Shown piece after piece: positions 1 to 64,000 of a DNA stretch of 64,000 nucleotides. The stretch comes from Candidatus Eiseniibacteriota bacterium. GTDB taxonomy: Bacteria; Eisenbacteria; RBG-16-71-46; DASYSL01. Numbering within the stretch: the stretch's first letter is position 1; each line of letters starts with the position of its first letter. The notes under the pieces were generated by a model. It did not search any database. It saw only the letters and a list, made by a program, of their open reading frames with translations, and was not told the origin of the DNA. The stretch lies in assembly GCA_031431875.1 (NCBI GenBank), contig JANPEF010000061.1, forward strand, positions 43,412-107,411. Reading direction: 5' to 3'. Position numbers and translations under genes: made by a program.

Positions 1-311
1 CGCGCGCCATGGGCGGCGCCTCCGAGGAGGGCCGGGAAGCGCAGTTCCAGTGGGCGATGCAGAACTACGATGCGATCATGAAGCGCGTGCCACCCATGTT
101 CGCAGTGTTCATGCCGTTCGTCGGATCCGGCTGTTCCGGCGACCGGCTCACGGCGACGCAGTCGTTCTTCGCCGATCCGGCGCACGCGCCTCCGGGCACC
201 GAGAAGGAACTGGCAAAGGTGACCGAAACGGTCGAGGACTGCATGAAGCTGCGGGCGCGCGAAGGTCCGCGCGTGCGCGAGTTCCTGCAGCGAGGTCCGG
301 TTGCGAACTAG
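1..311 (+). CDS. 3' end of a probable M1-family aminopeptidase (ERAP1-like C-terminal domain), truncated by window start
   Basis: Open frame from the window edge to TAG at 309-311. The helical sequence (QFQWAMQNYDAIMKR...GCS...QSFF...ETVEDCMKLR) resembles the C-terminus of bacterial aminopeptidase N. The catalytic region is not visible. Confidence 0.6.
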   Translation, partial: RAMGGASEEGREAQFQWAMQNYDAIMKRVPPMFAVFMPFVGSGCSGDRLTATQSFFADPAHAPPGTEKELAKVTETVEDCMKLRAREGPRVREFLQRGPVAN

Positions 312-1075
312 CGGTAGCCAGCCTTGATGCGGCCCCACGTCGCCGGAACGGCCGGCGTGGGTGTCTCGTAGGTGATGGTGAGCGCGGGGCGGAGTGTGGG
401 ATCCGTCGATTCGCGGGAGTCGAACTTCTTGACCGTCTGCGCTATCGCCTCGTTGCCGCGCAGCAGCCAGCCGTGGTTGCTCGCAGGCTCGTCGAGCCAC
501 GCCTGCACGTCGGCGACCAGCCCGGGATTCGACGTCCACACGTAGGTTCCCGTTGCGTCGACCGCCAGCGTCGCGCTCGCCGCCGCCGCGAAGTCGCCCC
601 CGGCCGCGGCCCAGAGGGATCCCGGGAAGAAGGTGTGCTTCCACGTTGCGTCGCCGGCCTGTGCCGGCGCGCCGCTGCCACCGGCGATCCCGGCGTCCGA
701 GGCGCCCTCACCCCAGGCGGCGCTCGCGCGGTGCAACCCAACGTTCGCGGCTCCGGCACTCGTCTGGCTCATGATCAACTCAAGATCGACCGACAGGATC
801 GTCGCGCCGTCGGGAATCGCCGCGGCCACGTTGAACCACAGCAACCCGCGGCGGATGCTGTTCGTGGCCTGGTTGTTGCGGCCGGCGAAAAAGCTGGTGC
901 CCGCGCCGTTGCTGAGGGATCCAGTAGCGCTCTCGTAGAGCGTATTGTCTTTCGCCGCGCCGATGACCAGCGTCGTGCCGGCCCGCGCACCCGGAGCGGG
1001 AACGAGCAGGGCGACGAGGACGGCGACCAGCCGGGCCGCGGATCGGCCGCCGCGATGGGCGTGGAACGGGTTCAC
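308..1075 (-). CDS. Secreted DNRLRE-domain protein with C-terminal TWGxxKxxYR motif (255 aa)
   Basis: GTG at 1075 preceded by GAGGAG. Signal peptide ends in ARA. DNTLYE...RRGLLWF...WGEG...ATW...VQAWLD...NHGWLL...FDSRE...RPALTITY is typical of DNRLRE domains. Ends PATWGRIKAGYR. Confidence 0.8.
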   Translation of the reverse strand: MNPFHAHRGGRSAARLVAVLVALLVPAPGARAGTTLVIGAAKDNTLYESATGSLSNGAGTSFFAGRNNQATNSIRRGLLWFNVAAAIPDGATILSVDLELIMSQTSAGAANVGLHRASAAWGEGASDAGIAGGSGAPAQAGDATWKHTFFPGSLWAAAGGDFAAAASATLAVDATGTYVWTSNPGLVADVQAWLDEPASNHGWLLRGNEAIAQTVKKFDSRESTDPTLRPALTITYETPTPAVPATWGRIKAGYR

Positions 1076-1241
1076 GAAATTCTCCTCGAATGGGGTCGCC
1101 GGCGACCGATCGGCAGGGGAAGGGCCGACGACGAGTATACAACGCCCCCCCTTGCGCCCGCACCTGTGGGCGGGGAGAATGCGGCGTCCGGCCGTAGGGC
1201 TCGCCGTCCGATCATCCACCCTCCAGCTGTTCTGGGGACCC

Positions 1242-3338
1242 ATGCGCGAAGAAGACCTGCTCCGCCTCGTCTGGATCACCGATCCGCAGATCGCACCCGC
1301 GGGGGATCGCATCGTGTTCGTGCGCGTCATCGTCGACGAGGCGAACGATCGCTACGCGACCTCCCTGTGGATCGCTGATGCCGCCCTTGGCCGGCCGCGG
1401 CCGCTCACCTTCGGGCCCGGCGATGCACAGCCCCGCTGGTCGCCCGACGGCACGCGCCTCGCGTTCGTGCGCTCGCCCGAGCCCGGCCAGCCCGCACAGC
1501 TGTGGGTGATGCCCATGCGCGGCGGCGGCGAGGCCGTGCGGTTGACCGACCTGGTGAAGGGCGCGGGATCCCCGGCATGGTCGCCCGACGGCATGCAGAT
1601 CGCGTTCACCAGCGGCACGAACCCCGAGCTCGACACGCCCGACGCGGAGGCGAAGAAGCCGAAGAACGCCCCCGGGCGGATCGTCGCGCGGCCCATGGTG
1701 AAGCTCGACAACGTGGGTGCGCTCGATCCCGAACACCAGGACCACGTGTGGGTGGTGGCACTCGCCGTCGACGGCGCCGCCGCTGGAGCGCCGCGCATGC
1801 TGACCTGCGGCCGCTTCAACGAGGACGCGCCCGAGTGGTCGCCCGACGGCGCGGGCGTCTGCTTCGTGAGCGATCGCCGGCTCGCACCGTGGTATGGCCT
1901 CGATGATGCGGACGTGTGGTCCGTCGCGGCCGACCGCACGGTCCCGACCGAGAGCGAGGTCACGCTCGTTGCAGACGTGGCGGGCACCATCGGCCGCTTC
2001 ACGCTGGGCGCTGACGGTCGCGTGCTCGCGGTGGGGATGCTGACGCAGGAACCGCCTCGCTCCTACGACCAGCCCGACGTGTTCGTGTGCGCGCCGCCGT
2101 TCCCGCAGCCCACGCCGCACGGGCTCACCCAGGCATACGAGTTCGAGGCGGGGGACTCGTCGATCTCCTCCGACCAGCACCCGCCCCGGGCGGGCGGCAG
2201 CGTTCCGCTGGCGTTCATCGAGGGTGGGGCCGCCGTGCTCACGGTGGTGGGGCGGCACGGCGCGTGCATCCTGGCGCGCATCGGCGCCGACGGTTCGGTG
2301 ACCGAGCTCACGCCCGCCGATCGCGAGATCGTCTCGGGCACCGTGTCGGCCGACGGGAAGTGCGCCGCGGTGATCGTCGGCTCACCGTCCCGGCCCGGGG
2401 TGCTTTGCGCCTGCGACGTGGCGAGCGGCGCGCTGACGCCGTTGTACGACCCGAACGAGGCACTGTTCACCGAATCGAAGCTGGGGAAGGTCGAGGAGGT
2501 CTGGTACCCGTCGTTCGACGGGCAGAAGGTCCAGGGCTGGGTGGTGACGCCGCCCGGGTTCGATCCCGCGCAGAAGTATCCGCTCGTGCTGCAGATCCAC
2601 GGCGGTCCGCACGTGGCGTACGGCGTCGGCTTCTTCCACGAATTCCAGGTGCTCGCCGAGGCCGGCTATGTCGTCCTCTACGTGAACCCGCGTGGCTCGA
2701 CGACGTACGGGCAGGAGTTCGGCAACGTGATCCAGTTCGAGTATCCAGGCGACGACTGGAAGGACCTGATGGCCGGCGTCGACCTGCTGGTCGGCCGCGG
2801 CTTCATCGACGCGACGCGGATGGGCGTCACCGGCGGATCGGGCGGGGGGCTCCTGACCAACTGGACGGTGGTGAACACCGATCGCTTCGCCTGCGCGATC
2901 ACGCAGCGCTGCGTCGCCGACTGGACGTCGTTCTGGTACGGGGCCGATTTCGCGCAGTTGACGAACTTCTGGTTCCGCGGCGCGCCCCACGAGGATCCGG
3001 CCGACTATGCGCGCCGCTCACCGCTGACGCACGCGGCCCGGGCGAAGACGCCGCTGCTCGTCGTCCACAGCGAGGACGACTGGCGGACGCCGATCGTTCA
3101 GGGGGAGGGGATGTTTCGCGCCATGCTTGCCCAGCGCGTGCCCACGGCGATGATCCGCTTCCCGGGCGAGGGCCACGAGCTGTCGCGGAGCGGCGCGCCG
3201 TCGCGGCGGGTGCAGAACCAGCGCGTGATGCGCCGCTGGTTCGATCGCTGGCTCCAGGGCAAGGACGCGCCCGAGTTCGACGATCCGCTGGCCGCGGCAC
3301 CGGCGCCGCTTCCGGCAGGGGCCCGCGCGAAGGGCTAG
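1242..3338 (+). CDS. S9 family serine peptidase (acylaminoacyl/dipeptidyl peptidase) with PD40 beta-propeller
   Basis: Repeated WSPDG motifs, IHGGPH, nucleophile GGSGGG, EDDWR Asp and GEGHELSRSG His. Alternative ATG at 1179. Confidence 0.92.
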   Translation: MREEDLLRLVWITDPQIAPAGDRIVFVRVIVDEANDRYATSLWIADAALGRPRPLTFGPGDAQPRWSPDGTRLAFVRSPEPGQPAQLWVMPMRGGGEAVRLTDLVKGAGSPAWSPDGMQIAFTSGTNPELDTPDAEAKKPKNAPGRIVARPMVKLDNVGALDPEHQDHVWVVALAVDGAAAGAPRMLTCGRFNEDAPEWSPDGAGVCFVSDRRLAPWYGLDDADVWSVAADRTVPTESEVTLVADVAGTIGRFTLGADGRVLAVGMLTQEPPRSYDQPDVFVCAPPFPQPTPHGLTQAYEFEAGDSSISSDQHPPRAGGSVPLAFIEGGAAVLTVVGRHGACILARIGADGSVTELTPADREIVSGTVSADGKCAAVIVGSPSRPGVLCACDVASGALTPLYDPNEALFTESKLGKVEEVWYPSFDGQKVQGWVVTPPGFDPAQKYPLVLQIHGGPHVAYGVGFFHEFQVLAEAGYVVLYVNPRGSTTYGQEFGNVIQFEYPGDDWKDLMAGVDLLVGRGFIDATRMGVTGGSGGGLLTNWTVVNTDRFACAITQRCVADWTSFWYGADFAQLTNFWFRGAPHEDPADYARRSPLTHAARAKTPLLVVHSEDDWRTPIVQGEGMFRAMLAQRVPTAMIRFPGEGHELSRSGAPSRRVQNQRVMRRWFDRWLQGKDAPEFDDPLAAAPAPLPAGARAKG

Positions 3339-3344
3339 AGGCCG

Positions 3345-4337
3345 CTAGGCAGCGCGGCGGGCGGGCGTCTCGACGCAGTTGCCGCCGTGCTGCCGCGCAT
3401 CGCGCAGCACGCGCTCGGTCACCGCCCACAAGGTCTCGAGATCCACGCCGTCGCCCGGGAACGTGGCGACGCCGAACGTTGCCGACACGGCGCCCGCGGC
3501 GTGCGGTGCGAAGGCGTGGGTGGTGAGCGCGCTGCGCATGCGTGCGGCCACTTCGACCGCACCCTCGCGGCCGGTCTGCGGGAGCACGACCGCCGTCAGG
3601 CCGCCCGTGCAGCGGCCGACCAGGTCGATGTCGCGCACGTGCGATCCCAGGAGTTCCGCGACGTCCGCCAGAGTGCCCGCCGGCCAGGATTCGTCGCCGG
3701 CATCCGCCGCCGGATCGACCGCGACGAGGATCAGCGACAACTCCTGCCCGTGACGATGGGCTCGCCGGATCTCCTTCTTGAGCGCGGCGCGCAGTGTGCG
3801 CTCGCCCACGGCATCCCCGTCGTCGGCCCTGGGTACACGTGCGGCGAGGCGGCGGCGTTCGAGCGCGGCGCCGAGCCACGCGGCGAGGAGGAGCATCGAC
3901 TGCATCTCGCCTGCGGTGAAGCGGGCGCGGCCGCGACGGCGATGGACGGCGAGGTACGAAGGCTCGTGATCGGCCCGCGCGATCGGCACGAACAGCACGG
4001 GCCCGGCCTCGACGCCCGGGCAGCCGTCGCCCTCGGCATAGGCCGGTTGTTCGGACAGGTCGGCGAAGCTGATCGTCCGGGGTTCGGCCGCGAGGGCGCG
4101 CAGCGCCTCGCTGCCCTCCGGCGCGAGCGGCAGCACGGCCGGCAGGTCGCCGCCCGCGTGCAGAACCAGGCGCTCGGTCGGACGGCGCGACGACACGAGG
4201 ACGACCGCGGCCGCATCGGCGTCGACGAGGGCGCCCGCGGTGCGCAGGGCGCGCGCGAGCAACTGCCCGCGCGTTCCGGGTGACGCCGGGTTCTCGAGTG
4301 CGAGCAGCAGTTCGTGGATCCGGTCGGCCTGGGCCAT
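3345..4337 (-). CDS. GAF plus degenerate GGDEF-domain protein
   Basis: ATG at 4337 after AGGAGG. N-terminal GAF-like region, then KEIRRAHRHGQELSLILVAVD...RDIDLVGRCTGGLTAVVLPQT...SATFGVATFP. The GGDEF signature is replaced by TGGLT. Confidence 0.85.
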   Translation of the reverse strand: MAQADRIHELLLALENPASPGTRGQLLARALRTAGALVDADAAAVVLVSSRRPTERLVLHAGGDLPAVLPLAPEGSEALRALAAEPRTISFADLSEQPAYAEGDGCPGVEAGPVLFVPIARADHEPSYLAVHRRRGRARFTAGEMQSMLLLAAWLGAALERRRLAARVPRADDGDAVGERTLRAALKKEIRRAHRHGQELSLILVAVDPAADAGDESWPAGTLADVAELLGSHVRDIDLVGRCTGGLTAVVLPQTGREGAVEVAARMRSALTTHAFAPHAAGAVSATFGVATFPGDGVDLETLWAVTERVLRDARQHGGNCVETPARRAA

Positions 4338-4386
4338 TGCCCTTCCTCCTTGGCGACGCCGGACGGTCGGCGTCGAGGCAAGGAAG

Positions 4387-4402
4387 TGCAACCGCCATGC
4401 CA
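4387..4402 (-). promoter_or_regulatory. Putative sigma54 (-24/-12) promoter for the GAF-GGDEF gene
   Basis: Minus strand reads TGGCATGGCGGTTGCA (GG-N10-GC), 50 nt upstream of the ATG. Confidence 0.65.
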
Positions 4403-4538
4403 GCGAGGTCAGGTCGGGCACCGAACGCGCAGTGTGTTGTCCCGGTGTGCATTGCGCTTGTCGCTTGCGATGTCAGGTGAGCCTGGCGGCTTTGCCACCA
4501 GGACAGGTGGCGTCGATTTGGCCACCCGGGGTGGGCGA

Positions 4539-4567
4539 TTGACACCCGGTGCGGATGCTCCTATGCT
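4539..4567 (+). promoter_or_regulatory. Putative sigma70 promoter for the 4677 gene
   Basis: TTGACA-N17-TATGCT. Confidence 0.7.
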
Positions 4568-4676
4568 CCTTGGGCTCGCCGATTCGAGCCCCCCACGAGC
4601 ATCGTTCGCAGCACCGGGACTTCGGCCCGGTCCCCTGCCCCAGCCAGCAAACTCACGGTTCCGTGGAGGCAGTCCC

Positions 4677-5387
4677 ATGAAGCGCTTGTCATTCCTGTCC
4701 GCGTTTGCCCTCTTGGCCGCGCCCGCCCTTGCCTTCGCCGCTCCGAATGCCGGCACCTACCAGACCACCGACCTCGGCGGCCAGCTCCTCACCGGGCGCG
4801 CCTCGTCGCACCGGACGGGGATCAACTCCGGCCTGCCGCATGTCCTGCACTCGCAGTCGTGGAACGGCTCGACGCTCGGCACGCAGTGGGAGTTGCGCTG
4901 CGCGGTCGAGAACGCCGCGTTCGGCATCCAGGACAACCGCGTCAACGGCACCGGCACCATCGTCTACAGCTCGACCTACACCGGCGGCCAGTTCGAGCTG
5001 TACAACACCGGCGGCGCCTGGGGTGACGGCGTGGCCGCGCTCGGAACGACGAGCATCATCTCGACCGTGCAGTTCGTGAACATCAACAACGTCTCGACGC
5101 CGGTCGCGTCGGTCGTCAATGCCAACACCTCGGGTGACTTCGGCGGCGGCTGCGTCCTCACCTTCGCGATCGCGAATGGCGTCGGCGTGGGCGAGACGAC
5201 GAGCCTCGACGTTTCGATCCAGAAGCCGGCCGACTACCCGACGTTCCTCGCCGCCAACTGCGGCCTCGCCTTGCCCAACGAGCAGTTCGGCACGTGGGGC
5301 ACCATGATCACCGGGACGCTGCGCATCGATTGCTCGGTCGACGCAACGACTTCGACCTGGGGCGCGGTGAAGAACATCTATCGCTGA
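4677..5387 (+). CDS. Secreted beta-rich hypothetical protein with C-terminal TWGxxKxxYR motif (236 aa)
   Basis: ATG after GGAGG. Signal peptide MKRLSFLSAFALLAAPALAFA. Ends STWGAVKNIYR. Its TGA stop is partly supplied by the IS end. Confidence 0.85.
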   Translation: MKRLSFLSAFALLAAPALAFAAPNAGTYQTTDLGGQLLTGRASSHRTGINSGLPHVLHSQSWNGSTLGTQWELRCAVENAAFGIQDNRVNGTGTIVYSSTYTGGQFELYNTGGAWGDGVAALGTTSIISTVQFVNINNVSTPVASVVNANTSGDFGGGCVLTFAIANGVGVGETTSLDVSIQKPADYPTFLAANCGLALPNEQFGTWGTMITGTLRIDCSVDATTSTWGAVKNIYR

Positions 5388-5420
5388 TATGGCATGACCT
5401 CTTGTCAAGCTGGTCCACAC

Positions 5421-5454
5421 GCGACCACCGCTCCGGCGGTGGTCGCTGTGTTTT
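5421..5454 (+). terminator. Terminator-like hairpin inside the IS right end
   Basis: GCGACCACCGC-TCCG-GCGGTGGTCGC (11-bp stem) followed by TGTGTTTT on the plus strand. Confidence 0.6.
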
Positions 5455-5462
5455 GGGGAGAT

Positions 5463-5684
5463 GAGCTTCTGGAAGGACGGACGCGGAAGTCGCCGACGGC
5501 GTGTCACTCTGATATCCGCGGGTTGCCTCGAAGGATCGGGGCCGAGCCGCATGACCGTAGTTCGTCGGGAGGTACCGCAGTCTAGCATCGTGAGTCGGTG
5601 GCTCCGGTGAACCGGAGTCCCGTCGCGTAGCGATATCGCGGGTTATCTCACGCATCATCCCCTCGTCCGTCCATCCTGAAGCTC
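5463..5684 (-). ncRNA. Predicted IS110 bridge RNA / seekRNA
   Basis: Enclosed by a 19/21 inverted repeat (5463-5483 with 5664-5684). Two internal hairpins (5602-5617, 5525-5542) are each flanked by segments matching the target (TATCGCTA, GATGCTAG) or the donor junction (TACGGTCA, ATATCAGA). Exact RNA ends are unknown. Confidence 0.75.
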
Positions 5685-6804
5685 AGCCTTGGGCCTTCGC
5701 GGCTTCCGGCCGGGCCAGTGCGGCCCAGAGGAAGCCGGCGAGCTCGCGAGCAATCGCGATGACGATCTTGTTGCGGTGCTTGCCTCGAGCCTCCATCTGC
5801 CGGAATCGACGACAGAGCCGCTTCTGGGCCCGATCGGCCAGGGCAATCATGGCCGGCGGCTGGCCAAGCCGCCGGTTCGCCAGGTCCTTGCTGACCCGAG
5901 CCTTGTGGCGGTAGTTCCAGGAGCCTTCGATCAGAGTGCGGCGCACGTGCTGGTTGCCGGCGCGCGTGATCCCGCCGCGGCGATGATGATCTCCACTGCT
6001 GGCTTCCGAGGGCACGAGCCCGAGAAAGGCCATGAGCGAAGGAGCAGACGGAAACCTCCGAACGTCATGAAGCTCCGACAGCAAGATCATGGCGTTCACC
6101 GTGTCGATCCCGCGAAAGCAGCGGAGCCAACCGACTCGTTCGCGCCACGGCTCTCCCTGGGAGATCGCCAGGAGCTCGACATCGAGCGCGGAGCGCTGGG
6201 CCTCACGCTGCTCGACCGTGAGCAGGTAGTCCTCGAAGACGATCCGCTCGGAAGGGCGTTCGAACACCAGGCTCGTGAGCCAGGTCCGATGGGCCTGAGA
6301 CCACGAGTGTGCTTGCCCCGTGCCGAAGACCAGCCCGTGCCGCAACAGGAAGTGCGTGAGGCGGTGACGCGCCCGCGTGAGATCGACGCGCGCATCGTCG
6401 CGGCAGCGGCACAGATCCCGTACCGCCTCCTCGTCAACGCTCGGAGGATGGACTTCGGTCAGAAGCCCTGCGCGAAACAGCTCGGCCAGCTTGCGCGCAT
6501 CCCTGCGATCGGTCTTGATGCGATCGCCCGGCCGAAGCGGCGTCAGGGACGGCGCGATCACCGTGCACTCGCAGCCCTGAGCGATCAGATCACGCTGAAG
6601 CACGTAACCGCAGGGTCCTGCTTCGTAACAGCAACGAACCGGTCCCTGCGCCTGGGCCTTGATGCGCTGGACCAACTTGCGGACTTGGGCCGCCTGGTTC
6701 GCGATCTGCCCATTCCACGGCTCCCGATCCTGGGGCTTGAGTACGCAAAACGAGATCGTGTTGCGATGGACATCCAGACCGACGATGGTGCTAGGCTCTT
6801 GCAC
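5683..6804 (-). CDS. IS110 family transposase/recombinase (DEDD RuvC-like domain plus Tnp_20 domain), 373 aa
   Basis: GTG at 6804 after GGGAG. Motifs GLDVH, YEAG, KTDRRDA, GLVPSEASSG (catalytic Ser), GITRAGN, AIARELAGFLW. Confidence 0.95.
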   Translation of the reverse strand: MQEPSTIVGLDVHRNTISFCVLKPQDREPWNGQIANQAAQVRKLVQRIKAQAQGPVRCCYEAGPCGYVLQRDLIAQGCECTVIAPSLTPLRPGDRIKTDRRDARKLAELFRAGLLTEVHPPSVDEEAVRDLCRCRDDARVDLTRARHRLTHFLLRHGLVFGTGQAHSWSQAHRTWLTSLVFERPSERIVFEDYLLTVEQREAQRSALDVELLAISQGEPWRERVGWLRCFRGIDTVNAMILLSELHDVRRFPSAPSLMAFLGLVPSEASSGDHHRRGGITRAGNQHVRRTLIEGSWNYRHKARVSKDLANRRLGQPPAMIALADRAQKRLCRRFRQMEARGKHRNKIVIAIARELAGFLWAALARPEAAKAQG

Positions 6805-6952
6805 GGCCGGCTCCCTTCGTATGCGGCTCTGCTGCTTCAAGCAGCAAACCGCGTCAGAGTGGATCAAACCACCCGGTCGTTCCCGGGGTTCCTGGTTGGG
6901 AACGACGGTACGAACCGGGGGCCGGTCATGCCATAGGGTCTAGAGTCGGGGC

Positions 6953-7672
6953 CTAGTCCGGCAGCGTCGAGACCTTGAACGGCGTCGGCGGAGACGAGGT
7001 GACGACCTTGCCGCCTTCGTCCCGGGCGTCCACGCGGACGAGCAGCGCCTGTCCCGCAACCGGACGGAAGTCGAGTTCGGAGGCCGGCACGTCGAGCGCC
7101 GAGTCGCCGCGCACGCTCCGGTATGCCAGCTCTTCGAGGCGGTCCGAGTAGACGCGCACCTCGTAGGTGTCGGCGCCCGGAACCGCGTTCCACGAGACGT
7201 GCAATCCGTCGACATCGAGCCCGGCCGAGCGGACGCGCAGCATCGGCGCATTCGCATCGCTCGATCCGCCGCGCAGGACCTGCGATGGATCGTGCTCCGC
7301 ATGGCGCGGCCACAGAACGACCCCGCCCACCACGATTGCCGCCACCACGAGCCCCAGCGCGGGCCGCAGTGCCGGCGCGAACAGCGCGGCCCACCACGAG
7401 GTGCGCGGCGTCGCGCGTAACGGCGCGTGGGGTGCAGGGTCGGGTTCGGAAGGCGCGCCGATCGTCCGCGCCAGGAACGCCGACAGCCGGGCGTCCGCCG
7501 CCGCGACGTCCGGCAGCGCGGCGTCGGCGCCGGGATCCATGAACCGGGCGTAGGCATCGAGCAGCGCGCCGCAGCGCGGGCACTGCGCGACGTGGGCGCG
7601 GCGCGGATCCGTCGCCGGCAGCTCGGCGACCGTGGCCAGTTCCTCGACCGGCATGCAGGGCGTGACGGTCAC
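6953..7672 (-). CDS. Putative anti-sigma factor (HxxxCxxC zinc motif, one TM helix, extracytoplasmic beta domain)
   Basis: GTG overlaps the sigma-factor stop (GTGA). Contains HVAQCPRC and the TM segment LGLVVAAIVVGGVVLW. Confidence 0.8.
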   Translation of the reverse strand: MTVTPCMPVEELATVAELPATDPRRAHVAQCPRCGALLDAYARFMDPGADAALPDVAAADARLSAFLARTIGAPSEPDPAPHAPLRATPRTSWWAALFAPALRPALGLVVAAIVVGGVVLWPRHAEHDPSQVLRGGSSDANAPMLRVRSAGLDVDGLHVSWNAVPGADTYEVRVYSDRLEELAYRSVRGDSALDVPASELDFRPVAGQALLVRVDARDEGGKVVTSSPPTPFKVSTLPD

Positions 7673-8250
7673 GGCGTTCTCCCTGCGAGCGCGGTGCGGA
7701 GCTTGCGCCGGGCGCGCTGCAGGAGTGCGCGTGCCCCGGTCGCATTGTCGAGCCTCATCACGACCGTGATCTCCTCGACGGGCAGTCGCTCGAAGCAGCG
7801 CAGCCACAGCGCTTCCCGTTCCTCGGGATCGAGAGTGTCGGCAAGCAGCTGGCGCAACGCTATCTCATCCTGCAGCTCCCCCAGCATCCGTTCCGGGGTG
7901 CCGTCCGTCGCCGGCAGCGTCTCGAGCTCGACGTCGTCGTCGCGCAGCAGGCCCGGCGCCGCGAGTTCGTTCAGGCAACGATTGCGCGCGATCGCGAAAA
8001 GCCACGAGCCGAAGAGCGCCCGGCCCTGGAACGAGCCCAGGGCGCGCCACGCCCGCAGCAGCACCTCCTGCGCCAGTTCGAGCGCTCGTTCCGGATCCCG
8101 CACGTAGCGGTGACACCACACGTACACCCGACGCTGGTAGCGCCCGAGCAACGCCGAAGCCGCGGCCCGCCCGCCCGCCCCGTCGGGATCGGCGGCGTGG
8201 CGGGCGAGGAACTCGTCGTCGGTCGGCTCGGGGCGCGGGGCCTCGCTCAT
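7669..8250 (-). CDS. ECF sigma-70 family RNA polymerase sigma factor
   Basis: Region 2 (ELAQEVLLRAW...FGSWLFAIARNRC) and region 4 (LDPEEREAL...EEI...LQRARRKLR). Translationally coupled to a ZAS-type gene. Confidence 0.9.
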   Translation of the reverse strand: MSEAPRPEPTDDEFLARHAADPDGAGGRAAASALLGRYQRRVYVWCHRYVRDPERALELAQEVLLRAWRALGSFQGRALFGSWLFAIARNRCLNELAAPGLLRDDDVELETLPATDGTPERMLGELQDEIALRQLLADTLDPEEREALWLRCFERLPVEEITVVMRLDNATGARALLQRARRKLRTALAGRTP

Positions 8251-8440
8251 CGGATAGGAACGGCTCCAGGGCCGGAAATCACAGGCGGCGGGCCGGGACG
8301 GGGCAGGCGACCGGTAGCGGACAGCGTAAGCCGTGGCGCCGCAAACGGGAAGGGGCCCGTCCGGTTTCGCTTGTCGCGCCCGAAAGCGCCCCGTACCGTG
8401 CGGGTCGCGCGGCGCATCGTGCCGCCGCAGGGAGGACGCC

Positions 8441-8890
8441 GTGACCAATTCCGTGAACTGGATGCTCATCATCGTCGGGGCGCTCGCGCTCGTCGCCGAG
8501 GTCGTCCTCGGCGTCATCACCGGTTTCGACCTCGCGATCGTCGGCCTGGCGCTCATGGTCGGCGGCGGAATCGGGCTCGCCTTCGGGTCGGCCGAGGTCG
8601 GCCTGTTCGCCGCCGGCGCGTTCGCGTTCCTCTACCTCGCGTTCTTCCGCCGGCAGGTCAAGGCGCGGCTGGCCGCCGGGCCCGCCCGGCCGACGAACAT
8701 CGACGTGGTGCTGGGCAAGAGCGGAATGGTGACCGAGCGGATCGGGCCGCATGCGCCGGGAATGGTACGGGTCGGCGACGAACTGTGGCGCGCGGCGCTG
8801 CTGGACGAGGGCGCGGGCGCGATGGCGAAGGAACCCGGAACGACGGTGCTGGTGGACTCGGTCGAGGGCGTAACCCTTAAGGTGAGGTGA
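8441..8890 (+). CDS. NfeD-like membrane protein (short NfeD/YbbJ type)
   Basis: GTG after GGAGGA. Three hydrophobic segments, then OB-fold motif GKSGMV...GMVRVGDELWRA...VEGVTLKV. Adjacent to an SPFH gene. Confidence 0.88.
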   Translation: MTNSVNWMLIIVGALALVAEVVLGVITGFDLAIVGLALMVGGGIGLAFGSAEVGLFAAGAFAFLYLAFFRRQVKARLAAGPARPTNIDVVLGKSGMVTERIGPHAPGMVRVGDELWRAALLDEGAGAMAKEPGTTVLVDSVEGVTLKVR

Positions 8891-8895
8891 CGACG

Positions 8896-9906
8896 ATGAA
8901 CGAAGGCAACAGTTTCTTCCCGGTCCTGCTCGGGATCTTTGCCGTCCTCGGGCTCATCACGCTGGCGCGCACGGCGCGCATCGTGAACCAGTACGAGAAG
9001 GCGCTGGTCATGCGCCTGGGCAAGTACAAGTGCACGGTCGACTCGGGTCTGACCTTTCTCGCGCCGTTCATCGAGGACATGATCAAGGTCGACATGCGCG
9101 AGAAGGTGATCAACGTCGAGCCGCAGAAGGTCATCACCAAGGACAACGTGACCGTCATCGTCGATGCCGTCATCTACTACAAGGTGATCGACCCGGTGAA
9201 GACCGAGTTCGAGGTGCAGAACTTCGGCTATGCCTGCACCACGCTGGCGCAGACCAACCTGCGCAACCTGATCGGCGACCGCACGCTCGACGAGACGCTG
9301 GTCGCCCGCGACATGATCAACACCAACCTCCGCCTCGTCCTCGACGAGGCGACGAACCTGTGGGGCGTCAAGGTGACGCGCGTCGAGGTGCAGAAGATCG
9401 ACCCGCCGGTCGACATCACCGAGGCGATGTCGCGGCAGATGAAGGCCGAGCGCGACAAGCGCGCCTCGATCCTCGAATCCGAGGGCTTCAAGCAGAGCCA
9501 GATCCTGCAGGCCGAGGGCGTCAAGCAGGCCGACATCCTGCGCGCCGAGGGCGAGGCCCAGGCCCGCGTGACGCGCGCCAACGCCGAGGCCGAGGCGATC
9601 AAGCTGGTTTCGACCGCCGCCGAGACGTACTTCAAGGACCGCGCCGAGGTGATGCGTCGCCTCGAAGTGCTGAACCACACCCTGTCGGAGAACACGAAGT
9701 TCGTGCTGCCGTCGAACGGCGAGTTCGTCAACGTGCTCGGGCTGGGCGATGCCGGTGGTGGCGGTGGTCGTCGCCGTGGCGGGGATGACGGCGGGAGCGG
9801 TGGCGGTGGCAAGGGCGGCTCCGGCGGTTCTTCAGGCCCGAGCGGCGGGATGGGTGGCGGCTTCGGCGGCGGCGAGATCCCGGTCGTGCCCCTGCGCCGC
9901 TCGTGA
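8896..9906 (+). CDS. SPFH/band-7 (stomatin/QmcA-like) protein with Gly-rich tail
   Basis: N-terminal TM, QKVITKDNVTVIVDAVIYY, WGVKVTRVEVQKIDPP, QMKAERDKRA. Confidence 0.93.
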   Translation: MNEGNSFFPVLLGIFAVLGLITLARTARIVNQYEKALVMRLGKYKCTVDSGLTFLAPFIEDMIKVDMREKVINVEPQKVITKDNVTVIVDAVIYYKVIDPVKTEFEVQNFGYACTTLAQTNLRNLIGDRTLDETLVARDMINTNLRLVLDEATNLWGVKVTRVEVQKIDPPVDITEAMSRQMKAERDKRASILESEGFKQSQILQAEGVKQADILRAEGEAQARVTRANAEAEAIKLVSTAAETYFKDRAEVMRRLEVLNHTLSENTKFVLPSNGEFVNVLGLGDAGGGGGRRRGGDDGGSGGGGKGGSGGSSGPSGGMGGGFGGGEIPVVPLRRS

Positions 9907-10256
9907 GCGACGGCGGCGAGCTCTTCGCCTCCGACGTCCGCATCGTGTTCTCGACGGCGCCCGACACCGAGGCGGCGCTCCGCCTCGGCCGGACGCTGGT
10001 CGAGGAGCGCCTGGCCGCGTGCGTCAACGTCGTGCCCGGTGTGCGCTCGATCTATCGCTGGCGCGAAGCGGTGGAGGAGGCCGAGGAAGTGATGCTTGTC
10101 CTCAAGACGACGGCCGCCGCCGCCCCCGCGCTGGCTGCGCGGCTGGCGGCGCTCCATCCCTACGAGGTTCCCGAGGTGCTTGCGATCGAGCCGGCCGCCG
10201 GTGCCGAGGCGTACCTCGGCTGGATCGGCGAGAGCGTGACAACACCGGCGCGTTAG
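9903..10256 (+). CDS. cutA: Divalent-cation tolerance protein CutA
   Basis: LVEERLAACVN...SIYRW...E...KT...HPYEVPEV. Confidence 0.93.
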   Translation: MSDGGELFASDVRIVFSTAPDTEAALRLGRTLVEERLAACVNVVPGVRSIYRWREAVEEAEEVMLVLKTTAAAAPALAARLAALHPYEVPEVLAIEPAAGAEAYLGWIGESVTTPAR

Positions 10257-10263
10257 CGCCGCT

Positions 10264-11658
10264 CTACGGCCCGAGGCCTTCGGGAATCGCCGCCCCGGGA
10301 GCCGTCGCGGCGAATACATCCTGCGATTCCGTCGCCACGGCCGTACCCGGCTTCGGCTTCATGAACGGCAGCAGGACCAGCGGCAACAGCCCCACGACGC
10401 AGTCGATCACGAGCGTCTTCGGGTAGCCGAAGCGCACGATCGAGAAGCCCTGCCACGTCGAGGTGTACGAGATGGCGAAGTTCTGCATCGCCATGTACGC
10501 CGTGAACTGCGTCGCCGCCACCGCCGGCGTCGTGATGTCCATGAACAGCGCGCTGCGGATCCCGTAGTACAACCCCTGGAACACGTTGTAGGAGATGCAG
10601 GCAATCCAGAACGCCTGGACGAGCCCGGCCGGCACCGCGGGGCGGTCCGGGGCGTTCGCCGCGATCGAGTGGATCCAGCCGTACTGTTGCATCTGCCAGG
10701 CGAGGTACAGCGTCGGCACCGCGGTCATCGCGATGAAGACGGCCAGCGTGCGCCGCCGGCCGAAACGGTCGGAGACCCACCCGCCGGTGATGCAGGTCAC
10801 GGCGAAGATGACCGTCGACCAGAGATTGAGCGTGGCCACCTGGTTGTCGGTGAAGCCCAGCTCGACGGCCAGAGTCGACTGCAGCGCGAGCGCCAGGGCG
10901 TAGGCGCCCAGCGGCAACAGCGCCGAGAACACGCCGACGAGCGCGGCTTGCGACCCGATGAACGCCCTATACGCCTGGACGACGAAGGTCTTGAGCTCGA
11001 GGCCGACGGCCGCGACCTTCGAGCCGACGACCGGCGCAGCGAGCGGACGCGCGACCTCGCGCAGCGGCAACACGACGAAGACGGTGACCAGCAGGATCAC
11101 ACCGATGACGAAGAAGTACGTCGACTGGAACGGCATGACGCCGGCGAGGAACAGCACCATCGATCCGCCGATCGTCTGTCCCACCGACGCGCCGCCGAAC
11201 ATGAAGCCGTTGGCCACGCCACGCTCCGACTCGGGGAGCACGTTGCAGGCGAGCGCGTCGATGGCCACGTCCATGATCGCCGCGAACGAGTTGTGGACGG
11301 CGATGATGATGGTGAAGAGGGCGAGGTTCTTCACGTAGTCGATCGGCCAGGCGAGGAGCAGCGTGGCGGCCATGCCCAGCTGCATGAGGAAGATCCACAG
11401 CCGGCGGCGGCCGAAGCGGTCGCTCGAGAACGTGTCGACGAACGGCCCGGCGATCCACTTGAACGCCCACGGCAGGTAGAGCGAGCCGACGAACGCGCCG
11501 ATCAGCTCCGGCGACAGGCCCTGGCGGCGCATCTGCGTGCCGATGGCGGTGGCGGTGAAGCCGAGCGGGATGCCCTCGGTCATGTAGAGCAGGAAGAACG
11601 CGGTGAGGCGACCGTTCTTGGTCGCCAGCAGGTCGGGGAGCGGCAGGCGGAAGCTCAT
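10264..11658 (-). CDS. MFS transporter, AmpG/RhtX/FptX-like
   Basis: LLYMTEGIPLGF, LPWAFKW, GRRRLWI, DVAIDALA, ATQFTAYMA and about 12 hydrophobic segments. Confidence 0.88.
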   Translation of the reverse strand: MSFRLPLPDLLATKNGRLTAFFLLYMTEGIPLGFTATAIGTQMRRQGLSPELIGAFVGSLYLPWAFKWIAGPFVDTFSSDRFGRRRLWIFLMQLGMAATLLLAWPIDYVKNLALFTIIIAVHNSFAAIMDVAIDALACNVLPESERGVANGFMFGGASVGQTIGGSMVLFLAGVMPFQSTYFFVIGVILLVTVFVVLPLREVARPLAAPVVGSKVAAVGLELKTFVVQAYRAFIGSQAALVGVFSALLPLGAYALALALQSTLAVELGFTDNQVATLNLWSTVIFAVTCITGGWVSDRFGRRRTLAVFIAMTAVPTLYLAWQMQQYGWIHSIAANAPDRPAVPAGLVQAFWIACISYNVFQGLYYGIRSALFMDITTPAVAATQFTAYMAMQNFAISYTSTWQGFSIVRFGYPKTLVIDCVVGLLPLVLLPFMKPKPGTAVATESQDVFAATAPGAAIPEGLGP

Positions 11659-13019
11659 CAGTGAACGACTCCTTCCGGAATGGCCGCGCCGGGACCGGGG
11701 CCCGACGGCGGAGCGAACCCCGCGGCCGCATGTCTGGCGGACAGCGGAGTGACGAACGGCAGGATGAGCAGGCACACCAGGCCGAAGGCCGCGTCGAACC
11801 CGAGGGTGAGAGGATACCCGAATCGCTCGATCGAGTGGCCCTGCCACCACGCGGCCATCGAGGAGGCCAGGTTGCACAGGGCCATGTACGCGGTGAACTG
11901 GGTGGCGGCCACGCGCGGCGTCGTGATGTCCATGTAGAGCGCGGTGCCCGCGCCGTACATGAGGCCCTGCGCGATGTAGTACGAGAGGCAGGCGGTCCAG
12001 AACGCGCTGATCGCCGCCGCCCCGATCGCCCCGCCGGCGAGCAAGAGTGCGAGGCAGACGCCGGGCACGGACATCAGGGCGACGAAGAGCGCGATCGTGC
12101 GGCGGCGGCCCAGGCGATCCGACAGCCAGCCGCCGACCACGCAGCCCAGCGCCCCGCAGAACGACGAAGCCATCGCCAGCGCGCCGATGGCGCCGTCGTC
12201 CATGCCCAGCTCGACCGCGAGGTTCGATTGCAGCGCCAGGCCGAGGCCCATGGCGCCCATCGGCAGGAGCGCCAGCAGCACGCCGAACAGGGCGCCGCGC
12301 GAGCCGGTGAAGGCGTGCCACGACGCGACGAGGAACTCGCGCATGCGCGCGCCCGCCGCCGCCAGCGCCGCCGCAGGGCCGGCGCCGGGGCCGCCCGCGT
12401 GCGCCGCCGCCACCGCAGCCGTCTCGCGCAGGCGCAGCGAGACCACGATCCCGATCAGCGCGACCGCTCCGGCAACGACGAGGAACGTGGCGCGGAACGG
12501 CATGGCCGCGGTCAGCATGAGCACGCCGCCGCCGCCCAGTGCGGTGCCCACCGCTTGTCCCGCGAACATGACGCCGTTCGCCGTCCCACGTTCCTCGACG
12601 GGCAGCACGTTGCAGGCGAGCGCGTCGATCGCGACGTCCTGCGTCGCGGCGAAGGCGTTGTGCAGGATCAGGAGCCCGGTGAAGAGTGCGAGCTGCTGCG
12701 CGGGATCGACGGTCATGGCCACCAGCAGCGTGACGACCATGAGGCCCTGCGCCAGCACGACCCAGAATCGCCGCGGTCCCCAGCGCGCCACGGTCAGCGA
12801 GTCGACGATCGGCCCCACCGCCCACTTGAACGCCCACGGCAGGTAGAGCGCAGCGACGTAGGTCCCGATCTCCGCGGGACCCAGGCCCAGTCGGCGCATC
12901 TGTGTGGCCACGGCGACCACCGCGAAGCCCGAGGGCAGGCCCTCACTGACATAGAGGAGGAAGAACGAGACGAGGCGGGCGCGACGCGTGCCGAGAGGGT
13001 CGGACGGAAGGAGGCGCAT
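11658..13019 (-). CDS. MFS transporter, AmpG/RhtX/FptX-like (tandem paralogue)
   Basis: LLYVSEGLPSGF, LPWAFKW, ATQDVAIDALA, ATQFTAYMA. Stop overlaps the next start (TGATG). Confidence 0.88.
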   Translation of the reverse strand: MRLLPSDPLGTRRARLVSFFLLYVSEGLPSGFAVVAVATQMRRLGLGPAEIGTYVAALYLPWAFKWAVGPIVDSLTVARWGPRRFWVVLAQGLMVVTLLVAMTVDPAQQLALFTGLLILHNAFAATQDVAIDALACNVLPVEERGTANGVMFAGQAVGTALGGGGVLMLTAAMPFRATFLVVAGAVALIGIVVSLRLRETAAVAAAHAGGPGAGPAAALAAAGARMREFLVASWHAFTGSRGALFGVLLALLPMGAMGLGLALQSNLAVELGMDDGAIGALAMASSFCGALGCVVGGWLSDRLGRRRTIALFVALMSVPGVCLALLLAGGAIGAAAISAFWTACLSYYIAQGLMYGAGTALYMDITTPRVAATQFTAYMALCNLASSMAAWWQGHSIERFGYPLTLGFDAAFGLVCLLILPFVTPLSARHAAAGFAPPSGPGPGAAIPEGVVH

Positions 13020-13167
13020 GGGCGCGCACCTTAGCACAGCCGGCGTCCGATTCTCCCGACGAGCGTCCGGCACTCCCGACAGGGCGGCGGGCACCGCGTG
13101 CAGCGCCTCGATCCGGGACTTCCCGCGAACCCACGCGAATTCGCGGGCTGGAGGGACCGCGACGCGC

Positions 13168-13183
13168 TGGCATGGCGCGTGCA
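13168..13183 (+). promoter_or_regulatory. Possible sigma54 promoter
   Basis: TGGCATGGCGCGTGCA (GG-N10-GC) with a non-consensus -12 element (GTGCA). Confidence 0.4.
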
Positions 13184-13210
13184 TCCCTCCCCGTGCAGGG
13201 GAGGTGGACC

Positions 13211-13993
13211 ATGCACTCGTCCAAGGTCTGTTGGCATCGCTTCATCGCAGTTGCGCGGCGTCGACGTCGCCTGCTGATCCGCCGGGCAGGCGCGCTCGCG
13301 GCGACGTTCACCATCGTGCCGCTCGCCATCGGCGTCGATCCGGTCGATCGCGACACGTCGTTCACGACGTTCACGGTCGGCATCGGCGCGGGGTCCTACG
13401 CCGACGTGGCGCGCGGCTGCAGCGGAGAGGTGATCTCCGCGCGCAGCCGGCCGGTCGGCGACGTCGGGTTCGGCGTCGAGCACGAGATGGACAGCGCGGT
13501 GCTCGGCGTACGGGCCACGCGGCGAGGGTCCGGCATCGGCGGCGACGACGCCGTCGAGTCCTGGGTGGCGAATCCCCACGCGTCGTACGAGGGGGATCGG
13601 TTCGGGATCGGCGCGGGTATCACGCTTCCGGATCAGGTCTCGGCGGGCAACTACACCGACGAGGACTTCGTCCTTCCGTTGACGGGTCACATCCGGACCG
13701 GCAATCGCGCTCGCGGCACGGACTTCCGCATCAGTTTCGGCGAGAACGTCCCGGCATATTCGCCGGGCGGCGGGGCCGAGATGACGCAGGGTTTCCGCAT
13801 CTCGCGTGTCGTCCGGGGCCGCGTCGGCGTGGCGGGGCCGGTGCCGTTCGATCAGGTCGGTCTCATCGTGCGGACGAACGTTCGGGCCACCGACGCGCTC
13901 ACGATCGAGCTGCGCGGTCGCCTCGGGCAGTCCGAGGGTGTCGGCGAGTCGACGATCGGCGTGGGCGTGAGCTACCGGATCGACCACCACTAG
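13211..13993 (+). CDS. Hypothetical protein, probable outer-membrane beta-barrel
   Basis: ATG after GGAGGT. Alternating amphipathic beta-strands. Ends IGVGVSYRIDHH, resembling a beta-signal. Confidence 0.55.
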   Translation: MHSSKVCWHRFIAVARRRRRLLIRRAGALAATFTIVPLAIGVDPVDRDTSFTTFTVGIGAGSYADVARGCSGEVISARSRPVGDVGFGVEHEMDSAVLGVRATRRGSGIGGDDAVESWVANPHASYEGDRFGIGAGITLPDQVSAGNYTDEDFVLPLTGHIRTGNRARGTDFRISFGENVPAYSPGGGAEMTQGFRISRVVRGRVGVAGPVPFDQVGLIVRTNVRATDALTIELRGRLGQSEGVGESTIGVGVSYRIDHH

Positions 13994-14007
13994 TTCCCGC
14001 CACGCGA

Positions 14008-14037
14008 ACGGGCCCGGCGTGCATCCGCCGGGCCCGT
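14008..14037. terminator. Hairpin between convergent genes
   Basis: ACGGGCCCGGCG-N6-CGCCGGGCCCGT, 12-bp stem, no U-tract. Confidence 0.45.
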
Positions 14038-14093
14038 CGTGCACCGCGGGCCGGGGCCCGCGCGGGGGGTGCTCGTCTGCGGTCGCGCGGCGT

Positions 14094-15872
14094 CTACCGC
14101 ACCATCACCAGCTTGGCGTCGAAGCGCGTCTCGCCCACCTCGCCACGGTAGAAGTACATGCCGGGCGCCACGCGCGCGCCCGTGTCGTCGGAGCCGTCCC
14201 ACGCGATCGACGCTTCACCGGCGGGACGCGCCTCGTCGACGAGCGTGCGCACCTTCTGGCCGCGCACGTTGAAGATCTCGAAGTGCACGTGGCCCGCGGT
14301 CGGCTGCGCGTAGCGGATGCGCGCGCCGCCGGTCGTGCTGGCGAACACGACGCTCGATGTCCGCGGAGCAATTTCTGCGAGCGGCAGGACGCTGCCGGAC
14401 TCTGCGGTGACTCCGCCTCTCGGCACCGTCAATCCAGCAGCCGTGGCGTCGAAGGCTGCTCCTTCATTCGCCCTCGCCGCCTGCGGCGGCGAGATCATGT
14501 GATGATCGTGCGCGAAGCCCGAGTGCGATGGCGCGACATACGGGAACGCGCCCTGGAACGGAAGTTCGTTTGCGTCGACGCCGTCGCCCAGCAGGGAGTT
14601 CGGCTCGCCCGCGCCCAGCAGCACGCCCGCGACGGCGCGCAACTCGATGTCGACCACGTCGTCGACCAGGCGGCGGCCGTTGGGGAAGCCGTCGAGCTGG
14701 CCGGCGAGCACGCCGAGGCGGTTCGGCGACAACGACGGGGCGATCGCGGTGTTGAGGCGGATCATCTCGGAGGGGACGACGTCGGCGCGCTTGTTGAGGC
14801 CGTCGACGCCGGTGAGGAACACCGCGACGAGATCGTTGCGCGGCGCCGGAGGTACGGTGAGGCCGTACAGCAGGTTGAGCAGCCGCGCCGGCTCGGGGTC
14901 GACCACGTACGAGAGGAACTGCCCGTCGTCGGCCGGCTTCGACGCGTTCCAGCGATCCTTCTGCGACAGCGGCAGCACGATCTCGTTGACCAGCGGCATG
15001 CCCAGGCGCGACACCTGCTGCCACGGACCCTTCTCGTCGTCCCACGCCATCTTCCTGCCGGTGCCGCCGGCCTTGCGGCTCGCCGTCGCCCACACGCCGA
15101 GGATCGCGTTCGGATCGGTGGTACCGGTGGGCATCGCGCCGGTCGCGGTCAGCTTCGCGATCGGCACCTGGATCGCGATCGTCTGGCAGTTGTACCCGCC
15201 CAGGCCGTCGACTCCGCCACCGGCGTTACCCGGCGCGCCCGGGCGAATGGTCAGCAGGTCGAACACCGCACCCAGGTCGACGAAGAACGGATCGTCGCTC
15301 TGGCCGGCGTACACCTTGATGTCGCCGTCGAGGGTGCGCACCGCCTGCTGCATGAGCACGGGCCAGTTCGGCGTCGACGCCGGGCCGATGTTCGACGGGG
15401 TCGTGGACAGGTCGTTGCCGAGCACACGACGCCCGTTCGACTCCTCGCTCGTGACGTAGAGCTGGTAGGTCTGCGGCCGGTTCCAGTTCGGGTCGGTGAG
15501 GCTGTGGATCGGCCCGACGTTGTAGAGGAACGTGTTGGCGTTGCGGGTCGCGGTCGAGAAGCGGAAGTTGTAGACGATCTCGGCGGCCGGGTCGCCGTCA
15601 TTGCTGACCTTGACCTGGTAGAGCACCTCATCGCCGAACTTGTAGAAGTTCGGGCCGCCGCCGGGCTCCTGCACGCCGTTGTAGGTCGCGATCAGCGTGA
15701 CCGTGCCCGGCGCATCGGGGCTGACGAAGGCATAGACGTCGAGGTTGTCGGCGACGGGATCTTCGGCGATGGCGGGGGCTTCGCGGTGGCTCGAAGCCAG
15801 GGCGATCGACGGCAGCAGGGACACGGCGCTGGCAAGCAGCAGGGCACGGGCAAACGAAAGCGGACGGGACAT
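14094..15872 (-). CDS. Secreted DUF4331-domain protein with C-terminal FlgD-Ig/T9SS-like domain (592 aa)
   Basis: Signal peptide then SSHREAP...DNLDVYAF, DDPFFVDL, QVSRLGMPLVNE, GFPNGRRLVDDVVD, FPY. Tail IFNVRGQKVRTL...WDG...PGMYFYR...KLVMVR. Confidence 0.88.
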   Translation of the reverse strand: MSRPLSFARALLLASAVSLLPSIALASSHREAPAIAEDPVADNLDVYAFVSPDAPGTVTLIATYNGVQEPGGGPNFYKFGDEVLYQVKVSNDGDPAAEIVYNFRFSTATRNANTFLYNVGPIHSLTDPNWNRPQTYQLYVTSEESNGRRVLGNDLSTTPSNIGPASTPNWPVLMQQAVRTLDGDIKVYAGQSDDPFFVDLGAVFDLLTIRPGAPGNAGGGVDGLGGYNCQTIAIQVPIAKLTATGAMPTGTTDPNAILGVWATASRKAGGTGRKMAWDDEKGPWQQVSRLGMPLVNEIVLPLSQKDRWNASKPADDGQFLSYVVDPEPARLLNLLYGLTVPPAPRNDLVAVFLTGVDGLNKRADVVPSEMIRLNTAIAPSLSPNRLGVLAGQLDGFPNGRRLVDDVVDIELRAVAGVLLGAGEPNSLLGDGVDANELPFQGAFPYVAPSHSGFAHDHHMISPPQAARANEGAAFDATAAGLTVPRGGVTAESGSVLPLAEIAPRTSSVVFASTTGGARIRYAQPTAGHVHFEIFNVRGQKVRTLVDEARPAGEASIAWDGSDDTGARVAPGMYFYRGEVGETRFDAKLVMVR

Positions 15873-15972
15873 CGGACGACCTCCGGACTGGGATGGGACA
15901 CGGGTTCTGGGCCTCACCCGGGATACGGACCCCGCCGGCGATCGGATGACCCGCGGATGCTAGGATGCGGCC

Positions 15973-17037
15973 ATGTTCGTGCTCGGCATCGAAACCTCCT
16001 GCGACGACACGGCCGCCGCCGTGGTCGAACACGGCCCCCGGCCCCCCCGGCTGGTCTCCAGCATCGTCGCGGTGCAGGACGTGCACCGCGAGTTCGGCGG
16101 CGTCGTGCCCGAGCTGGCCTCGCGCGCCCACCTCGAGCTGCTGCCCGGCGCGGTCGAGCGGGCGCTGGCCGAGGCCGAGCTCGATTTCGACGACATCGAC
16201 GGCATCGCCGTGACGCGCGCACCGGGGCTCCTCGGCGCGTTGCTCGTCGGCGTGAGTTACGCCAAGGCGCTGGCCGTCGCGCTGGAGAAGCCGTTCGTCG
16301 GCGTCAATCACATCGAGGCCCACCTGCTCGCGCCGCTGCTCGAGGGTGCCGTGTTCGAGTTTCCGGCGGTCGGCGCGGTCGTCTCGGGCGGACACTCCGA
16401 GATCTTCCTCGTGCACGCGCTCGGCGCCTACACGCTGATCGGCACGACGCGCGACGACGCGATCGGCGAGGCCTTCGACAAGGCCGCGAAGTTGCTGGGG
16501 CTGGGCTTTCCGGGCGGCCCCGTCGTCGACCGGCTCGCCGCCGTGGGCGACGCCGGGCGGCATCCGCTCCCGCGCGGGATGAGCGGCTCGGGCGACCTCG
16601 ACCTCTCGTACTCCGGGCTCAAGGCGGCGACGCGACGGCTGATCGAGGGCCCGGCGGGTGCGCTGTTGCGCGCCGCGCCCGAGTCGGACGAGGCGGCGCA
16701 GCTGCGCGCCGACATCTGCGCGTCGTTCCAGGTCGCCGCGGTCGATCCGCTCCTGTCGAAGCTCGAGACCGCCGCGCGCCGCCACGGCGCCCGCTCGCTC
16801 GTCGTCGGCGGGGGCGTGGCGTGCAACTCGCGGCTGCGCGAAGGCCTCGCCGGGATCGGCACGCGGCTGGGCATTCCCGCTTTCCGGCCGAGCCCCGCGC
16901 TGTGCGCCGACAACGCGGCGATGATCGCGCTCGTCGGCGGCTTCCGGCTGGCGCGCGGTGAGCGCGACGGACTCGACCTCGAGCCCGTGCCGAGCCTCGA
17001 CGAGAGCGGCATGCTCTCCGTGAAGGCCCCCGCGTAA
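15973..17037 (+). CDS. tsaD: tRNA N6-adenosine threonylcarbamoyltransferase TsaD
   Basis: LGIETSCDDT, GGVVPELASRAH, HIEAH, VSGGHS, DDAIGEAFDK, GGGVACN, DNAAMIA. Confidence 0.97.
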   Translation: MFVLGIETSCDDTAAAVVEHGPRPPRLVSSIVAVQDVHREFGGVVPELASRAHLELLPGAVERALAEAELDFDDIDGIAVTRAPGLLGALLVGVSYAKALAVALEKPFVGVNHIEAHLLAPLLEGAVFEFPAVGAVVSGGHSEIFLVHALGAYTLIGTTRDDAIGEAFDKAAKLLGLGFPGGPVVDRLAAVGDAGRHPLPRGMSGSGDLDLSYSGLKAATRRLIEGPAGALLRAAPESDEAAQLRADICASFQVAAVDPLLSKLETAARRHGARSLVVGGGVACNSRLREGLAGIGTRLGIPAFRPSPALCADNAAMIALVGGFRLARGERDGLDLEPVPSLDESGMLSVKAPA

Positions 17038-17317
17038 CTGCTTGTCCCCGCGCGCCGGGTGCGTCCGTCCCCGGTCGCAATTCGCTCGCCGGGGCCCGAA
17101 ATCGTGCCGATCGCACGGGGTGCCGCGGTTTCGGATCGAACCGAGGCGGTCCGGGCATCGAAAATCCCTCGCCTGCCGCTGGCCAGGGGCCCGTTCCGCA
17201 ATCTTCACTCAAACGATGCTCTGCCAATCACTTCCAGCGGGGGACCAGGCTCGGTTGCGCTCCCGGGACACCGCAAGGCGTGCGGCCCTACGGGCCGCAG
17301 AGCTGGAACTCCTTGGG

Positions 17318-17332
17318 CGGCACGGGACTTGC
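17318..17332 (+). promoter_or_regulatory. Putative sigma54 promoter for the signalling operon
   Basis: CGGCACGGGACTTGC (GG-N10-GC). An 8-bp inverted repeat TGCGGCCC-TAC-GGGCCGCA lies just upstream at 17281-17299. Confidence 0.6.
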
Positions 17333-17414
17333 GCCGATATCGCGGCGGGGTCCCCGGGCCGGCGCGTCGCGCGCCGCGCCAAGGCGGGCGTGACCCCGGG
17401 GGAGGGGAGCGCAC

Positions 17415-18440
17415 GTGACGCAGGGGAAGTCTCGCATCCTGGTTGCCGACGACGAGCCGAACCTGCGTGAGGCGCTGCGCATCCTCCTCGATCGGAACGA
17501 CTTCACCGTCCTGCTCGCCGTCGATGGGCAGGAGGCCGTCGAGATCGCACAGCGCGAGCAGCCGGACCTCGTGCTCCTCGACGTCATGATGCCGCGCATG
17601 GACGGCTACGAGGCGTGCCGCACGCTGCGCGCCCACTACCGCACGGGCCATATCCCGATCATCATGCTCACGGCGAAGTCGCAGCAGGAGGACGATCGCG
17701 TCCAGGGCCTGTCCCAGGGCGCGAACGACTACATCGGCAAGCCGTGGCATGGCAAGGAACTGGTTCAGCGCATCAAGAACCACCTCGAGTGGGCGAAGAC
17801 CCAGCGCTCCGTGAGCCCGCTCACCGGGCTGCCGGGCAACCTGTCGATTCTCGCCGAGCGACAGCGCCGCGTCGACGCGGGCCAGACGTTCGCCCAGATG
17901 TTCCTCGACATCGACAGCTTCAAGTCGTTCAACGATCGCTACGGCTTCCCGGTCGGCGACACCGCGATCACCGCCGTTGCCGACGTGCTCGCGCAGGTCA
18001 TCGAGACGCAGGGACGGCCCGGCGACTTCGTCGGCCACATCGGCGGCGACGACTTCACGGTGGTCACCGAGCCCGACCGCGCGGAGAGCCTCGCCGAGGC
18101 CATGAAGAACGCTCTCGAGGAGCGCATGCCGCTGCTCTACGAGGAGGAGGATCGGGCCCGTGGCTCGGTGCGCGTCCTCAACCGGCGCCACGAGTACGAA
18201 GACTTCCCGCTCATGAGCGTGACGATTGCGCATGCGACGTACGATCCGGCGACGGGGATGCACCTGGCGCAGCTCGACGATCAGCTGCGCGAGCTCAAGG
18301 AGTACGGAAAGAGCCTGCCTGGCTTCGTCGTCGCCAGCGAGCGCCGGCGCAGACGTGTCGACGCCGGGCCCGAGACGGCCTGGGGCAGCCCGCCGAAACT
18401 CGAGGCGCCACCGCCCCAGCGGAAGTCGAAGGCGGCGTGA
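17415..18440 (+). CDS. Response regulator with diguanylate cyclase output (REC-GGDEF)
   Basis: REC: ADDE, LLDVMMPRMDG, LTAK, KP. GGDEF: PLTGLPGN, DIDSFKSFNDRYG...GD, HIGGDDF. Confidence 0.93.
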   Translation: MTQGKSRILVADDEPNLREALRILLDRNDFTVLLAVDGQEAVEIAQREQPDLVLLDVMMPRMDGYEACRTLRAHYRTGHIPIIMLTAKSQQEDDRVQGLSQGANDYIGKPWHGKELVQRIKNHLEWAKTQRSVSPLTGLPGNLSILAERQRRVDAGQTFAQMFLDIDSFKSFNDRYGFPVGDTAITAVADVLAQVIETQGRPGDFVGHIGGDDFTVVTEPDRAESLAEAMKNALEERMPLLYEEEDRARGSVRVLNRRHEYEDFPLMSVTIAHATYDPATGMHLAQLDDQLRELKEYGKSLPGFVVASERRRRRVDAGPETAWGSPPKLEAPPPQRKSKAA

Positions 18441-20689
18441 GTCTCCGGCCCGCCCAGCGAACTCGCGGCGTCGCGGTCGGAACGCTCGCGCCCGCCACGG
18501 TGAGCTCGCCGTGCGCGGCCGCGGCATTCGTGCTGACCACCAGCGGCGATGTCACCGCGCACATCGACGTGTGCGCCGAGGCCGCAAGGGGGGCGGTCGG
18601 CGGGACAGCCTGGCGGCTGGATCATCTCGAGGCCGCAAGCGGAACGCTGCACGCCCACTCCTTCGACGGCCCGGTCCTCCTGCCCGAGCCCGGCGGCGCG
18701 CTCGAATGGCTGCTGCATCACGAGGCGCCACTCGTGCGCGAAGATGCGGCGGCCGAGGCGTTCGGTCCCGGGGCCACGGGCGCGATTCTCGGCCTGCCCG
18801 TGCGCGCGGGCGACATCCTCTTCGGCTTCCTGCGCATCGCCCTGCCGGCCGTCCCGCTGGCGGGTGTCGCCGCGCCCGGCGTGGCGAACGCGCGCGTCTT
18901 CGCCGACCTGTGTGCGCTCGCGCTCGAACGCCACGCCGGTGAGCTTCAACTCGCCCGCCAGCGCGAGCGCATGGAGGCGCTCGAGCTCAAGGCCAACGCG
19001 GGCGAGACGCTGTTCAGCGAGCTGATCGCCGTCGTCGCGCACGAGATCCGCACGCCGCTGACCTCGATCAAGGCCTACACCGAGGCGCTGATCGACGCGC
19101 CGAGCGACGAGTTCGAGCGCCGCCGTGAGTTCCTGCACGTCATCGACGAGGAGTGTGATCGCCTGGGCCGTCTGGTCGGCGACGCGCTCGACCTGTCGCG
19201 CCTCGAGGCCGGCCTGCGCCTGCTCAAGGTGAAGCCGATGACGGCGACGACGCTGCTCGAGGACGTGGTGACCACGCTGGAGCCCGATGCGACGAAGCAT
19301 GGTGTCGCGCTGGTGATCGAGGAGGGCGTGGCCATCGACGACGTCGAGGCCGACGGCGACCTGCTCAAGCAACTGCTGTTCAACCTGGTGGGCAACGCGA
19401 TCAAGTTCTCGCCGGCGGACACGACGGTCACGTTGCGCGCCGAGACCCACGGTCAAGGCCAGTGGCGCCTGTCGGTCAGCGACCAGGGCGGCGGCATTCC
19501 CGAGGACCAGCTCGAGCGGATCTTCGAGCGGTTCCACCGCGTCGAGCTCAAGAGCGGCCGGCGCGTCCAGGGCACGGGGCTGGGACTGGCCATCGCGCGG
19601 CACATCGTCGACCTGCACGGCGGTCGCCTGTGGGTCGAGAATGCGCCGACCGGCGGCTCGATCTTCTCGGCGCTCCTGCCGCGGCGGCAGCTCGCGCCGG
19701 CGCAGGTGCGCTCGGTCGCGGCCGCGCTGGCGCGTCGGGCCGACGTCGCCGACCTGCTCGACGCGGCGATGGGCATGATCGCCGAGGTCATGGCGGCGGA
19801 CATCGTCTCGACGCTGCTGGTCGACGCCGCGGCGGGCGACCTGTGCATCGTGGCGTCGCGCGGGCTCGATCCGGACGCCCGCTCGCGGCGTATGCACTTC
19901 CGCGGCGGCGTTGCCGGTGCGGTGCTGTCGGCCGGACAGCCGGTGCGCGTCGAGAACATCGAGACCGATCGTCGCTTCGGCAAGAAGAGCCATCCGCAGT
20001 ATTCGACGAAGTCGCTGCTGTGCGCGCCGCTGGCGGTCGGGGGCGTCGTCGTCGGCGTGGTCAACGTCACCGACAAGCGCTCGCGCGCCGAGTTCGACGA
20101 GTCGGACCTGGAACTGCTCACGTCTCTGGTCGATCGAATCTCGGCGGCGCTGTCGCGCGCCCACGCCTATCCCGACTCGACGGCGGTGGTCGCCGAGGCG
20201 AAGGCCTCGGTGCAGTCCGTGGCACGCGTGCGGCGCGACCTGTGGCTCGGCGACTCCGAGCTGTCGCGCCACGCGACGCGTGTCGCCGGACGCGTGGGCG
20301 TCGATCTCGCAACGGCGGCGGCGATCGCGCGCCTGACCGCGGGCGACGCGGGTGACGCGGGCGACGCGGACGGGGTGTGGTCCGCCGACGCGGCGAGCGC
20401 CGCGCGCGCGTTGCTGCTGTCGCGTGCCGAGCGCCTCGACGGCAGCGGCCGCCCCCATGGCCTGCGCGGCGAGGCGATCCCGATGGGCGCCCGCATCCTC
20501 GGAGTCATCGACGAGTTCGAGAGCATGACCCATGGGCGATCGTATCGCACCGCGTTCACCGTTGACGAGGCGCTCGGCGCGTTGCGCGAGGCCGCCGGCA
20601 CCCGGTTCGACGCGGGGGTGATCGAGGCGCTGGCCGCCTCGCTCGCCGACGAGGGCTGGATGGGCGACGAACGGGAGGAGGCGGCCTGA
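18437..20689 (+). CDS. Cytoplasmic sensor histidine kinase: GAF-like, HisKA, HATPase, GAF, degenerate HD-GYP (750 aa)
   Basis: AHEIRTPLTSI, NAIKFS, DQGGGIP, GTGLGLAI. GAF KSLLCAPL...GVVNV. Tail ERLDGSGRPHGLRGEAIPMGARI...SYR. GTG start overlaps the upstream stop; the start is uncertain. Confidence 0.88.
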   Translation: MSLRPAQRTRGVAVGTLAPATVSSPCAAAAFVLTTSGDVTAHIDVCAEAARGAVGGTAWRLDHLEAASGTLHAHSFDGPVLLPEPGGALEWLLHHEAPLVREDAAAEAFGPGATGAILGLPVRAGDILFGFLRIALPAVPLAGVAAPGVANARVFADLCALALERHAGELQLARQRERMEALELKANAGETLFSELIAVVAHEIRTPLTSIKAYTEALIDAPSDEFERRREFLHVIDEECDRLGRLVGDALDLSRLEAGLRLLKVKPMTATTLLEDVVTTLEPDATKHGVALVIEEGVAIDDVEADGDLLKQLLFNLVGNAIKFSPADTTVTLRAETHGQGQWRLSVSDQGGGIPEDQLERIFERFHRVELKSGRRVQGTGLGLAIARHIVDLHGGRLWVENAPTGGSIFSALLPRRQLAPAQVRSVAAALARRADVADLLDAAMGMIAEVMAADIVSTLLVDAAAGDLCIVASRGLDPDARSRRMHFRGGVAGAVLSAGQPVRVENIETDRRFGKKSHPQYSTKSLLCAPLAVGGVVVGVVNVTDKRSRAEFDESDLELLTSLVDRISAALSRAHAYPDSTAVVAEAKASVQSVARVRRDLWLGDSELSRHATRVAGRVGVDLATAAAIARLTAGDAGDAGDADGVWSADAASAARALLLSRAERLDGSGRPHGLRGEAIPMGARILGVIDEFESMTHGRSYRTAFTVDEALGALREAAGTRFDAGVIEALAASLADEGWMGDEREEAA

Positions 20690-23046
20690 TGGGACGCACC
20701 GCCCGGCCGCGGGGGATCCGCGGCGGCTCGGTCAAGTCGACGTGGAGCGAGATGCAGCAGCTCCGCCAGCGCGTGCGCGATCTCGAGCAGATGCGCGAGC
20801 GCCTGTCGCGGCTCTACTTCAGCCAGGTCGAGACCGGCAAGGCGCGCATGGAGAAGCTCCATCGCATCCTCGAGGTCGTGACGAGGCTCAACTCGAGCCT
20901 CGACATCGATTCGCTGCTGGGCCAGATCGTGGGCGCCGTGCAGAAGAGCCTGGGCTTCCGCATCGTGCTGCTGCGCATCCTCGATCCGCAGTCGAACGCG
21001 CTGCGCGCCCGCGCCTTCGCCGGCCTGTCGCCCGTGGCGATCGCGCACCTCGAGGCCGCGGACGTGCCGGTCGGCGAGTTCCAGTCGTGGTTGACGGACG
21101 AATCCCGGGTCAGCCGCTCGTACTTCATCAGCCACAAGAACCAGTTCAGCCGTCGCCTGCCGGACGGCATCGTCCACGACCTGGGCACGCGCGAGGACTG
21201 GGAGTGGCATCCCGAGGACGTGCTGCTCGTGCCGCTGTACACGCGCACGGGCGAGCTCATGGCGTATCTCTCGGTCGACGATCCGGTCGACCGGCTGGTG
21301 CCGTCGCGCGAGACCATCGAGATGCTCGAGATCTTCGGCAACCACGTGGTCGTGGCGCTCGAAAACTCGCGCCTGGTCCAGTCGCTGGGCGAGCACGGGC
21401 GCGAGCTCGAGGTCGTGAACCGTCGCATGGGCGAGCTCAACCAGCTCAAGTCGGCGTTCCTCTCCGCCGTATCGCACGAACTGCGCACGCCGCTGACCGC
21501 GATCCGGGCCTACCTCGACAGCCTGCGCGACGACCTCGACAAGCCCGGCCTCGAGGCGCCGCTGCGCTTCGTCGGCATCCTCGACGAGGAGAGCCGCCGA
21601 CTCTCCGACCTGATCGACTCGATCCTGTCGTTCTCGCACCTCGAGCGGGGGAGCAATCCGCTCGAGTTCCGGTCCCTCGATGTGGCCGGGCCGCTGGAGG
21701 CCGCGGCGCTGGCGCTCAAGCCCATGGCGGAGGCCAAGAAGGTTTCCCTTCAGACCGAGCTGCGGGCTGCCGACATCAGGATCGAGGCGGATCTGGAGCT
21801 GCTCAAGCAGCTCATCCTTCACCTGGGCGGCAACGCGATCAAGTTCACCGCGCCCGGTGGGGCAGTTCGCATCACGGCGGACGCCGACGATCGGGGCCTC
21901 GTCCTCACGGTCGAGGACACCGGGATCGGCATTCCCGAGGACCAGCTCGATCGCATCTTCGAGCGTTTCTACCAGGTCGACCAGAGCCTGGTGCGGCGCT
22001 TCGGGGGCACGGGGCTGGGTCTCGCGCTGTGCAAGTCGATCGTCGAGGTGCACGGCGGCAGCATCGCGGTGGAGTCGACGATCGGCGAGGGATCGACGTT
22101 CACGGCGCGCTTGCCGCGCCAGGCGAAGAATCCCGCGGCACAGGCCGCGCCGACGCCGGTGACGGCGCACGGCGACGCGGACGAGGCGCTGCGTCTCAAC
22201 CTGGCCTGGACGGCGGGAGTCCTCGGACTCGAACGGGTCGCGCTGCTGGCGCCCGCTCACGGGGGACACGCGGTACGGGCGTCGATCGGGTTGCCGGTAC
22301 GGGCCGATCGGGGCGGAGACGACGCGCTCGCCACGCTCGGCGAGGGCCCGCGTCTCGCGGTTCCGGTGGTGCACGAGGGCCGGACGATCGGCTCGCTCGT
22401 GACGACCTGGCCCGCGACACACGGTCCGGCGGAGGAGGCGGTGCTCGCCTCGCTGGCGGAGCGGATCGGTTCGGTGCTGGCGCACGCGAACCGGATGCAG
22501 GAAGCGCACGCGGCCATGGCTGGATCGGCCGAGTTGTTGCGCGGGGAAGTGACGCGACTGTCGCTCGGTCGCGTAGCCACGTCGGACCGGGTGCGGCGCG
22601 CGCGACAACTGGCGCGAACCCTGGGTCTGCCGCCCGACCAGGCGGCGCACGTGGCGTGGGCGGCGGCGGCCGATGCGGTGGACGCCACGCTGTTCGACGG
22701 ACGCCTCGGCGATACCGCGAGCGACCGGCCCGAGGCCGTCCGCGAGATCCTCGCGCATCGCCACGAGCGCGTCGATGGTGCGGGAACGCCGCAGGGGCTG
22801 GTGGGCGACGAAATCGCCCTCGGGGCGCGGATCCTCGCGGTGGTGGCCGCCTTCGAGGAGGCGGTCGAGGGCACCAGCGGGGTCGCGAGTTGTTCGGCGG
22901 TGGACGCGATCGAAGACTTGTGGATGCGGGTCGGGCACGAGTTCGACCCGATGGTGGTGGAAGCACTCGTCGTACTCGGGGTCGAGGAGGGATGGCTCGA
23001 CCGGGGATGGGCCCAGGGCTCGTCCGACGCCGCGGAGGCGGCATGA
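20689..23046 (+). CDS. Cytoplasmic sensor histidine kinase: GAF, HisKA, HATPase, degenerate HD-GYP
   Basis: SHELRTPLTAI, NAIKFT, DTGIGIP, GGTGLGLA. Tail HRHERVDGAGTPQGLVGDEIALGARI. Confidence 0.9.
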   Translation: MGRTARPRGIRGGSVKSTWSEMQQLRQRVRDLEQMRERLSRLYFSQVETGKARMEKLHRILEVVTRLNSSLDIDSLLGQIVGAVQKSLGFRIVLLRILDPQSNALRARAFAGLSPVAIAHLEAADVPVGEFQSWLTDESRVSRSYFISHKNQFSRRLPDGIVHDLGTREDWEWHPEDVLLVPLYTRTGELMAYLSVDDPVDRLVPSRETIEMLEIFGNHVVVALENSRLVQSLGEHGRELEVVNRRMGELNQLKSAFLSAVSHELRTPLTAIRAYLDSLRDDLDKPGLEAPLRFVGILDEESRRLSDLIDSILSFSHLERGSNPLEFRSLDVAGPLEAAALALKPMAEAKKVSLQTELRAADIRIEADLELLKQLILHLGGNAIKFTAPGGAVRITADADDRGLVLTVEDTGIGIPEDQLDRIFERFYQVDQSLVRRFGGTGLGLALCKSIVEVHGGSIAVESTIGEGSTFTARLPRQAKNPAAQAAPTPVTAHGDADEALRLNLAWTAGVLGLERVALLAPAHGGHAVRASIGLPVRADRGGDDALATLGEGPRLAVPVVHEGRTIGSLVTTWPATHGPAEEAVLASLAERIGSVLAHANRMQEAHAAMAGSAELLRGEVTRLSLGRVATSDRVRRARQLARTLGLPPDQAAHVAWAAAADAVDATLFDGRLGDTASDRPEAVREILAHRHERVDGAGTPQGLVGDEIALGARILAVVAAFEEAVEGTSGVASCSAVDAIEDLWMRVGHEFDPMVVEALVVLGVEEGWLDRGWAQGSSDAAEAA

Positions 23047-23080
23047 CCGCTCCATCCAGCCAGACAGGGAGGTGATTCGG

Positions 23081-23488
23081 GTGTCCAAGGGTCGCATTCT
23101 GGTGGTCGACGACGAGGTGTACATCGTCCACATTCTCGACTTCTCGCTCGGCATGGAGGGTTACGAAGTCGTGACCGCCCTCGACGGCGAGCAGGCGCTC
23201 GAACGGGTCGCGCAGCAGAAGCCCGACCTCATCGTGCTCGATATCATGATGCCGAAGCTCGACGGCTACGAGACCTGCAAGGCGCTCAAGAGCCGCGAGG
23301 AGACACGCGACATCCCGGTCATCCTGCTCTCGGCCAAGGGGCGCAACGTCGACCAGAAGACCGGCTTCGAGGTCGGCGCCGACGACTACATCACGAAGCC
23401 GTTCTCGCCGCGCAAGCTGGTCGAGCGGATCAACGCCATCCTCGGTCACGCCAACTCGAGCGACGTCCAGGAGCGCCAGGCCTCCTGA
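23081..23488 (+). CDS. Single-domain response regulator
   Basis: GTG after GGAGGT. ILVVDDE, LDIMMPKLDG, LSAK, TKPF. No output domain. Confidence 0.93.
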   Translation: MSKGRILVVDDEVYIVHILDFSLGMEGYEVVTALDGEQALERVAQQKPDLIVLDIMMPKLDGYETCKALKSREETRDIPVILLSAKGRNVDQKTGFEVGADDYITKPFSPRKLVERINAILGHANSSDVQERQAS

Positions 23489-23586
23489 GCGCACCTGGCG
23501 CACGGGCCGCCCGCAGCGGCGGCCGTGTCGTGGAAGACGGGGCTGCAGCCGTGGAAACCGGGGCCGCCGCAGCGTAGACTCCGCGC

Positions 23587-25731
23587 GTGAGCTTCGTCCG
23601 CGTCGCCTTCCCCGTCCCCGTTCGCCAGACCTTCCTCTATTCCGTTCCACCCGAGCTCGAGTCGCGGGCGCGACCCGGCGCCGAGGTGCGTTGCCCATTT
23701 GGCGCGCGCGAGCGCCGGGGGTTCGTCGTCGAGCCCGCGCGCGAAGCCGATCGCCACGGGGTGAAGGCGATCCTCGGGGTGGTCGGCGACGACGTCGTCT
23801 TCCCGCCCGACCTGCTGCGCCTGTGTTCGTGGATCGCCGACTACTACCTGGCGCCCATCGGGCGCGTGCTCGCCGCGGCGCTGCCGGGCGGGCTCGAGGG
23901 TTTTGGCGGCAGCCGCGCTCGCAAGCAGGCGGGGGCCGGCGGCGGCGCGCACACCGCGCTCGTCGCGCCCGGTGCGATCGCACCCGTCGGCGATCCGGGA
24001 GGGACCGGGACGCACAAGCTCACCGCGGCCCAGCACGCCGCCGGCGAGGCGATCGCCCGCGCGCTCGACGCACGCGCCTACGCCGCCTTCCTGCTCCACG
24101 GCGTCACCGGCAGCGGAAAGACGGAGGTCTACCTCGCCGCGGCGCGTGCCACGATTGCGGGCGGCCGCCGCGTGCTCGTGCTCGTGCCCGAGGTCGCGCT
24201 CGCCCACCAGATCGTGCACGCCTTCCGCGCCCGCTTCGGCGACCGCGTCGGCGTGCTCCACTCCTACCTGGCACTCGGCGAGCGCCGCGCCACGTGGGAG
24301 CGCGCCCGCCGCGGCGGGCTCGACGTCGTCGTCGGCGCGCGCTCGGCCGTGTTCGCGCCGCTGCCCGGCCTGGGGCTGGTGCTGGTCGACGAGGAGCACG
24401 ACTCGACCTACAAGCAGAGCGAGCAGGTTCGCTACCACGGTCGCGACACGGCGCTGGTGCGCGCGCGGCTGGCCAACGCGGTCGCCGTGCTCGGCTCGGC
24501 GACGCCCAGTCTCGAGTCGTTCGCCAACGTCGAGCGCGGCAAGTACCGCCGCCTCGAATTGCCGGAGCGTGTCGACGGCCGCCCGCTCCCGGTGATCGAG
24601 CTGGTCGACCTCAACGAGGTCGCGCGTGAGGCAGCACCGGTGGCGTCCGCGGTCGCTGCGGCACCTCGTCGTCCCCGTCGCGCGCCCGGGCTGTTCACGC
24701 CGCCGCTGCTCGATGCGCTCGCCGCGACGCTCTCGCGCAAGGAACAGGCGCTCGTGTTCCTCAACCGGCGCGGGCACACGCGCATCGTCGAGTGTGAGGA
24801 CTGCGGCCACGTCGAGTCCTGCCCGGCGTGCGACGTGGCGCTCACCTACCATCGCAGCGACGAGCGGTTCCGCTGCCACTACTGCGCCTTCGAGCGACCG
24901 GCGACCGGCGCGTGCCCGAAGTGCGCGAGCCCGTTCTTCCGCCACAAGGGCTCGGGCACGCAGCGTGCCGAGAAGGAACTCGCCACGCACTTTCCGCAGG
25001 CGCGCGTCCTGCGCCTCGACTCGGACAGCGCCCGGCCGCGCGGCGAACAGGCGCGCATCCTCGGTGCGTTCGGCCGCGGCGAGGCCGAAATTCTGCTGGG
25101 CACGCAGATGATCGCCAAGGGCCTCGACTTTCACGGCGTCACGCTGGTCGGTGTCGTCTCGGCCGACGGCTCGCTGCACATGCCCGACTTCCGCGCCGCC
25201 GAGCGCACGTTCCAGACGCTGGTCCAGGTGGCCGGCCGCGCCGGCCGCGGCACGCGCCCGGGGCGCGTCGTCGCCCAGACGCGCGCCGCCGATCACTACG
25301 CGCTGGTGGCCGCGCAGCAGCACGACTTCGCCGCGTTCGTGGCGCGCGAGAGCATCCATCGCCGCGACTTCGGCTACCCGCCGTACGGGCGGCTGGTCGC
25401 TTTCGGGATCGCCGGCGTCGACGAGGAAAAGGTGGTCGACGCAGCGACGCGCGTGGCGGCGCGGGCGCGGATCGCGGCGAGCGCCGGAACCGCGACCGGC
25501 GCTGCCGGAACCGCGGGCGAGATGCAGGTGCTCGGCCCGGCGCCGGCGCCGCTGGCGCGCCTGCGCAGCAAGCACCGCTGGCGGGTGACGCTCAAGGCCG
25601 CCGACGCGGCGTCGCTCCACGCCGCCGCGCGCGCCACCCTGGACGGGCTCGAGCACCCGGCGACGGCGGCGGATCGCCTGCCTGCCGGGGTGGCGTTGAC
25701 CGTGGATGTCGATCCGTACGACCTGCTGTGA
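23587..25731 (+). CDS. priA: Primosomal protein N' (PriA helicase)
   Basis: GVTGSGKTEVY, DEEHD, LGSATPS, NRRG, four CxxC pairs, GTQMIAKGLDF, QVAGRAGR, DVDP. Confidence 0.97.
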   Translation: MSFVRVAFPVPVRQTFLYSVPPELESRARPGAEVRCPFGARERRGFVVEPAREADRHGVKAILGVVGDDVVFPPDLLRLCSWIADYYLAPIGRVLAAALPGGLEGFGGSRARKQAGAGGGAHTALVAPGAIAPVGDPGGTGTHKLTAAQHAAGEAIARALDARAYAAFLLHGVTGSGKTEVYLAAARATIAGGRRVLVLVPEVALAHQIVHAFRARFGDRVGVLHSYLALGERRATWERARRGGLDVVVGARSAVFAPLPGLGLVLVDEEHDSTYKQSEQVRYHGRDTALVRARLANAVAVLGSATPSLESFANVERGKYRRLELPERVDGRPLPVIELVDLNEVAREAAPVASAVAAAPRRPRRAPGLFTPPLLDALAATLSRKEQALVFLNRRGHTRIVECEDCGHVESCPACDVALTYHRSDERFRCHYCAFERPATGACPKCASPFFRHKGSGTQRAEKELATHFPQARVLRLDSDSARPRGEQARILGAFGRGEAEILLGTQMIAKGLDFHGVTLVGVVSADGSLHMPDFRAAERTFQTLVQVAGRAGRGTRPGRVVAQTRAADHYALVAAQQHDFAAFVARESIHRRDFGYPPYGRLVAFGIAGVDEEKVVDAATRVAARARIAASAGTATGAAGTAGEMQVLGPAPAPLARLRSKHRWRVTLKAADAASLHAAARATLDGLEHPATAADRLPAGVALTVDVDPYDLL

Positions 25732-25844
25732 GGGCGCGGGCCCGCCCGACGCCCGCCCGTCCTGCGGCGATTCCGCCGCAGTCGGCAGCACCCGGGGCCG
25801 CGACGAATGCCCCGCGACCGCGCCCCGGGCGGCGGCCATCCGCC

Positions 25845-25874
25845 TTGACACCCATTTGTCCCCGCGGCTAGCCT
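25845..25874 (+). promoter_or_regulatory. Putative sigma70 promoter upstream of the TPR gene
   Basis: TTGACA-N18-TAGCCT. Confidence 0.5.
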
Positions 25875-25962
25875 CCTAACCGTAAGCGCTTTCGGAAGTT
25901 CCATCCTGCCATGTCGCGGGGGACGCCGCGCCCGATCGCCGCGAGCGAACCCGCCCTTTTCC

Positions 25963-25978
25963 GGGCACGTGCTTTGCG
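25963..25978 (+). promoter_or_regulatory. Putative sigma54 promoter upstream of the TPR gene
   Basis: GGGCACGTGCTTTGCG (GG-N10-GC), 57 nt upstream of the start. Confidence 0.55.
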
Positions 25979-26034
25979 CTACACCAAGGGAGTCGCTTCG
26001 CTGCGGGCGAGCGCAACGAAAGGAGTGCCTCAAC

Positions 26035-27438
26035 GTGAAGACATCGATGATCGGAACGGTCCTTGTCGCCTTCGCCGCCACCCTGGTCCTGGCGCCGCAG
26101 GCCGGCGCGCGCGACTTCCGCGTGGCCGGCGGCATCCAGTACGTGATCCAGGGCACCAAGGAGAAGGAAAAGGGCAACCTCGAGGATGCGCAGCGCATCT
26201 TCGGCAAGGCCGTCACGAACCTGAAGATGGGCGTCGAGAACGATCCGAAGGACAACGAGGCGTGGCTCTACCTGGGCCAGGCGTACGGCGAGCTCGACAG
26301 CACGAAGCAGTGTGGCGATGCCTTCGCCGAGGCCGTCCGCCGCCTGCAGGGCGATCCGAAGCTCCTCAAGCGTGCGACCGACAACCGCGACTACTTCTTC
26401 AATGCCGCCTACAACGACGGCCTGAAGAAGTACAAGGACGCGACCGCCATCATGGCGGCCGAGGAGATCCCCAACTCGACCGACCCCAAGGCGGCCGAGG
26501 CCAAGGCCAAGCTGGCCGAGGCTCAGGTGTCGTTCCAGAAGGCGATCGACATCAACGGCACGCGCGCCATCGCCTACGACAACCTGGCGATCATGCTGGC
26601 GCTGCAGGGCAAGTTCGACCAGGCCGGCCCGGTCGTCGATGCGGGCCTCGCCAACTCCGACCCCAAGGACGGCCCCGAGTACGAGCGCCTCAAGAGCCGC
26701 AAGGACTCGCTCTACAACAACGCCGTCATCGAGCGCCTGAAGGCCAACGACTACGACGGCGCGATCGCGCTGCTCGACGGCATCCTGGTCAAGAACCCGA
26801 ACGACTTCGGCGTGCTGACGCGCGCGGCACAGACCTCGTTCGAAAAGGCGAAGAAGCTCGAAGAGGCCAAGGACGAGGCCGGCGCGAAGGCCGCGTACGC
26901 GCAGGCGGCGGGTTATTTCGGCCGCGCCGTTCCAGTCGCGCCCGACGAGTCGAACAAGAAGGACATGATGTACAATCAGGTCGTGGCCAGCCAGGCTGCG
27001 GGCGATCCGAAGACCGCGGCCAGGGTCGCCTTCGACCTCGTGCAGATCGACCCGAAGGACGTCACCTATCACCGGCTGCTGCGCAGCGCCTACGACAAGA
27101 TGCGCGCGGTGGACAAGGCGGCCGAGGAGGTCTGGGCCATCCTGGGTCTCGGCGACACCGCAACGCCGGTTGCCGATCTGCCCGCATTCCTCGCCACGGT
27201 CACCAAGACCAGCGAGGCCGGCAAGGCCCTGGCCCAGTTCGGCCCGCCCGATGAGGTCCGCCAGTTCAACAGCGGGGACATGAAGGTGGACGTCTGGTAC
27301 TGGTGGACGAAGAAGCGCTGCATCGCGTTCACCGGCGGGCGCAAGGTCGGCGAAGCAAACTTTGGTGAGTTCGCGGGCGACGTGCCGGCGCCGACGGCGA
27401 AGCCGGCGACCAAGGCCGGCGCGACCAAGAAGGGCTGA
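26035..27438 (+). CDS. Secreted tetratricopeptide-repeat protein
   Basis: GTG after AAGGAG. Signal peptide. TPR-like helices (DPKDNEAWLYLGQAY, AYDNLAIML). C-terminal small domain FGPPDEVR...VWYWW resembles a SmpA/BamE-like motif. Confidence 0.82.
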   Translation: MKTSMIGTVLVAFAATLVLAPQAGARDFRVAGGIQYVIQGTKEKEKGNLEDAQRIFGKAVTNLKMGVENDPKDNEAWLYLGQAYGELDSTKQCGDAFAEAVRRLQGDPKLLKRATDNRDYFFNAAYNDGLKKYKDATAIMAAEEIPNSTDPKAAEAKAKLAEAQVSFQKAIDINGTRAIAYDNLAIMLALQGKFDQAGPVVDAGLANSDPKDGPEYERLKSRKDSLYNNAVIERLKANDYDGAIALLDGILVKNPNDFGVLTRAAQTSFEKAKKLEEAKDEAGAKAAYAQAAGYFGRAVPVAPDESNKKDMMYNQVVASQAAGDPKTAARVAFDLVQIDPKDVTYHRLLRSAYDKMRAVDKAAEEVWAILGLGDTATPVADLPAFLATVTKTSEAGKALAQFGPPDEVRQFNSGDMKVDVWYWWTKKRCIAFTGGRKVGEANFGEFAGDVPAPTAKPATKAGATKKG

Positions 27439-27440
27439 CC

Positions 27441-28457
27441 TTGATCGACGGGACCGTCGCCATCCTCGGCTACGGTCACCAGGGTCGCGCCCAAGCGCTG
27501 AACCTGCGCGATCAAGGACTGCGCGTCGTCGTCGGCGCGCGCACGGGCGGGGCGGGGGCGACGCGAGCGATCGCGGACGGCTTCGCCCCGCTTCCGCTTT
27601 CCGCCGCAGCCGCGGCAGCCGCGGCCGGCGCGCCGGGGGGCGCGGGTGTGCTCGCGCTGCTGCTGCCCGACGACCTGATCCCCACCCTCGTGCGCGACGA
27701 GATCGCGCCCGCGATCACCCCCGGCACCACCCTGCTGCTCGCCCACGGCTCGGCGATCGTCTATGGCGGACTGGTCGCGCCGCCGGGCTGCGACCTGGCA
27801 CTCGTCGCGCCAGCCGCGCCCGGTGCGGTCGTCCGCTCCGCGTTCGAGGCCGGCCGTGGCGTTCCCACCTACGTCGCGGTGGCGGCCGGTGCGGCCGACC
27901 CGGCGCGGGCGCGCGCGCGGGCGTTCGCCTGGGCGCGGGCGCTCGGAGCGGAACTCCCCGGCGGCACGCTGCTCGAGACCGACGTCGAGAGCGAAACCGT
28001 CATCGACCTGTTCGGCGAACAGGCGGTGGTCGTCGGCGGCGTCACCGAGCTGGTCGAGGCCGCGTATCTCACGCTGGTCGAGGCCGGCTACGACGAGCGG
28101 GTGGCCTACCTCGAGGTCGTCCACCAGCTCAAGCACCTGGTCGACGTGATTCACGCCGAGGGACCCGACGCGCTGCGCGACCGCATCTCGGGGACCGCGC
28201 TGTACGGTGCGCTGACCCGCGGGCCGCGGGTGATCAATGCGGTCTCACGCGCCGCGATGGTCAACCTGCTCGAGGAGATCGAGACCGGCGCGTTTGCCGC
28301 CGAGCGGGCGGCCGACCTCGCCGCCGGGAGCCCCAGGCAGGCGGCGCTGCGGGAGGCGGCCCGGGCCCGGGGGCTGACCGCGGCCCGGGCCCGGGCCCTG
28401 GCCGGAGCCGGCGGGCCCGCGGACGGGTCCCCGGGGGCCGACCCCTCGTCGCGCTAA
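27441..28457 (+). CDS. ilvC: Ketol-acid reductoisomerase (IlvC)-like protein, divergent
   Basis: ILGYGHQGRAQALNLRD, LLPD, AHG, DLFGEQAV. Several canonical motifs are altered (see findings). Confidence 0.8.
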   Translation: MIDGTVAILGYGHQGRAQALNLRDQGLRVVVGARTGGAGATRAIADGFAPLPLSAAAAAAAAGAPGGAGVLALLLPDDLIPTLVRDEIAPAITPGTTLLLAHGSAIVYGGLVAPPGCDLALVAPAAPGAVVRSAFEAGRGVPTYVAVAAGAADPARARARAFAWARALGAELPGGTLLETDVESETVIDLFGEQAVVVGGVTELVEAAYLTLVEAGYDERVAYLEVVHQLKHLVDVIHAEGPDALRDRISGTALYGALTRGPRVINAVSRAAMVNLLEEIETGAFAAERAADLAAGSPRQAALREAARARGLTAARARALAGAGGPADGSPGADPSSR

Positions 28458-28476
28458 TCCGTTGCGCAAAAACTGA

Positions 28477-28504
28477 TTGACAGATTTCAGGTAGACCTTA
28501 CGCT
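28477..28504 (+). promoter_or_regulatory. Putative sigma70 promoter for HU
   Basis: TTGACA-N16-TACGCT with an AT-rich upstream tract. Confidence 0.55.
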
Positions 28505-28566
28505 GCCTCACGGCTCCCGGGAGGGGGGCCTTCCCAAGGGAACGACCGGTGGCGCGGAGGCTCAAG

Positions 28567-28845
28567 ATGACCAAGGCCGACATCGTCGACCAGATCGCCG
28601 AACGGACGGGGTTGACCAAGAAGGACGTGGCCGACACCGTGGACGGATTCCTCGAGGCCGTGAGCCGCGCGCTCGCCAACGGCCATCACATCGAGATCCG
28701 GGGTTTCGGCACGTTCAAGGTCAAGGACCGCAAGTCTCGACTGGCCCGGAACCCGCGCACGGGTGAGGCTGTCCCGGTGCCGCCGCGCAAGGTGCCCGTC
28801 TTCAAGGTGAGCAAGGAATTGAAGGACATGGTCGCGCAGGGCTGA
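28567..28845 (+). CDS. HU/IHF family DNA-binding protein
   Basis: MTKADIV, IEIRGFGTF, ARNPRTGE, VPVFK. Confidence 0.96.
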   Translation: MTKADIVDQIAERTGLTKKDVADTVDGFLEAVSRALANGHHIEIRGFGTFKVKDRKSRLARNPRTGEAVPVPPRKVPVFKVSKELKDMVAQG

Positions 28846-28975
28846 GGCCCGCGCTGCCGGAGAGATTCGATCGGATTCGCAGTGCGTTCGCAGCAACCTA
28901 TGCCTGTGTTACGACTTGCCCGCGCCCGGACCTCCCTCGAGCGCGGGCATTTTCCTTCGTCCCGCTGCGCGGGAC

Positions 28976-29659
28976 TCAGTTTCTGGAGTTGCGCAGCAGC
29001 ACGAGGCGCAGCAGGCCGAGCAGGGCCATCGCCGCCCCGGCGAGGTAGGTGAGCGCGGCCGCATCGAGCACCTTCTTCGCCATGGCCGCCTCGTCCGGAG
29101 TGGCGATCCCGGCCGACGTCAGGTGCGTGTAGGCGCGGGAGCTGGCATTGAACTCGACCGGCAGCGTCACGACGTGGAACAGCACCACGCCCGTGAACAG
29201 GATGATCCCCAGGTCGATCAGCCACAGCCCGCCGCTGCCCAGGATGATGCCGATGAACGCCAGCGGCATCGCCAGCATCGAGCCCAAGTTCGCGGGGCCG
29301 AGCAGCGACCAGCGCCAGCGCATCGGCATGTAGCCCTTGGCGTGCTGCAGTGCGTGGCCGACCTCGTGCGCTGCCACCCCGAGGGCGGCGATCGAGTCCG
29401 AGCCGTAGACGTCGTCGGACAGGCGCACGACGCGCTTGGTCGGGTCGTAGTGGTCGGTCAGTCTGCCTGGCACGTGCTCGACCTGGACGTCTCCCGCGCC
29501 GAAGGCGTTGAGCAACGCGCGCGCCGCGTCGTGCCCCGTGCGACCCCCCGAGGTGCGGACCTGCGCGTACTTCTTGAACGTGGAGGTCACCTTCCACTGG
29601 GCGAAGAATGCGAACAGCATGCCGGGGATGAGCAGGAGCATTGTCGGATCGAAGAACAT
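28976..29659 (-). CDS. Membrane neutral zinc metallopeptidase (YugP-like)
   Basis: LTDHYDP, AAHEVGHALQH, TLPVEFNASSRA, AAALTY. Confidence 0.92.
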   Translation of the reverse strand: MFFDPTMLLLIPGMLFAFFAQWKVTSTFKKYAQVRTSGGRTGHDAARALLNAFGAGDVQVEHVPGRLTDHYDPTKRVVRLSDDVYGSDSIAALGVAAHEVGHALQHAKGYMPMRWRWSLLGPANLGSMLAMPLAFIGIILGSGGLWLIDLGIILFTGVVLFHVVTLPVEFNASSRAYTHLTSAGIATPDEAAMAKKVLDAAALTYLAGAAMALLGLLRLVLLRNSRN

Positions 29660-29781
29660 GGCTGACGACCTCGGGGCGCAGAACGTACTGTGACGCGGGC
29701 GCGCGTCGTGCGCGCCGACATCCCCTTGGACGCTACCCGCGCCGTCCCTGTGCGGTCAACCTTGCGCTCCCGGAGCCCGCC

Positions 29782-30852
29782 GTGTCCCCATCCGCCGCTG
29801 CCTCGGCCATCGACCTGCGCTCCGACACCGTCACCCGCCCGACCCCGGGGATGCGGGCGGCGATCGCCGCGGCGGTCGTGGGCGACGACGTCTACGACGA
29901 CGATCCGACGATCCACGCGCTGCAGGACCGGGTCGCGGCGCTGGCCGGCAAGGCCGCCGGGCTGTTCGTTCCCAGCGGCACGATGGGGAACCAGATCGCG
30001 GTGCACGTCCAGACGGAGCCCGGCGACGAGGTCCTGCTCGAGCGCGGCAGTCACATCTTCAACTACGAGTCGGGCGGCGCCGCCGCGCTCTCGGGCGTGC
30101 AGCTTCATCCTCTCGCGGGCGTCCGCGGCGGGCTCGATCCGGTGACCGTGCTGGCCGCCGTGCGCGACCCCGACGTGCACGCACCGCCGGCCCGCCTGCT
30201 CTGCCTCGAGAACACCCACAACCGCGCCGGGGGCGCGATCGTGCCGCTGGCGGCGCTGGTCGCCACCGCCGAGGCGGCGCGCGCGCGGGGGTTGCGCGTC
30301 CACCTCGACGGCGCCCGGCTGTGGAATGCAGTCGCCGCCACCGGCGTGCCAATCGCCCGCTGGGCGGCTTCGTTCGACACCGTGATGATGTGCTTCTCGA
30401 AGGGACTCGGCGCACCGGTGGGCTCGATCCTGCTGGGCGATGCGGCGACCATCGCGCGCGCCCGGCGCGTCCGCAAGCGGCTGGGCGGGGGGATGCGGCA
30501 GGCGGGGATGCTCGCCGCGGCCTGCCTGTACGGGCTCGATCATCACGTCGAGCGCCTGGCCGACGATCACCGCCGGGCGCGTCGGCTGGCCGAGCTGATC
30601 GCCGCCACGCCCGGCCTGGCCTGCGATCCCGCCTCGGTCGAGACGAACATCGTGCTCTTCGAAGTTACGCACCCCGCGTGGAACGGGGCGGCGGTCGTCG
30701 CGGCGCTGGCGGCCCGCGGCGTCCTCGTGGCCACCTTCGGCCCGCGGACGGTCCGGGCGGTGACCCACCTCGATATCGACGACGCGTCCATCGAGCGGGC
30801 GGGCGAGGGCTTCGCCCGGCTCGCGGTCGATGGCATCCAAGCCTCAATATGA
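29782..30852 (+). CDS. ltaE: Low-specificity L-threonine aldolase
   Basis: DLRSDTVT, SGTMGN, LENTHN, HLDGARLWNA, FSKGLGAPVGS, GGGMRQAG. Confidence 0.94.
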   Translation: MSPSAAASAIDLRSDTVTRPTPGMRAAIAAAVVGDDVYDDDPTIHALQDRVAALAGKAAGLFVPSGTMGNQIAVHVQTEPGDEVLLERGSHIFNYESGGAAALSGVQLHPLAGVRGGLDPVTVLAAVRDPDVHAPPARLLCLENTHNRAGGAIVPLAALVATAEAARARGLRVHLDGARLWNAVAATGVPIARWAASFDTVMMCFSKGLGAPVGSILLGDAATIARARRVRKRLGGGMRQAGMLAAACLYGLDHHVERLADDHRRARRLAELIAATPGLACDPASVETNIVLFEVTHPAWNGAAVVAALAARGVLVATFGPRTVRAVTHLDIDDASIERAGEGFARLAVDGIQASI

Positions 30853-30928
30853 CAATCACTTGCGCGCACGGGGTGGGGGGTGCATGCGGCTTGTGACCCC
30901 CCGCCCGGTGTGCTAGTTTCCGGCTCGT

Positions 30929-31726
30929 ATGGATTGGACGGCGTCGGATCCCACCGGCGTGTGGGCCCGTTGGCGCACCCGGACGCCGGACCTGCGCGCA
31001 CAGATTGCAGACCTGCTGCAGCGGGAGCTCACGCTGCGCGGGCAGTCGCGTGTCGTCCTCGGTCTCTCGGGCGGGCTCGACTCCACGGTTGCCGCCACGC
31101 TCTGCGTCGACGCGCTTGGCGCACCAAACGTGCTCGGCGTGCTGCTCCCGCACCGATCCTCCGACACGCAGGCACTGTCGTCCGCCCAGGGCATCGTCAA
31201 CACGCTGGGCATCACCACCCGGCGCGTCAACGTGAGCCCGATGGTCGACGCGTACTTCGCGAACTTCCCGGATGCCAGCCGCGAGCGGCGGGCCGTACGC
31301 CTGGCCTGGGAGCGCCTGGCGATCCTGCACGACTTCGGTGCCCATTACGGCGGCATGGTGCTGCAGATCGTCAATCGCTCGGACCTGGCGCTCGATTTTG
31401 GCCCGGAGCCAAGGCTCCCGGCGCTTGCGGTGCGTCCGTTCGAGGGGGTCTACAAGTCGCAGCTCCGCCTGCTCGGGCAGTCGCTCGAGATTTCGCAAAT
31501 GGTGCTCGATCGCCGGCCGTCGCTCGACTCCTATCCCGGTCAGGCCGACGAGTCCGAACTGGGCGCCAGCTACGAGACCATCGACCCGGTGCTCGAGTGG
31601 CTGCTCGATCACAAGGGGACGCCCGAAAAGGTGGTGAGTCTCGGCTATCCCGCAGAGGTCGTGGAGCGGGTGCAGGCGCGACTTGACCGGCGTCGCGACA
31701 GCCCGCTGCCCGTCGCGCTGGCGTGA
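30929..31726 (+). CDS. NH3-dependent NAD synthetase (NadE)-like PP-loop protein, degenerate
   Basis: GLSGGLDST PP-loop, YKSQLR, PSLDSYPGQADESELG.SYETID. The central NadE motifs are altered. Confidence 0.75.
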   Translation: MDWTASDPTGVWARWRTRTPDLRAQIADLLQRELTLRGQSRVVLGLSGGLDSTVAATLCVDALGAPNVLGVLLPHRSSDTQALSSAQGIVNTLGITTRRVNVSPMVDAYFANFPDASRERRAVRLAWERLAILHDFGAHYGGMVLQIVNRSDLALDFGPEPRLPALAVRPFEGVYKSQLRLLGQSLEISQMVLDRRPSLDSYPGQADESELGASYETIDPVLEWLLDHKGTPEKVVSLGYPAEVVERVQARLDRRRDSPLPVALA

Positions 31727-31733
31727 GGCGGTG

Positions 31734-32633
31734 GTGAGCGAGGGCCCGCTCGAACGGGGCGCTCTCTATGTCGTGGCGACGCCGATCGGCAACCTCGGGG
31801 ACCTGTCCCCGCGGGCGCTCGCGGTGCTGCGCGCCGTCGACTGGATCGCCGCCGAGGACACGCGGCACAGCGGTGGGTTGCTGACGCGCTTCGCGATCGA
31901 GGTGCCGCTGATCTCGGCCCACGCCCACAACGAGCGGGGGCGGGCCGAGGACCTGGTGGCGCGGCTGGCAGCCGGATCGATCGGCGCGCTGATCGTCGAC
32001 GCCGGCAGCCCGGGCATCAGCGATCCGGGCGCACGCATCGTGCGCCGAGTCGCCGAGGCCGGGTTTCCGGTGCGGGTCGTGCCCGGGCCGAGCGCGGTCA
32101 TCGCCGCGCTTTCGCTCTCGGGATTCTCTGCCGACGCATTTACCTTCGGCGGCTTCTTGCCGCCGAAGGATGCAGCGCGGGACACGAAGTTGCGCGCCCT
32201 GCTCGCTCGGAGCGAGACGGTGGTCGTCTACGAGGCGCCGCACCGCGTGCGGGCCACGCTCGAGGCGCTGGCGCGGCTGGCGCCGGGCCGCCCGATGGCG
32301 GCGTGCCGCGAGCTGACCAAGCTGCACGAGGAGACGCTTCGCGGCGACGCGGCCGCGGTGCTCGCGCAGATCTCCCCCGAGCGGGAGCGAGGGGAGTGGG
32401 TTCTGGTGATCGCGGGGCCGGGCAAGGATGAGGTGGAACCGGCTGACGCGGCAGACGCGGACGCTGGTGCGGCTGGCGCCGGTGGCGCCGACATCGGTGG
32501 CGCCGATATGGATCCGCGCGCGCGTTATGTCGCGGCGCAGGTGGCCAGCGGCGCGAGCCCCGACGAGGCGCGGCGTCGCGCCGAGTTCGTGCTCGGCCCG
32601 GAGCGGCGCCGCCGCGGGAAGGAGCGCGCATGA
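31734..32633 (+). CDS. rsmI: 16S rRNA (cytidine1402-2'-O)-methyltransferase
   Basis: LYVVATPIGNLGD, AEDTR, DAGSPGISDPG, YEAPHR, RELTKLHEE, RGEW. Confidence 0.96.
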   Translation: MSEGPLERGALYVVATPIGNLGDLSPRALAVLRAVDWIAAEDTRHSGGLLTRFAIEVPLISAHAHNERGRAEDLVARLAAGSIGALIVDAGSPGISDPGARIVRRVAEAGFPVRVVPGPSAVIAALSLSGFSADAFTFGGFLPPKDAARDTKLRALLARSETVVVYEAPHRVRATLEALARLAPGRPMAACRELTKLHEETLRGDAAAVLAQISPERERGEWVLVIAGPGKDEVEPADAADADAGAAGAGGADIGGADMDPRARYVAAQVASGASPDEARRRAEFVLGPERRRRGKERA

Positions 32634-33343
32634 ACGCCGGAACCGCGGCGATCGATCGGCTGAAGGACGGCGGGCGGCGCGTGGTGCGCGGCCTGCTCGA
32701 TCCCGTCGTGGCGCTCCTCGCCCGCATCGGTGTCGCGCCCGATCACGTGACGTGGACCGGCCTGCTCGTGACCTGTGCCGGTGGTGGGTTGTTCGCGGTC
32801 GGACGGTTTCGCGCGGGCGCGCTGGTGGCGCTCGTCGGTTGCCTGATGGACACGCTCGACGGCGGCCTGGCGCGGGCGAAGAACGGCGTCACCCGCTGGG
32901 GCGCGTTCCTTGACTCGACGACGGACCGCATCGCCGATGCGGCGCTGTTCCTCGGGATCGCGGCGCACTACGCGCAGCACCCGCTGTCGCTTCTGAGCGA
33001 CGAGGATCGGCTGACCGACCTGCTGCTCGGTCCGCCCCTGGCGACGGCGCTGGTGCGCGACGGCGCGGCCGAGGCGATGTGCTACGCGCTGCTGGCCCTG
33101 CTGGCGATGGTGGCCGCATTGATCGTGTCGTACACCCGCGCCCGCATGGAGGGCGTGGGAGTGGAGTGCCGGGCCGGCTGGTTCGAGCGGCCCGAGCGCC
33201 TGGTGGTCCTGCTCGGAGCCGCCCTGTTCGGTGCGGCGTCCCCGGTGATGCCGTGGGCGCTCGCGGCTCTGGTCGTGTTGTCTTCAATCACCGTGATCCA
33301 GCGCGTCGCGTACGCGCGATCGCGGCTTTCGGGCTCCGCCTGA
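32630..33343 (+). CDS. CDP-alcohol phosphatidyltransferase, probable phosphatidylinositol-phosphate synthase
   Basis: DTLDGGLAR...GAFLDSTTDRIAD signature, VSYTRARMEG and ERPER motifs as in PIP synthases. Adjacent to ino1. Confidence 0.88.
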   Translation: MNAGTAAIDRLKDGGRRVVRGLLDPVVALLARIGVAPDHVTWTGLLVTCAGGGLFAVGRFRAGALVALVGCLMDTLDGGLARAKNGVTRWGAFLDSTTDRIADAALFLGIAAHYAQHPLSLLSDEDRLTDLLLGPPLATALVRDGAAEAMCYALLALLAMVAALIVSYTRARMEGVGVECRAGWFERPERLVVLLGAALFGAASPVMPWALAALVVLSSITVIQRVAYARSRLSGSA

Positions 33344-33376
33344 CGCGGAGCCGGTTCCCCAGGGAGGCTGTCCAAG

Positions 33377-34588
33377 ATGGGTAAGGTTCGGGTTGCGATC
33401 ATCGGCGTCGGCAACTGCGCATCGTCCTTCGTCCAGGGCGTGCAGTACTACCAGAACGCCAGGGACGAGGACCGCGTGCCGGGCCTCATGCACGTGAACC
33501 TGGGCGGCTACCACATCCGGGACATCGAGTTCTCGGCCGCCATCGACATCGACAAGAACAAGGTCGGCAAGGACCTCGCCGAGGCGATCTTCACCAAGCC
33601 GAACAACACGCTGAAGTTCTCGCCGGTGCCGAAGACGGGCCTCACCGTCCAGCGCGGCATGACGCACGACGGCCTCGGCAAGTACCTGTCGAAGATCATC
33701 CAGAAAGCGCCGGGCTCGACGGTCGACATCGTCAAGCTGCTCAAGGACTCGAAGACCGACGTGGTCGTGTCGTACCTGCCGGTCGGCTCGGAAGAGGCGA
33801 CCAAGTGGTACGTCGAACAGATCCTCGAGGCCGGTTGCGCCTTCGTCAACTGCATCCCGGTGTTCATCGCCCGCGAGCCTTACTGGCAGCGGCGCTTCGA
33901 GGCGAAGGGCCTGCCGGTCATCGGCGACGACATCAAGTCGCAGGTCGGCGCGACGATCACGCACCGCGTCCTGACCAGCCTGTTCGTCGATCGCGGCGTC
34001 CGCATCGATCGCACGTACCAGCTGAACTTCGGGGGCAACACCGACTTCCTGAACATGCTCGAGCGCGAGCGCCTCGAGTCGAAGAAGATCTCGAAGACGA
34101 ACGCGGTGACGAGCATGATCCCGTACGAGATGGACGAGGCGAACGTGCACGTCGGTCCGTCGGACTACGTCCCCTGGCTGCTCGATCGCAAGTGGTGCCA
34201 CATCCGCATGGAGGGCACGACGTTCGGCGACGTGCCGCTCAACCTCGACATGAAGCTCGAGGTGTGGGACTCGCCCAACTCGGCCGGCGTCGTCATCGAC
34301 GCGGTGCGCTGCGCCAAGCTGGCGCTCGACCACGGCCTCAAGGGCGCGCTGATCGGACCGTCTTCGTACTTCAAGAAGTCGCCGCCGGTGCAGTACCCCG
34401 ACGACCAGGCGCGCCAGATGGTCGAGGACTTCATCACCAAGTACGGGAAGAAGGGCGCCCGCAAGATGTCGGCGAAGCCAGCGAAGCCAGCGAAGCCAGC
34501 GAAGGCGACGAAGGCCGCGAAAGCCGGCCGTGCCGTGGCTCCGGCGAAGAAGGCGAAGCCCGTCACGAAGGCGGGGAAGAAGAAATAA
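33377..34588 (+). CDS. ino1: myo-inositol-1-phosphate synthase with Lys/Ala/Pro-rich tail
   Basis: [53 protein letters not shown]. Confidence 0.96.
34472..34504 (+). repeat. 9-bp coding tandem repeat (GCGAAGCCA) x about 3.7
   Basis: Read directly from the sequence. Encodes AKP repeats in the Ino1 tail. Confidence 0.85.
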
Positions 34589-34616
34589 CCCTTCCGCCCC
34601 GTTCTGGATGGACTCG

Positions 34617-34645
34617 ACGAGCCCGGGAGCACACCCCGGGCTCGT
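34617..34645 (+). terminator. Hairpin after ino1
   Basis: ACGAGCCCGGG-N7-CCCGGGCTCGT with a weak U-tract. Confidence 0.45.
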
Positions 34646-34766
34646 TCGATCTCCTGCCGAGCGTCGCCTGTCGCTCACGATGGAGTGGCGCTGGCGTCGG
34701 GCGTGGGAGAAGCTTGACCGCAGGCCGGGCGCAGCGGGACCTCGCAAGGGTCCTCGAGAGGACATC

Positions 34767-35543
34767 ATGCTTCGACATCGCGTTGCGTTCATCACCATGG
34801 TCCTGGCCGTGCCCCTCGCCTTCGTGGCGGTGGGATGCGGTGACTCTCCCGCCGAGCCCCCGCGCGTCGTGTCCCCGCCCGAGCCCGAGGCGCTTCGAGT
34901 GTTCTTCGTCGGGAACAGCCTCACGTACGTGAACGATCTTCCGCAGATGGTCGCGGCGCTCTCCCGCGCGGCGGGGGACGACCCGCCGCTCGAAACCGGG
35001 AGCGTGACGTTCGGGGGCTATGCGCTCGAGGATCACCTGGCCGAGGGCAGTGCCGCGCGCGCCATCGCCGAGGGCGGGTGGGACGTCGTCGTGCTGCAGC
35101 AGGGCCCGTCGGCCCTGCCCGAGAGTCGAGTGAATCTCATCGAGTTCTCCGGCCGCTTCGCCACGCTCATCCGCGCCGCTGGCGCCCGCCCGGCGCTCTA
35201 CGGCGTGTGGCCTTCGGAGGATCGAAGCTTCGACCTGGATGCCTGCATCGAGTCGTACCGGCGAGCAGCCATCGCCGTGGATGGACTCTCGCTCCCGGCC
35301 GGTGGGGCATGGAAGTCGGCGTGGGCGCACGATCCTGCGCTGCCGCTCTACGGAGCGGATCGCTTTCACCCCTCGCCGCTCGGCACGTACCTCGCCGCGC
35401 TCGTGATCTACTCCGAGTTGCTCGACAAGTCGCCGATCGGACTGCCCAGCGAGTTCGACGTCGCGGGATCGCCGCTGTCGATCCCGCAGGAGCAGGCGGC
35501 GCTCGTCCAGGCGGCCGCCGCAGCGGTGAACGGAACGGAGTAG
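34767..35543 (+). CDS. SGNH/GDSL-like hydrolase lipoprotein
   Basis: Lipobox AVGC, FVGNSLT, WDVVVLQQ, DRFHPS. Confidence 0.85.
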   Translation: MLRHRVAFITMVLAVPLAFVAVGCGDSPAEPPRVVSPPEPEALRVFFVGNSLTYVNDLPQMVAALSRAAGDDPPLETGSVTFGGYALEDHLAEGSAARAIAEGGWDVVVLQQGPSALPESRVNLIEFSGRFATLIRAAGARPALYGVWPSEDRSFDLDACIESYRRAAIAVDGLSLPAGGAWKSAWAHDPALPLYGADRFHPSPLGTYLAALVIYSELLDKSPIGLPSEFDVAGSPLSIPQEQAALVQAAAAAVNGTE

Positions 35544-35585
35544 TCTCCCGGCTGGCCCTAACGGACTCGGAGGTGGCCCATTTCC

Positions 35586-36236
35586 ATGGCGGCCCGGTTC
35601 ATCACGTTGGAAGGAGTGGAAGGGTCGGGCAAGAGCACCCAGCTCGCCCGGCTCGCTGCGAGCCTGCACGAACGCGGACTCTCACCGCTGGTGACGCGGG
35701 AGCCCGGCGGCACGCCGCTCGGCCGTGCGCTTCGGGACGCCCTGCTCGCACCCGGCGCCGACGCGCGCGCCCGCTCGCCGCTGACCGAGGCGTTGCTCAT
35801 GGTGGCCGATCGACACGAGCACGTGGCGCGCGTGATCGCTCCGGCGCTCGCCGCAGGGCGCATCGTCCTCTGCGATCGCCATGCCGACTCGACGCTGGCC
35901 TACCAGGGAGGCGGTTCGGGCATCGCGCTCGAGACGCTGCGGTCGCTGAATGCGATCGCGGTCGGAGCGACGCGGCCGGTGCTCACGCTCCTGTTCGACC
36001 TGCCCGTCGAGGCGGCGCTCGCCCGCATGGCGGCGCGCGCGGGGCAGGCCGGCCCCGCTCCCGATCGATTCGAGGCCGAGACCGTCGCGTTTCACGAGCG
36101 GGTGCGGCGAGCCTATCTCGATCTCGCGTCCGCCGAGCCCGAACGCATCGTCGTGATCGATGCGCTGCGACCGGCCGATGACGTCTTCGCCGACGTCCGG
36201 AACAGGTTCGACGAGCTCCTGGCGACGACTTCCTGA
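35586..36236 (+). CDS. tmk: Thymidylate kinase
   Basis: FITLEGVEGSGKSTQ, TREPGGT, CDRHADSTLAYQG. Confidence 0.96.
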   Translation: MAARFITLEGVEGSGKSTQLARLAASLHERGLSPLVTREPGGTPLGRALRDALLAPGADARARSPLTEALLMVADRHEHVARVIAPALAAGRIVLCDRHADSTLAYQGGGSGIALETLRSLNAIAVGATRPVLTLLFDLPVEAALARMAARAGQAGPAPDRFEAETVAFHERVRRAYLDLASAEPERIVVIDALRPADDVFADVRNRFDELLATTS

Positions 36237-36321
36237 GCGAAACGCTGTGCTATTCTGAGCCGGTCGACCCGCGGCTCGACAGCGCGCCTGCGGACCCCAG
36301 TTTCGTCCCGAGGACAACTCC

Positions 36322-37938
36322 ATGCGCCCGCGCCACCTGGGAATCGCCGCCTTTCTCGTCGCCCTCTTCGGCGCCGGATTCATCGTCGGCAAGAGCCCGG
36401 CCGGGGCCGAGAGTTCGTACCGCGAACTCGACGCTTTCGTCGAGGTGCTGGGGAAGATCCAGCGCGACTACGTCGAGCCGGTGGACACGAAGAAGCTGGT
36501 GCGCGGCGCCATCGACGGGATGATGAAGGACCTCGATCCGTTCTCGCAGTACATGGACCTCGCCGACTACGCGGAGCTCAAGAGCGTGACCCAGGGCCAC
36601 TTCGGCGGCCTCGGCATCGTCATCTCGATCCGCGACGAGTATCCGACCGTGATCTCCCCGCTCGAGGGAACGCCGGCCTACTCGCAGGGCATCCAGAGCG
36701 GCGACGTCATCGTCAGGATCGCCGGCTCCTCGACGCGTGGCTGGTCGAACGAGGAGGCGGTGCAGAAGCTGCGCGGGCCCGAGGGCACGGACGTGACGAT
36801 CACGATCGCGCGGGCGGGTGAGGAGGAGCGCGACTACACGATCAAGCGCGAGGAGATCCGCGTGAAGAGCGTGCCCTACGCGTTCGAGGTCGCCCCGGGC
36901 GTGGGGTACATCCGCGTTTCGACGTTTGCCGAGACGACCGGCGAGGAAGTGCGCGCCGCGATCGACCGGCTGGAGAAGGCCGGCGCCCATTCGCTCGTGC
37001 TCGACCTGCGCGACAATCCCGGCGGCCTCCTGTCCCAGGCGGTGGACGTGACCGAGTCGTTCGTGCCCAAGGGCAGCCTCGTCGTCTACACGAAGGGCCG
37101 CTCGGCAGGTTCCGAGGTGAAGGCCTTCGCCGAGGGCACGGATCCGCACACCGAGCAGCCGCTCGTGGTCCTGTCGAACGGTGGCAGCGCCTCGGCGTCG
37201 GAGATCGTGGCCGGGGCTCTGCAGGACCTCGATCGCGGGCTCGTCGTGGGCACGACGTCGTTCGGCAAGGGTTCGGTCCAGAGCCTGATCGAGCTGCAGG
37301 ACCGCGGCACGGCGCTCAAGCTGACGACGGCGAAGTACTACACGCCGAGCGGCCGCTCGATCCACCGCGACACATGGAACAAGAGCACGCGCGATCTCGA
37401 GCGCGCGGCCGAGGATGGCTCGCTCGATCGGCTGGCCGATCCCGATGCGCCAGGCGGAGCCCACGGCGACTCGGCGGCCGGCGACTCGGCGGCGCGGCCG
37501 ACATTCAAGACGCGCGCGGGACGCCTGGTCTACGGCGGCGGCGGGATCACGCCCGACGAGGTCGTGCGCGCCGACACGCTGCAGGCACTGTCGCGCGAGG
37601 TCGAGCGCCGCGGGTTGTTCTTCAAGCACGCCGTGCGCTGGGCGGCGGCGAACCCGGGCGCCACGGCCCCGGGCACGGTGTCGCCGGCGATGTGGAACGG
37701 ATTCGTCGGCCTGCTCGCCGAGACGAAGACGCCGTACACGCCGACGCAACTCGCGGGCGAGCGCACCTACCTCGAGCGCGGCATCCGCCGCGAGCTGTCG
37801 CGCCGCCTGGGCGGAGCGCGCGGCGACGAATCCGCGTTCAAGGTCGCGATCGAGGGCGACGTGCAGCTGGCGAAGGCGATCGAGCTGCTGGGCCGTGCCC
37901 GGACTCCCGGCGAGCTCGTCCGTCTCTCGGTCCGATGA
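36322..37938 (+). CDS. ctpA: S41 carboxyl-terminal processing protease (PDZ-containing)
   Basis: LDPFSQY, GGLGI, DLRDNPGGLL, SASASEIVAGALQD, SFGKGSVQ, TAKYYTPSGRSI. Confidence 0.93.
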   Translation: MRPRHLGIAAFLVALFGAGFIVGKSPAGAESSYRELDAFVEVLGKIQRDYVEPVDTKKLVRGAIDGMMKDLDPFSQYMDLADYAELKSVTQGHFGGLGIVISIRDEYPTVISPLEGTPAYSQGIQSGDVIVRIAGSSTRGWSNEEAVQKLRGPEGTDVTITIARAGEEERDYTIKREEIRVKSVPYAFEVAPGVGYIRVSTFAETTGEEVRAAIDRLEKAGAHSLVLDLRDNPGGLLSQAVDVTESFVPKGSLVVYTKGRSAGSEVKAFAEGTDPHTEQPLVVLSNGGSASASEIVAGALQDLDRGLVVGTTSFGKGSVQSLIELQDRGTALKLTTAKYYTPSGRSIHRDTWNKSTRDLERAAEDGSLDRLADPDAPGGAHGDSAAGDSAARPTFKTRAGRLVYGGGGITPDEVVRADTLQALSREVERRGLFFKHAVRWAAANPGATAPGTVSPAMWNGFVGLLAETKTPYTPTQLAGERTYLERGIRRELSRRLGGARGDESAFKVAIEGDVQLAKAIELLGRARTPGELVRLSVR

Positions 37939-37941
37939 CGA

Positions 37942-38047
37942 GCGGGTCGGGGCAGGGGCCGGCGGCTCAGGCATTCGGTTCCTGCACGTCGGCCTTCAGC
38001 CGACATGCAGGAACCTCAACTCGCCGGCGGCCCCTGCCCCGACCCGC
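37942..38047. repeat. Long nested palindrome (REP/MITE-like)
   Basis: Outer IR 37942-37966 with 38023-38047 (24/25). Inner IR 37977-37993 with 37999-38015 (16/17). Confidence 0.75.
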
Positions 38048-38140
38048 ACGAGCGGTCGTGACTGAGACGCGCACGAGCCCGCCGGCCGCGCGCGAGCCCG
38101 CGCAGACGATGGCGCAGGCGTGGTACGTCCCGCCGGTCGA

Positions 38141-38248
38141 GGGTGGGGTCGTGGGGGGTCCGGGGCGAGTTGAGGAGCGTTCGCCGCGGCCGCAGGCCGT
38201 GGAGAACGCGACGAATGTCTGAGCCACGGACCCCCCACGACCCCACCC
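38141..38248. repeat. Long palindrome overlapping the start of the HAD phosphatase gene
   Basis: Perfect 22-bp IR 38141-38162 with 38227-38248, plus an inner imperfect stem. Confidence 0.75.
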
Positions 38249-38913
38249 CCGGCACGAGGACGCACTACGTCTGCGACTTCGACGGCACGGTTGCGCAGGA
38301 CGACGTCGGCAATCGCTTCTTCCGCACGTTCACGACCGATGCCGTGGCGTGGGCGGCGATCATCGACGAATGGTTCGCGGGCACGCTGGGCGGGCGCGAG
38401 GTGCTGGCCCGCGAGTGCGCGTTGGTCGACGTCGACGAGCTGCGCCTCGCCGCATTCGTCGACGCGCACGCCCTCGACCCGGCGTTCGCGCCGTTCGTCG
38501 CGGCGGTGCGGGCCGCGGGCGACGAGGTGACGATCGCGTCGGACGGCTTGCTGCTCTACATCCGCCCGCTGCTCGACCGGCACGGCCTCGCCGGGGTGCA
38601 GGCGCGCTCGAACGACGCGCGCTTCGTCGCCGGGCGTCTCGAGCCGAGCTTCGGCACGCCGCCGGGCGAGGGCTGCGGTCGCTGCGGCACGTGCAAGGGC
38701 GCCGTCCTGGCCGCACTGGCGCCGGCGCACGCGCGCATCGTGTTCGTCGGCGACGGGCTGTCCGATCGCTGTGCGGCGCCGCGCGCCGATGTCGTCTATG
38801 CCAGGGACGACCTGATGACGTATTGCGTCGCGCAGGGAATTCCGGCGCGACCGTTCGAGACCTTCGAGGACGTGGCCCGCAGCGAGGGCCTGGTCCTCAC
38901 GGAGCTGCGATGA
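38215..38913 (+). CDS. HAD-IB phosphatase, MtnX-like
   Basis: CDFDGTV, IASDG, CGRCGTCK, FVGDGLSDRC. Confidence 0.85.
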   Translation: MSEPRTPHDPTPGTRTHYVCDFDGTVAQDDVGNRFFRTFTTDAVAWAAIIDEWFAGTLGGREVLARECALVDVDELRLAAFVDAHALDPAFAPFVAAVRAAGDEVTIASDGLLLYIRPLLDRHGLAGVQARSNDARFVAGRLEPSFGTPPGEGCGRCGTCKGAVLAALAPAHARIVFVGDGLSDRCAAPRADVVYARDDLMTYCVAQGIPARPFETFEDVARSEGLVLTELR

Positions 38914-40019
38914 GTCTTCGCATCGCCCACATCGAGGTCGAAGCGCCGGTCTTCCTCGCGCCCCTGGCGGGCGTCAGCGACGCGCCGTTCCGCCTGCTCT
39001 GCCGCGAGCAGGGGGCGGCTTGGGTGTGCTCCGAGCTGGTCTCCTCCGATGGGCTGATCCGCGGCAGCCAGAAGACGCTCGACTACCTCTACTTCTTCCC
39101 CGAGGAGCGGCCGGTCGGCGTGCAGCTGTTCGGCTCGGATCCGGCCGTCATGGCCGCGGCCGCGGCCTACGTCGCGGCGCGGCCGGCCGAGCTGCGACCC
39201 GACTTCATCGACATCAACATCGGCTGTCCCGTGCACAAGGTGGTGACGCGCGAGGCGGGGGCGGCCCTCCTGTGCAACCTGCCGCTGCTCGAGGAGATGG
39301 TGCGCGCCATCGTGGACGCCTCGAGCCTGCCCGTCACGGCGAAGACGCGCTGCGGCTGGGACAACGACCACAAGAACGGCGTCGAGGTGGCGCAGCGGCT
39401 CGAGCAGTGCGGTGTCGCCATGATCGCGATCCACGCGCGGACGCGGGCGCAGAAGTTCGAGGGTCTCGCCGACTGGAACGTGATCCGCGAGGCCAAGCAG
39501 AAGGTGTCGATCCCGCTGGTCGGCAACGGCGACGTGATGTCGCCCGCGGCGGCGAAGCGCATGCTCGACGAGACCGGTTGCGACGCGGTGATGGTGGGCC
39601 GCGGATCGTTCGGCAATCCGTGGATCTTCCGCGAGACCCGCGCGCTGCTCGAGCACGGCGTCGTGCTGCCGGTGGCGACGCCGCGCGAGCGCCTGGAAGC
39701 GCTGGTGCGCCAGTACCGCCTCGCGTGCACGATCATGAACCCGCGCCACGCCACCAACGAGATCAAGAAGCACGTCGCCTGGTATGTGAAGGGCCTGCCG
39801 CATGCCGTGCCGTTCAAGGAGCGCGGGCAGCGCATCGCCTCGCTGGACGAACTCGAGGCGCTGGCGGCCGAGTACCTGGCCGACCTCGAGGCGCGCGGCG
39901 TCGCCGACCTGCCGGGCGGGCTCGCGCCGCGTGCGCCGGCGCCGGTCGACGACGAACCGTTTCCGGCCGACGACGACGGCGCCGCCGAGGCCGCGTCGCT
40001 GGCCGCGCAGGAATCGTGA
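38910..40019 (+). CDS. dusB: tRNA-dihydrouridine synthase DusB
   Basis: LAPLAGVSD, QLFGSDP, DINIGCP, IHART, GNGDV, VMVGRG.FGNPWIF. Confidence 0.93.
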   Translation: MSLRIAHIEVEAPVFLAPLAGVSDAPFRLLCREQGAAWVCSELVSSDGLIRGSQKTLDYLYFFPEERPVGVQLFGSDPAVMAAAAAYVAARPAELRPDFIDINIGCPVHKVVTREAGAALLCNLPLLEEMVRAIVDASSLPVTAKTRCGWDNDHKNGVEVAQRLEQCGVAMIAIHARTRAQKFEGLADWNVIREAKQKVSIPLVGNGDVMSPAAAKRMLDETGCDAVMVGRGSFGNPWIFRETRALLEHGVVLPVATPRERLEALVRQYRLACTIMNPRHATNEIKKHVAWYVKGLPHAVPFKERGQRIASLDELEALAAEYLADLEARGVADLPGGLAPRAPAPVDDEPFPADDDGAAEAASLAAQES

Positions 40020-40810
40020 AGCGCGCCGCGCGCGCGGGCCGGGGCCGCGCCGCCGATCGCCTGCTGCGTGGTCTCGGCCCCGCCGGCGTGCCGTTCGACG
40101 CGGCCATCGATGCGTTGCTCGACGCCGCCGTCGATGGGCTGCCCGACGCCGTGCTCGATCACGACCGGGCGCGGCGCTGCGGCGCACCCGAGGTCGTCTT
40201 CGGGCAGGGGAAGTCGCCCGCGCAGACGGTGGCCATCGCCCGGCGCCTGCACGCGCGCCACGGACGCGTCCTCGTCACGCGCGCCTTGCCCGCCGTCCAG
40301 GAAGCGCTCGTCGCGGCGTTCGCGCCGGCGGGTGCCCGGGCGCTCGCTCCCGTGCACGTGAACGAGCGCGCGCGCACGGTGCGCATCGGCGCGCCACCGC
40401 GCGCCACCGGGCGCGTCGCGGTCGTCGCGGCGGGCACGGCCGACCTGCCCGTCGCCGACGAGGCCGCCGAGACGCTGATCGCGCTCGGCTCGCGCGTCGA
40501 GCGCGTCAGTGACGTCGGCGTGGCGGGGCTTCATCGCCTGGTGCCGCGGCTGCCGTTGCTGCGGCGTGCGCGGGTCATCGTGGTGGTCGCCGGGATGGAG
40601 GGCGCGTTGCCCGGCGTGGTGCAGGGCCTGCTCTCCCGGCCCGTCGTCGCTGTGCCGACCAGCGTCGGCTATGGCGCCCACTTCCGCGGTCTCGCCGCGC
40701 TGCTCGCCATGCTCAACTCGTGTGCGGCGGGGATCACGGTGGTGAACATCGACAACGGCTTCGGCGCGGGCTACGCCGCGCACCTGATCAATCGCACGGG
40801 GGTCAAGTGA
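40016..40810 (+). CDS. larB: Nickel pincer cofactor biosynthesis protein LarB
   Basis: PEVVFGQGK, AGTAD, DVGVAGLHR, AGMEGAL, VPTSVGYG, MLNSC, NIDNGFGA. Confidence 0.93.
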   Translation: MKRAARAGRGRAADRLLRGLGPAGVPFDAAIDALLDAAVDGLPDAVLDHDRARRCGAPEVVFGQGKSPAQTVAIARRLHARHGRVLVTRALPAVQEALVAAFAPAGARALAPVHVNERARTVRIGAPPRATGRVAVVAAGTADLPVADEAAETLIALGSRVERVSDVGVAGLHRLVPRLPLLRRARVIVVVAGMEGALPGVVQGLLSRPVVAVPTSVGYGAHFRGLAALLAMLNSCAAGITVVNIDNGFGAGYAAHLINRTGVK

Positions 40811-41988
40811 GGCTCGCCTGGTTTGACGCCGGCTCGGGGGCCTCGGGCGACATGCTGCTGGCGGCACTCGTCGACGCGGGGGCCTCGTTCGACGCGCTCG
40901 CCGGCCTGCCCGCGCGGCTCGGTCTCGCGGGCGTCACGCTCGAGCGTTCCGAGGTTCGCCGCGGCGCGTTTCGCGCCTGCCGCATCGAGGTCCGGGTCGA
41001 GGGCAAGCAGCCGCACCGGCACCTCGAGGACGTGCGCGCGATCCTCGATCGCGCCGGGCTGCCGCCCGTGGCGCTGGCGCGCGCCCAGGCCGCGTTCACG
41101 CGACTGGGCGAGGCCGAGGCGCAGGTGCACGGGACGAGCCTCGAACAGGTGCACTTTCACGAGGTCGGCGCCGCCGATGCGCTGGTCGACATCGCCGGCG
41201 CCTGCCTCGCGCTGACCGAACTCGGGGTGACGCAGGTGCACGCGACGGCGCTCGCGGTGGGCAGCGGCACCGTGCGTGCCGAGCACGGCGTCCTGCCGGT
41301 GCCCGCACCGGCCACCGCACGCCTGCTCGCGCTCGCGCACGCGCCGATCGACCTCGCGGCGCTCGAGGGCGAACGTCTCACGCCGACCGGCGCGGCGCTC
41401 CTGACGACGTGGGTCGAAGACTGGTCGCCGCCGCCGCCGTTTCGCGTGCTGGGGCAGGGCGTCGGCGCCGGCGGGCGCGACCCGGCGGACCGCGCGAACG
41501 TGCTGCGCGTCCTCCTCGGCGAGACGGCCGCGCCGGCGACGCGCCGCGAGATCGTCGTGCTCGAGACCGCGCTCGACGACGCGAGCCCCCAGGTCCTGGC
41601 CCACGTCGCCGCGCGGCTGCTCGAGGTGGGCGCGCGCGACACCTGGACGACGCCCGTCGGCATGAAGAAGGGGCGCCCGGGCGTGCTCCTGACCGTGCTG
41701 TGCGACCCGGCCGATGCCGACCGGCTGGCCGCCTTCCTGTTCGCCCAGACGCCGACGATCGGGCTGCGCCGCACCCGTGCCGAGCGCCTCGAGTTGGCGC
41801 GCGAGAGCGCCGTCGTCCACCTGCCCGAGGGCGATGTTGTACTCAAGGTGGTCACGCTGCCCGATGGCTCGCGCCGCGCCCGCCCGGAGTACGAGAGCCT
41901 CGCCGCGCTGGCGCGCGACAGCGGCCGCCCGCTCGACGCGCTCGCCGCCGAGGCGCTGCGCGCTTTCGACGCGCCGTTGCGCGGCTGA
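40807..41988 (+). CDS. larC: Nickel pincer cofactor biosynthesis protein LarC
   Basis: SGASGDM, VHFHEVGAAD, HGVLPVPAPAT, TPTGAA, ETALDD, MKKGRPG, PEYE. Confidence 0.93.
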   Translation: MRLAWFDAGSGASGDMLLAALVDAGASFDALAGLPARLGLAGVTLERSEVRRGAFRACRIEVRVEGKQPHRHLEDVRAILDRAGLPPVALARAQAAFTRLGEAEAQVHGTSLEQVHFHEVGAADALVDIAGACLALTELGVTQVHATALAVGSGTVRAEHGVLPVPAPATARLLALAHAPIDLAALEGERLTPTGAALLTTWVEDWSPPPPFRVLGQGVGAGGRDPADRANVLRVLLGETAAPATRREIVVLETALDDASPQVLAHVAARLLEVGARDTWTTPVGMKKGRPGVLLTVLCDPADADRLAAFLFAQTPTIGLRRTRAERLELARESAVVHLPEGDVVLKVVTLPDGSRRARPEYESLAALARDSGRPLDALAAEALRAFDAPLRG

Positions 41989-41999
41989 GTTCTCCGGCC

Positions 42000-43454
42000 G
42001 TGGCCGTGCCCCAGCTGCTCGCGCGCGGCCTCGTTGCGGCCCACCCCGGCCGGGCCGCCGACGAGCCCGCCGCCTGTGGACCGCTCGATCTTGCGCTCGC
42101 GCCCGGCGGCTTCCTCACCCTGATCGGCGGCAACGGGAGCGGAAAGTCGGCGCTCCTGGCGACGCTTGCCGGGCTGATCGCCCCCGTCGCAGGAACGGTC
42201 GCGATCGGCGGACTCGACCCATTCGCGGCAGCCACCCGGCGCGCCGCCCGGCTCGACGTGGGTGTGGTCTTCCAGGAGCCCGAAACCCAGCACCTCACCG
42301 ACGCGGTCGAACGCGAGATCGCCTTTCCCCTCGAGAACCTGGGCTGGGCCCGCGCGGACATCGTCGCCCGGGTCGATGCGGTCCTTGCCGCGCTGGGGCT
42401 CGAAGCGCTTCGCCATGCAGTGCCCGCGCACCTGTCGGGCGGGGAAGCGCAACGCGTCGCCCTTGCTGCAGCGCTGGCCCCGCGGCCCCGACTCCTCCTG
42501 CTGGACGAGCCCGCTTCGTACCTCGATCCGTCCGGCCGGGCGGCGCTCGTGGCGGCACTCGGGCCGCTGCGGGACTCCGGCACGGCGATCGTATGGAGCG
42601 CGTGTGCGCGCCATGAGTCGCCCGACGACGGCGCTGTCCTCGACCTGGGGAGCGGCAGCTCCGGCGCGCCCGTCGCGGCTCCGATTGCTGGACTCTCCGC
42701 CGGATGGGCGGGAACTCGCGGGCTCGGCACCCTGCTCTGGGAGGCCGCGGGCCTCACGCTCACGCGCGGCGACGCCCGCGGCACGATCCGACTGTGGGGC
42801 GGGCTTGACCTGCGGATTCTGGCGGGGGAGCGCCGGTTGCTTCGTGGCGACAACGGGACGGGGAAGACGGCACTGCTGGACCTGCTTGCCGGGCTCGTCC
42901 CGGCGCGCGCGGGGAGCGGACTGGCCGGGCACTTCCAGGCCGCGGCACCCGAGGGCGGCCCTCGTCCTCGACTTCGCTACCTGACCCAATTTCCGGAATC
43001 ACAGCTTTTTGGGGCGACCGTGGGGGCCGACGTGGCCTTCGGGGTGAGCGGTACAGGCGCCGCCGTCCGCGAACGAACCCTCGCCGCACTCGCCGCCGTC
43101 GGGCTCGACCCATGGGCGACCCTCGATCGATCCCCGGACTCCCTGAGCCTTGGCGAGCGCCGCCGGGTCGCCCTCGCCGGGGCCCTGATCGGGGATCCGG
43201 ACGTTCTCCTGCTCGATGAACCGACCGCGGGGCTCGACGAATCGGGGTGTTCCGCCCTGGAACATGCGCTCGAAGCCTGGGCGCTCGGCGGCGGCCTCCC
43301 CGGGGGAAGCGGGGCCGCCGAGATGCCCCGAACGCTCATCGTGGCCAGCCACGATCCGGCCTGGGCGGGGCATCCGGGGTGGCAATTGTGCTCGCTCCCG
43401 CACCCGGAGCGGGTCGTTGTGGGAGCTTCCGCGTCTCAGGGGTCGCGACCGTAA
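42000..43454 (+). CDS. ECF-type ABC transporter ATPase with two fused ATPase domains
   Basis: GGNGSGKS / LSGGE / LLLDEP and GDNGTGKT / LSLGE / LLLDEPT / SHD. VFQEPETQ and QFPESQLF resemble EcfA/EcfA'. Start uncertain. Confidence 0.82.
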   Translation: MAVPQLLARGLVAAHPGRAADEPAACGPLDLALAPGGFLTLIGGNGSGKSALLATLAGLIAPVAGTVAIGGLDPFAAATRRAARLDVGVVFQEPETQHLTDAVEREIAFPLENLGWARADIVARVDAVLAALGLEALRHAVPAHLSGGEAQRVALAAALAPRPRLLLLDEPASYLDPSGRAALVAALGPLRDSGTAIVWSACARHESPDDGAVLDLGSGSSGAPVAAPIAGLSAGWAGTRGLGTLLWEAAGLTLTRGDARGTIRLWGGLDLRILAGERRLLRGDNGTGKTALLDLLAGLVPARAGSGLAGHFQAAAPEGGPRPRLRYLTQFPESQLFGATVGADVAFGVSGTGAAVRERTLAALAAVGLDPWATLDRSPDSLSLGERRRVALAGALIGDPDVLLLDEPTAGLDESGCSALEHALEAWALGGGLPGGSGAAEMPRTLIVASHDPAWAGHPGWQLCSLPHPERVVVGASASQGSRP

Positions 43455-43467
43455 CGCACGAAATCGC

Positions 43468-43496
43468 TTGACACTTCCGGGACTTCCGCCTATCGT
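43468..43496 (+). promoter_or_regulatory. Putative strong sigma70 promoter for the large secreted protein
   Basis: TTGACA-N17-TATCGT, about 430 nt upstream of the ATG. Confidence 0.65.
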
Positions 43497-43928
43497 TTGC
43501 CGCGCACGAGGACAGAGGTGCCGAAGCGGCTTCTCGACTCGTTTTGCGGAATTGAACATTGAGCCGCCCCCAACTTTCCCCAGTGGGTCGGGCGTCCGTC
43601 GGTCAACCGTCGTTTCGACAGCAGTCGAGCACCACGCGTCGCACCACGCATCGACGTCGTACTCCATGGACTTCTCGGAGTCCGCAGCTTCGGAGGCGTG
43701 CGCACCGGCGATTCGAATTGTTTTCGATCTACACATCGTCTGATGACGAAATTGTCCAATCGAGAAAGGGGGGGTCGACACAACTGGTGATGTACGCAGC
43801 GAAGGCCCCGGCTCGCAGCCTGCGGATCCCAAGATCCGCGATCGCGCGTCGGAGCTCCGGAACCTCGCTCGCAGCAACCTGGGAAGATCCTCGCATTGCC
43901 CGAATGCATTGCGAATGGAGGTAGTGAG

Positions 43929-46900
43929 ATGAGAAAGGCGTTTATCGCAGTATTGCTCCTCGCCATCGGCGCCACCACGGCGTCGGCGGCAGTCGAGAGC
44001 ACCTCGTCGGATCCCGAAATCGTCCGGGCTCTGCGTGGCGGCTCGTCGGCTGGTGGGAGCGCGTTCGGTACGGCCAACTCGAATTGCGTTGCCGCTTCGT
44101 GCGACACCGTGTGGGTCGGTCACAGCAACGCCGGTCCGGGCGGTGCATTCCTCGGCGTGTCGATCGGCGGCGTCTGGAACTTCGACGACGGCATCGCCGG
44201 CACGGATTCGACGCAGGGCTGGCGGCGCTGGTCCATGCACTATCGTTCGGGTGGCACCCGTCCGGCCGCGGCGCGTCCGGAATGGGCCCTCGACTATGGC
44301 AACCAGATCAACGAGGGCAACACCGCCCTGTGGGCCGCGCGTGTCGGTGCGGGCCGCAAGTTCATCAAGACCGGCGTCGCGGGTGCGTGGCACTCGGACA
44401 CGATGGTCGGCGTCAAGACCAACATCGCCAACGGTGCTGAGCCGTCGGCGCTCCCGATCGCGGGTCTGCGTTCGGCGTGGTGCGGTCTGCGTGAGTCGGG
44501 TAACACCGTCGCGCAGGACGCCTTGACGGGGAACTACCTGAACGGCGATCTGCACACCGATCAGGGCAACGACCCGCTCACCACGCTGTCCGAGCTCCCG
44601 GGCTTCGCCAATCTCTGGGACCAGATGCTGTACAAGGACTTCGCGTCCTCGGGCAGCGGCACGGTCGCCTTCCGTCTCGCCACCGACATGTCGAACTTCG
44701 TCGACACGGTGTCGAACGGCTCGGGTTGGTTCAATCCGGATCCGACCAACATCGCGAACTTCGTCAACAACCCCGCGGACTCGTTCATGGTCTACGTCGG
44801 CTCGCCCAACGAGACGGCCTACGACACGAACCGCCGCTGGTTCTCCGAAGTCCTCGACCTGGGCAGCCCGCACCAGCAGCTGTTCAAGGTGTCGGGCAAG
44901 TTTCCGTTCGTCCAGGCCGATACGGCGCTGTCGGTTCCCTACGCCGGCATCACCACCGTGGGCGGCAACGTGCGTGTCGTGTTCCGCGTCAAGACCAACC
45001 GCGTTCGCGGTGACGTCACGACCGGCACGGCGACCGGCTTCAACTCGAAGGCCGGTGCCGCACTCCTCGACGAGGTTTCCGTCAACGGCGGCGCGGCTGA
45101 AGGCTTCGAGTCGGTCGGCCAGGTCACCGCGCGCAGCCTGATCGCGGACCTCGCGGTTGGCGGCGGTGCGTGGGCCACGACCGGCAAGCCGCCGGCCGTG
45201 TTCTTCCACATCGAGAACGTCGCGAACCTCCTCTACGAGGATCTCTGCGGCGCGGTTGGCGCTCCGACCCGTACCTGCAACCTCGCAGGCAACGTTCTGG
45301 TCGGCGGCAACCAGGATAACTCGAACCTGCTCGAGATCGAGCACTTCCAGATCGCCTTCTCGCCCACCGTGGACCTCGCGGTCCGCTCGGCGGCGCCCGG
45401 CACCAAGAACACGCAGGGCATCGACAAGGAGACGGCCCAGCGCACCTCGGCCATGCTCGAGTTCGATTTCTACTCGGGCAACATGGACCTGGATGAGTCG
45501 ATCTTCTATCGATATGCGGCCCGCGCCTACGCCCCTGCGACCTACAAGCAGCCGATCTCGGCCAGGCCCGTGTGGTCGAATGCCAACCTGTTTCCGTTCA
45601 TCATCTTCAACCCGGATCCGTTCTGCTACCGCGACTTCCAGACGCTCGGCGTCATGGGGATTCCGGTCGGCAGCGTGGACTCGCTGAAGATCGGCGTCGG
45701 CACGCACTCGTTCGGCTGGCGCTTCGGCGGTACGAACCTGGGCAACACGCGCGGCACGTACTTCGACAACCTCCGCCTCGGCCTGATCCGCGGTGGCGAG
45801 CTCCCGCCCCTGGCGCAGGAAGCGTGGAACAAGCTCCAGGATCAGTTCCCGTGGAACGAAGCCATCACTCCCGGGGACAACGCCTCGTTCGACACCACGG
45901 CGGCACTCATGCGCTCGGGCCTCAACATCGTCGCCCCGGCCAATGCGGTTGGCGTCGTGGCCGGTGACACGATGGCGGCCAACTCGCCGTTCGTCGGTGA
46001 CGGCATCGCGACCGGCGTTCGTCTCGACCTGATCTTCCGCATCGATCCGGGTCCGGGCAACTACGTGATCAAGGGCAACCGCGCCTCGGCGCTGGTCAAC
46101 CGGGATCCGGCGCATCCGTTCTTCGCCAGCTACCTGGCGAACAACGGCACGTTCGGCACCCCGGGCGGCCACGGCGGCACGTGGAATCGTCACGTCTGGA
46201 ACTCGGCTCGCATGGACTCGGCGGAAAACAACACGTACCCGATCAACTCGCGTGGCATCGGTAACCCGGGCACGCCGGTGTGGATGGGTGCGTTGCACGA
46301 GAGCGATCCGCGGTTCGTCGCCCTCGGCATCGACCACAGCGTCTGCTTCCTGGTCGATCCGAACGGCACCACCGACGAGAGCAACCTCGACTGCTCGGGC
46401 ACGCCGCCGATCGTCTACGGCGCGGTTTCGGGCACGACCAAGGAAGGTACGAAGATCATCCCCGACGGCTGGCTGACGCCGGGTTCGCACGTCGAGTACT
46501 TCCTGCGCCGCTCCACGATCGAGGCGCCGGCGTCGTTCGCCATGCTGTATGACACGACCACCGTGTTCACGCAGGATCCGGCGGGCTTCACCGACTCCGA
46601 TGCCGACCGCTGGTCGTCGGCGGACGTCCTTCCTGACATGTGGAAGTCGGGCCGCTACGGCGGCGCCGGCCTCGCCTGCATGCTCATGATCGACGGCAAC
46701 GATCGCCGCGGTGCCGAGCGCGCTTACATGGGTGCTGCGGACTCTGCGGGCTACGGCAAGAACAACGGTGCCAAGAAGGGTTGGAAGGGTCTCGGCGCGG
46801 GTTCGGATCCGAACGATCCGGCCGGCTTCGTCGCCGCCAACCTCGGTCAGGCCGGCCTGAACTTCGATCTCTACGAGATCAAGGCGTCGGAGTCGGTCGA

Positions 46901-47984
46901 AGCCGGACACCCGGGTGTGCGCTTCGCCTCGAACACGGGCGGCATCGCGCTCAAGGGTGACAAGTCGGGTCCGTCGGCTCTCATGCTGGGCAACCTGTAC
47001 TCGACCGTCCTGCACTTCGCCGGCGACCTGTCCGGCGGCACGGTTCATGACGGCTTCGACTCGCAGGAAGGCGCGGACGACATCGCGCTGTACGATGGCT
47101 TCCTCGCCGGCGCGACCGGTGCGAACCGTCGTGGCCTGTGGCTGTCGGGCGACGGCATCATGGAAGACGCGGCCATCAACTCGGATAACGGTACGTTCCT
47201 GTATCCGTTCCTCACCGACGTGATGGGTTCGGACCTCCAGGCCGCGAACTACAAGGCCTACTCGGGCAGCAACGCGACGACGGTCGGCTTCCTGCCGTCG
47301 GCGGCGTGGGCGAACCCGGGCCGGGTCTATGGCATCAACCACCTGTGCACGATCCTCGCGGACGTGCTCCTGCCGGTCTCCACGGTTGATGGTGCGGCCA
47401 CCGCCGCCAACTATCAGGCGCTCGGAGCGGGTACGGAGTTCTCGTCGTCGGTCTATCGTCCGACCGGCACGACCCGCGAGTTCCGCACCCTGGTGGACGG
47501 CTTCGACCTGACCAACCTGCGTGGCGACTACGCGAACCTCGCGGCGATCGCAACCCAGTTGGGCACGGACAACGGCCGTATCGCCTGGTTCAACGATGTC
47601 GTGACGGGTCACTTCCAGATCTGCGCGCGCGTTGGCCCGGTGGTTTCGGTGGGTGATCAGCAGGGTGTGGATGCCGGCCGGTTCTCGAACATGAACCTGG
47701 GCGCCTTCCCGAACCCGGCTTTCGCCGCCAAGAACGTGACCCTCCGCTTCACGCTCGCGAAGGCGCAGAACGTCACGGTCCGCATCTACAACGTTGCGGG
47801 TCGCGAAGTCGCGAACTTCTCGAAGAACGTGGTCGAGGCGGGTCCGGTCAACATCGTGTGGGACGGCAAGCTCTCGAACGGTGCGAAGGCCACGCCTGGC
47901 GTGTACTTCTACCGTGTCGATGGCGTCGAGTTCGGTGGCGCTTCGGCCCCGAACAAGATGATCCTGCTCAGCAGCGCCGAGTAG
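43929..47984 (+). CDS. Large secreted protein (1351 aa) with C-terminal FlgD-Ig/T9SS-like domain; candidate major surface protein
   Basis: ATG after GGAGGT. Signal peptide MRKAFIAVLLLAIGATTASA. Tail AFPNP...VRIYNVAGREV...WDGK...PGVYFYRV...KMILL. Confidence 0.88.
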   Translation: MRKAFIAVLLLAIGATTASAAVESTSSDPEIVRALRGGSSAGGSAFGTANSNCVAASCDTVWVGHSNAGPGGAFLGVSIGGVWNFDDGIAGTDSTQGWRRWSMHYRSGGTRPAAARPEWALDYGNQINEGNTALWAARVGAGRKFIKTGVAGAWHSDTMVGVKTNIANGAEPSALPIAGLRSAWCGLRESGNTVAQDALTGNYLNGDLHTDQGNDPLTTLSELPGFANLWDQMLYKDFASSGSGTVAFRLATDMSNFVDTVSNGSGWFNPDPTNIANFVNNPADSFMVYVGSPNETAYDTNRRWFSEVLDLGSPHQQLFKVSGKFPFVQADTALSVPYAGITTVGGNVRVVFRVKTNRVRGDVTTGTATGFNSKAGAALLDEVSVNGGAAEGFESVGQVTARSLIADLAVGGGAWATTGKPPAVFFHIENVANLLYEDLCGAVGAPTRTCNLAGNVLVGGNQDNSNLLEIEHFQIAFSPTVDLAVRSAAPGTKNTQGIDKETAQRTSAMLEFDFYSGNMDLDESIFYRYAARAYAPATYKQPISARPVWSNANLFPFIIFNPDPFCYRDFQTLGVMGIPVGSVDSLKIGVGTHSFGWRFGGTNLGNTRGTYFDNLRLGLIRGGELPPLAQEAWNKLQDQFPWNEAITPGDNASFDTTAALMRSGLNIVAPANAVGVVAGDTMAANSPFVGDGIATGVRLDLIFRIDPGPGNYVIKGNRASALVNRDPAHPFFASYLANNGTFGTPGGHGGTWNRHVWNSARMDSAENNTYPINSRGIGNPGTPVWMGALHESDPRFVALGIDHSVCFLVDPNGTTDESNLDCSGTPPIVYGAVSGTTKEGTKIIPDGWLTPGSHVEYFLRRSTIEAPASFAMLYDTTTVFTQDPAGFTDSDADRWSSADVLPDMWKSGRYGGAGLACMLMIDGNDRRGAERAYMGAADSAGYGKNNGAKKGWKGLGAGSDPNDPAGFVAANLGQAGLNFDLYEIKASESVEAGHPGVRFASNTGGIALKGDKSGPSALMLGNLYSTVLHFAGDLSGGTVHDGFDSQEGADDIALYDGFLAGATGANRRGLWLSGDGIMEDAAINSDNGTFLYPFLTDVMGSDLQAANYKAYSGSNATTVGFLPSAAWANPGRVYGINHLCTILADVLLPVSTVDGAATAANYQALGAGTEFSSSVYRPTGTTREFRTLVDGFDLTNLRGDYANLAAIATQLGTDNGRIAWFNDVVTGHFQICARVGPVVSVGDQQGVDAGRFSNMNLGAFPNPAFAAKNVTLRFTLAKAQNVTVRIYNVAGREVANFSKNVVEAGPVNIVWDGKLSNGAKATPGVYFYRVDGVEFGGASAPNKMILLSSAE

Positions 47985-48004
47985 TTTCAGCCACACGCAG
48001 CACA

Positions 48005-48046
48005 CCCGGAGGCGGGGAGCGCAAGCTCCTCGCCTTCGGGCTTTTT
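48005..48046 (+). terminator. Intrinsic terminator
   Basis: CCCGGAGGCGGGGAGC-GCAA-GCTCCTCGCCTTCGGG followed by CTTTTT. Confidence 0.88.
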
Positions 48047-48241
48047 CGTGCCCAGGGCCGGTGCTCGGGTGTTCTTGCGCGCGCGGGTGAGGCGTGCACT
48101 GGGCCTTCGGTTCCAGGCGAGCTCGATGGGAGGCTTCGGGGGTGGGCCCTGGTTGCCCGGGAGGCCACCCCGACCCCGTCCCGAGATGCCCGGCGACCAA
48201 GGGCCAACCCCCGAAGTTTCTGCATCTTGCGAGCGGGCGGC

Positions 48242-48271
48242 TTGACACCGATTTGGGCCAATTGCTATGGT
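48242..48271 (+). promoter_or_regulatory. Putative sigma70 promoter for the lipoprotein operon
   Basis: TTGACA-N18-TATGGT with an extended -10 TGn. Confidence 0.6.
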
Positions 48272-48317
48272 CCTGTCACCGGGAAACGGATGATCAGGGT
48301 GTATCGGAGGACGCTGA

Positions 48318-50318
48318 ATGCGTTGGAGCACGGGGCTTTTTGTTGTCTTGATCGGTCTGGTCCTGGTCGTCGGAAGCGGCTGTCGTGAAATCGCCACCGA
48401 AAATGCGGATCGCAATCGGGCTCCTGAGACCTACCTCTCGGGAGCGCCGGTGGATTCCATTGCCGGTGGCGGTCTGACCCGCGTCGCGCATCGCTATCGG
48501 GCACACTGGTCGGGCGCCGATCTCGATGGTGAGGTCGTTGGATTCTACGTGGCCGTGACGGAAACCACCCTGGACGTGCAGACGGGCGTGCCGCTTCGCC
48601 TGCCGCCGCCGCGTCCGGAGGCCTACCGATTCACCACCGCACGGGACAGCCTGTTCACGTTCTCGGTGGTCGAGGGGCGTGGTTCCGATCGCCAGCACGC
48701 GCTGTACGTGTACTCGGTCGACAATCAGGGTCGGGTGGATCCGACGCCGGCCGTGACGCACTTCGTCGCGCGCGACCAGAACCTGCCGATCGTCCTCTTC
48801 ACGCTCGCCGAAGCCACCGGCCAGGTCTTCGAGTCCGACGGCGCCGGGGGCGTGCGCCCCATCCAGTTCACCCGGGCGCTCACGGACACGTTCGACGTGC
48901 CCCCCCACGCAGCGAGGGACACGATTCCCTCCGGTGCCGGCGTTCGCTTTGCCTGGCGCGGCTACGACAAGGACTTCGCCTCGTTCATCTCGGGCTACCT
49001 CTACAAGCTGACCGAGACGGAGTTCGTGCGCGTCGACTCCCTGGTCACCAGTGCCGAGTACGGCACCGGTTTCGGGCCCAATCCCGGGGTGCTGCCCATC
49101 GGCCTCAGCGGATTCCGCATCCGGGCGATCGACGAAGCCGGGGGCACCACGCAGCCCGATGCGCTGCGGCAGTTCTTCATCAACTTCAGCCCCGACACCT
49201 GGTTCGCGGGGCCGGATCCCGACGCTCTCGCCGGTCAGCTCCTGGTCGACGAACTGGGGTCCTACTTCCCGAACGACCCGGTCAACAACTGGCCGCTGGA
49301 CTTTCCGGGGAACCCTCTCGGTGCGGACACGCTCCAGACCCTGCCGGCCGAGCGCAAGGCGATGGATGGCCTGCCCGTTCCGGGCTTCCCACTGGATCGC
49401 GAGTTCCGCCCCAAGACGTTCGTCGAGGGCCGCTATCGCTTCGATCGCCAGCTTCGCTGGTACGTCCGGACCGAAGGCGACACCATTGCGTATGCCTCGC
49501 GCATCGTGGCCCGCTTCGGCGGCTTCGACCGCGACTCGCCCTACGCGGTGCTCGGCGGCACGCCGACGAATGAGTTCCCGGTCCTGCGCAGCGGGCCGCA
49601 GAACGGCTCGCCCGTGGCGTTTCGGGCGCTCGTATCGCTCGAGAAGGCCACCGGCGGCGCCGTCGCCGGCCTGGTCGCCACGCCGTTCCCGAACTTCGAC
49701 CCGCTCGACCCGCTGAAGAACGAGGCCGTTCTGTACCAGGTCGAGCGAATGGAAGGTGCCGGTCGGGGCTTCCTCCTGCCGCGTGCCGTCGACGGCGATC
49801 GCACGGTGGACAGCCGGATCAGTGACCCGATCCGGGACGAGCCGAACCTGTCGCTGGCGCTCCGCTCCAAGCTCCTGGTCTTTCCGCTCAACTTCAACCC
49901 GGGCCTGGCGGCGATCTCGCCGGCAGCCGATTCGGTCCTCGACCCGCCGACCAACCGCTTCACCCTTTCGCTGCGGGCGACGGATCCGGATCCCGATCCC
50001 CTCAATCCGCGGCCGCCGGGGTCCGACCCCGGCTTCGCCGTCATGTACCTGGCGATCCGCGCGCGCATCTACAGCGCGGACGACCCGCCCACAGCAAACC
50101 AGGGCTGGCAGGACCCGGTGTCCAACTTCTACTCGCCCGACACCGGGCCGTCGGGGGCGTTCCCGTATTCGTCGCCCATCACTCTCGAGCTGGATGTGCC
50201 GCTGACCCTTCCTCCGGGCCCGGCCATCATCGAGATCGAAGTCGTCGACAACCCGTCGCGGACCAATGGCCGCCTCGTGTTGGTGCAGGTTCCGATCTAC
50301 TGGAGGGTCGGCCCATGA
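48318..50318 (+). CDS. Lipoprotein with repeated Ig/FN3-like domains
   Basis: Lipobox GSGC. Repeats of W.G.D.DG...(F/Y).(V/I).(A/S)(V/I)D..G. Confidence 0.82.
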   Translation: MRWSTGLFVVLIGLVLVVGSGCREIATENADRNRAPETYLSGAPVDSIAGGGLTRVAHRYRAHWSGADLDGEVVGFYVAVTETTLDVQTGVPLRLPPPRPEAYRFTTARDSLFTFSVVEGRGSDRQHALYVYSVDNQGRVDPTPAVTHFVARDQNLPIVLFTLAEATGQVFESDGAGGVRPIQFTRALTDTFDVPPHAARDTIPSGAGVRFAWRGYDKDFASFISGYLYKLTETEFVRVDSLVTSAEYGTGFGPNPGVLPIGLSGFRIRAIDEAGGTTQPDALRQFFINFSPDTWFAGPDPDALAGQLLVDELGSYFPNDPVNNWPLDFPGNPLGADTLQTLPAERKAMDGLPVPGFPLDREFRPKTFVEGRYRFDRQLRWYVRTEGDTIAYASRIVARFGGFDRDSPYAVLGGTPTNEFPVLRSGPQNGSPVAFRALVSLEKATGGAVAGLVATPFPNFDPLDPLKNEAVLYQVERMEGAGRGFLLPRAVDGDRTVDSRISDPIRDEPNLSLALRSKLLVFPLNFNPGLAAISPAADSVLDPPTNRFTLSLRATDPDPDPLNPRPPGSDPGFAVMYLAIRARIYSADDPPTANQGWQDPVSNFYSPDTGPSGAFPYSSPITLELDVPLTLPPGPAIIEIEVVDNPSRTNGRLVLVQVPIYWRVGP

Positions 50319-50365
50319 CCGGGGGCGCGGCACACCAGGTTTCTGCTCGTGGGGAGAATCGCATC

Positions 50366-52894
50366 ATGACTCGTCGTTTCTGGTCCGCTGCCGCGGCCTT
50401 CACCCTGGTCCTCGCCGTTCTGGCCGCGCTTGCGGGCTGCGGCAAGTCGGGCGAGGACTTCGTCGTCGAGAACATCCGCCCCGAGGTCGACCTGTCCGCG
50501 GCCCCCGCCGCGAGTGACTCCGTCGCGTACGCGGTCCGGCTGAACTGGTTCGGATCCGACGCCGACGGGGTGGTCACCATGTTCGAGTACGCGAACGATC
50601 CCCCGGCCGACGGCGACACCGCGTGGGTGAGCACCACGGCGAGCGAGACGACGATTCTCTACCCCTCGCGCGATCCGAACGACACTCCGCTGCCGCCGGT
50701 GGGCCGGATCATTCCGTCGAGCGACTACCACACGTTCGTGGTGCGCGCGGTCGACAACGAGGGCGCCCGTTCGGCGCCCATCAGCCGGTCGTTCACCTCG
50801 TACACGGTGGCCCCATCGACGACGATCAACACGCCGCGCCCGAACAACCAGCAGGCGGTCAGCACCACTCCGTCGATCACGATCCGCTGGACGGGCAATG
50901 ATCCCGACGGCGTGCTCTCGCAGCGGCCGGTGAAGTACAAGTTCAAGATCGTCCCGGCGAGCGACATCGATCCGGCGAACCCCAACGGCGTCACGGCCGG
51001 ACGGCTCCAGGAGTACTTCGGCGCGGACGCCGTCAACTTCTTCGCCACCTGGGACTCGGTGGCCGGGGACACGCTGAGCAAGTTCTACGAGGGGCTGACG
51101 CCGCAGACGGTCTACTACTTCGCGATCGTGGCCTTCGATGAGGCGGGGGCCTACGAGCCGCGCTTCAACCTGACGTCGAACGTCCTCCAGTTCCGGCCGA
51201 CGCTCAACAAGCTCGGGCCGCGGATCACCGTGTTCAACGAGTTCTTCTCGCGCACGCAGAACACGGGCGGTATCTCGCTCGCCGAGTCGCGCATCATCAA
51301 GCTCGAGTTCCCCGCCGACGCGGCGGTGACGTTCAACTGGAGCGCGGAACCGCCGGTGGGCGCCCTCATCACGGGCTACCGCTGGTGCGTGGACATCGAG
51401 GGTCAGGACATCTCCAACGAGACGCCACGCGTGGATGACGACGACGTGAACCACTGGAGCACCTACTCGCTGAACGAGACCTCGGCCCGCGTCGGGCCGT
51501 TCTCCGCCTCGACCGACACCGCGTCGACGCACTATTTCTACCTCGAGGCACGCGACAACCTCGGGTTCGTCTCGCTGTACACGATCCGCCTCACCATTGT
51601 GAAGCCCAGCTTCGCCAATCCGTTGCTGGTCATCGACGACATGTACGGAACGGCCACCGAGCTCGCCGCTGGGCAGCCGGATGGCGGAACCATCCGCGTC
51701 GTCGGGGCGTACCCCATGGAAGCCGAGCAGGACACGTTCTACTATGCGCGCGGCGGCGTCGAGGACGACTTCCTGCGCCGCTCGGGGTCGCCCGGCGTCC
51801 TGACCGAGCCCGGCTCCTTCGCCGAGTTCGCACCGGACACGGTCGATTACCGCCACTACAACATCAACGGCATGGACCTGCAGAAGATGTCCGAGTACCG
51901 CGTCGTCACCTGGTACACGGACAACACGTCGAGCTCGCGCAACGGCGACAAGTTCGGCAGCACGCAGCCGTCGACGGCGATCCGGCAGATCAACTCGGTG
52001 AACCAGTTGAACACCCTGGCCGTCTACCTGCGGCAGGGCGGCAAGCTCTTCATGCTCGGTGAAGGGATGGTTCCTGCGATCGCCAACGGCTACTACAGCC
52101 GGATCGGGAATCCTCCCTCCCCGCCGTACAACGCGGGGGACAACCAGCGGACGGATGTCCTGTTCCCGGGCAACTTCCTGTACGACTTCGTGCACATGCG
52201 GTCGCAGCTCACGCTGGGGGGGGGCGCCAACACCTCGCTCACCACCAACTCGCAGTTGCGCGGCGCGATTCCGTTCCTCAACCGGTTCAAGGGTCCGGCG
52301 ACGAACACCAATCGCTCGCTCGATCCGCGGATCTTCGGGTACCCGGGCGGGTCACGGATCACCCCCCCCGTGCCCCCGGACACGACCCCGGACACGTTGG
52401 TGGTGCCAGCGATTGGCGCCAACCGGACGGAGCAGAAGTGGGACGACCTGCCGTTGCTGAGCCTGGGTTTGTATCGCGGCGCCAACGCGAACGTCGCGCT
52501 GCGTTCCTTCAACAGCACGTGGGCGATCACGGAGGCGCTGCAGATCACCGACAATGCGCCGAACTTCTTCCCGGTGATGGACACGCTCTACCTGTTCCAG
52601 GCGCGGTTCTACGATCCGGCCGGGACGCAGAATCCCCGCGTCGACGGCTTCCCGAACGCGGTGCACTACTACGGACCCGAGAACGGTCCGGGCAGTGAAC
52701 TGGTGTGGTTCGGCTTCCCGCTCTACATCATGGAAAAGGAGCAGGCCCGGCAGGTGGTTCGCGTCGTGATGCGGAACCTGGGCGTCGCCCCGGCCCCCAT
52801 CGCCATGCGTGGGGCGCATCCGGGGGATCGCACATCCGGCCTGCGCGTCGTCGATGGCGGCGAAACGATCGATACCCGGAGGGCTCGGCGTTGA
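50366..52894 (+). CDS. Lipoprotein with three Ig/FN3-like repeats and a C-terminal alpha/beta domain (842 aa)
   Basis: Lipobox LAGC. WFGSDADG..RAVDNEG, WTGNDPDG..VAFDEAG, FNWS..EARDNLG, then LLVIDD...YLRQGGKLFMLG. Confidence 0.82.
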   Translation: MTRRFWSAAAAFTLVLAVLAALAGCGKSGEDFVVENIRPEVDLSAAPAASDSVAYAVRLNWFGSDADGVVTMFEYANDPPADGDTAWVSTTASETTILYPSRDPNDTPLPPVGRIIPSSDYHTFVVRAVDNEGARSAPISRSFTSYTVAPSTTINTPRPNNQQAVSTTPSITIRWTGNDPDGVLSQRPVKYKFKIVPASDIDPANPNGVTAGRLQEYFGADAVNFFATWDSVAGDTLSKFYEGLTPQTVYYFAIVAFDEAGAYEPRFNLTSNVLQFRPTLNKLGPRITVFNEFFSRTQNTGGISLAESRIIKLEFPADAAVTFNWSAEPPVGALITGYRWCVDIEGQDISNETPRVDDDDVNHWSTYSLNETSARVGPFSASTDTASTHYFYLEARDNLGFVSLYTIRLTIVKPSFANPLLVIDDMYGTATELAAGQPDGGTIRVVGAYPMEAEQDTFYYARGGVEDDFLRRSGSPGVLTEPGSFAEFAPDTVDYRHYNINGMDLQKMSEYRVVTWYTDNTSSSRNGDKFGSTQPSTAIRQINSVNQLNTLAVYLRQGGKLFMLGEGMVPAIANGYYSRIGNPPSPPYNAGDNQRTDVLFPGNFLYDFVHMRSQLTLGGGANTSLTTNSQLRGAIPFLNRFKGPATNTNRSLDPRIFGYPGGSRITPPVPPDTTPDTLVVPAIGANRTEQKWDDLPLLSLGLYRGANANVALRSFNSTWAITEALQITDNAPNFFPVMDTLYLFQARFYDPAGTQNPRVDGFPNAVHYYGPENGPGSELVWFGFPLYIMEKEQARQVVRVVMRNLGVAPAPIAMRGAHPGDRTSGLRVVDGGETIDTRRARR

Positions 52895-52899
52895 CGACC

Positions 52900-53994
52900 A
52901 TGACTTCGACCCGGTCGCGCTCCGGCGCGGCCGCGGTCGCCCTGTTTGCGCTGGTCGTGGCCTGCGCCGTGTCGGGCGTCTTTGCGGCGCGTGCGGCCGA
53001 CGGTCGCGGCGAAACGGCCGGGGCATCCGCCTTCCCCGCCATCTCGTTCCGCGCGTTCCCGGGCCTCTTGTCGTCGACGGGAGCCGACAGCTCGGTGTCG
53101 CGAAAGGTCACCATCCGATGGACCCGCGACCGTGCCGCCGAGCAGCTTCCGAACTTCGGGGGCTATCGCATCTACCGCCAGTTCACGGTGCGCGACACGA
53201 CCAACATGGAGTTGCTCCGTCGTTTCGCGGTGTTCGGCCGCAGTCCGAGCGACACGCTGGCCGACGGTTCGCCGAATCCGTCGATCTACGACCGGCGGGA
53301 CACGTTGCTGTGGCATTTCCCGGACGCTCTCGACACGCTGACGTTCGTCGACCCGGATTCGGCGGGCAATCTGGTGAAGGTGTGCCGCGAGTACGACAAC
53401 CTCAATCGCTGCATCAGCCCCGGCGACTCGGTGTTCGCGCTGGTTCCGCCGGGACAGCCGCCGGGACGGCCGGACTTCCCCGCCGCGGGCCCGCCGGATG
53501 GGTTCCCCGTGTACTACACCATCACCTACGGCACGGTCGACCAGACGCGGCGCGAGGTGGCCGACATGTTCGTCGCCGACACCCTCGACGCCTACGCGCG
53601 CTGCAACGTGCCGGGCGATCCGACGTCGTGCCCGAACCTGAACAACAAGGCGCTGAACCTGATGGCGAGCCCGGTCTACGTGACGGGTGCGCCGCAAGCC
53701 AACGTCGAGTCGGTGATCGTCGTGCCCAATCCGTACCGCGGCGGCGAGCGGTGGGACGAGCCGGGCGGCGGCCGCGTGCAGTTCCAGAACCTGCCCGCGA
53801 CGGCGCGCATCCGCGTCTACACGGTGGCCGGCGACCTGGTCCGCGACCTGTCGAAGACCGACGAGACTTCCGGAAATCTCGACTGGAACCTGAAGAACGC
53901 CGACGGCCAGGACGTCGCGTCGGGCATCTACCTCTATCACGTCGAATCCGGCGAGGGGTACGTGGCCAAGGGGAACTTCGTCGTCATTCGCTGA
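52900..53994 (+). CDS. Secreted protein with T9SS-type-A-like C-terminal domain (364 aa)
   Basis: Signal peptide. FGGYRIYR FN3-like motif. Tail VIVVPNPY...FQNLP...IRVYTVAGDLVR...WNLKN..GQDVASGIYLYHV...FVVIR. Confidence 0.82.
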   Translation: MTSTRSRSGAAAVALFALVVACAVSGVFAARAADGRGETAGASAFPAISFRAFPGLLSSTGADSSVSRKVTIRWTRDRAAEQLPNFGGYRIYRQFTVRDTTNMELLRRFAVFGRSPSDTLADGSPNPSIYDRRDTLLWHFPDALDTLTFVDPDSAGNLVKVCREYDNLNRCISPGDSVFALVPPGQPPGRPDFPAAGPPDGFPVYYTITYGTVDQTRREVADMFVADTLDAYARCNVPGDPTSCPNLNNKALNLMASPVYVTGAPQANVESVIVVPNPYRGGERWDEPGGGRVQFQNLPATARIRVYTVAGDLVRDLSKTDETSGNLDWNLKNADGQDVASGIYLYHVESGEGYVAKGNFVVIR

Positions 53995-54021
53995 GCTTGC
54001 CGTGCAACCTCGTTGAACTCG

Positions 54022-54057
54022 CCGCCGCTTCCGATCTCGACCGGGAGCGGCGGTTTG
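54022..54057 (+). terminator. Terminator-like hairpin
   Basis: CCGCCGCTTCCG-N8-CGGGAGCGGCGG followed by TTTG. Confidence 0.5.
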
Positions 54058-54191
54058 CTGGTCGCGCCGGGGGTTGTCCCCCCCCGCCCAATCTGCCATG
54101 CTTGCAGCGACTTTCGGGATTTCGGAGCCCTCGCCGGGGCCCCGCGACCCCGCCCGCCCTTTCCCGTCCCGCACGTCCGGAGAACGCCCCC

Positions 54192-55541
54192 ATGCCCAAG
54201 GCGCCCCACATCAAGTCGAGGCCGCTGCCCGGCCCCAAGGCCCGCGCGTGGGTCAAGCGCGACCACGCCGCGATCTCGACGTCGTACACGCGCGCCTACC
54301 CGCTGGTGGTGAGCCACGGCAAGGGCGTCGAGTTGACCGACGTCGACGGCAACGTGTTCCTCGACATGAACGCCGGCATCGCGGTGGGGGCCACCGGCCA
54401 CGCGCACCCGGTCGTGGTCGACGCGATCCAGAAGCAGGCCGCGAAGTTCCTGCACATGTCCGGCACCGACTTCTACTACCCGCAGGAGATCGAGGTCGCC
54501 GAGCGGCTGGCCAAGGTCGTGCCCGGGAAGAAGCTCAAGCGCACGTTCCTCTCCAACTCGGGAACCGAGGCGGTCGAGTGCGCCATCAAGCTGGCGCGCT
54601 ACAAGACGGGACGCTCGCAGTTCATCGCCTTCATCGGCGCGTTCCACGGGCGCACCATGGGCTCGCTGGCGCTCACAGCGTCGAAGGCGATCCAGAAGAA
54701 GGGCTTCTCGCCGACCATGCCGGGCGTCACGCACGTGCCATACGCCGACTGCCGGCGCTGCGTGTTCAACCTCAAGTTCCCGAGCTGCAACTTCGCCTGC
54801 GTTTCGTACATCGAGGACGTCGTCTTCAAGAAGGTCGTTCCGCCCGAGGACACGGCGGCGATCGTGGTCGAGACGATCCAGGGCGAGGGCGGCTACATCA
54901 TCCCGCCGCCGGGCTACCACCAGAAGCTCGCGGCGCTGGCGAAGAAGTACGGCATCCTCATGATCTTCGACGAGGTGCAGTCGGGCATGGGGCGCACCGG
55001 CGAATGGTTCGCCATCGAGCACTGGCCGGGCGTGTCGCCGGACATCGTCACCATCGCCAAGGGCATCGCCTCCGGGCTGCCGCTGGGTGCGACGGTGGCC
55101 TCGCGCGACATCATGGACTGGCCGCCGGGATCGCACGGCAACACGTTCGGCGGCAACCCGGTCTCGTGCGTCGCCGCGCTGGCGACCATGGACCTGATCG
55201 AGAGCGAGCTGCTCGAGAACGCCCGCACCGTCGGGGCGTTCATGGCCCGCGAACTGAACGGCATCGTCGAGCGGCATGACCACGTCGGCTGGGTGAACGC
55301 GATCGGGCTCATGATCGGCATCGAGATCGTGGGCAAGCCGGGCACCAATCTCAAGGCGCCGGAGATGCGCGATGCCATCGAGCTCGAGTGCTACAAGCGC
55401 GGCGTGCTCGTCCTGGGCTGTGGCCCGTCGGCGATCCGCATGGCGCCGCCGCTGGTCGTCAGCCGCAAGCAGGCGCAGACTGCGCTCGAGATCTTCGAAG
55501 ACGCGGTCACCGCGGTCGAGCGCTCGCCGCGCGGTCGCTGA
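54192..55541 (+). CDS. Class III PLP-dependent aminotransferase (4-aminobutyrate/acetylornithine family)
   Basis: DVDGNVFLD, NSGTEAVE, FHGRT, ETIQGEGGY, DEVQSGMGRTG, IAKGIASG, TFGGNP. Confidence 0.92.
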   Translation: MPKAPHIKSRPLPGPKARAWVKRDHAAISTSYTRAYPLVVSHGKGVELTDVDGNVFLDMNAGIAVGATGHAHPVVVDAIQKQAAKFLHMSGTDFYYPQEIEVAERLAKVVPGKKLKRTFLSNSGTEAVECAIKLARYKTGRSQFIAFIGAFHGRTMGSLALTASKAIQKKGFSPTMPGVTHVPYADCRRCVFNLKFPSCNFACVSYIEDVVFKKVVPPEDTAAIVVETIQGEGGYIIPPPGYHQKLAALAKKYGILMIFDEVQSGMGRTGEWFAIEHWPGVSPDIVTIAKGIASGLPLGATVASRDIMDWPPGSHGNTFGGNPVSCVAALATMDLIESELLENARTVGAFMARELNGIVERHDHVGWVNAIGLMIGIEIVGKPGTNLKAPEMRDAIELECYKRGVLVLGCGPSAIRMAPPLVVSRKQAQTALEIFEDAVTAVERSPRGR

Positions 55542-55552
55542 GCGCCGCCCCG

Positions 55553-56614
55553 ATGCCGATCCGGGTCGAGGTCCTGCGCGGCGGCACGCTCGAGTCCGCG
55601 CATGCGGTCGACGGCGTGGTCGTCGATGTCGCCGGGCGCGTGCTTGCGGCGACCGAACGGCCCGATCGCGTCACGTTCTGGCGTTCCTCGGCCAAGCCGT
55701 TCCAGGCATTGCCGTTCGTCGAGCGGGGCCACTTCGACGCGCTGGGGCTCACGGAGCGCCACCTGGCGCTGATGTGTGCGAGCCACAACGGCGAGCCGGA
55801 GCACGTGGCGGGAGCGCGCGAGATCCTCGCCACGGTGGGGGCTACGCCCGCCGACCTCGAGTGCGGCTTCCACTTTCCCGAGGACCCCGACGCCGCCGAG
55901 CGCCTGCGCCAGGCCGATCCCGCGGAGCGCACCGCGCTCTACCACAACTGCTCCGGCAAGCACGCCGCCATGGTCGTGCTCTGCGTGCGCGAGGGCTGGC
56001 CGGTCAGCGGCTACACGCACCCCGATCATCCGCTGCAGCGGCTCATGCGCAGGACAATGGCCGAGGCCTGCGGCGTCGACGAGGCGGTCACTCCCTACGC
56101 CGTCGACGGCTGCAGCGCGTCGAACCCGGCGTTGTCGCTCCTCGCCATGGCCCGGGCGTACGCCGGGTTCGCCGCCGCCCGCTCCGACGGCGCGACGCCG
56201 CGCGAGCGCGCGCTGGCGCACATCCGCACGGCGATGGTGAACCAGCCGTTCATGGTCGCCGGCACCCGACGCTTCTGCACCGACTTCATGCGCGCGACCG
56301 GTGGCCGCCTGGTCACCAAGACCGGCGCCGAGGGCCTGCAATGCATCGGGGTTCCCGATCGCGGGCTCGGCATCGTCCTCAAGGCCGTCGACGGCGCACG
56401 GCGGGCCACCGGCCCGGCGACGGTCGGCTGGCTCGCTTCGCTCGACCTGCTCACCGCGGCCGAGGTCACCGCACTCGCGGAACACGCTTCGCCTCCCGTG
56501 CTCAATCACCGAGATGTCGTCGTGGGCGGACTCGCTGCCGGATCGTTCCCGGCGTGGCGGGTCGTGGGTCCGGCGCCGGCATCCGCCGTCCTCGAAGGAG
56601 CGCCGCGCCGATGA
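55553..56614 (+). CDS. L-asparaginase II (Rhizobium etli AnsA type)
   Basis: RSSAKPFQA, CASHNGE, NCSGKH, DGC, KTGAEG. Confidence 0.9.
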   Translation: MPIRVEVLRGGTLESAHAVDGVVVDVAGRVLAATERPDRVTFWRSSAKPFQALPFVERGHFDALGLTERHLALMCASHNGEPEHVAGAREILATVGATPADLECGFHFPEDPDAAERLRQADPAERTALYHNCSGKHAAMVVLCVREGWPVSGYTHPDHPLQRLMRRTMAEACGVDEAVTPYAVDGCSASNPALSLLAMARAYAGFAAARSDGATPRERALAHIRTAMVNQPFMVAGTRRFCTDFMRATGGRLVTKTGAEGLQCIGVPDRGLGIVLKAVDGARRATGPATVGWLASLDLLTAAEVTALAEHASPPVLNHRDVVVGGLAAGSFPAWRVVGPAPASAVLEGAPRR

Positions 56615-58425
56615 ATCGCATCCACCGGATCACCCTCCTGCTCGCGCTGGCCGCCGCGTTCGCCGCGAGCGCGCCCGCCGGTGCCGCCCTCGTCGCCGAC
56701 GAGGTGAGCACGCTCGCCCGCACGCAACCCGAGGCGCGCGTCGTCGCCTGGATCCGCTTTGCCGATCGCGCCGGGGCGGAGCACTCGCCGTCGGCGCTGG
56801 TCGCCGAGCGCGGCCGTCGCCCCGCGCGCTCGCTCGAGCGCCGGGCGCTGCGCGGCGCGGGCGCCGAGCGCGACCTCACGGCCGACGACCTGCCGGTGCA
56901 CGCGCCGTACATCCATGCGGTCGAGGCACGCGGCCTTGCCGTGCGCGGCGTGAGCCGGTGGCGCAACGCGGTCAGCGTCGAGGGTCCGGCGTCGGCGGTC
57001 GCGGCACTCGCCCGACTGCCCTTCGTCGCCGCGATCGAGCCCGTCGCCCGCGCCCGCGCCTTGCGCCCGGTCGAGGGCATCGAGGCGACGCCAGCGATCG
57101 AGGCGGCCCGGGGCGTGGCGCCCGCGACCGTGCAGTCGCCGGGCGACACCGCGTTCTACGGCGCGACGTTCAGGCAGCTGTCGATGATGCAGGCGCCGGA
57201 AGCCCATGCGGCCGGCTGGACCGGCAACGGCGTGCTGGTCTGCGTGCTCGACAGCGGCTTCCGCACCACCCACGCTGCGTTCAGCGGCCTGTCGATCGTG
57301 GCCACGCGCGACTTCGTGCATGGCGACACCATCGTGGACGACGAGCTCGGCCAGGATGCCGCCGGCGCCGGCACGCACGGCACGATGACGCTGGCCTGCA
57401 TCGCGGGCCTCAAGACCGGCACGTTCGTCGGCGGCGCGTTCGGGGCAGCGGTCGCCCTGGGGAAGACCGAGGACGTGGCGACCGAGACGCCGGTCGAGAT
57501 GGATTACTGGCAGTTCGGCGCCGAGTGGGCCGACAGCCTGGGCGCCGACGTGATTTCCTCGAGCCTCGGGTACTTCGATTTCGATCTTCCGTTCCCGTCG
57601 TACACCTATGCCGATATGGACGGGAAGACGACGACCGTCACCCTTGCCGCCGCGATGGCCATGCGTCGCGGCATCGTCGTCGTCACGGCGAACGGGAACG
57701 CGCGTGGCACGGCGTGGAACTTCCTGATCGCGCCGGCCGACGCCGACACGGTGATCTCGTCGGGCGCGGTCGACTCGTTCAACGTGGTGACGTCGTTCTC
57801 CTCGCCGGGCCCGACGGCGGACGGGCGCATCAAGCCCGACGTCACCGCGATGGGCCGCCGCGTCTACGTTCCGCTGTTCACCGACGACGTGAACTACGCG
57901 CGCGTCAGCGGCACCTCGTTCTCGACGCCGCTCACGGCGGGGATGGCCGCGCTCCTGCTCGAGGCCCACCCGACGTGGGATCCGTTCGCCGTGCGCGAGG
58001 CCTTGCGCGAGACCGCGCTCGGTGCCGCCACGCCCGACCCGGACATCGGCTGGGGCCTGATCCAGATGACCGGCGCGCTGGCGTGGACGCCGAGCACGAC
58101 CGACGTCGCGCCGCCGGCCACCTTCGACCTGTCCGGCAGGGGTATTGCGCTCGCCGCCGGCCCGAATCCGTTCCCGCTCGGCGCGGGGTCCGTGGTGCGC
58201 TTCGCCGCGCCGGGCCGCGTCGCGCTCGACGCCTTCGACGTCCGCGGCCGCCATGTCGAGCGCCTGTTCGCCGGCGACGCCAGCGCCGGCGCGAGCGTCA
58301 CCTGGCGCGGCGAGGGTGCCGGGGCGCCGGTCGCACCGGGCGTCTACTGGTTGCGCCTCGCCGCTTTCGAATCCGCCGGTGCGCCGGCGTCGGCGCGCAC
58401 GCTGCGCGTCGTGGTGACCCGATGA
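56611..58425 (+). CDS. Secreted S8 subtilase with C-terminal FlgD/T9SS-like domain (604 aa)
   Basis: Signal and propeptide. Triad LDSG / HGT / GTSFS. Tail AGPNPF...FDVRGRHV...PGVYWLR...VVVTR. Confidence 0.92.
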   Translation: MNRIHRITLLLALAAAFAASAPAGAALVADEVSTLARTQPEARVVAWIRFADRAGAEHSPSALVAERGRRPARSLERRALRGAGAERDLTADDLPVHAPYIHAVEARGLAVRGVSRWRNAVSVEGPASAVAALARLPFVAAIEPVARARALRPVEGIEATPAIEAARGVAPATVQSPGDTAFYGATFRQLSMMQAPEAHAAGWTGNGVLVCVLDSGFRTTHAAFSGLSIVATRDFVHGDTIVDDELGQDAAGAGTHGTMTLACIAGLKTGTFVGGAFGAAVALGKTEDVATETPVEMDYWQFGAEWADSLGADVISSSLGYFDFDLPFPSYTYADMDGKTTTVTLAAAMAMRRGIVVVTANGNARGTAWNFLIAPADADTVISSGAVDSFNVVTSFSSPGPTADGRIKPDVTAMGRRVYVPLFTDDVNYARVSGTSFSTPLTAGMAALLLEAHPTWDPFAVREALRETALGAATPDPDIGWGLIQMTGALAWTPSTTDVAPPATFDLSGRGIALAAGPNPFPLGAGSVVRFAAPGRVALDAFDVRGRHVERLFAGDASAGASVTWRGEGAGAPVAPGVYWLRLAAFESAGAPASARTLRVVVTR

Positions 58426-58484
58426 ACCGTTCGCTGCAACCGCTGCCGGCAATCCGCCGTCCGTTCGCTCATGGAGGTTCGAGG

Positions 58485-59858
58485 ATGAACCGTCGTCCGG
58501 GTGCGCGACTGGCGCACGCCGCAACCATCGTCGCACTGCTTCTTGCCGCGTGTCCGCTCGCGCCCGCGGCGTCCGCCCAGGATTCCGTCGCCGCTCTCGT
58601 CACCCCGCAGGAGTCGCGCCTGTCCAACGGACTGCGCATCCTGTCGCTCACCGACTCGAGGGCGGCCGTAGCCACGTTCCAGGTGTGGTACGAGACGGGT
58701 TCGCGCAACGAGCGGCCGGGGATCACGGGGATCTCCCACCTGTTCGAGCACCTGATGTTCAAGGGGACGAAGAAGGTCGGCGCCGAGGAGCATGCGCGCC
58801 TCATCCAGGCTGTCGGCGGCGTCAACAACGCGTTCACCACGTGGGACGTGACCGCCTACTGGCAGGCGCTGCCGCCCGGGCAGCTCGACCTGGCCGCGCG
58901 CCTCGAGGCCGATCGCATGGCGAACCTGAGCCTGACCGAGGAGCACCTCAAGTCGGAGCGCGAGGTGGTCAAGGAGGAGCGGCGTTTCCGCACGGATAAC
59001 TCGCCGATCGGCAAGGGCGCCGAGCTGCTGTCCTCGATGGCGTACGACAGCCATCCCTACGGCTGGCCGACGGTCGGCTGGATGCGCGATCTCGACGCGA
59101 TCACGCTCGCGGACTGCAAGGAGTACTACGCGATCCACTACGCGCCGGACAAGGCGACGGTCGTGATCGCCGGGCCGACCAGCCACGAGGCGAACGTCAA
59201 GCTGGTGGAGAAGTACTTCAAGGGCCTCAAGGCCGGCGCCCCCGCGCCGCGCGTGCACGTCGGCGAAGTGGCGCAGCATGGCGAGCGCCGGGCCGTGCTC
59301 GAGACCGAGGTGCAGCTGCCGTTCCTGCTCGGCGGGTTCAAGGTGCCGCCCGACTCGAGCGCCGACGCGACGGTCATCGAGGTGATCACCAACCTCCTGT
59401 CGAATGGCCAGTCATCGCGTCTCTATCGCAAGCTCGTGTACGAGGACCAGTCGGCGTTGTTCGCGGCCGGCGTCGCCTTCCCGCGCAAGGACGTCTCGCT
59501 GTGCTACGCATTCGCCGCCGTGAAGCCCGGCCGCGACCGCGACTCGCTCGAGACGACGTTCTTCGCCGAATTCGACCGCTTGGCGACCGAAGACGTGACC
59601 GACGAGGAGCTGACGAAGGTGAAGAACCAGCTCGAGGCGCAGTTCGTCTTCGGGCTCGAGCAGATCCAGGACCGGGCGACCGCGGTGGGCAATGCCGCGC
59701 TGGTCACCGGCGATCCCGCCGCCGCGGCCCGGCGCACCACACGCCTGCGTGCGGTGACCCGGGAGGACATCCGTCGCGTGGCCGCGAAGTACCTGACGAA
59801 GGAGAACCGGACGGTGGTGTGGGTCGTGCCGACGCCGCAGACGCGGAGGCCGTCGTGA
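58485..59858 (+). CDS. M16B zinc peptidase, catalytic subunit (secreted)
   Basis: Signal peptide, GSRNE, HLFEHLMFKG (HxxEH), NAFT, EREVVKEE. Confidence 0.93.
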   Translation: MNRRPGARLAHAATIVALLLAACPLAPAASAQDSVAALVTPQESRLSNGLRILSLTDSRAAVATFQVWYETGSRNERPGITGISHLFEHLMFKGTKKVGAEEHARLIQAVGGVNNAFTTWDVTAYWQALPPGQLDLAARLEADRMANLSLTEEHLKSEREVVKEERRFRTDNSPIGKGAELLSSMAYDSHPYGWPTVGWMRDLDAITLADCKEYYAIHYAPDKATVVIAGPTSHEANVKLVEKYFKGLKAGAPAPRVHVGEVAQHGERRAVLETEVQLPFLLGGFKVPPDSSADATVIEVITNLLSNGQSSRLYRKLVYEDQSALFAAGVAFPRKDVSLCYAFAAVKPGRDRDSLETTFFAEFDRLATEDVTDEELTKVKNQLEAQFVFGLEQIQDRATAVGNAALVTGDPAAAARRTTRLRAVTREDIRRVAAKYLTKENRTVVWVVPTPQTRRPS

Positions 59859-62002
59859 ACGCCCGCCGGATCCTGACCGCGGTCGCCGTTGCTGCGACCG
59901 TGCTGGCCGCCCCGCAGGCGGCCCCGGCGGCCCCGGCCGCAGGCGCCGCGCCTGCGTACGTCGTGCCGAAGCCGATCGAGCGGCAGCTCAAGAACCAGCT
60001 CAAGGTGTACATCCTGGAAGATCACCGCCTGCCGCTCGTTCACTACCGCTTCATGGTGCGCGCCGGATCGGCCAACGAGCCCGCCGAGAAGGCGGGGCTG
60101 GCCAGCCTGACCATGCAGACGCTGCGCCAGGGTGCGGCCGACATGGATGCGAAGGCGGTCTCCGCTGCGCTCGACGGTCTCGGTGCGAACTGGGCCGCGT
60201 CGTCGACCCGCGACTACTCGACGGTGACGGCGCAGTTCCTCTCCCGTGACTGGCGCACTGGCCTCGACCTGCTGGCCAAGGTCGTGCTCCAGCCGACGTT
60301 TCCGGCGGACGAGGTCGAGCGCCAGCGCAGCCAGGTGCTCGGCGCGATCCAGCAATCGCGCGACCAGAACGCCACGATCGCGAGCGAGCATGCAGCGGCG
60401 CTCGTCTACGGTGAGCATCCGTACGCGCGGCCGACCATCGGCGACGCGGGATCGGTGCAGGCGATCACGCGCGAGGACATGGCGCGATTCCACGACACCT
60501 ACTTCCGCTCGAACCTGTGCCTGCTCGTCGTCGTCGGGGACGTCGATCCCGCGCAGGTGACGGCCGACATCGAGGCCCAGTTCCGCGACATGGGCAAGGG
60601 CGATCCGCCTTCGCGGCCCGGTCCGCCGCTGCCGGTGCCCACGGCGAATCGCATTCGCCTGCTCGACAAACCCGGCGTGACCCAGGCCGAGCTGCGCGTC
60701 GGCTTCGCGGGCACGACCCGGCGCACGCCCGACTTCTACTCGCTGCAGGTGATGAATTCCATCCTGGGCGGGGGAGGATTCTCGTCGCGCCTGCAGCAGA
60801 ACGCGCGGGCGAAGGGTGGGCTCACCTACTCGGCGAGCTCCAGCTTCGACTTCGGCCTGGACAAGGGCGCGTTCTACACCTCGACGTTCACCAAGAACGC
60901 CTCGGTCGGAGCGATGCTCGACGTGATCGAGGGCACGATCAAGGACTTCAAGGCGGAGGGCGCGACGGCGAAGGAAGTCGAGGACGCCAAGCGCTTTCTC
61001 GTGGACGCGCTGCCGTTCGGCACGCAGACCGCCGAGGGCCTGGCCGCACAGTGGTCTGCGATCGACTTCTACGATCTCGGCACCGATTACTTCGACCGTT
61101 ACGCCGAGCGCCTGGCCACGGTGACGCCGGCCTCGGTGAAGGACGCCGCGCAGAAATACCTGCGCACCGAGAGCGTGGCGATCGTGGCGGTCAGCACGGC
61201 CGACTCCGTGCAGGCGCAGCTCGAGCGCTTCGGCCCGGTCGAGGTGCTCGACTACCGCTCGCCGACCGGCGCGATCCCGCAGAGCCGACCGGCCGAGGCG
61301 GTGGCGACCGCGGCGCTCACCCCCGAGGCCGTCGCTCGCGCGAGGACGGTGGTCGAGCGCGCGCTCAAGGCACACGGCGGCGCGGCGAAGCTGCGTGCGG
61401 TGAAGGATGTCTCGACGCGCGTGACGATGACCGTGACGACGCCGAACGGTGTGCTCGACGGCCAGATGGCGGTGACCGTGCGCCTGCCGAGCCAGAGTCG
61501 GATCGAGATGACCATGTTCGGGCAGAGCGGCGTGCAGGTCCTCAACGGTGAGAAGGGCTGGGCGTCGAACGGCAGCCAGATCCAGGAGCTCGACGCCGAA
61601 CAGACCCAGGCCATGCGCAGCGGCGTGAAGACGCAGGTGCTGCCGCTGCTGGTGCGGCTCGCCGGTGGCGACGTGCAGGTCGGCTGGGTGGGCGAGGACA
61701 AGGTCGGCGCCGAGGCGGTCGACGTCGTGCAGGTGGTCGATCCCGAGGCGATGGCGAAGCTGTCGTTCGCCCGGAGTTCCGGCCTCTTGCTGCGCCTCGA
61801 GCAGGAGGAGCCGTCGATGTTCGGCGGCGGCAAGGTGCCGATGGCGCGCCTGTATTCCGACTACCGCACACTGGACGGCCTGATGGTGCCGTACCGCACC
61901 GAGCGCCAGGTGCGCGGACAGAAGCTGATCGAGGATGTGGTCTCGTCCATGTCGGTGAACAGGGGAGTCGCCGACTCACAGTTCCAGCGTCCGCCGCGCT
62001 GA
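59855..62002 (+). CDS. M16B peptidase non-catalytic subunit with an extra C-terminal domain (715 aa)
   Basis: No HxxEH. ILGGGGFSSRL...RAKGGLTY (R/Y pair). About 230-aa C-terminal ALKAHGG...YSDYRTLDGLMVPY domain. Confidence 0.88.
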   Translation: MNARRILTAVAVAATVLAAPQAAPAAPAAGAAPAYVVPKPIERQLKNQLKVYILEDHRLPLVHYRFMVRAGSANEPAEKAGLASLTMQTLRQGAADMDAKAVSAALDGLGANWAASSTRDYSTVTAQFLSRDWRTGLDLLAKVVLQPTFPADEVERQRSQVLGAIQQSRDQNATIASEHAAALVYGEHPYARPTIGDAGSVQAITREDMARFHDTYFRSNLCLLVVVGDVDPAQVTADIEAQFRDMGKGDPPSRPGPPLPVPTANRIRLLDKPGVTQAELRVGFAGTTRRTPDFYSLQVMNSILGGGGFSSRLQQNARAKGGLTYSASSSFDFGLDKGAFYTSTFTKNASVGAMLDVIEGTIKDFKAEGATAKEVEDAKRFLVDALPFGTQTAEGLAAQWSAIDFYDLGTDYFDRYAERLATVTPASVKDAAQKYLRTESVAIVAVSTADSVQAQLERFGPVEVLDYRSPTGAIPQSRPAEAVATAALTPEAVARARTVVERALKAHGGAAKLRAVKDVSTRVTMTVTTPNGVLDGQMAVTVRLPSQSRIEMTMFGQSGVQVLNGEKGWASNGSQIQELDAEQTQAMRSGVKTQVLPLLVRLAGGDVQVGWVGEDKVGAEAVDVVQVVDPEAMAKLSFARSSGLLLRLEQEEPSMFGGGKVPMARLYSDYRTLDGLMVPYRTERQVRGQKLIEDVVSSMSVNRGVADSQFQRPPR

Positions 62003-62024
62003 GCGGGGGACCGGGGGAGGACCG

Positions 62025-64000
62025 ATGACCCGTCGCCAGACGACGCCGACCACCGGATCGGCGGCGTCGTCCCGGTGGTTCTTTCATTTCGGGGGCGGGA
62101 CGGCGGAGGGCGATGGCAGCCTCCGCGACCTGCTCGGGGGCAAGGGCGCCGGCCTCGCAGACATGTCGCGGGCCGGCATTCCCGTTCCCCCCGGGTTCAC
62201 CATCACGACCGAGGCCTCGCGCGCCTTCGGCGCCCGCGCGGGCGCGTTGCCCGCAGGCTTCGAGGACGGCATGCAGGCCGCGTTGTCCCGGCTCGAGACG
62301 GCGCTCGGCAAGCGCCTGGGCGATCCCGCCGACCCGCTGCTCGTCGCCGTGCGCTCGGGCGCGGCCGTGTCCATGCCCGGGATGATGGACACCATCCTCA
62401 ACCTCGGCCTCAACGACCGGGCGGTCGAGGGGCTCGCCGCCTGCACGGGTGACGCACGCTTCGCCTGGGACTGCTACCGGCGCTTCCTCCACATGTTCGG
62501 CATGGTCGTGCTCGACGTGCCGCACGAGGTGTTCGCCGAGCCGCTCACCGCGATCAAGAAGAAGCGCCGCGTCATGAGCGACGCCGACCTCGCCGCGACC
62601 GACCTGGCCGGACTCGCCCAGGCGTATGCCGCCGCGGTGCGCCGCCACACGGGTCGCCCGTTCCCGCAGGATCCACTCACCCAGCTGCGCCTCGCGCGCG
62701 ACGCGGTCTTCCGCTCGTGGATGGGCGATCGCGCCATCACGTATCGACGGCTGCACCGCATCCCCGACGACCCGGGCACCGCGGTCACCGTGCAGGCGAT
62801 GGTGTTCGGCAACCGCGGGCCGACGTCGGCGACGGGCGTGGGCTTCACGCGCGATCCCGCGACCGGCGAGAACCGCTTCTACGGCGAGTACCTGGTGAAC
62901 GCGCAGGGCGAGGACGTCGTCGCCGGCATCCGCACGCCACGCCCGATCGCCGAGCTCGAGCGCGAGATGCCCGGCGTGTTCCGCGAGCTCGTGGTCATCA
63001 CGCAGCGGCTCGAACGCACCTACCGCGACGTGCAGGACTTCGAGTTCACGATCGAGGAGGGGAAGCTCTACCTGCTGCAGACGCGCACCGGCAAGCGCAC
63101 CGGCGCGGCCGCGGTGCGCATCGCGGTCGAGATGGTCGACGAGGGCCTGCTGACCCGTGACGAGGCGCTGCTGCGCGTTCCCGCCGACAGCCTCGAGCAG
63201 CTGCTGCACCGTCGCGTCGATGCCGCCGCCGCGCCCGATCCGCTGGCCGAGGGCCTGGCTGCCTCGCCGGGCGCCGCCGTGGGGCGCGCGGTGTTCACCG
63301 CCGACGATGCCGTCGAGTGGACCGCGCGCGGCGAGCGCGTGATCCTCGTGCGTCAGGAGACGGTGCCTGACGACATCCACGGCATGGCCGTCGCCGAGGG
63401 CATCCTGACGGCGACGGGCGGCATGACGTCGCATGCGGCCGTCGTCGCCCGCGGCATGGGCAAGTGCTGCGTCGCCGGCGCCTCGGCGATCGCAGTCGAG
63501 GAACGGGCGAAGCGCTTCATCACCGGCGCCCACACGATCCACGAGGGCGACGTGATCTCGCTCGACGGCGCACGTGGCCTGGTCTACGAGGGCGCGGTGC
63601 CCACGATCGAGGCGGCGCTCACGCCCGAGTTCACGCGCTTCCTCGCATGGGCCGACGAGGTGCGCCGCCTGCGCGTGCGCGCCAACGCCGACATCCCGCG
63701 CGACGCGAAGAAGGCGCGGGCGTTCGGCGCCGAAGGCATCGGCCTGTGTCGCACCGAGCACATGTTCTTCCAGCCCGAGCGTATCCTCGCCGTGCGCGAG
63801 ATGATCGTCGCGGCCGACGAGGCCGGACGCCGCGCGGCACTCGCGAAGATCCTGCCGATGCAGCGATCGGACTTCGCAGAGCTGTTCCGCGTGATGGATG
63901 GCATGCCGGTGACGATCCGGTTGCTCGATCCACCGCTGCACGAGTTCCTTCCGCATGCGCCCCACGAGATCGAGGAGGTCGCGAACGCGCTCGGCAAGAC
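62025..64000 (+). CDS. ppdK: Pyruvate, phosphate dikinase (3' truncated by window end)
   Basis: Read from ATG 62025; absent from the ORF track because it has no stop in the window. LLGGKGAGL, PVPPGFTITT, VRSGAAVSMPGMMDT, NAQGEDVVAG, GGMTSHAAVVAR, GIGLCRTEHM. Confidence 0.97.
   Translation, partial: MTRRQTTPTTGSAASSRWFFHFGGGTAEGDGSLRDLLGGKGAGLADMSRAGIPVPPGFTITTEASRAFGARAGALPAGFEDGMQAALSRLETALGKRLGDPADPLLVAVRSGAAVSMPGMMDTILNLGLNDRAVEGLAACTGDARFAWDCYRRFLHMFGMVVLDVPHEVFAEPLTAIKKKRRVMSDADLAATDLAGLAQAYAAAVRRHTGRPFPQDPLTQLRLARDAVFRSWMGDRAITYRRLHRIPDDPGTAVTVQAMVFGNRGPTSATGVGFTRDPATGENRFYGEYLVNAQGEDVVAGIRTPRPIAELEREMPGVFRELVVITQRLERTYRDVQDFEFTIEEGKLYLLQTRTGKRTGAAAVRIAVEMVDEGLLTRDEALLRVPADSLEQLLHRRVDAAAAPDPLAEGLAASPGAAVGRAVFTADDAVEWTARGERVILVRQETVPDDIHGMAVAEGILTATGGMTSHAAVVARGMGKCCVAGASAIAVEERAKRFITGAHTIHEGDVISLDGARGLVYEGAVPTIEAALTPEFTRFLAWADEVRRLRVRANADIPRDAKKARAFGAEGIGLCRTEHMFFQPERILAVREMIVAADEAGRRAALAKILPMQRSDFAELFRVMDGMPVTIRLLDPPLHEFLPHAPHEIEEVANALGK

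What the first reader, a model, noticed from the sequence alone, without database searches (positions are those of the whole stretch)
5351..5399. The IS is programmed to hit the Tyr-Arg-stop junction of a repeated protein-tail motif and rebuilds the stop codon
Seen: the target TAT CGC TAG is the last two codons plus stop of the TWGAVKNIYR tail. Insertion at the CT core changes TAG to TGA, leaving the protein unchanged. A second gene in this window with the same tail ends TAC CGC TAG (308-316, minus strand), one mismatch from the guide. Inference: the element may exploit a conserved multi-copy coding motif as a family of harmless landing sites, analogous to IS1111 members that target REPs or attC sites. 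I do not know this targeting strategy to be described.
Basis: partly seen in the sequence, partly recalled or inferred. Interest (0 to 1): 0.85.

Follow-up and report, generated by a model that had tools for sequence, protein, structure and literature searches.

The report
Jumping gene aimed at stop codons
This RNA-guided jumping gene aims at the last two codons and the stop codon of a tail shared by dozens of exported proteins and brings its own stop codon, so it has many landing sites where the host protein stays unchanged.

Summary
Confirmed, with corrections. 5384-6941 is an IS1111-type IS110 element whose bridge RNA reads TA(T/C)CG-CT-AG. All 4 of 4 copies in this genome sit on a Tyr-Arg-stop (3 WG tails, 1 beta-barrel gene). 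Congeners hold three matching empty alleles, all TAC CGC TAG. In the host's order, 23 of 26 element ends (17 genomes) sit on W-G/S-x-x-K-x-x-Y/F-R-stop; 12 of these are one-ended scars. Sister clades aim at stops of T9SS-type tails (21 of 27 ends) and of Phe-ending genes, and guides covary with targets (n=96).

Corrections: (1) The TGA-making end is family-wide (95 of 128), probably a pre-adaptation. (2) Empty TAYCGCTAG sites are themselves mostly WG tails (21-24 of 33), so base-pairing explains the preference; the specialisation is the choice of guide. (3) The window's right flank belongs to another WG gene (mis-join or rearrangement), so the predicted empty allele is wrong. Harmlessness is inferred, not measured.

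Five library searches for it found no description of stop-codon targeting. This scan had noted the WG tail, and IS110s aimed at start codons or coding motifs, on other DNA.

The parts
4677..5387 (+). Host gene, 236 aa, signal-peptide-like start, ends in the WG tail TWGAVKNIYR; its stop TGA is half supplied by the element
   Evidence: no Pfam or NCBIfam match
5379..5385 (+). Left half of target with CT core (TATCG-CT)
   Evidence: empty orthologue in G070 reads TAC CGC TAG
5384..6941 (-). IS110-family element, IS1111 type, 1558 bp including both CT cores
5386..5387 (+). Terminal GA of the element that completes TGA
   Evidence: 95 of 128 relatives have a stop-spelling end
5389..5399 (.). Sub-terminal inverted repeat, right end, 3 bases inside the core
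   Evidence: pairs with 6924-6934
5403..5408 (-). TTGACA, candidate -35 box of the circle-junction promoter (inferred)
   Evidence: TTGAC lies 22-26 bases from the end in 128 of 128 relatives; no full promoter in the inserted state
5421..5446 (+). Terminator-like hairpin with T-rich tail on the host gene's strand
   Evidence: present in 7 of 7 WG-clade elements; host strand 25 of 128, element strand 1 of 128
5470..5680 (-). Bridge (seek) RNA, approximate limits
   Evidence: fold z -1.9; alignments; no Rfam match; transcription not shown
5509..5517 (-). Right donor guide (ATATCAG), complementary to the element's own end
   Evidence: 64 of 66 parsed relatives match their own end; the 2 misses are mis-parsed by my pattern and match
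5551..5560 (-). Left donor guide (inferred; 6 of 7 bases match the left end; covariation not tested)
5582..5585 (-). Right target guide CTAG, specifying CT-AG
   Evidence: 15 of 15; 86 of 96 against 28 in permutations
5628..5636 (-). Left target guide ATATCGCTA, specifying TATCG-CT
   Evidence: unpaired loop; covariation
5683..6804 (-). IS110 recombinase, about 373 aa from the GTG at 6804 (open frame reaches 6867)
   Evidence: PF01548, PF02371; NF033542 236 bits against cut-off 140; D-V-H, E-A-G, D-R-R-D, S-S-G motifs
6924..6934 (.). Sub-terminal inverted repeat, left end, 5 bases inside the core
6940..6943 (+). Second core and displaced AG (CT-AG); this flank belongs to another WG-tail gene (contig C60) in congeners
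308..316 (-). Empty guide-compatible site TAC CGC TAG ending a DNRLRE-domain gene with a WG tail

Best explanation
An IS1111-type bridge-recombinase element. Its RNA pairs with TA(T/C)CG-CT-AG and with its own circle junction, and the recombinase swaps strands at CT, in one fixed orientation, antisense to the host gene (mechanism taken from IS621 and ISEc11; not shown here). In these GC-rich genomes CTAG is rare, and this 9-mer occurs mostly as the Tyr-Arg-TAG end of the multi-copy WG tail. Insertion splits T|AG, the element's end supplies GA and so TGA, and a hairpin 35 bases further in probably terminates the host transcript. The protein is unchanged, so the guide opens a family of near-neutral sites. 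Shown: anatomy, guide-target covariation, site distribution, empty alleles. Inferred: rU:dG wobble reading both Tyr codons, terminator function, neutrality, selection for this guide. The stop-making end predates the guide; lineages that have it have been reprogrammed several times onto conserved protein tails.
For: 4 of 4 own copies on Tyr-Arg-stop. 23 of 26 ends in the order on WG tails, in 17 of 102 genomes, reversed-pattern control 0. 3 empty alleles TAC CGC TAG. WG-guided elements form one clade of 7 rows (support 99) at 59-91% identity to this recombinase. Left guide matches 3.75 of 5 bases against 1.42 permuted (maximum 1.82), n=96. 6 of 6 empty TAYCGCTAG in the genome end a Tyr-Arg ORF, against 0.9 expected from a Markov model. 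26 of 80 elements with a stop-making end sit on a called stop, 0 of 27 without one. 21 of 27 sister ends follow T9SS/FlgD-like tails.
Against: Enrichment over empty exact matches is weak (p 0.04-0.20). 54 of 80 stop-ended elements are not on a called stop, and only 3 independent pairs exist, so the end-target link is not significant on the tree. Two WG-clade copies (L004, L112) and one remnant (L215) are off target. T-to-C mismatches are not dominant family-wide (9 cases). Two ends (L203, L220) are the same insertion in two congeners. No expression or fitness data.
Confidence: 0.85

Rival explanations
1. Survivor bias. The element inserts loosely at CT-AG sites and the host purges all but the harmless ones; the guide is not specialised.
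For: 24% of CTAG sites are already stops; only fixed insertions are seen; off-target copies exist (L004, L112, L215).
Against: The guide itself spells TATCG in four WG-clade elements, TACCG in one and TTCCG in one, the last two each matching their own site. Survivors would be spread over all gene ends, yet WG tails are 12 of the CTAG sites while 408 are stops.
Confidence: 0.07
2. Drift into a rich niche. Guides mutate at random and this one spread only because it has many sites; restoring the stop is an incidental property of the ancestral end and is under no selection.
For: The stop-making end is in 95 of 128 relatives, most not on stops; independent-pair test not significant. This differs from the best explanation only on selection, so the two overlap.
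Against: In the tail-targeting clades the end changes only between TGA and TAG, with matching change in the donor guide. None of 27 non-stop ends is on a stop. The stop-bearing end outlives the other end: 21 right ends against 3 true left ends in the order outside this genome.
Confidence: 0.3
3. The target is a DNA or RNA structure at these gene ends (a REP- or attC-like element), not the coding motif.
For: Known IS1111 members target REP and attC (PMC11187229, passages).
Against: Sequences after the stops are unrelated among 68 tail ORFs (by eye). Non-WG genes with the same 9-mer are also hit (C59). The guides account for the site.
Confidence: 0.03

Closest known systems
IS1111-group elements with seekRNA (ISEc11, ISPa11, ISKpn4; PMC11187229, passages and section 13 read)
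   Same: DEDD recombinase, sub-terminal inverted repeats, long non-coding region downstream of tnp carrying matches to both target strands, one orientation, each element with its own target.
   Different: The targets named there are REP, attC, transposon ends or short linear sites; 'stop codon' does not occur in the paper. Here the target is a protein-coding tail plus its stop, and the end rebuilds the stop.
IS621 bridge RNA (PMC11208160, passages read)
   Same: CT core; target and donor loops in the order left target, right target, left donor, right donor; a tolerated non-canonical rG:dT pair is reported there.
   Different: IS621's RNA lies in the left end, it lacks long sub-terminal repeats and it targets REP sequences.
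IS900 group of IS110 (PMC8141618, two passages read; insertion between ribosome-binding site and start codon is recalled, not read)
   Same: An IS110-family element whose anatomy is tied to host translation (hed ORF).
   Different: Start of genes rather than the stop; no protein-motif family involved.
Integrases and Tn7 that use gene 3' ends (tRNA, tmRNA, glmS; recalled)
   Same: Insert at or next to a conserved gene end and leave the gene intact.
   Different: Protein-guided and mostly single-site; here RNA-guided, multi-site and reprogrammed between tails.
T9SS type A C-terminal domain (TIGR04183, PF18962, PF13860)
   Same: It is the tail targeted by two sister clades.
   Different: The WG tail is about 17 residues and matches no NCBIfam model; its function is untested.

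Membership tests
IS110 family | N-terminal DEDD domain PF01548 plus C-terminal PF02371 | tested here: met
IS110 family | Short core at both ends, conservative insertion | tested here: met
   CT at 5384 and 6940; empty alleles hold one CT
IS110 family | Non-coding RNA whose guides covary with target and donor | tested here: met
   left donor guide not tested
IS110 family | RNA is transcribed and bound by the recombinase; circular intermediate | not testable with these tools
   needs RNA data or biochemistry
IS1111 group | Sub-terminal inverted repeats of 7-17 bp | tested here: met
   11 bp, 5389-5399 and 6924-6934; range from PMC11208160
IS1111 group | Long non-coding end with the RNA downstream of tnp | tested here: met
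   about 300 bases downstream against about 135 upstream
IS1111 group | Recombinase falls among curated IS1111 proteins in a tree | not tested
   no ISfinder references were in the tree
IS1111 group | Promoter formed at the circle junction | tested here: inconclusive
   conserved TTGAC at fixed distance; the -10 box would be weak
T9SS type A sorting domain (for the WG tail) | Match to TIGR04183 or PF18962 | tested here: not met
   0 of 6 tails at E up to 10; none among WG proteins

The most novel reading that the evidence does not exclude
A subfamily of RNA-guided insertion sequences makes its living on the stop codons of protein-sorting tails. Carrying a stop codon and a terminator in one end, it has been reprogrammed at least three times onto whichever C-terminal signal is most repeated in the host (WG tail, T9SS domain, beta-barrel terminal Phe), uses wobble to read synonymous codons, and leaves its end behind as the gene's permanent stop and terminator when the body decays.
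Probability: 0.5. Interest if true: 0.85.

Novelty: new variant of a known kind. Interest (0 to 1): 0.72.

Why it matters
It shows what natural bridge-RNA guides are selected for: a way to turn a protein motif into dozens of protein-neutral landing sites in genomes where few repeats are available. It offers a natural series of guide-target pairs for mismatch rules, a design for inserting cargo right after a gene without changing the protein, and a way to find unknown sorting signals by reading insertion-sequence guides. It also suggests that some gene terminators are old element ends.

Tried and rejected
Contigs of 4 public runs laid on 4400-7800 gave no joint across the element and no piece spanning it, so mis-join against true rearrangement stays open; summed depth in one run was about 74 inside and 11 outside, which is no copy number. 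No RNA holder listed. No orthologue of the C18 gene or of the C67 gene in 5 congeners with these queries. The loose end pattern gave many chance hits (288 matches, 150 listed); I used only strict ends from the listed part. Rfam: 0 matches. The WG tail matches no NCBIfam model. The L004 row used wrong coordinates and is ignored; L004's guides come. The independent-pairs test for co-evolution of end and target could not reach significance. The C2 site (TAT CGC TGA followed by six end-like bases) is not counted as a scar. PMC4607514 (passages) gave nothing on IS900 targeting. No structure or complex prediction was run; it would not bear on the claim.

Full report
Observation. The gene at 4677-5387 ends TWGAVKNIYR and TGA; behind it lies an element bounded by CT at 5384-5385 and 6940-6941. 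It encodes, on the minus strand, an IS110 recombinase (PF01548, PF02371, NF033542 above cut-off), has 11-base sub-terminal inverted repeats and about 300 non-coding bases downstream of the gene, the IS1111 layout described in PMC11208160 and PMC11187229 (passages). The second gene ends TAC CGC TAG at 316-308.

Guides. On the element's strand the non-coding end holds, in order, ATATCGCTA (5636-5628, an unpaired loop), CTAG (5585-5582), a probable left donor guide, and ATATCAG (about 5514-5508). In 15 aligned relatives the right target guide is CTAG where the site continues AG and TCAG where it continues GA (15 of 15), and the donor guide changes with the end. Ends were called for 133 of 190 loci; guides parsed by a fixed scaffold in 113, leaving 96 distinct rows with both flanks. 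The left guide matches 3.75 of 5 target bases against 1.42 in 10,000 permutations (maximum 1.82); the right guide matches in 86 of 96 against 28. Rows are related, so these are not probabilities.

Own genome. Four identical right ends exist (C61, C18, C60, C59), and all four follow Tyr-Arg in frame: three WG tails and one outer-membrane beta-barrel gene. One site is TAT, three are TAC; a guide U pairing with G would explain this (inference; PMC11208160 reports a tolerated rG:dT pair). A fifth end on C67 is a 15-base remnant on a WG tail. The genome has 62 ORFs of 150 residues or more with the tail; 41 of 62 pass a crude signal-peptide test against 502 of 2561 other ORFs. With a self-trained gene caller (3037 ends), 408 of 1695 CTAG sites are stops and 12 are WG tails; all 6 empty TAYCGCTAG end a Tyr-Arg ORF, 5 of them WG tails, where 0.9 are expected. 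Of 37 WG tails ending Tyr-Arg-stop, only those with CGC and the right stop fit the guide, so a minority of the family is open to this element.

Empty alleles. The window gene's orthologue in G070 ends TAC CGC TAG; in G067 it carries a 37-base two-ended remnant of the same element type. The C59 gene in G067 ends TAC CGC TAG and continues into C104. The C60 gene in G067 ends TAC CGC TAG and continues into the window's right flank; G070 shows the same gene order with CGG TAA. So TAG to TGA is shown, but the window joins the left flank of one insertion to the right flank of another. Public contigs did not settle whether this is assembly or biology.

Relatives. A 15-base end pattern gave 32 hits in 23 of 206 genomes of the phylum, control 0. 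In the host's order, 23 of 26 (17 of 102 genomes) follow W-G/S-x-x-K-x-x-Y/F-R; one is the C59 gene and two are unrelated sites; two hits are one shared insertion. Of the 6 outside the order, 4 follow T9SS-like tails. Twelve WG sites have 1.5 kb behind them with no recombinase, left end or donor guide. A left-end pattern found 5 hits outside this genome in the order, 3 real, against 21 right ends; the patterns are not exactly matched in tolerance. In five of these genomes 16 of 27 empty TAYCGCTAG are strict WG tails, 19 with variants. Occupied 23 of 26 against empty 21-24 of 33 gives p 0.04-0.20: base-pairing suffices, and the specialisation is the choice of guide. The unpublished genome G072 enters only as one of the genomes in these denominators.

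Wider pattern. In a FastTree tree of 128 recombinases the seven WG-guided rows form one clade (support 99), apart from two clades on T9SS-type tails and a largely acidobacterial clade (one element with a broken frame, L024, was left out). Of 27 strict sister ends that I fetched from the 150 listed of 288 loose matches, 21 follow a TIGR04183, FlgD or PorU-like tail at E up to 0.01, 11 above the TIGR04183 cut-off; one follows trpS. In five acidobacterial genomes 9 of 11 ends follow Phe and 7 of 11 close a long ORF, three of them PF25183 beta-barrels; one other element closes a TIGR03435 gene. The terminal-Phe signal is recalled, not tested. Ends that spell a stop are in 95 of 128; 26 of 80 scored ones are on a called stop against 0 of 27 for other ends, but only 3 independent pairs exist and that test is not significant. 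The caller was trained on this genome and probably misses short or foreign genes.

Terminator. A hairpin with a T-rich tail lies at 5421-5446 on the host strand, in 7 of 7 WG-clade elements, in 25 of 128 on the host strand and 1 of 128 on the element strand; 12 of 26 stop-sited elements have it against 11 of 81 others. It may serve the element, by blocking antisense read-in, as much as the host. Function is inferred.

Literature. Searches returned no paper on stop-codon targeting by IS110/IS1111 (two were broader). 'Stop codon' occurs 0 times in PMC11208160, PMC11187229, 10.1101/2025.05.14.653916 and 10.64898/2026.10.21.760802 (passages) and only for tnp in 10.1101/2024.04.26.591405. PMC12288879 was seen as listing and abstract start only. 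Searches found nothing on the WG tail. Subscription journals, ISfinder notes and supplementary target tables were not seen and could hold such a case.

Verdict. Real, a member of IS110 and by anatomy of the IS1111 group, with a targeting strategy not found in the library: new variant of a known kind, interest 0.72.

Noticed in passing
window 6942 onwards; G000 C60; L292, L293: The window's contig joins flanks of two different insertions: mis-assembly through the repeat or recombination between copies.
   Followed up: partly
L296:2222-2260 (G067): A 37-base remnant made of both inverted repeats sits on the stop of the window gene's orthologue.
   Followed up: partly
L301 (G071), about 1545-1620: One-ended remnant keeping the stop, inverted repeat and a hairpin with T run behind a WG-tail gene; missed by the strict end pattern.
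   Followed up: no
L261 (G032): An element end sits on the stop of a tryptophan-tRNA ligase gene, presumably essential, which fits protein-neutral insertion.
   Followed up: no
L289:1-142 (G000 C104): Left end only 90% identical to the window's, paired with an identical right end on C59: a second variant or a hybrid element.
   Followed up: partly
L041, L046, L056, L065, L068, L072, L077, L121, L186: Other relatives carry guides for CTAG-CTAG-like tandem sites, not called at gene ends.
   Followed up: no
L092, L097-L100, L107: Relatives with guides for ...G-CTC-TAG (Leu-stop); the gene family they aim at, if any, was not identified.
   Followed up: no
whole genome: CTAG is 3.5-fold depleted (1698 seen, 5909 expected). 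92 ORFs have a T9SS-like end by a crude pattern, besides the 62 WG-tail ORFs.
   Followed up: partly
window 6953-7980, minus strand: Convergent pair that looks like an ECF sigma factor and anti-sigma factor (by eye).
   Followed up: no
window 10967-13034: Two tandem, similar AmpG-like transporter genes on the minus strand (by eye).
   Followed up: no

What the first reader, a model, noticed from the sequence alone, without database searches (positions are those of the whole stretch)
5463..5684. IS110 bridge/seek RNA whose four guide segments can be read against the reconstructed target and donor
Seen: removing the element with one CT core gives the empty site ..TATCG-CT-AGAGTC.. and the circle junction ..TAGGGT-CT-GATAT.. 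(plus strand). The RNA downstream of the transposase (minus strand) reads 5'->3': TATCGCTA (5635-5628, 8/8 to target left + core + next base), a hairpin, GATGCTAG (5589-5582, 6/8 to the reverse complement of target right, CTAG exact), TACGGTCA (5559-5552, 6/8 to donor left), a hairpin, and ATATCAGA (5515-5508, 8/8 to the reverse complement of donor right). A 19/21 stem encloses the whole region. Established: IS110/IS1111 recombinases use such bispecific RNAs, and IS621 has a target loop followed by a donor loop and a CT core. Inference: this is an intact, naturally programmed RNA-guided recombinase from an under-sampled lineage, with the RNA downstream of the transposase.
Basis: partly seen in the sequence, partly recalled or inferred. 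Interest (0 to 1): 0.88.

Follow-up and report, generated by a model that had tools for sequence, protein, structure and literature searches.

The report
RNA-guided transposon homing to stop codons
This is a known kind of RNA-guided jumping gene, but its guide is set to the last two codons and stop of a family of secreted-protein genes, and its relatives across the same bacterial phylum sit overwhelmingly at the stop codons of secreted-protein genes, which leaves the host proteins intact.

Summary
Window 5386-6941 is an intact IS110-family element with IS1111-type layout (ISSfr2/ISCARN28 clade, 12-bp subterminal repeats, RNA downstream of the transposase). Across 67 homologues the guides change with their own targets and donors (left target guide 41-60/67 per position against 19-57 shuffled), and the fold shows compensatory changes. 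Two corrections: the right target guide is only about 4 nt, and the eighth 'donor' base is a handshake position. A downstream bridge RNA in this clade is already published.

All four left junctions in this genome lie at TAY-CGC-T|AG, the Tyr-Arg-stop of a gene; three end in a WGxxKxxYR tail that about 65 ORFs carry. The element restores a stop (TGA) and adds a terminator-like hairpin. Phylum-wide, 106 of 134 junctions sit at stops of WG-tail or T9SS-type sorting-domain genes. The guide alone explains this element's specificity but not that of the T9SS-end sister lineage. I found no paper on this; the scan noted T9SS stop-codon homing once before on other DNA (e1-767677). RNA expression, binding and circles were not shown.

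The parts
4677..5387 (+). Host gene, 236 aa, signal-peptide-like N-terminus (by eye), C-terminal tail ...TWGAVKNIYR; its TGA stop is formed by the core T plus the first two element bases
   Evidence: no Pfam or NCBIfam family; Atlas neighbours are Krumholzibacteriota/Eiseniibacteriota hypothetical proteins
5379..5385 (+). Left target TATCG plus CT core (Tyr codon, Arg codon, first base of stop)
5386..6941 (-). IS110-family insertion sequence, 1556 bp with one core, antisense to the host gene
5388..5399 (.). Subterminal inverted repeat, 12 bp, perfect partner of 6924-6935
5403..5408 (-). TTGACA facing out of the element; probable -35 of a circle-junction promoter (inferred)
   Evidence: TTGA[C/A] lies 21-26 nt from the end in 63 of 67 homologues; no good -10 forms across this element's junction
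5421..5456 (+). Terminator-like hairpin (11 bp) with T-rich tail, oriented to stop host-gene transcription
   Evidence: a stem of 8 bp or more near this end in 13 of 21 phylum elements against 13 of 46 others
5462..5685 (-). Predicted bridge/seek RNA enclosed by a 20/22 stem; true transcript ends unknown
5628..5635 (-). Left target guide (target -5 to +1); U at the third position can wobble to accept TAT or TAC (inferred)
5582..5585 (-). Right target guide CTAG (core plus 2 nt: reads the TAG stop)
   Evidence: IS621 right target guide is also 4 nt (PMC11208158 section 8)
5580..5581 (-). Target-loop handshake dinucleotide AC, complementary to donor GT at 6938-6939
   Evidence: 66 and 41 of 67 against 60 and 31 shuffled
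5552..5559 (-). Left donor guide plus linker A (imperfect match)
   Evidence: a copy in another study has T>C at the first base
5509..5515 (-). Right donor guide ATATCAG; 5508-5507 is the donor-loop handshake
   Evidence: 67, 67, 64 of 67 at +1 to +3 against 41, 33, 54 shuffled
5683..6804 (-). Transposase, 373 aa, GTG start; D11, E61, D99, D102 and S270 invariant in 17 homologues
   Evidence: PF01548 and PF02371; NF033542 236.7 bits, cut-off 140; fold matches IS621 and ISCro4
6821..6853 (+). Conserved copy, antisense to the transposase, of the bridge RNA's inner stem module, directly upstream of the ribosome-binding site at 6811-6818
   Evidence: 55 of 67 homologues by regular expression; function untested
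6924..6943 (+). Right subterminal repeat, left donor, CT core (6940-6941) and AG, the displaced remainder of the original TAG stop

Best explanation
An IS110-family element of the ISSfr2/ISCARN28 clade. Inferred from IS621 and IS1111 work: it excises as a circle, expresses the RNA downstream of its transposase, and the transposase-RNA complex recombines the circle junction (donor loop) with a chromosomal site (target loop) at a CT core. Shown by sequence: its target loop specifies about 9 nt, TAY-CGC-TAG, which in this genome is almost only the end of genes carrying a WGxxKxxYR tail, a family of about 65 ORFs. The invariant core T is the first base of the stop, the tolerant first core base is the wobble base of the last codon, and the element end supplies GA, so the protein is unchanged; a hairpin behind it probably terminates the host transcript. 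A protein sorting motif thus serves as a multicopy, low-cost landing site, as REP repeats do for IS621. A related lineage does the same at the ends of T9SS type A sorting-domain genes.
For: Guide covariation in 67 elements with both ends: left target guide 452/737 positions against 267 +/- 10 shuffled, including changes that follow codon changes (TTC-CGC for Phe-Arg in L003; core-base changes CGA and CGG in L012 and L016). Structure: 97% of cells paired, 11 of 19 pairs with two-sided changes, 0/500 shuffles, slid controls 19-55%. This genome: 4 of 4 left junctions at TAY-CGC-T at a gene's stop, 3 of 4 in the WG tail; 3 of 3 right junctions continue AG. Empty TAYCGCTAG occurs 6 times in 3.75 Mb: 5 WG-tail stops and 1 other gene end. 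An 88%-identical orthologue is empty and ends in TAG. Phylum: 106 of 134 distinct junctions classed as WG-tail (21) or T9SS-like (85) ends; the frame ending at the core is open for 150 codons or more in 105 of 121 against 42 and 5 in the other two frames; TIGR04183 matches 85 of the 121 junction ORFs of 40 aa or more. The host has SprA, PorV-family and PorU genes.
Against: No RNA data, no binding data, and no circle or empty-allele joint in four contig sets. The left donor guide matches poorly and its GTCA could instead pair inside the RNA. The junction set came from one end pattern that fixes the first three bases as TRR, so restored stops in it are by construction, and it covers only lineages with that repeat; kin are not independent. 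The TGA-forming end is also the commonest end in elements with other targets (31 of 46), so it is probably a pre-existing trait, not an adaptation. In the T9SS-end lineage guides often match only 4-6 of 8, and the guide-like word STGCGNTRR marks T9SS ends in only 21 of 342 sites of this genome, so guide pairing does not explain that lineage. 33 of 134 junctions lack the internal TTGAC and may be relics kept by selection.
Confidence: 0.8

Rival explanations
1. Survivor bias: the elements insert at many loosely matching sites, and only insertions at stop codons survive because they are harmless or give the gene a terminator; the link to sorting-signal genes reflects their abundance and what selection keeps.
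For: Loose guide matches and low background specificity in the T9SS-end lineage; many junctions are relics or mini-elements; earlier scan note e1-767677 read such relics as terminators.
Against: For this element the exact guide word is itself nearly confined to WG-tail stops (5 of 6 empty sites). Guides themselves encode codon-plus-stop words and track codon changes. Other gene ends should be equally harmless, yet T9SS ends are only 21 of about 69 candidate gene ends matching the sister lineage's word in this genome (crude gene filter) while they make up 85 of the 113 non-WG junctions.
Confidence: 0.3
2. The T9SS-end lineage uses a second layer of specificity beyond the 8+4-nt guides, such as a longer DNA feature of the hydrophobic-codon run, a downstream terminator structure, or access tied to transcription or translation ending at these genes.
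For: Guide-target identity of only 4-6 of 8 in several of these elements; strong periodic T at -14, -11, -8, -5 in junction flanks; excess over background.
Against: The periodic T is expected from the protein motif; the background was measured in one genome that is not the host of those elements; selection can raise the share; nothing beyond -5 covaries with the guide.
Confidence: 0.2
3. The RNA is only a target seeker (seekRNA sense); the donor is recognised mainly by protein at the subterminal repeats and the second loop is largely structural.
For: Weak left donor guide, alternative internal pairing GTCA/TGAC invariant in 13 close homologues; short seekRNAs suffice for ISEc11 (10.1101/2024.04.26.591405, passages).
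Against: The right donor guide follows every change of the element end (67, 67, 64 of 67) and the left donor guide covaries at -4 to -2 above shuffles; both handshake positions covary crosswise as in IS621.
Confidence: 0.12
4. The guide matches are chance or relic and the element is dead.
For: No expression or circle evidence.
Against: Intact ORF with all catalytic residues, 100% identical ends at several loci, family-wide covariation.
Confidence: 0.04

Closest known systems
ISSfr2 / ISCARN28 / ISEc45 clade of the IS110 family (ISCARN28 is drawn as an IS1111-group bridge RNA in PMC11208160 Fig. 6d, legend seen)
   Same: Transposase 44-45% identical to an ISSfr2-family protein; same layout; model R1 detects ISSfr2-like RNAs. 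ISCARN28 is listed beside ISSfr2 in the PMC11187229 source data and shares motifs by eye; it was not aligned here.
   Different: The ISSfr2-like elements seen here hit the stop of IS630 transposase genes and their end does not restore a stop; this lineage hits host secreted-protein genes and restores it.
IS621 bridge recombinase (PMC11208160, PMC11208158)
   Same: DEDD plus Ser chemistry, fold (Foldseek E 1e-13), target loop then donor loop, CT core with tolerant first base, 4-nt right target guide, handshake dinucleotides, multicopy target.
   Different: 22% identity; RNA downstream, not upstream; 12-bp subterminal repeats; left target guide covers -5 to +1 (IS621's 9-nt left guide ends at the core); target is coding sequence plus stop, not a REP repeat.
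IS1111-family seekRNA elements ISEc11, ISPa11, ISKpn4 (PMC11187229)
   Same: Downstream non-coding region, subterminal repeats, same order of strand matches in transposase orientation.
   Different: Transposase 373 aa against 330-350 aa for that family; placement in the strict IS1111 clade not tested.
ISPpu9 with Asr9/Ssr9 (PMC12288879, passages)
   Same: Structured 5' leader predicted to hide the ribosome-binding site; a 5' antisense segment resembling a downstream RNA; mini-elements built from ends.
   Different: ISPpu9 is IS110-group, targets REPs and has an upstream bridge RNA; no antisense transcript is shown here.
IS900/IS116-type elements inserting between ribosome-binding site and start codon (recalled; search returned nothing)
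   Same: An IS110-family element using a gene-boundary motif as target, antisense to the gene.
   Different: Gene start rather than stop; not tied to a protein sorting motif.

Membership tests
IS110 family (bridge recombinases) | N-terminal DEDD RuvC domain and C-terminal Tnp domain with catalytic serine | tested here: met
   PF01548 E 7e-20, PF02371 E 4e-19; NF033542 above cut-off; D11/E61/D99/D102/S270 invariant; fold
IS110 family (bridge recombinases) | Insertion at a 2-nt core with no longer target duplication | tested here: met
IS110 family (bridge recombinases) | Non-coding RNA with target and donor loops whose guides covary with target and donor | tested here: met
IS110 family (bridge recombinases) | RNA is expressed and binds the transposase | not testable with these tools
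   no RNA holder listed
IS110 family (bridge recombinases) | Circular intermediate | tested here: inconclusive
   no joint in four contig sets, which drop rare forms
IS1111 group | Subterminal inverted repeats of 7-17 bp | tested here: met
   12 bp perfect; range from PMC11208160
IS1111 group | Long non-coding end with the RNA downstream of the transposase | tested here: met
   297 nt downstream against 137 nt upstream
IS1111 group | Top-strand complement precedes bottom-strand match in transposase orientation | tested here: met
   against passages of 10.1101/2024.04.26.591405
IS1111 family in the strict sense of PMC11187229 | Transposase of 330-350 aa related over its full length to IS1111 and in its clade | tested here: inconclusive
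   373 aa, outside the range; no tree with IS1111 itself was built

The most novel reading that the evidence does not exclude
Bridge-recombinase lineages in this phylum have been programmed to read protein sorting signals at the DNA level (last codons plus stop), making secretion-signal genes a phylum-wide safe harbour, and the T9SS-end lineage finds these sites with an extra specificity layer beyond RNA-DNA pairing; a conserved antisense copy of the transposase-binding RNA module over the ribosome-binding site adds a feedback control.
Probability: 0.2. Interest if true: 0.8.

Novelty: new variant of a known kind. Interest (0 to 1): 0.58.

Why it matters
It shows a target strategy for RNA-guided transposons that I did not find in print: using the conserved coding end of a large protein family as a multicopy neutral site, with core chemistry that fits codon wobble and the stop's first base. 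It gives a natural set of 67 guide-target-donor triplets for an IS1111-type clade, including handshake covariation, useful for engineering and for scarless insertion directly behind a gene. It also poses a testable gap: a related lineage is more specific than its guides predict.

Tried and rejected
Rfam: nothing for the RNA. Single-protein scan of genome contigs gave one locus only. Sequencing runs: no RNA holder listed; four DNA contig sets showed no empty-site or circle joint, which shows nothing either way; higher contig depth over the element than the flanks in one run is not used as a copy number. Longer right-target pairing (+4, +5) and left-target pairing beyond -5 were rejected by covariation. 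Independent origin of WG-tail and T9SS-end targeting: the two are separate well-supported groups in quick trees (the careful tree did not finish), but the AU test did not reject one clade (p 0.27, 36 chosen proteins, LG+G4), so no claim of convergence is made. Reading the 5' module as antisense pairing partner of the bridge RNA was judged unlikely because its stem varies with itself and not with the donor loop (by eye); folding energy did not pick a strand (sense lower in 39, antisense in 28). A sigma-70 junction promoter is not clear for this element (conserved -35, poor -10). No family model for the WG tail. Rows dropped: of 100 loci given to the RNA model (viral loci L117-L147 and 15 short or truncated ones were not given) 95 matched; 67 were kept that had both ends with standard spacing and enough flank; L014, L088, L123 were set aside as miscalled ends and L001 as a duplicate. 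Literature: searches (IS110/IS1111 with stop codon; Eisenbacteria sorting motif or T9SS) listed nothing on this; I judged most listed papers by title and abstract start only. ISfinder notes, subscription papers, bioRxiv supplements and two picture-only supplement files could not be seen and may record such targets.

Full report
Observation. The two 8/8 matches are rare in shuffles (about 0.1% each), the two 6/8 matches are not (about 50% each), and all four together arose in 0 of 20,000 shuffles. The region folds better than 199 of 200 shuffles.

The element. It spans 5386-6941 with one core, antisense to the upstream gene. The 373-aa transposase (6804-5683) has PF01548 and PF02371, passes NF033542, keeps D11, E61, D99, D102 and S270 in 17 of 17 homologues, and its model (pLDDT 84) matches IS621 and ISCro4 best. 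Perfect 12-bp subterminal repeats lie at 5388-5399 and 6924-6935. The genome holds one full copy, three more identical RNA-side ends and two transposase-side ends (one 90% identical) at contig edges. The ends are confirmed by their different flanks, by an empty orthologue ending TAC-CGC-TAG, and by a 35-bp mini-element of the two repeats at the orthologous site in another genome of the genus.

Covariation test. I gathered relatives from the phylum, metagenomes, viral contigs and plasmids, called ends, built an RNA model and aligned 95 matches from 100 loci; 67 had both ends and enough flank. Against 5,000 permutations: left target guide positions -5 to -1 match in 41, 48, 55, 55, 54 of 67 (expected 19-23), the first core base in 57 (45.5), +1 in 55; right target guide +1 to +3 in 65, 60, 44 (29, 22, 19) but +4 and +5 not above chance; right donor guide +1 to +3 in 67, 67, 64; left donor guide -4 to -2 in 29, 37, 60. 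The dinucleotide after the right target guide matches the donor (66 and 41 against 60 and 31), and the first base after the right donor guide matches the target (25 against 13.5; the second base does not, 20 against 24), the crosswise handshake pattern described for IS621 (PMC11208158, passages and sections 7-8). The four helices are 97% paired with 11 of 19 pairs changing on both sides, above 500 shuffles and the slid controls (the alignment was fitted to the structure). Relatives are not independent, so permutation values overstate; the position-specific diagonal is the stronger argument. Ten of the 67 match at only 2-4 of 8 left-guide positions, some through alignment shifts.

The target. 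All four left junctions in this genome fall after TAY-CGC, at the stop of a gene, and all three right junctions continue AG. Three genes end in WGxxKxxYR; the fourth ends FGSTYR without the motif, as expected if DNA and not the protein motif is read. The motif WGx[ILVM]K lies 4-5 residues before a stop in 65 of 77 occurrences. Empty TAYCGCTAG occurs six times: five WG-tail stops and one other gene end; CTAG is itself depleted (1,698 against about 5,900 expected). So the guide suffices for this element. Three of four sites have TAC where the guide has U, which an rU:dG wobble would allow (inference). The element's end turns the split TAG into TGA and places a terminator-like hairpin 35 nt later.

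The phylum. An end pattern found junctions in 72 of 206 genomes. Of 134 distinct junctions, 21 end a WG-tail ORF and 85 a T9SS-like domain by regular expression; 28 were unclassed, several of them similar by eye. The frame ending at the core is open for 150 codons or more in 105 of 121, against 42 and 5 for the other frames. TIGR04183 matches 85 and FlgD_ig 68 of the 121 junction ORFs of at least 40 aa at E 0.01. Such genes are a minority: 154 T9SS-like and 63 WG-tail ORFs in this genome, which has SprA, PorV-family and PorU genes. Limits: the pattern fixes the first three bases as TRR and covers only lineages with that repeat; 33 of 134 junctions look like relics. In the set not chosen that way, the empty site reads as a stop triplet in 18 of 21 phylum elements and 26 of 46 others, and the filled site in 19 of 21 and 34 of 46, so the stop-forming end is ancestral and widespread and was probably co-opted. 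ISSfr2-like relatives hit the stop of IS630 transposase genes without restoring it. The phylum is probably Candidatus Eisenbacteria (Atlas taxa; earlier scan notes; not verified here).

What is unexplained. In the T9SS-end lineage guides often match 4-6 of 8, and the guide-like word marks T9SS ends at only 21 of 342 sites in this genome, used as a proxy. Selection, gene abundance in the real hosts, or an extra determinant must supply the rest. WG-tail and T9SS-end elements form separate supported groups in quick trees, but one clade was not rejected.

Mechanism. Shown by sequence comparison: ends, core, guides, handshake, target identity. Taken from IS621 and IS1111 work: circle formation, junction promoter, RNA binding, strand exchange. 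Inferred: wobble reading of the Tyr codon, neutrality for the host protein, termination by the hairpin, translational repression by the 5' leader (ribosome-binding site mostly paired in predictions), and any role of the antisense module found in 55 of 67 homologues, reminiscent of ISPpu9 Asr9 (PMC12288879, passages).

Comparison and novelty. A downstream RNA with subterminal repeats is the published IS1111-group layout (PMC11208160 passages; PMC11187229 abstract and sections 6 and 13), and ISCARN28, apparently of this clade, has a drawn bridge RNA. PMC13626964 was seen as abstract only; two preprints as passages, with no mention of stop-codon targets. As a bridge RNA this is a new member of a known kind. 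Targeting the coded end of sorting-signal genes with stop restoration was not found in searches. The scan reported T9SS-cargo stop-codon homing from relics in another genome (e1-767677), an IS110 on a stop/start overlap (e1-7862637) and the WG tail in this genome (e1-927765); I had reached the reading before seeing them and tested it on my own data. Verdict: new variant of a known kind, interest 0.58.

Noticed in passing
G000 genome-wide; window 308-1330 (-) and 4677-5387 (+): About 65 ORFs end in WGxxKxxYR(x)-stop; no Pfam or NCBIfam model covers the tail; likely a sorting signal (also noted in e1-927765).
   Followed up: partly
window 6821-6853 (+): Antisense copy of the bridge RNA's inner stem module next to the transposase ribosome-binding site, conserved in 55 of 67 homologues.
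   Followed up: partly
L294 (G067:C41:6119 onward) and L231: Mini-elements made of little more than the two subterminal repeats, inserted at gene stops.
   Followed up: partly
G000 C67 near 35010 (-), C2 near 18313 (-), C46 near 1911 (+); L301: Decayed element ends directly behind WG-tail stops; the C67 one keeps the outward -35 and a hairpin.
   Followed up: partly
L034, L036, L093, L118, L121: ISSfr2-like elements insert at the stop codon of IS630 transposase genes.
   Followed up: partly
L020: Element with an intact-looking transposase whose bridge RNA is deleted; it could move only with RNA supplied in trans.
   Followed up: no
window 6942-6955: In the empty site the host gene and the convergent downstream gene would stop about 9 nt apart, with no room for a terminator.
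   Followed up: no
window 4539-4567 (+): Near-consensus sigma-70 promoter upstream of the host gene.
   Followed up: no
G000 C25, C58 and others: SprA, PorU and at least seven PorV-family genes above cut-off, with about 150 T9SS-like cargo ORFs, in a probable Eisenbacteria genome.
   Followed up: partly
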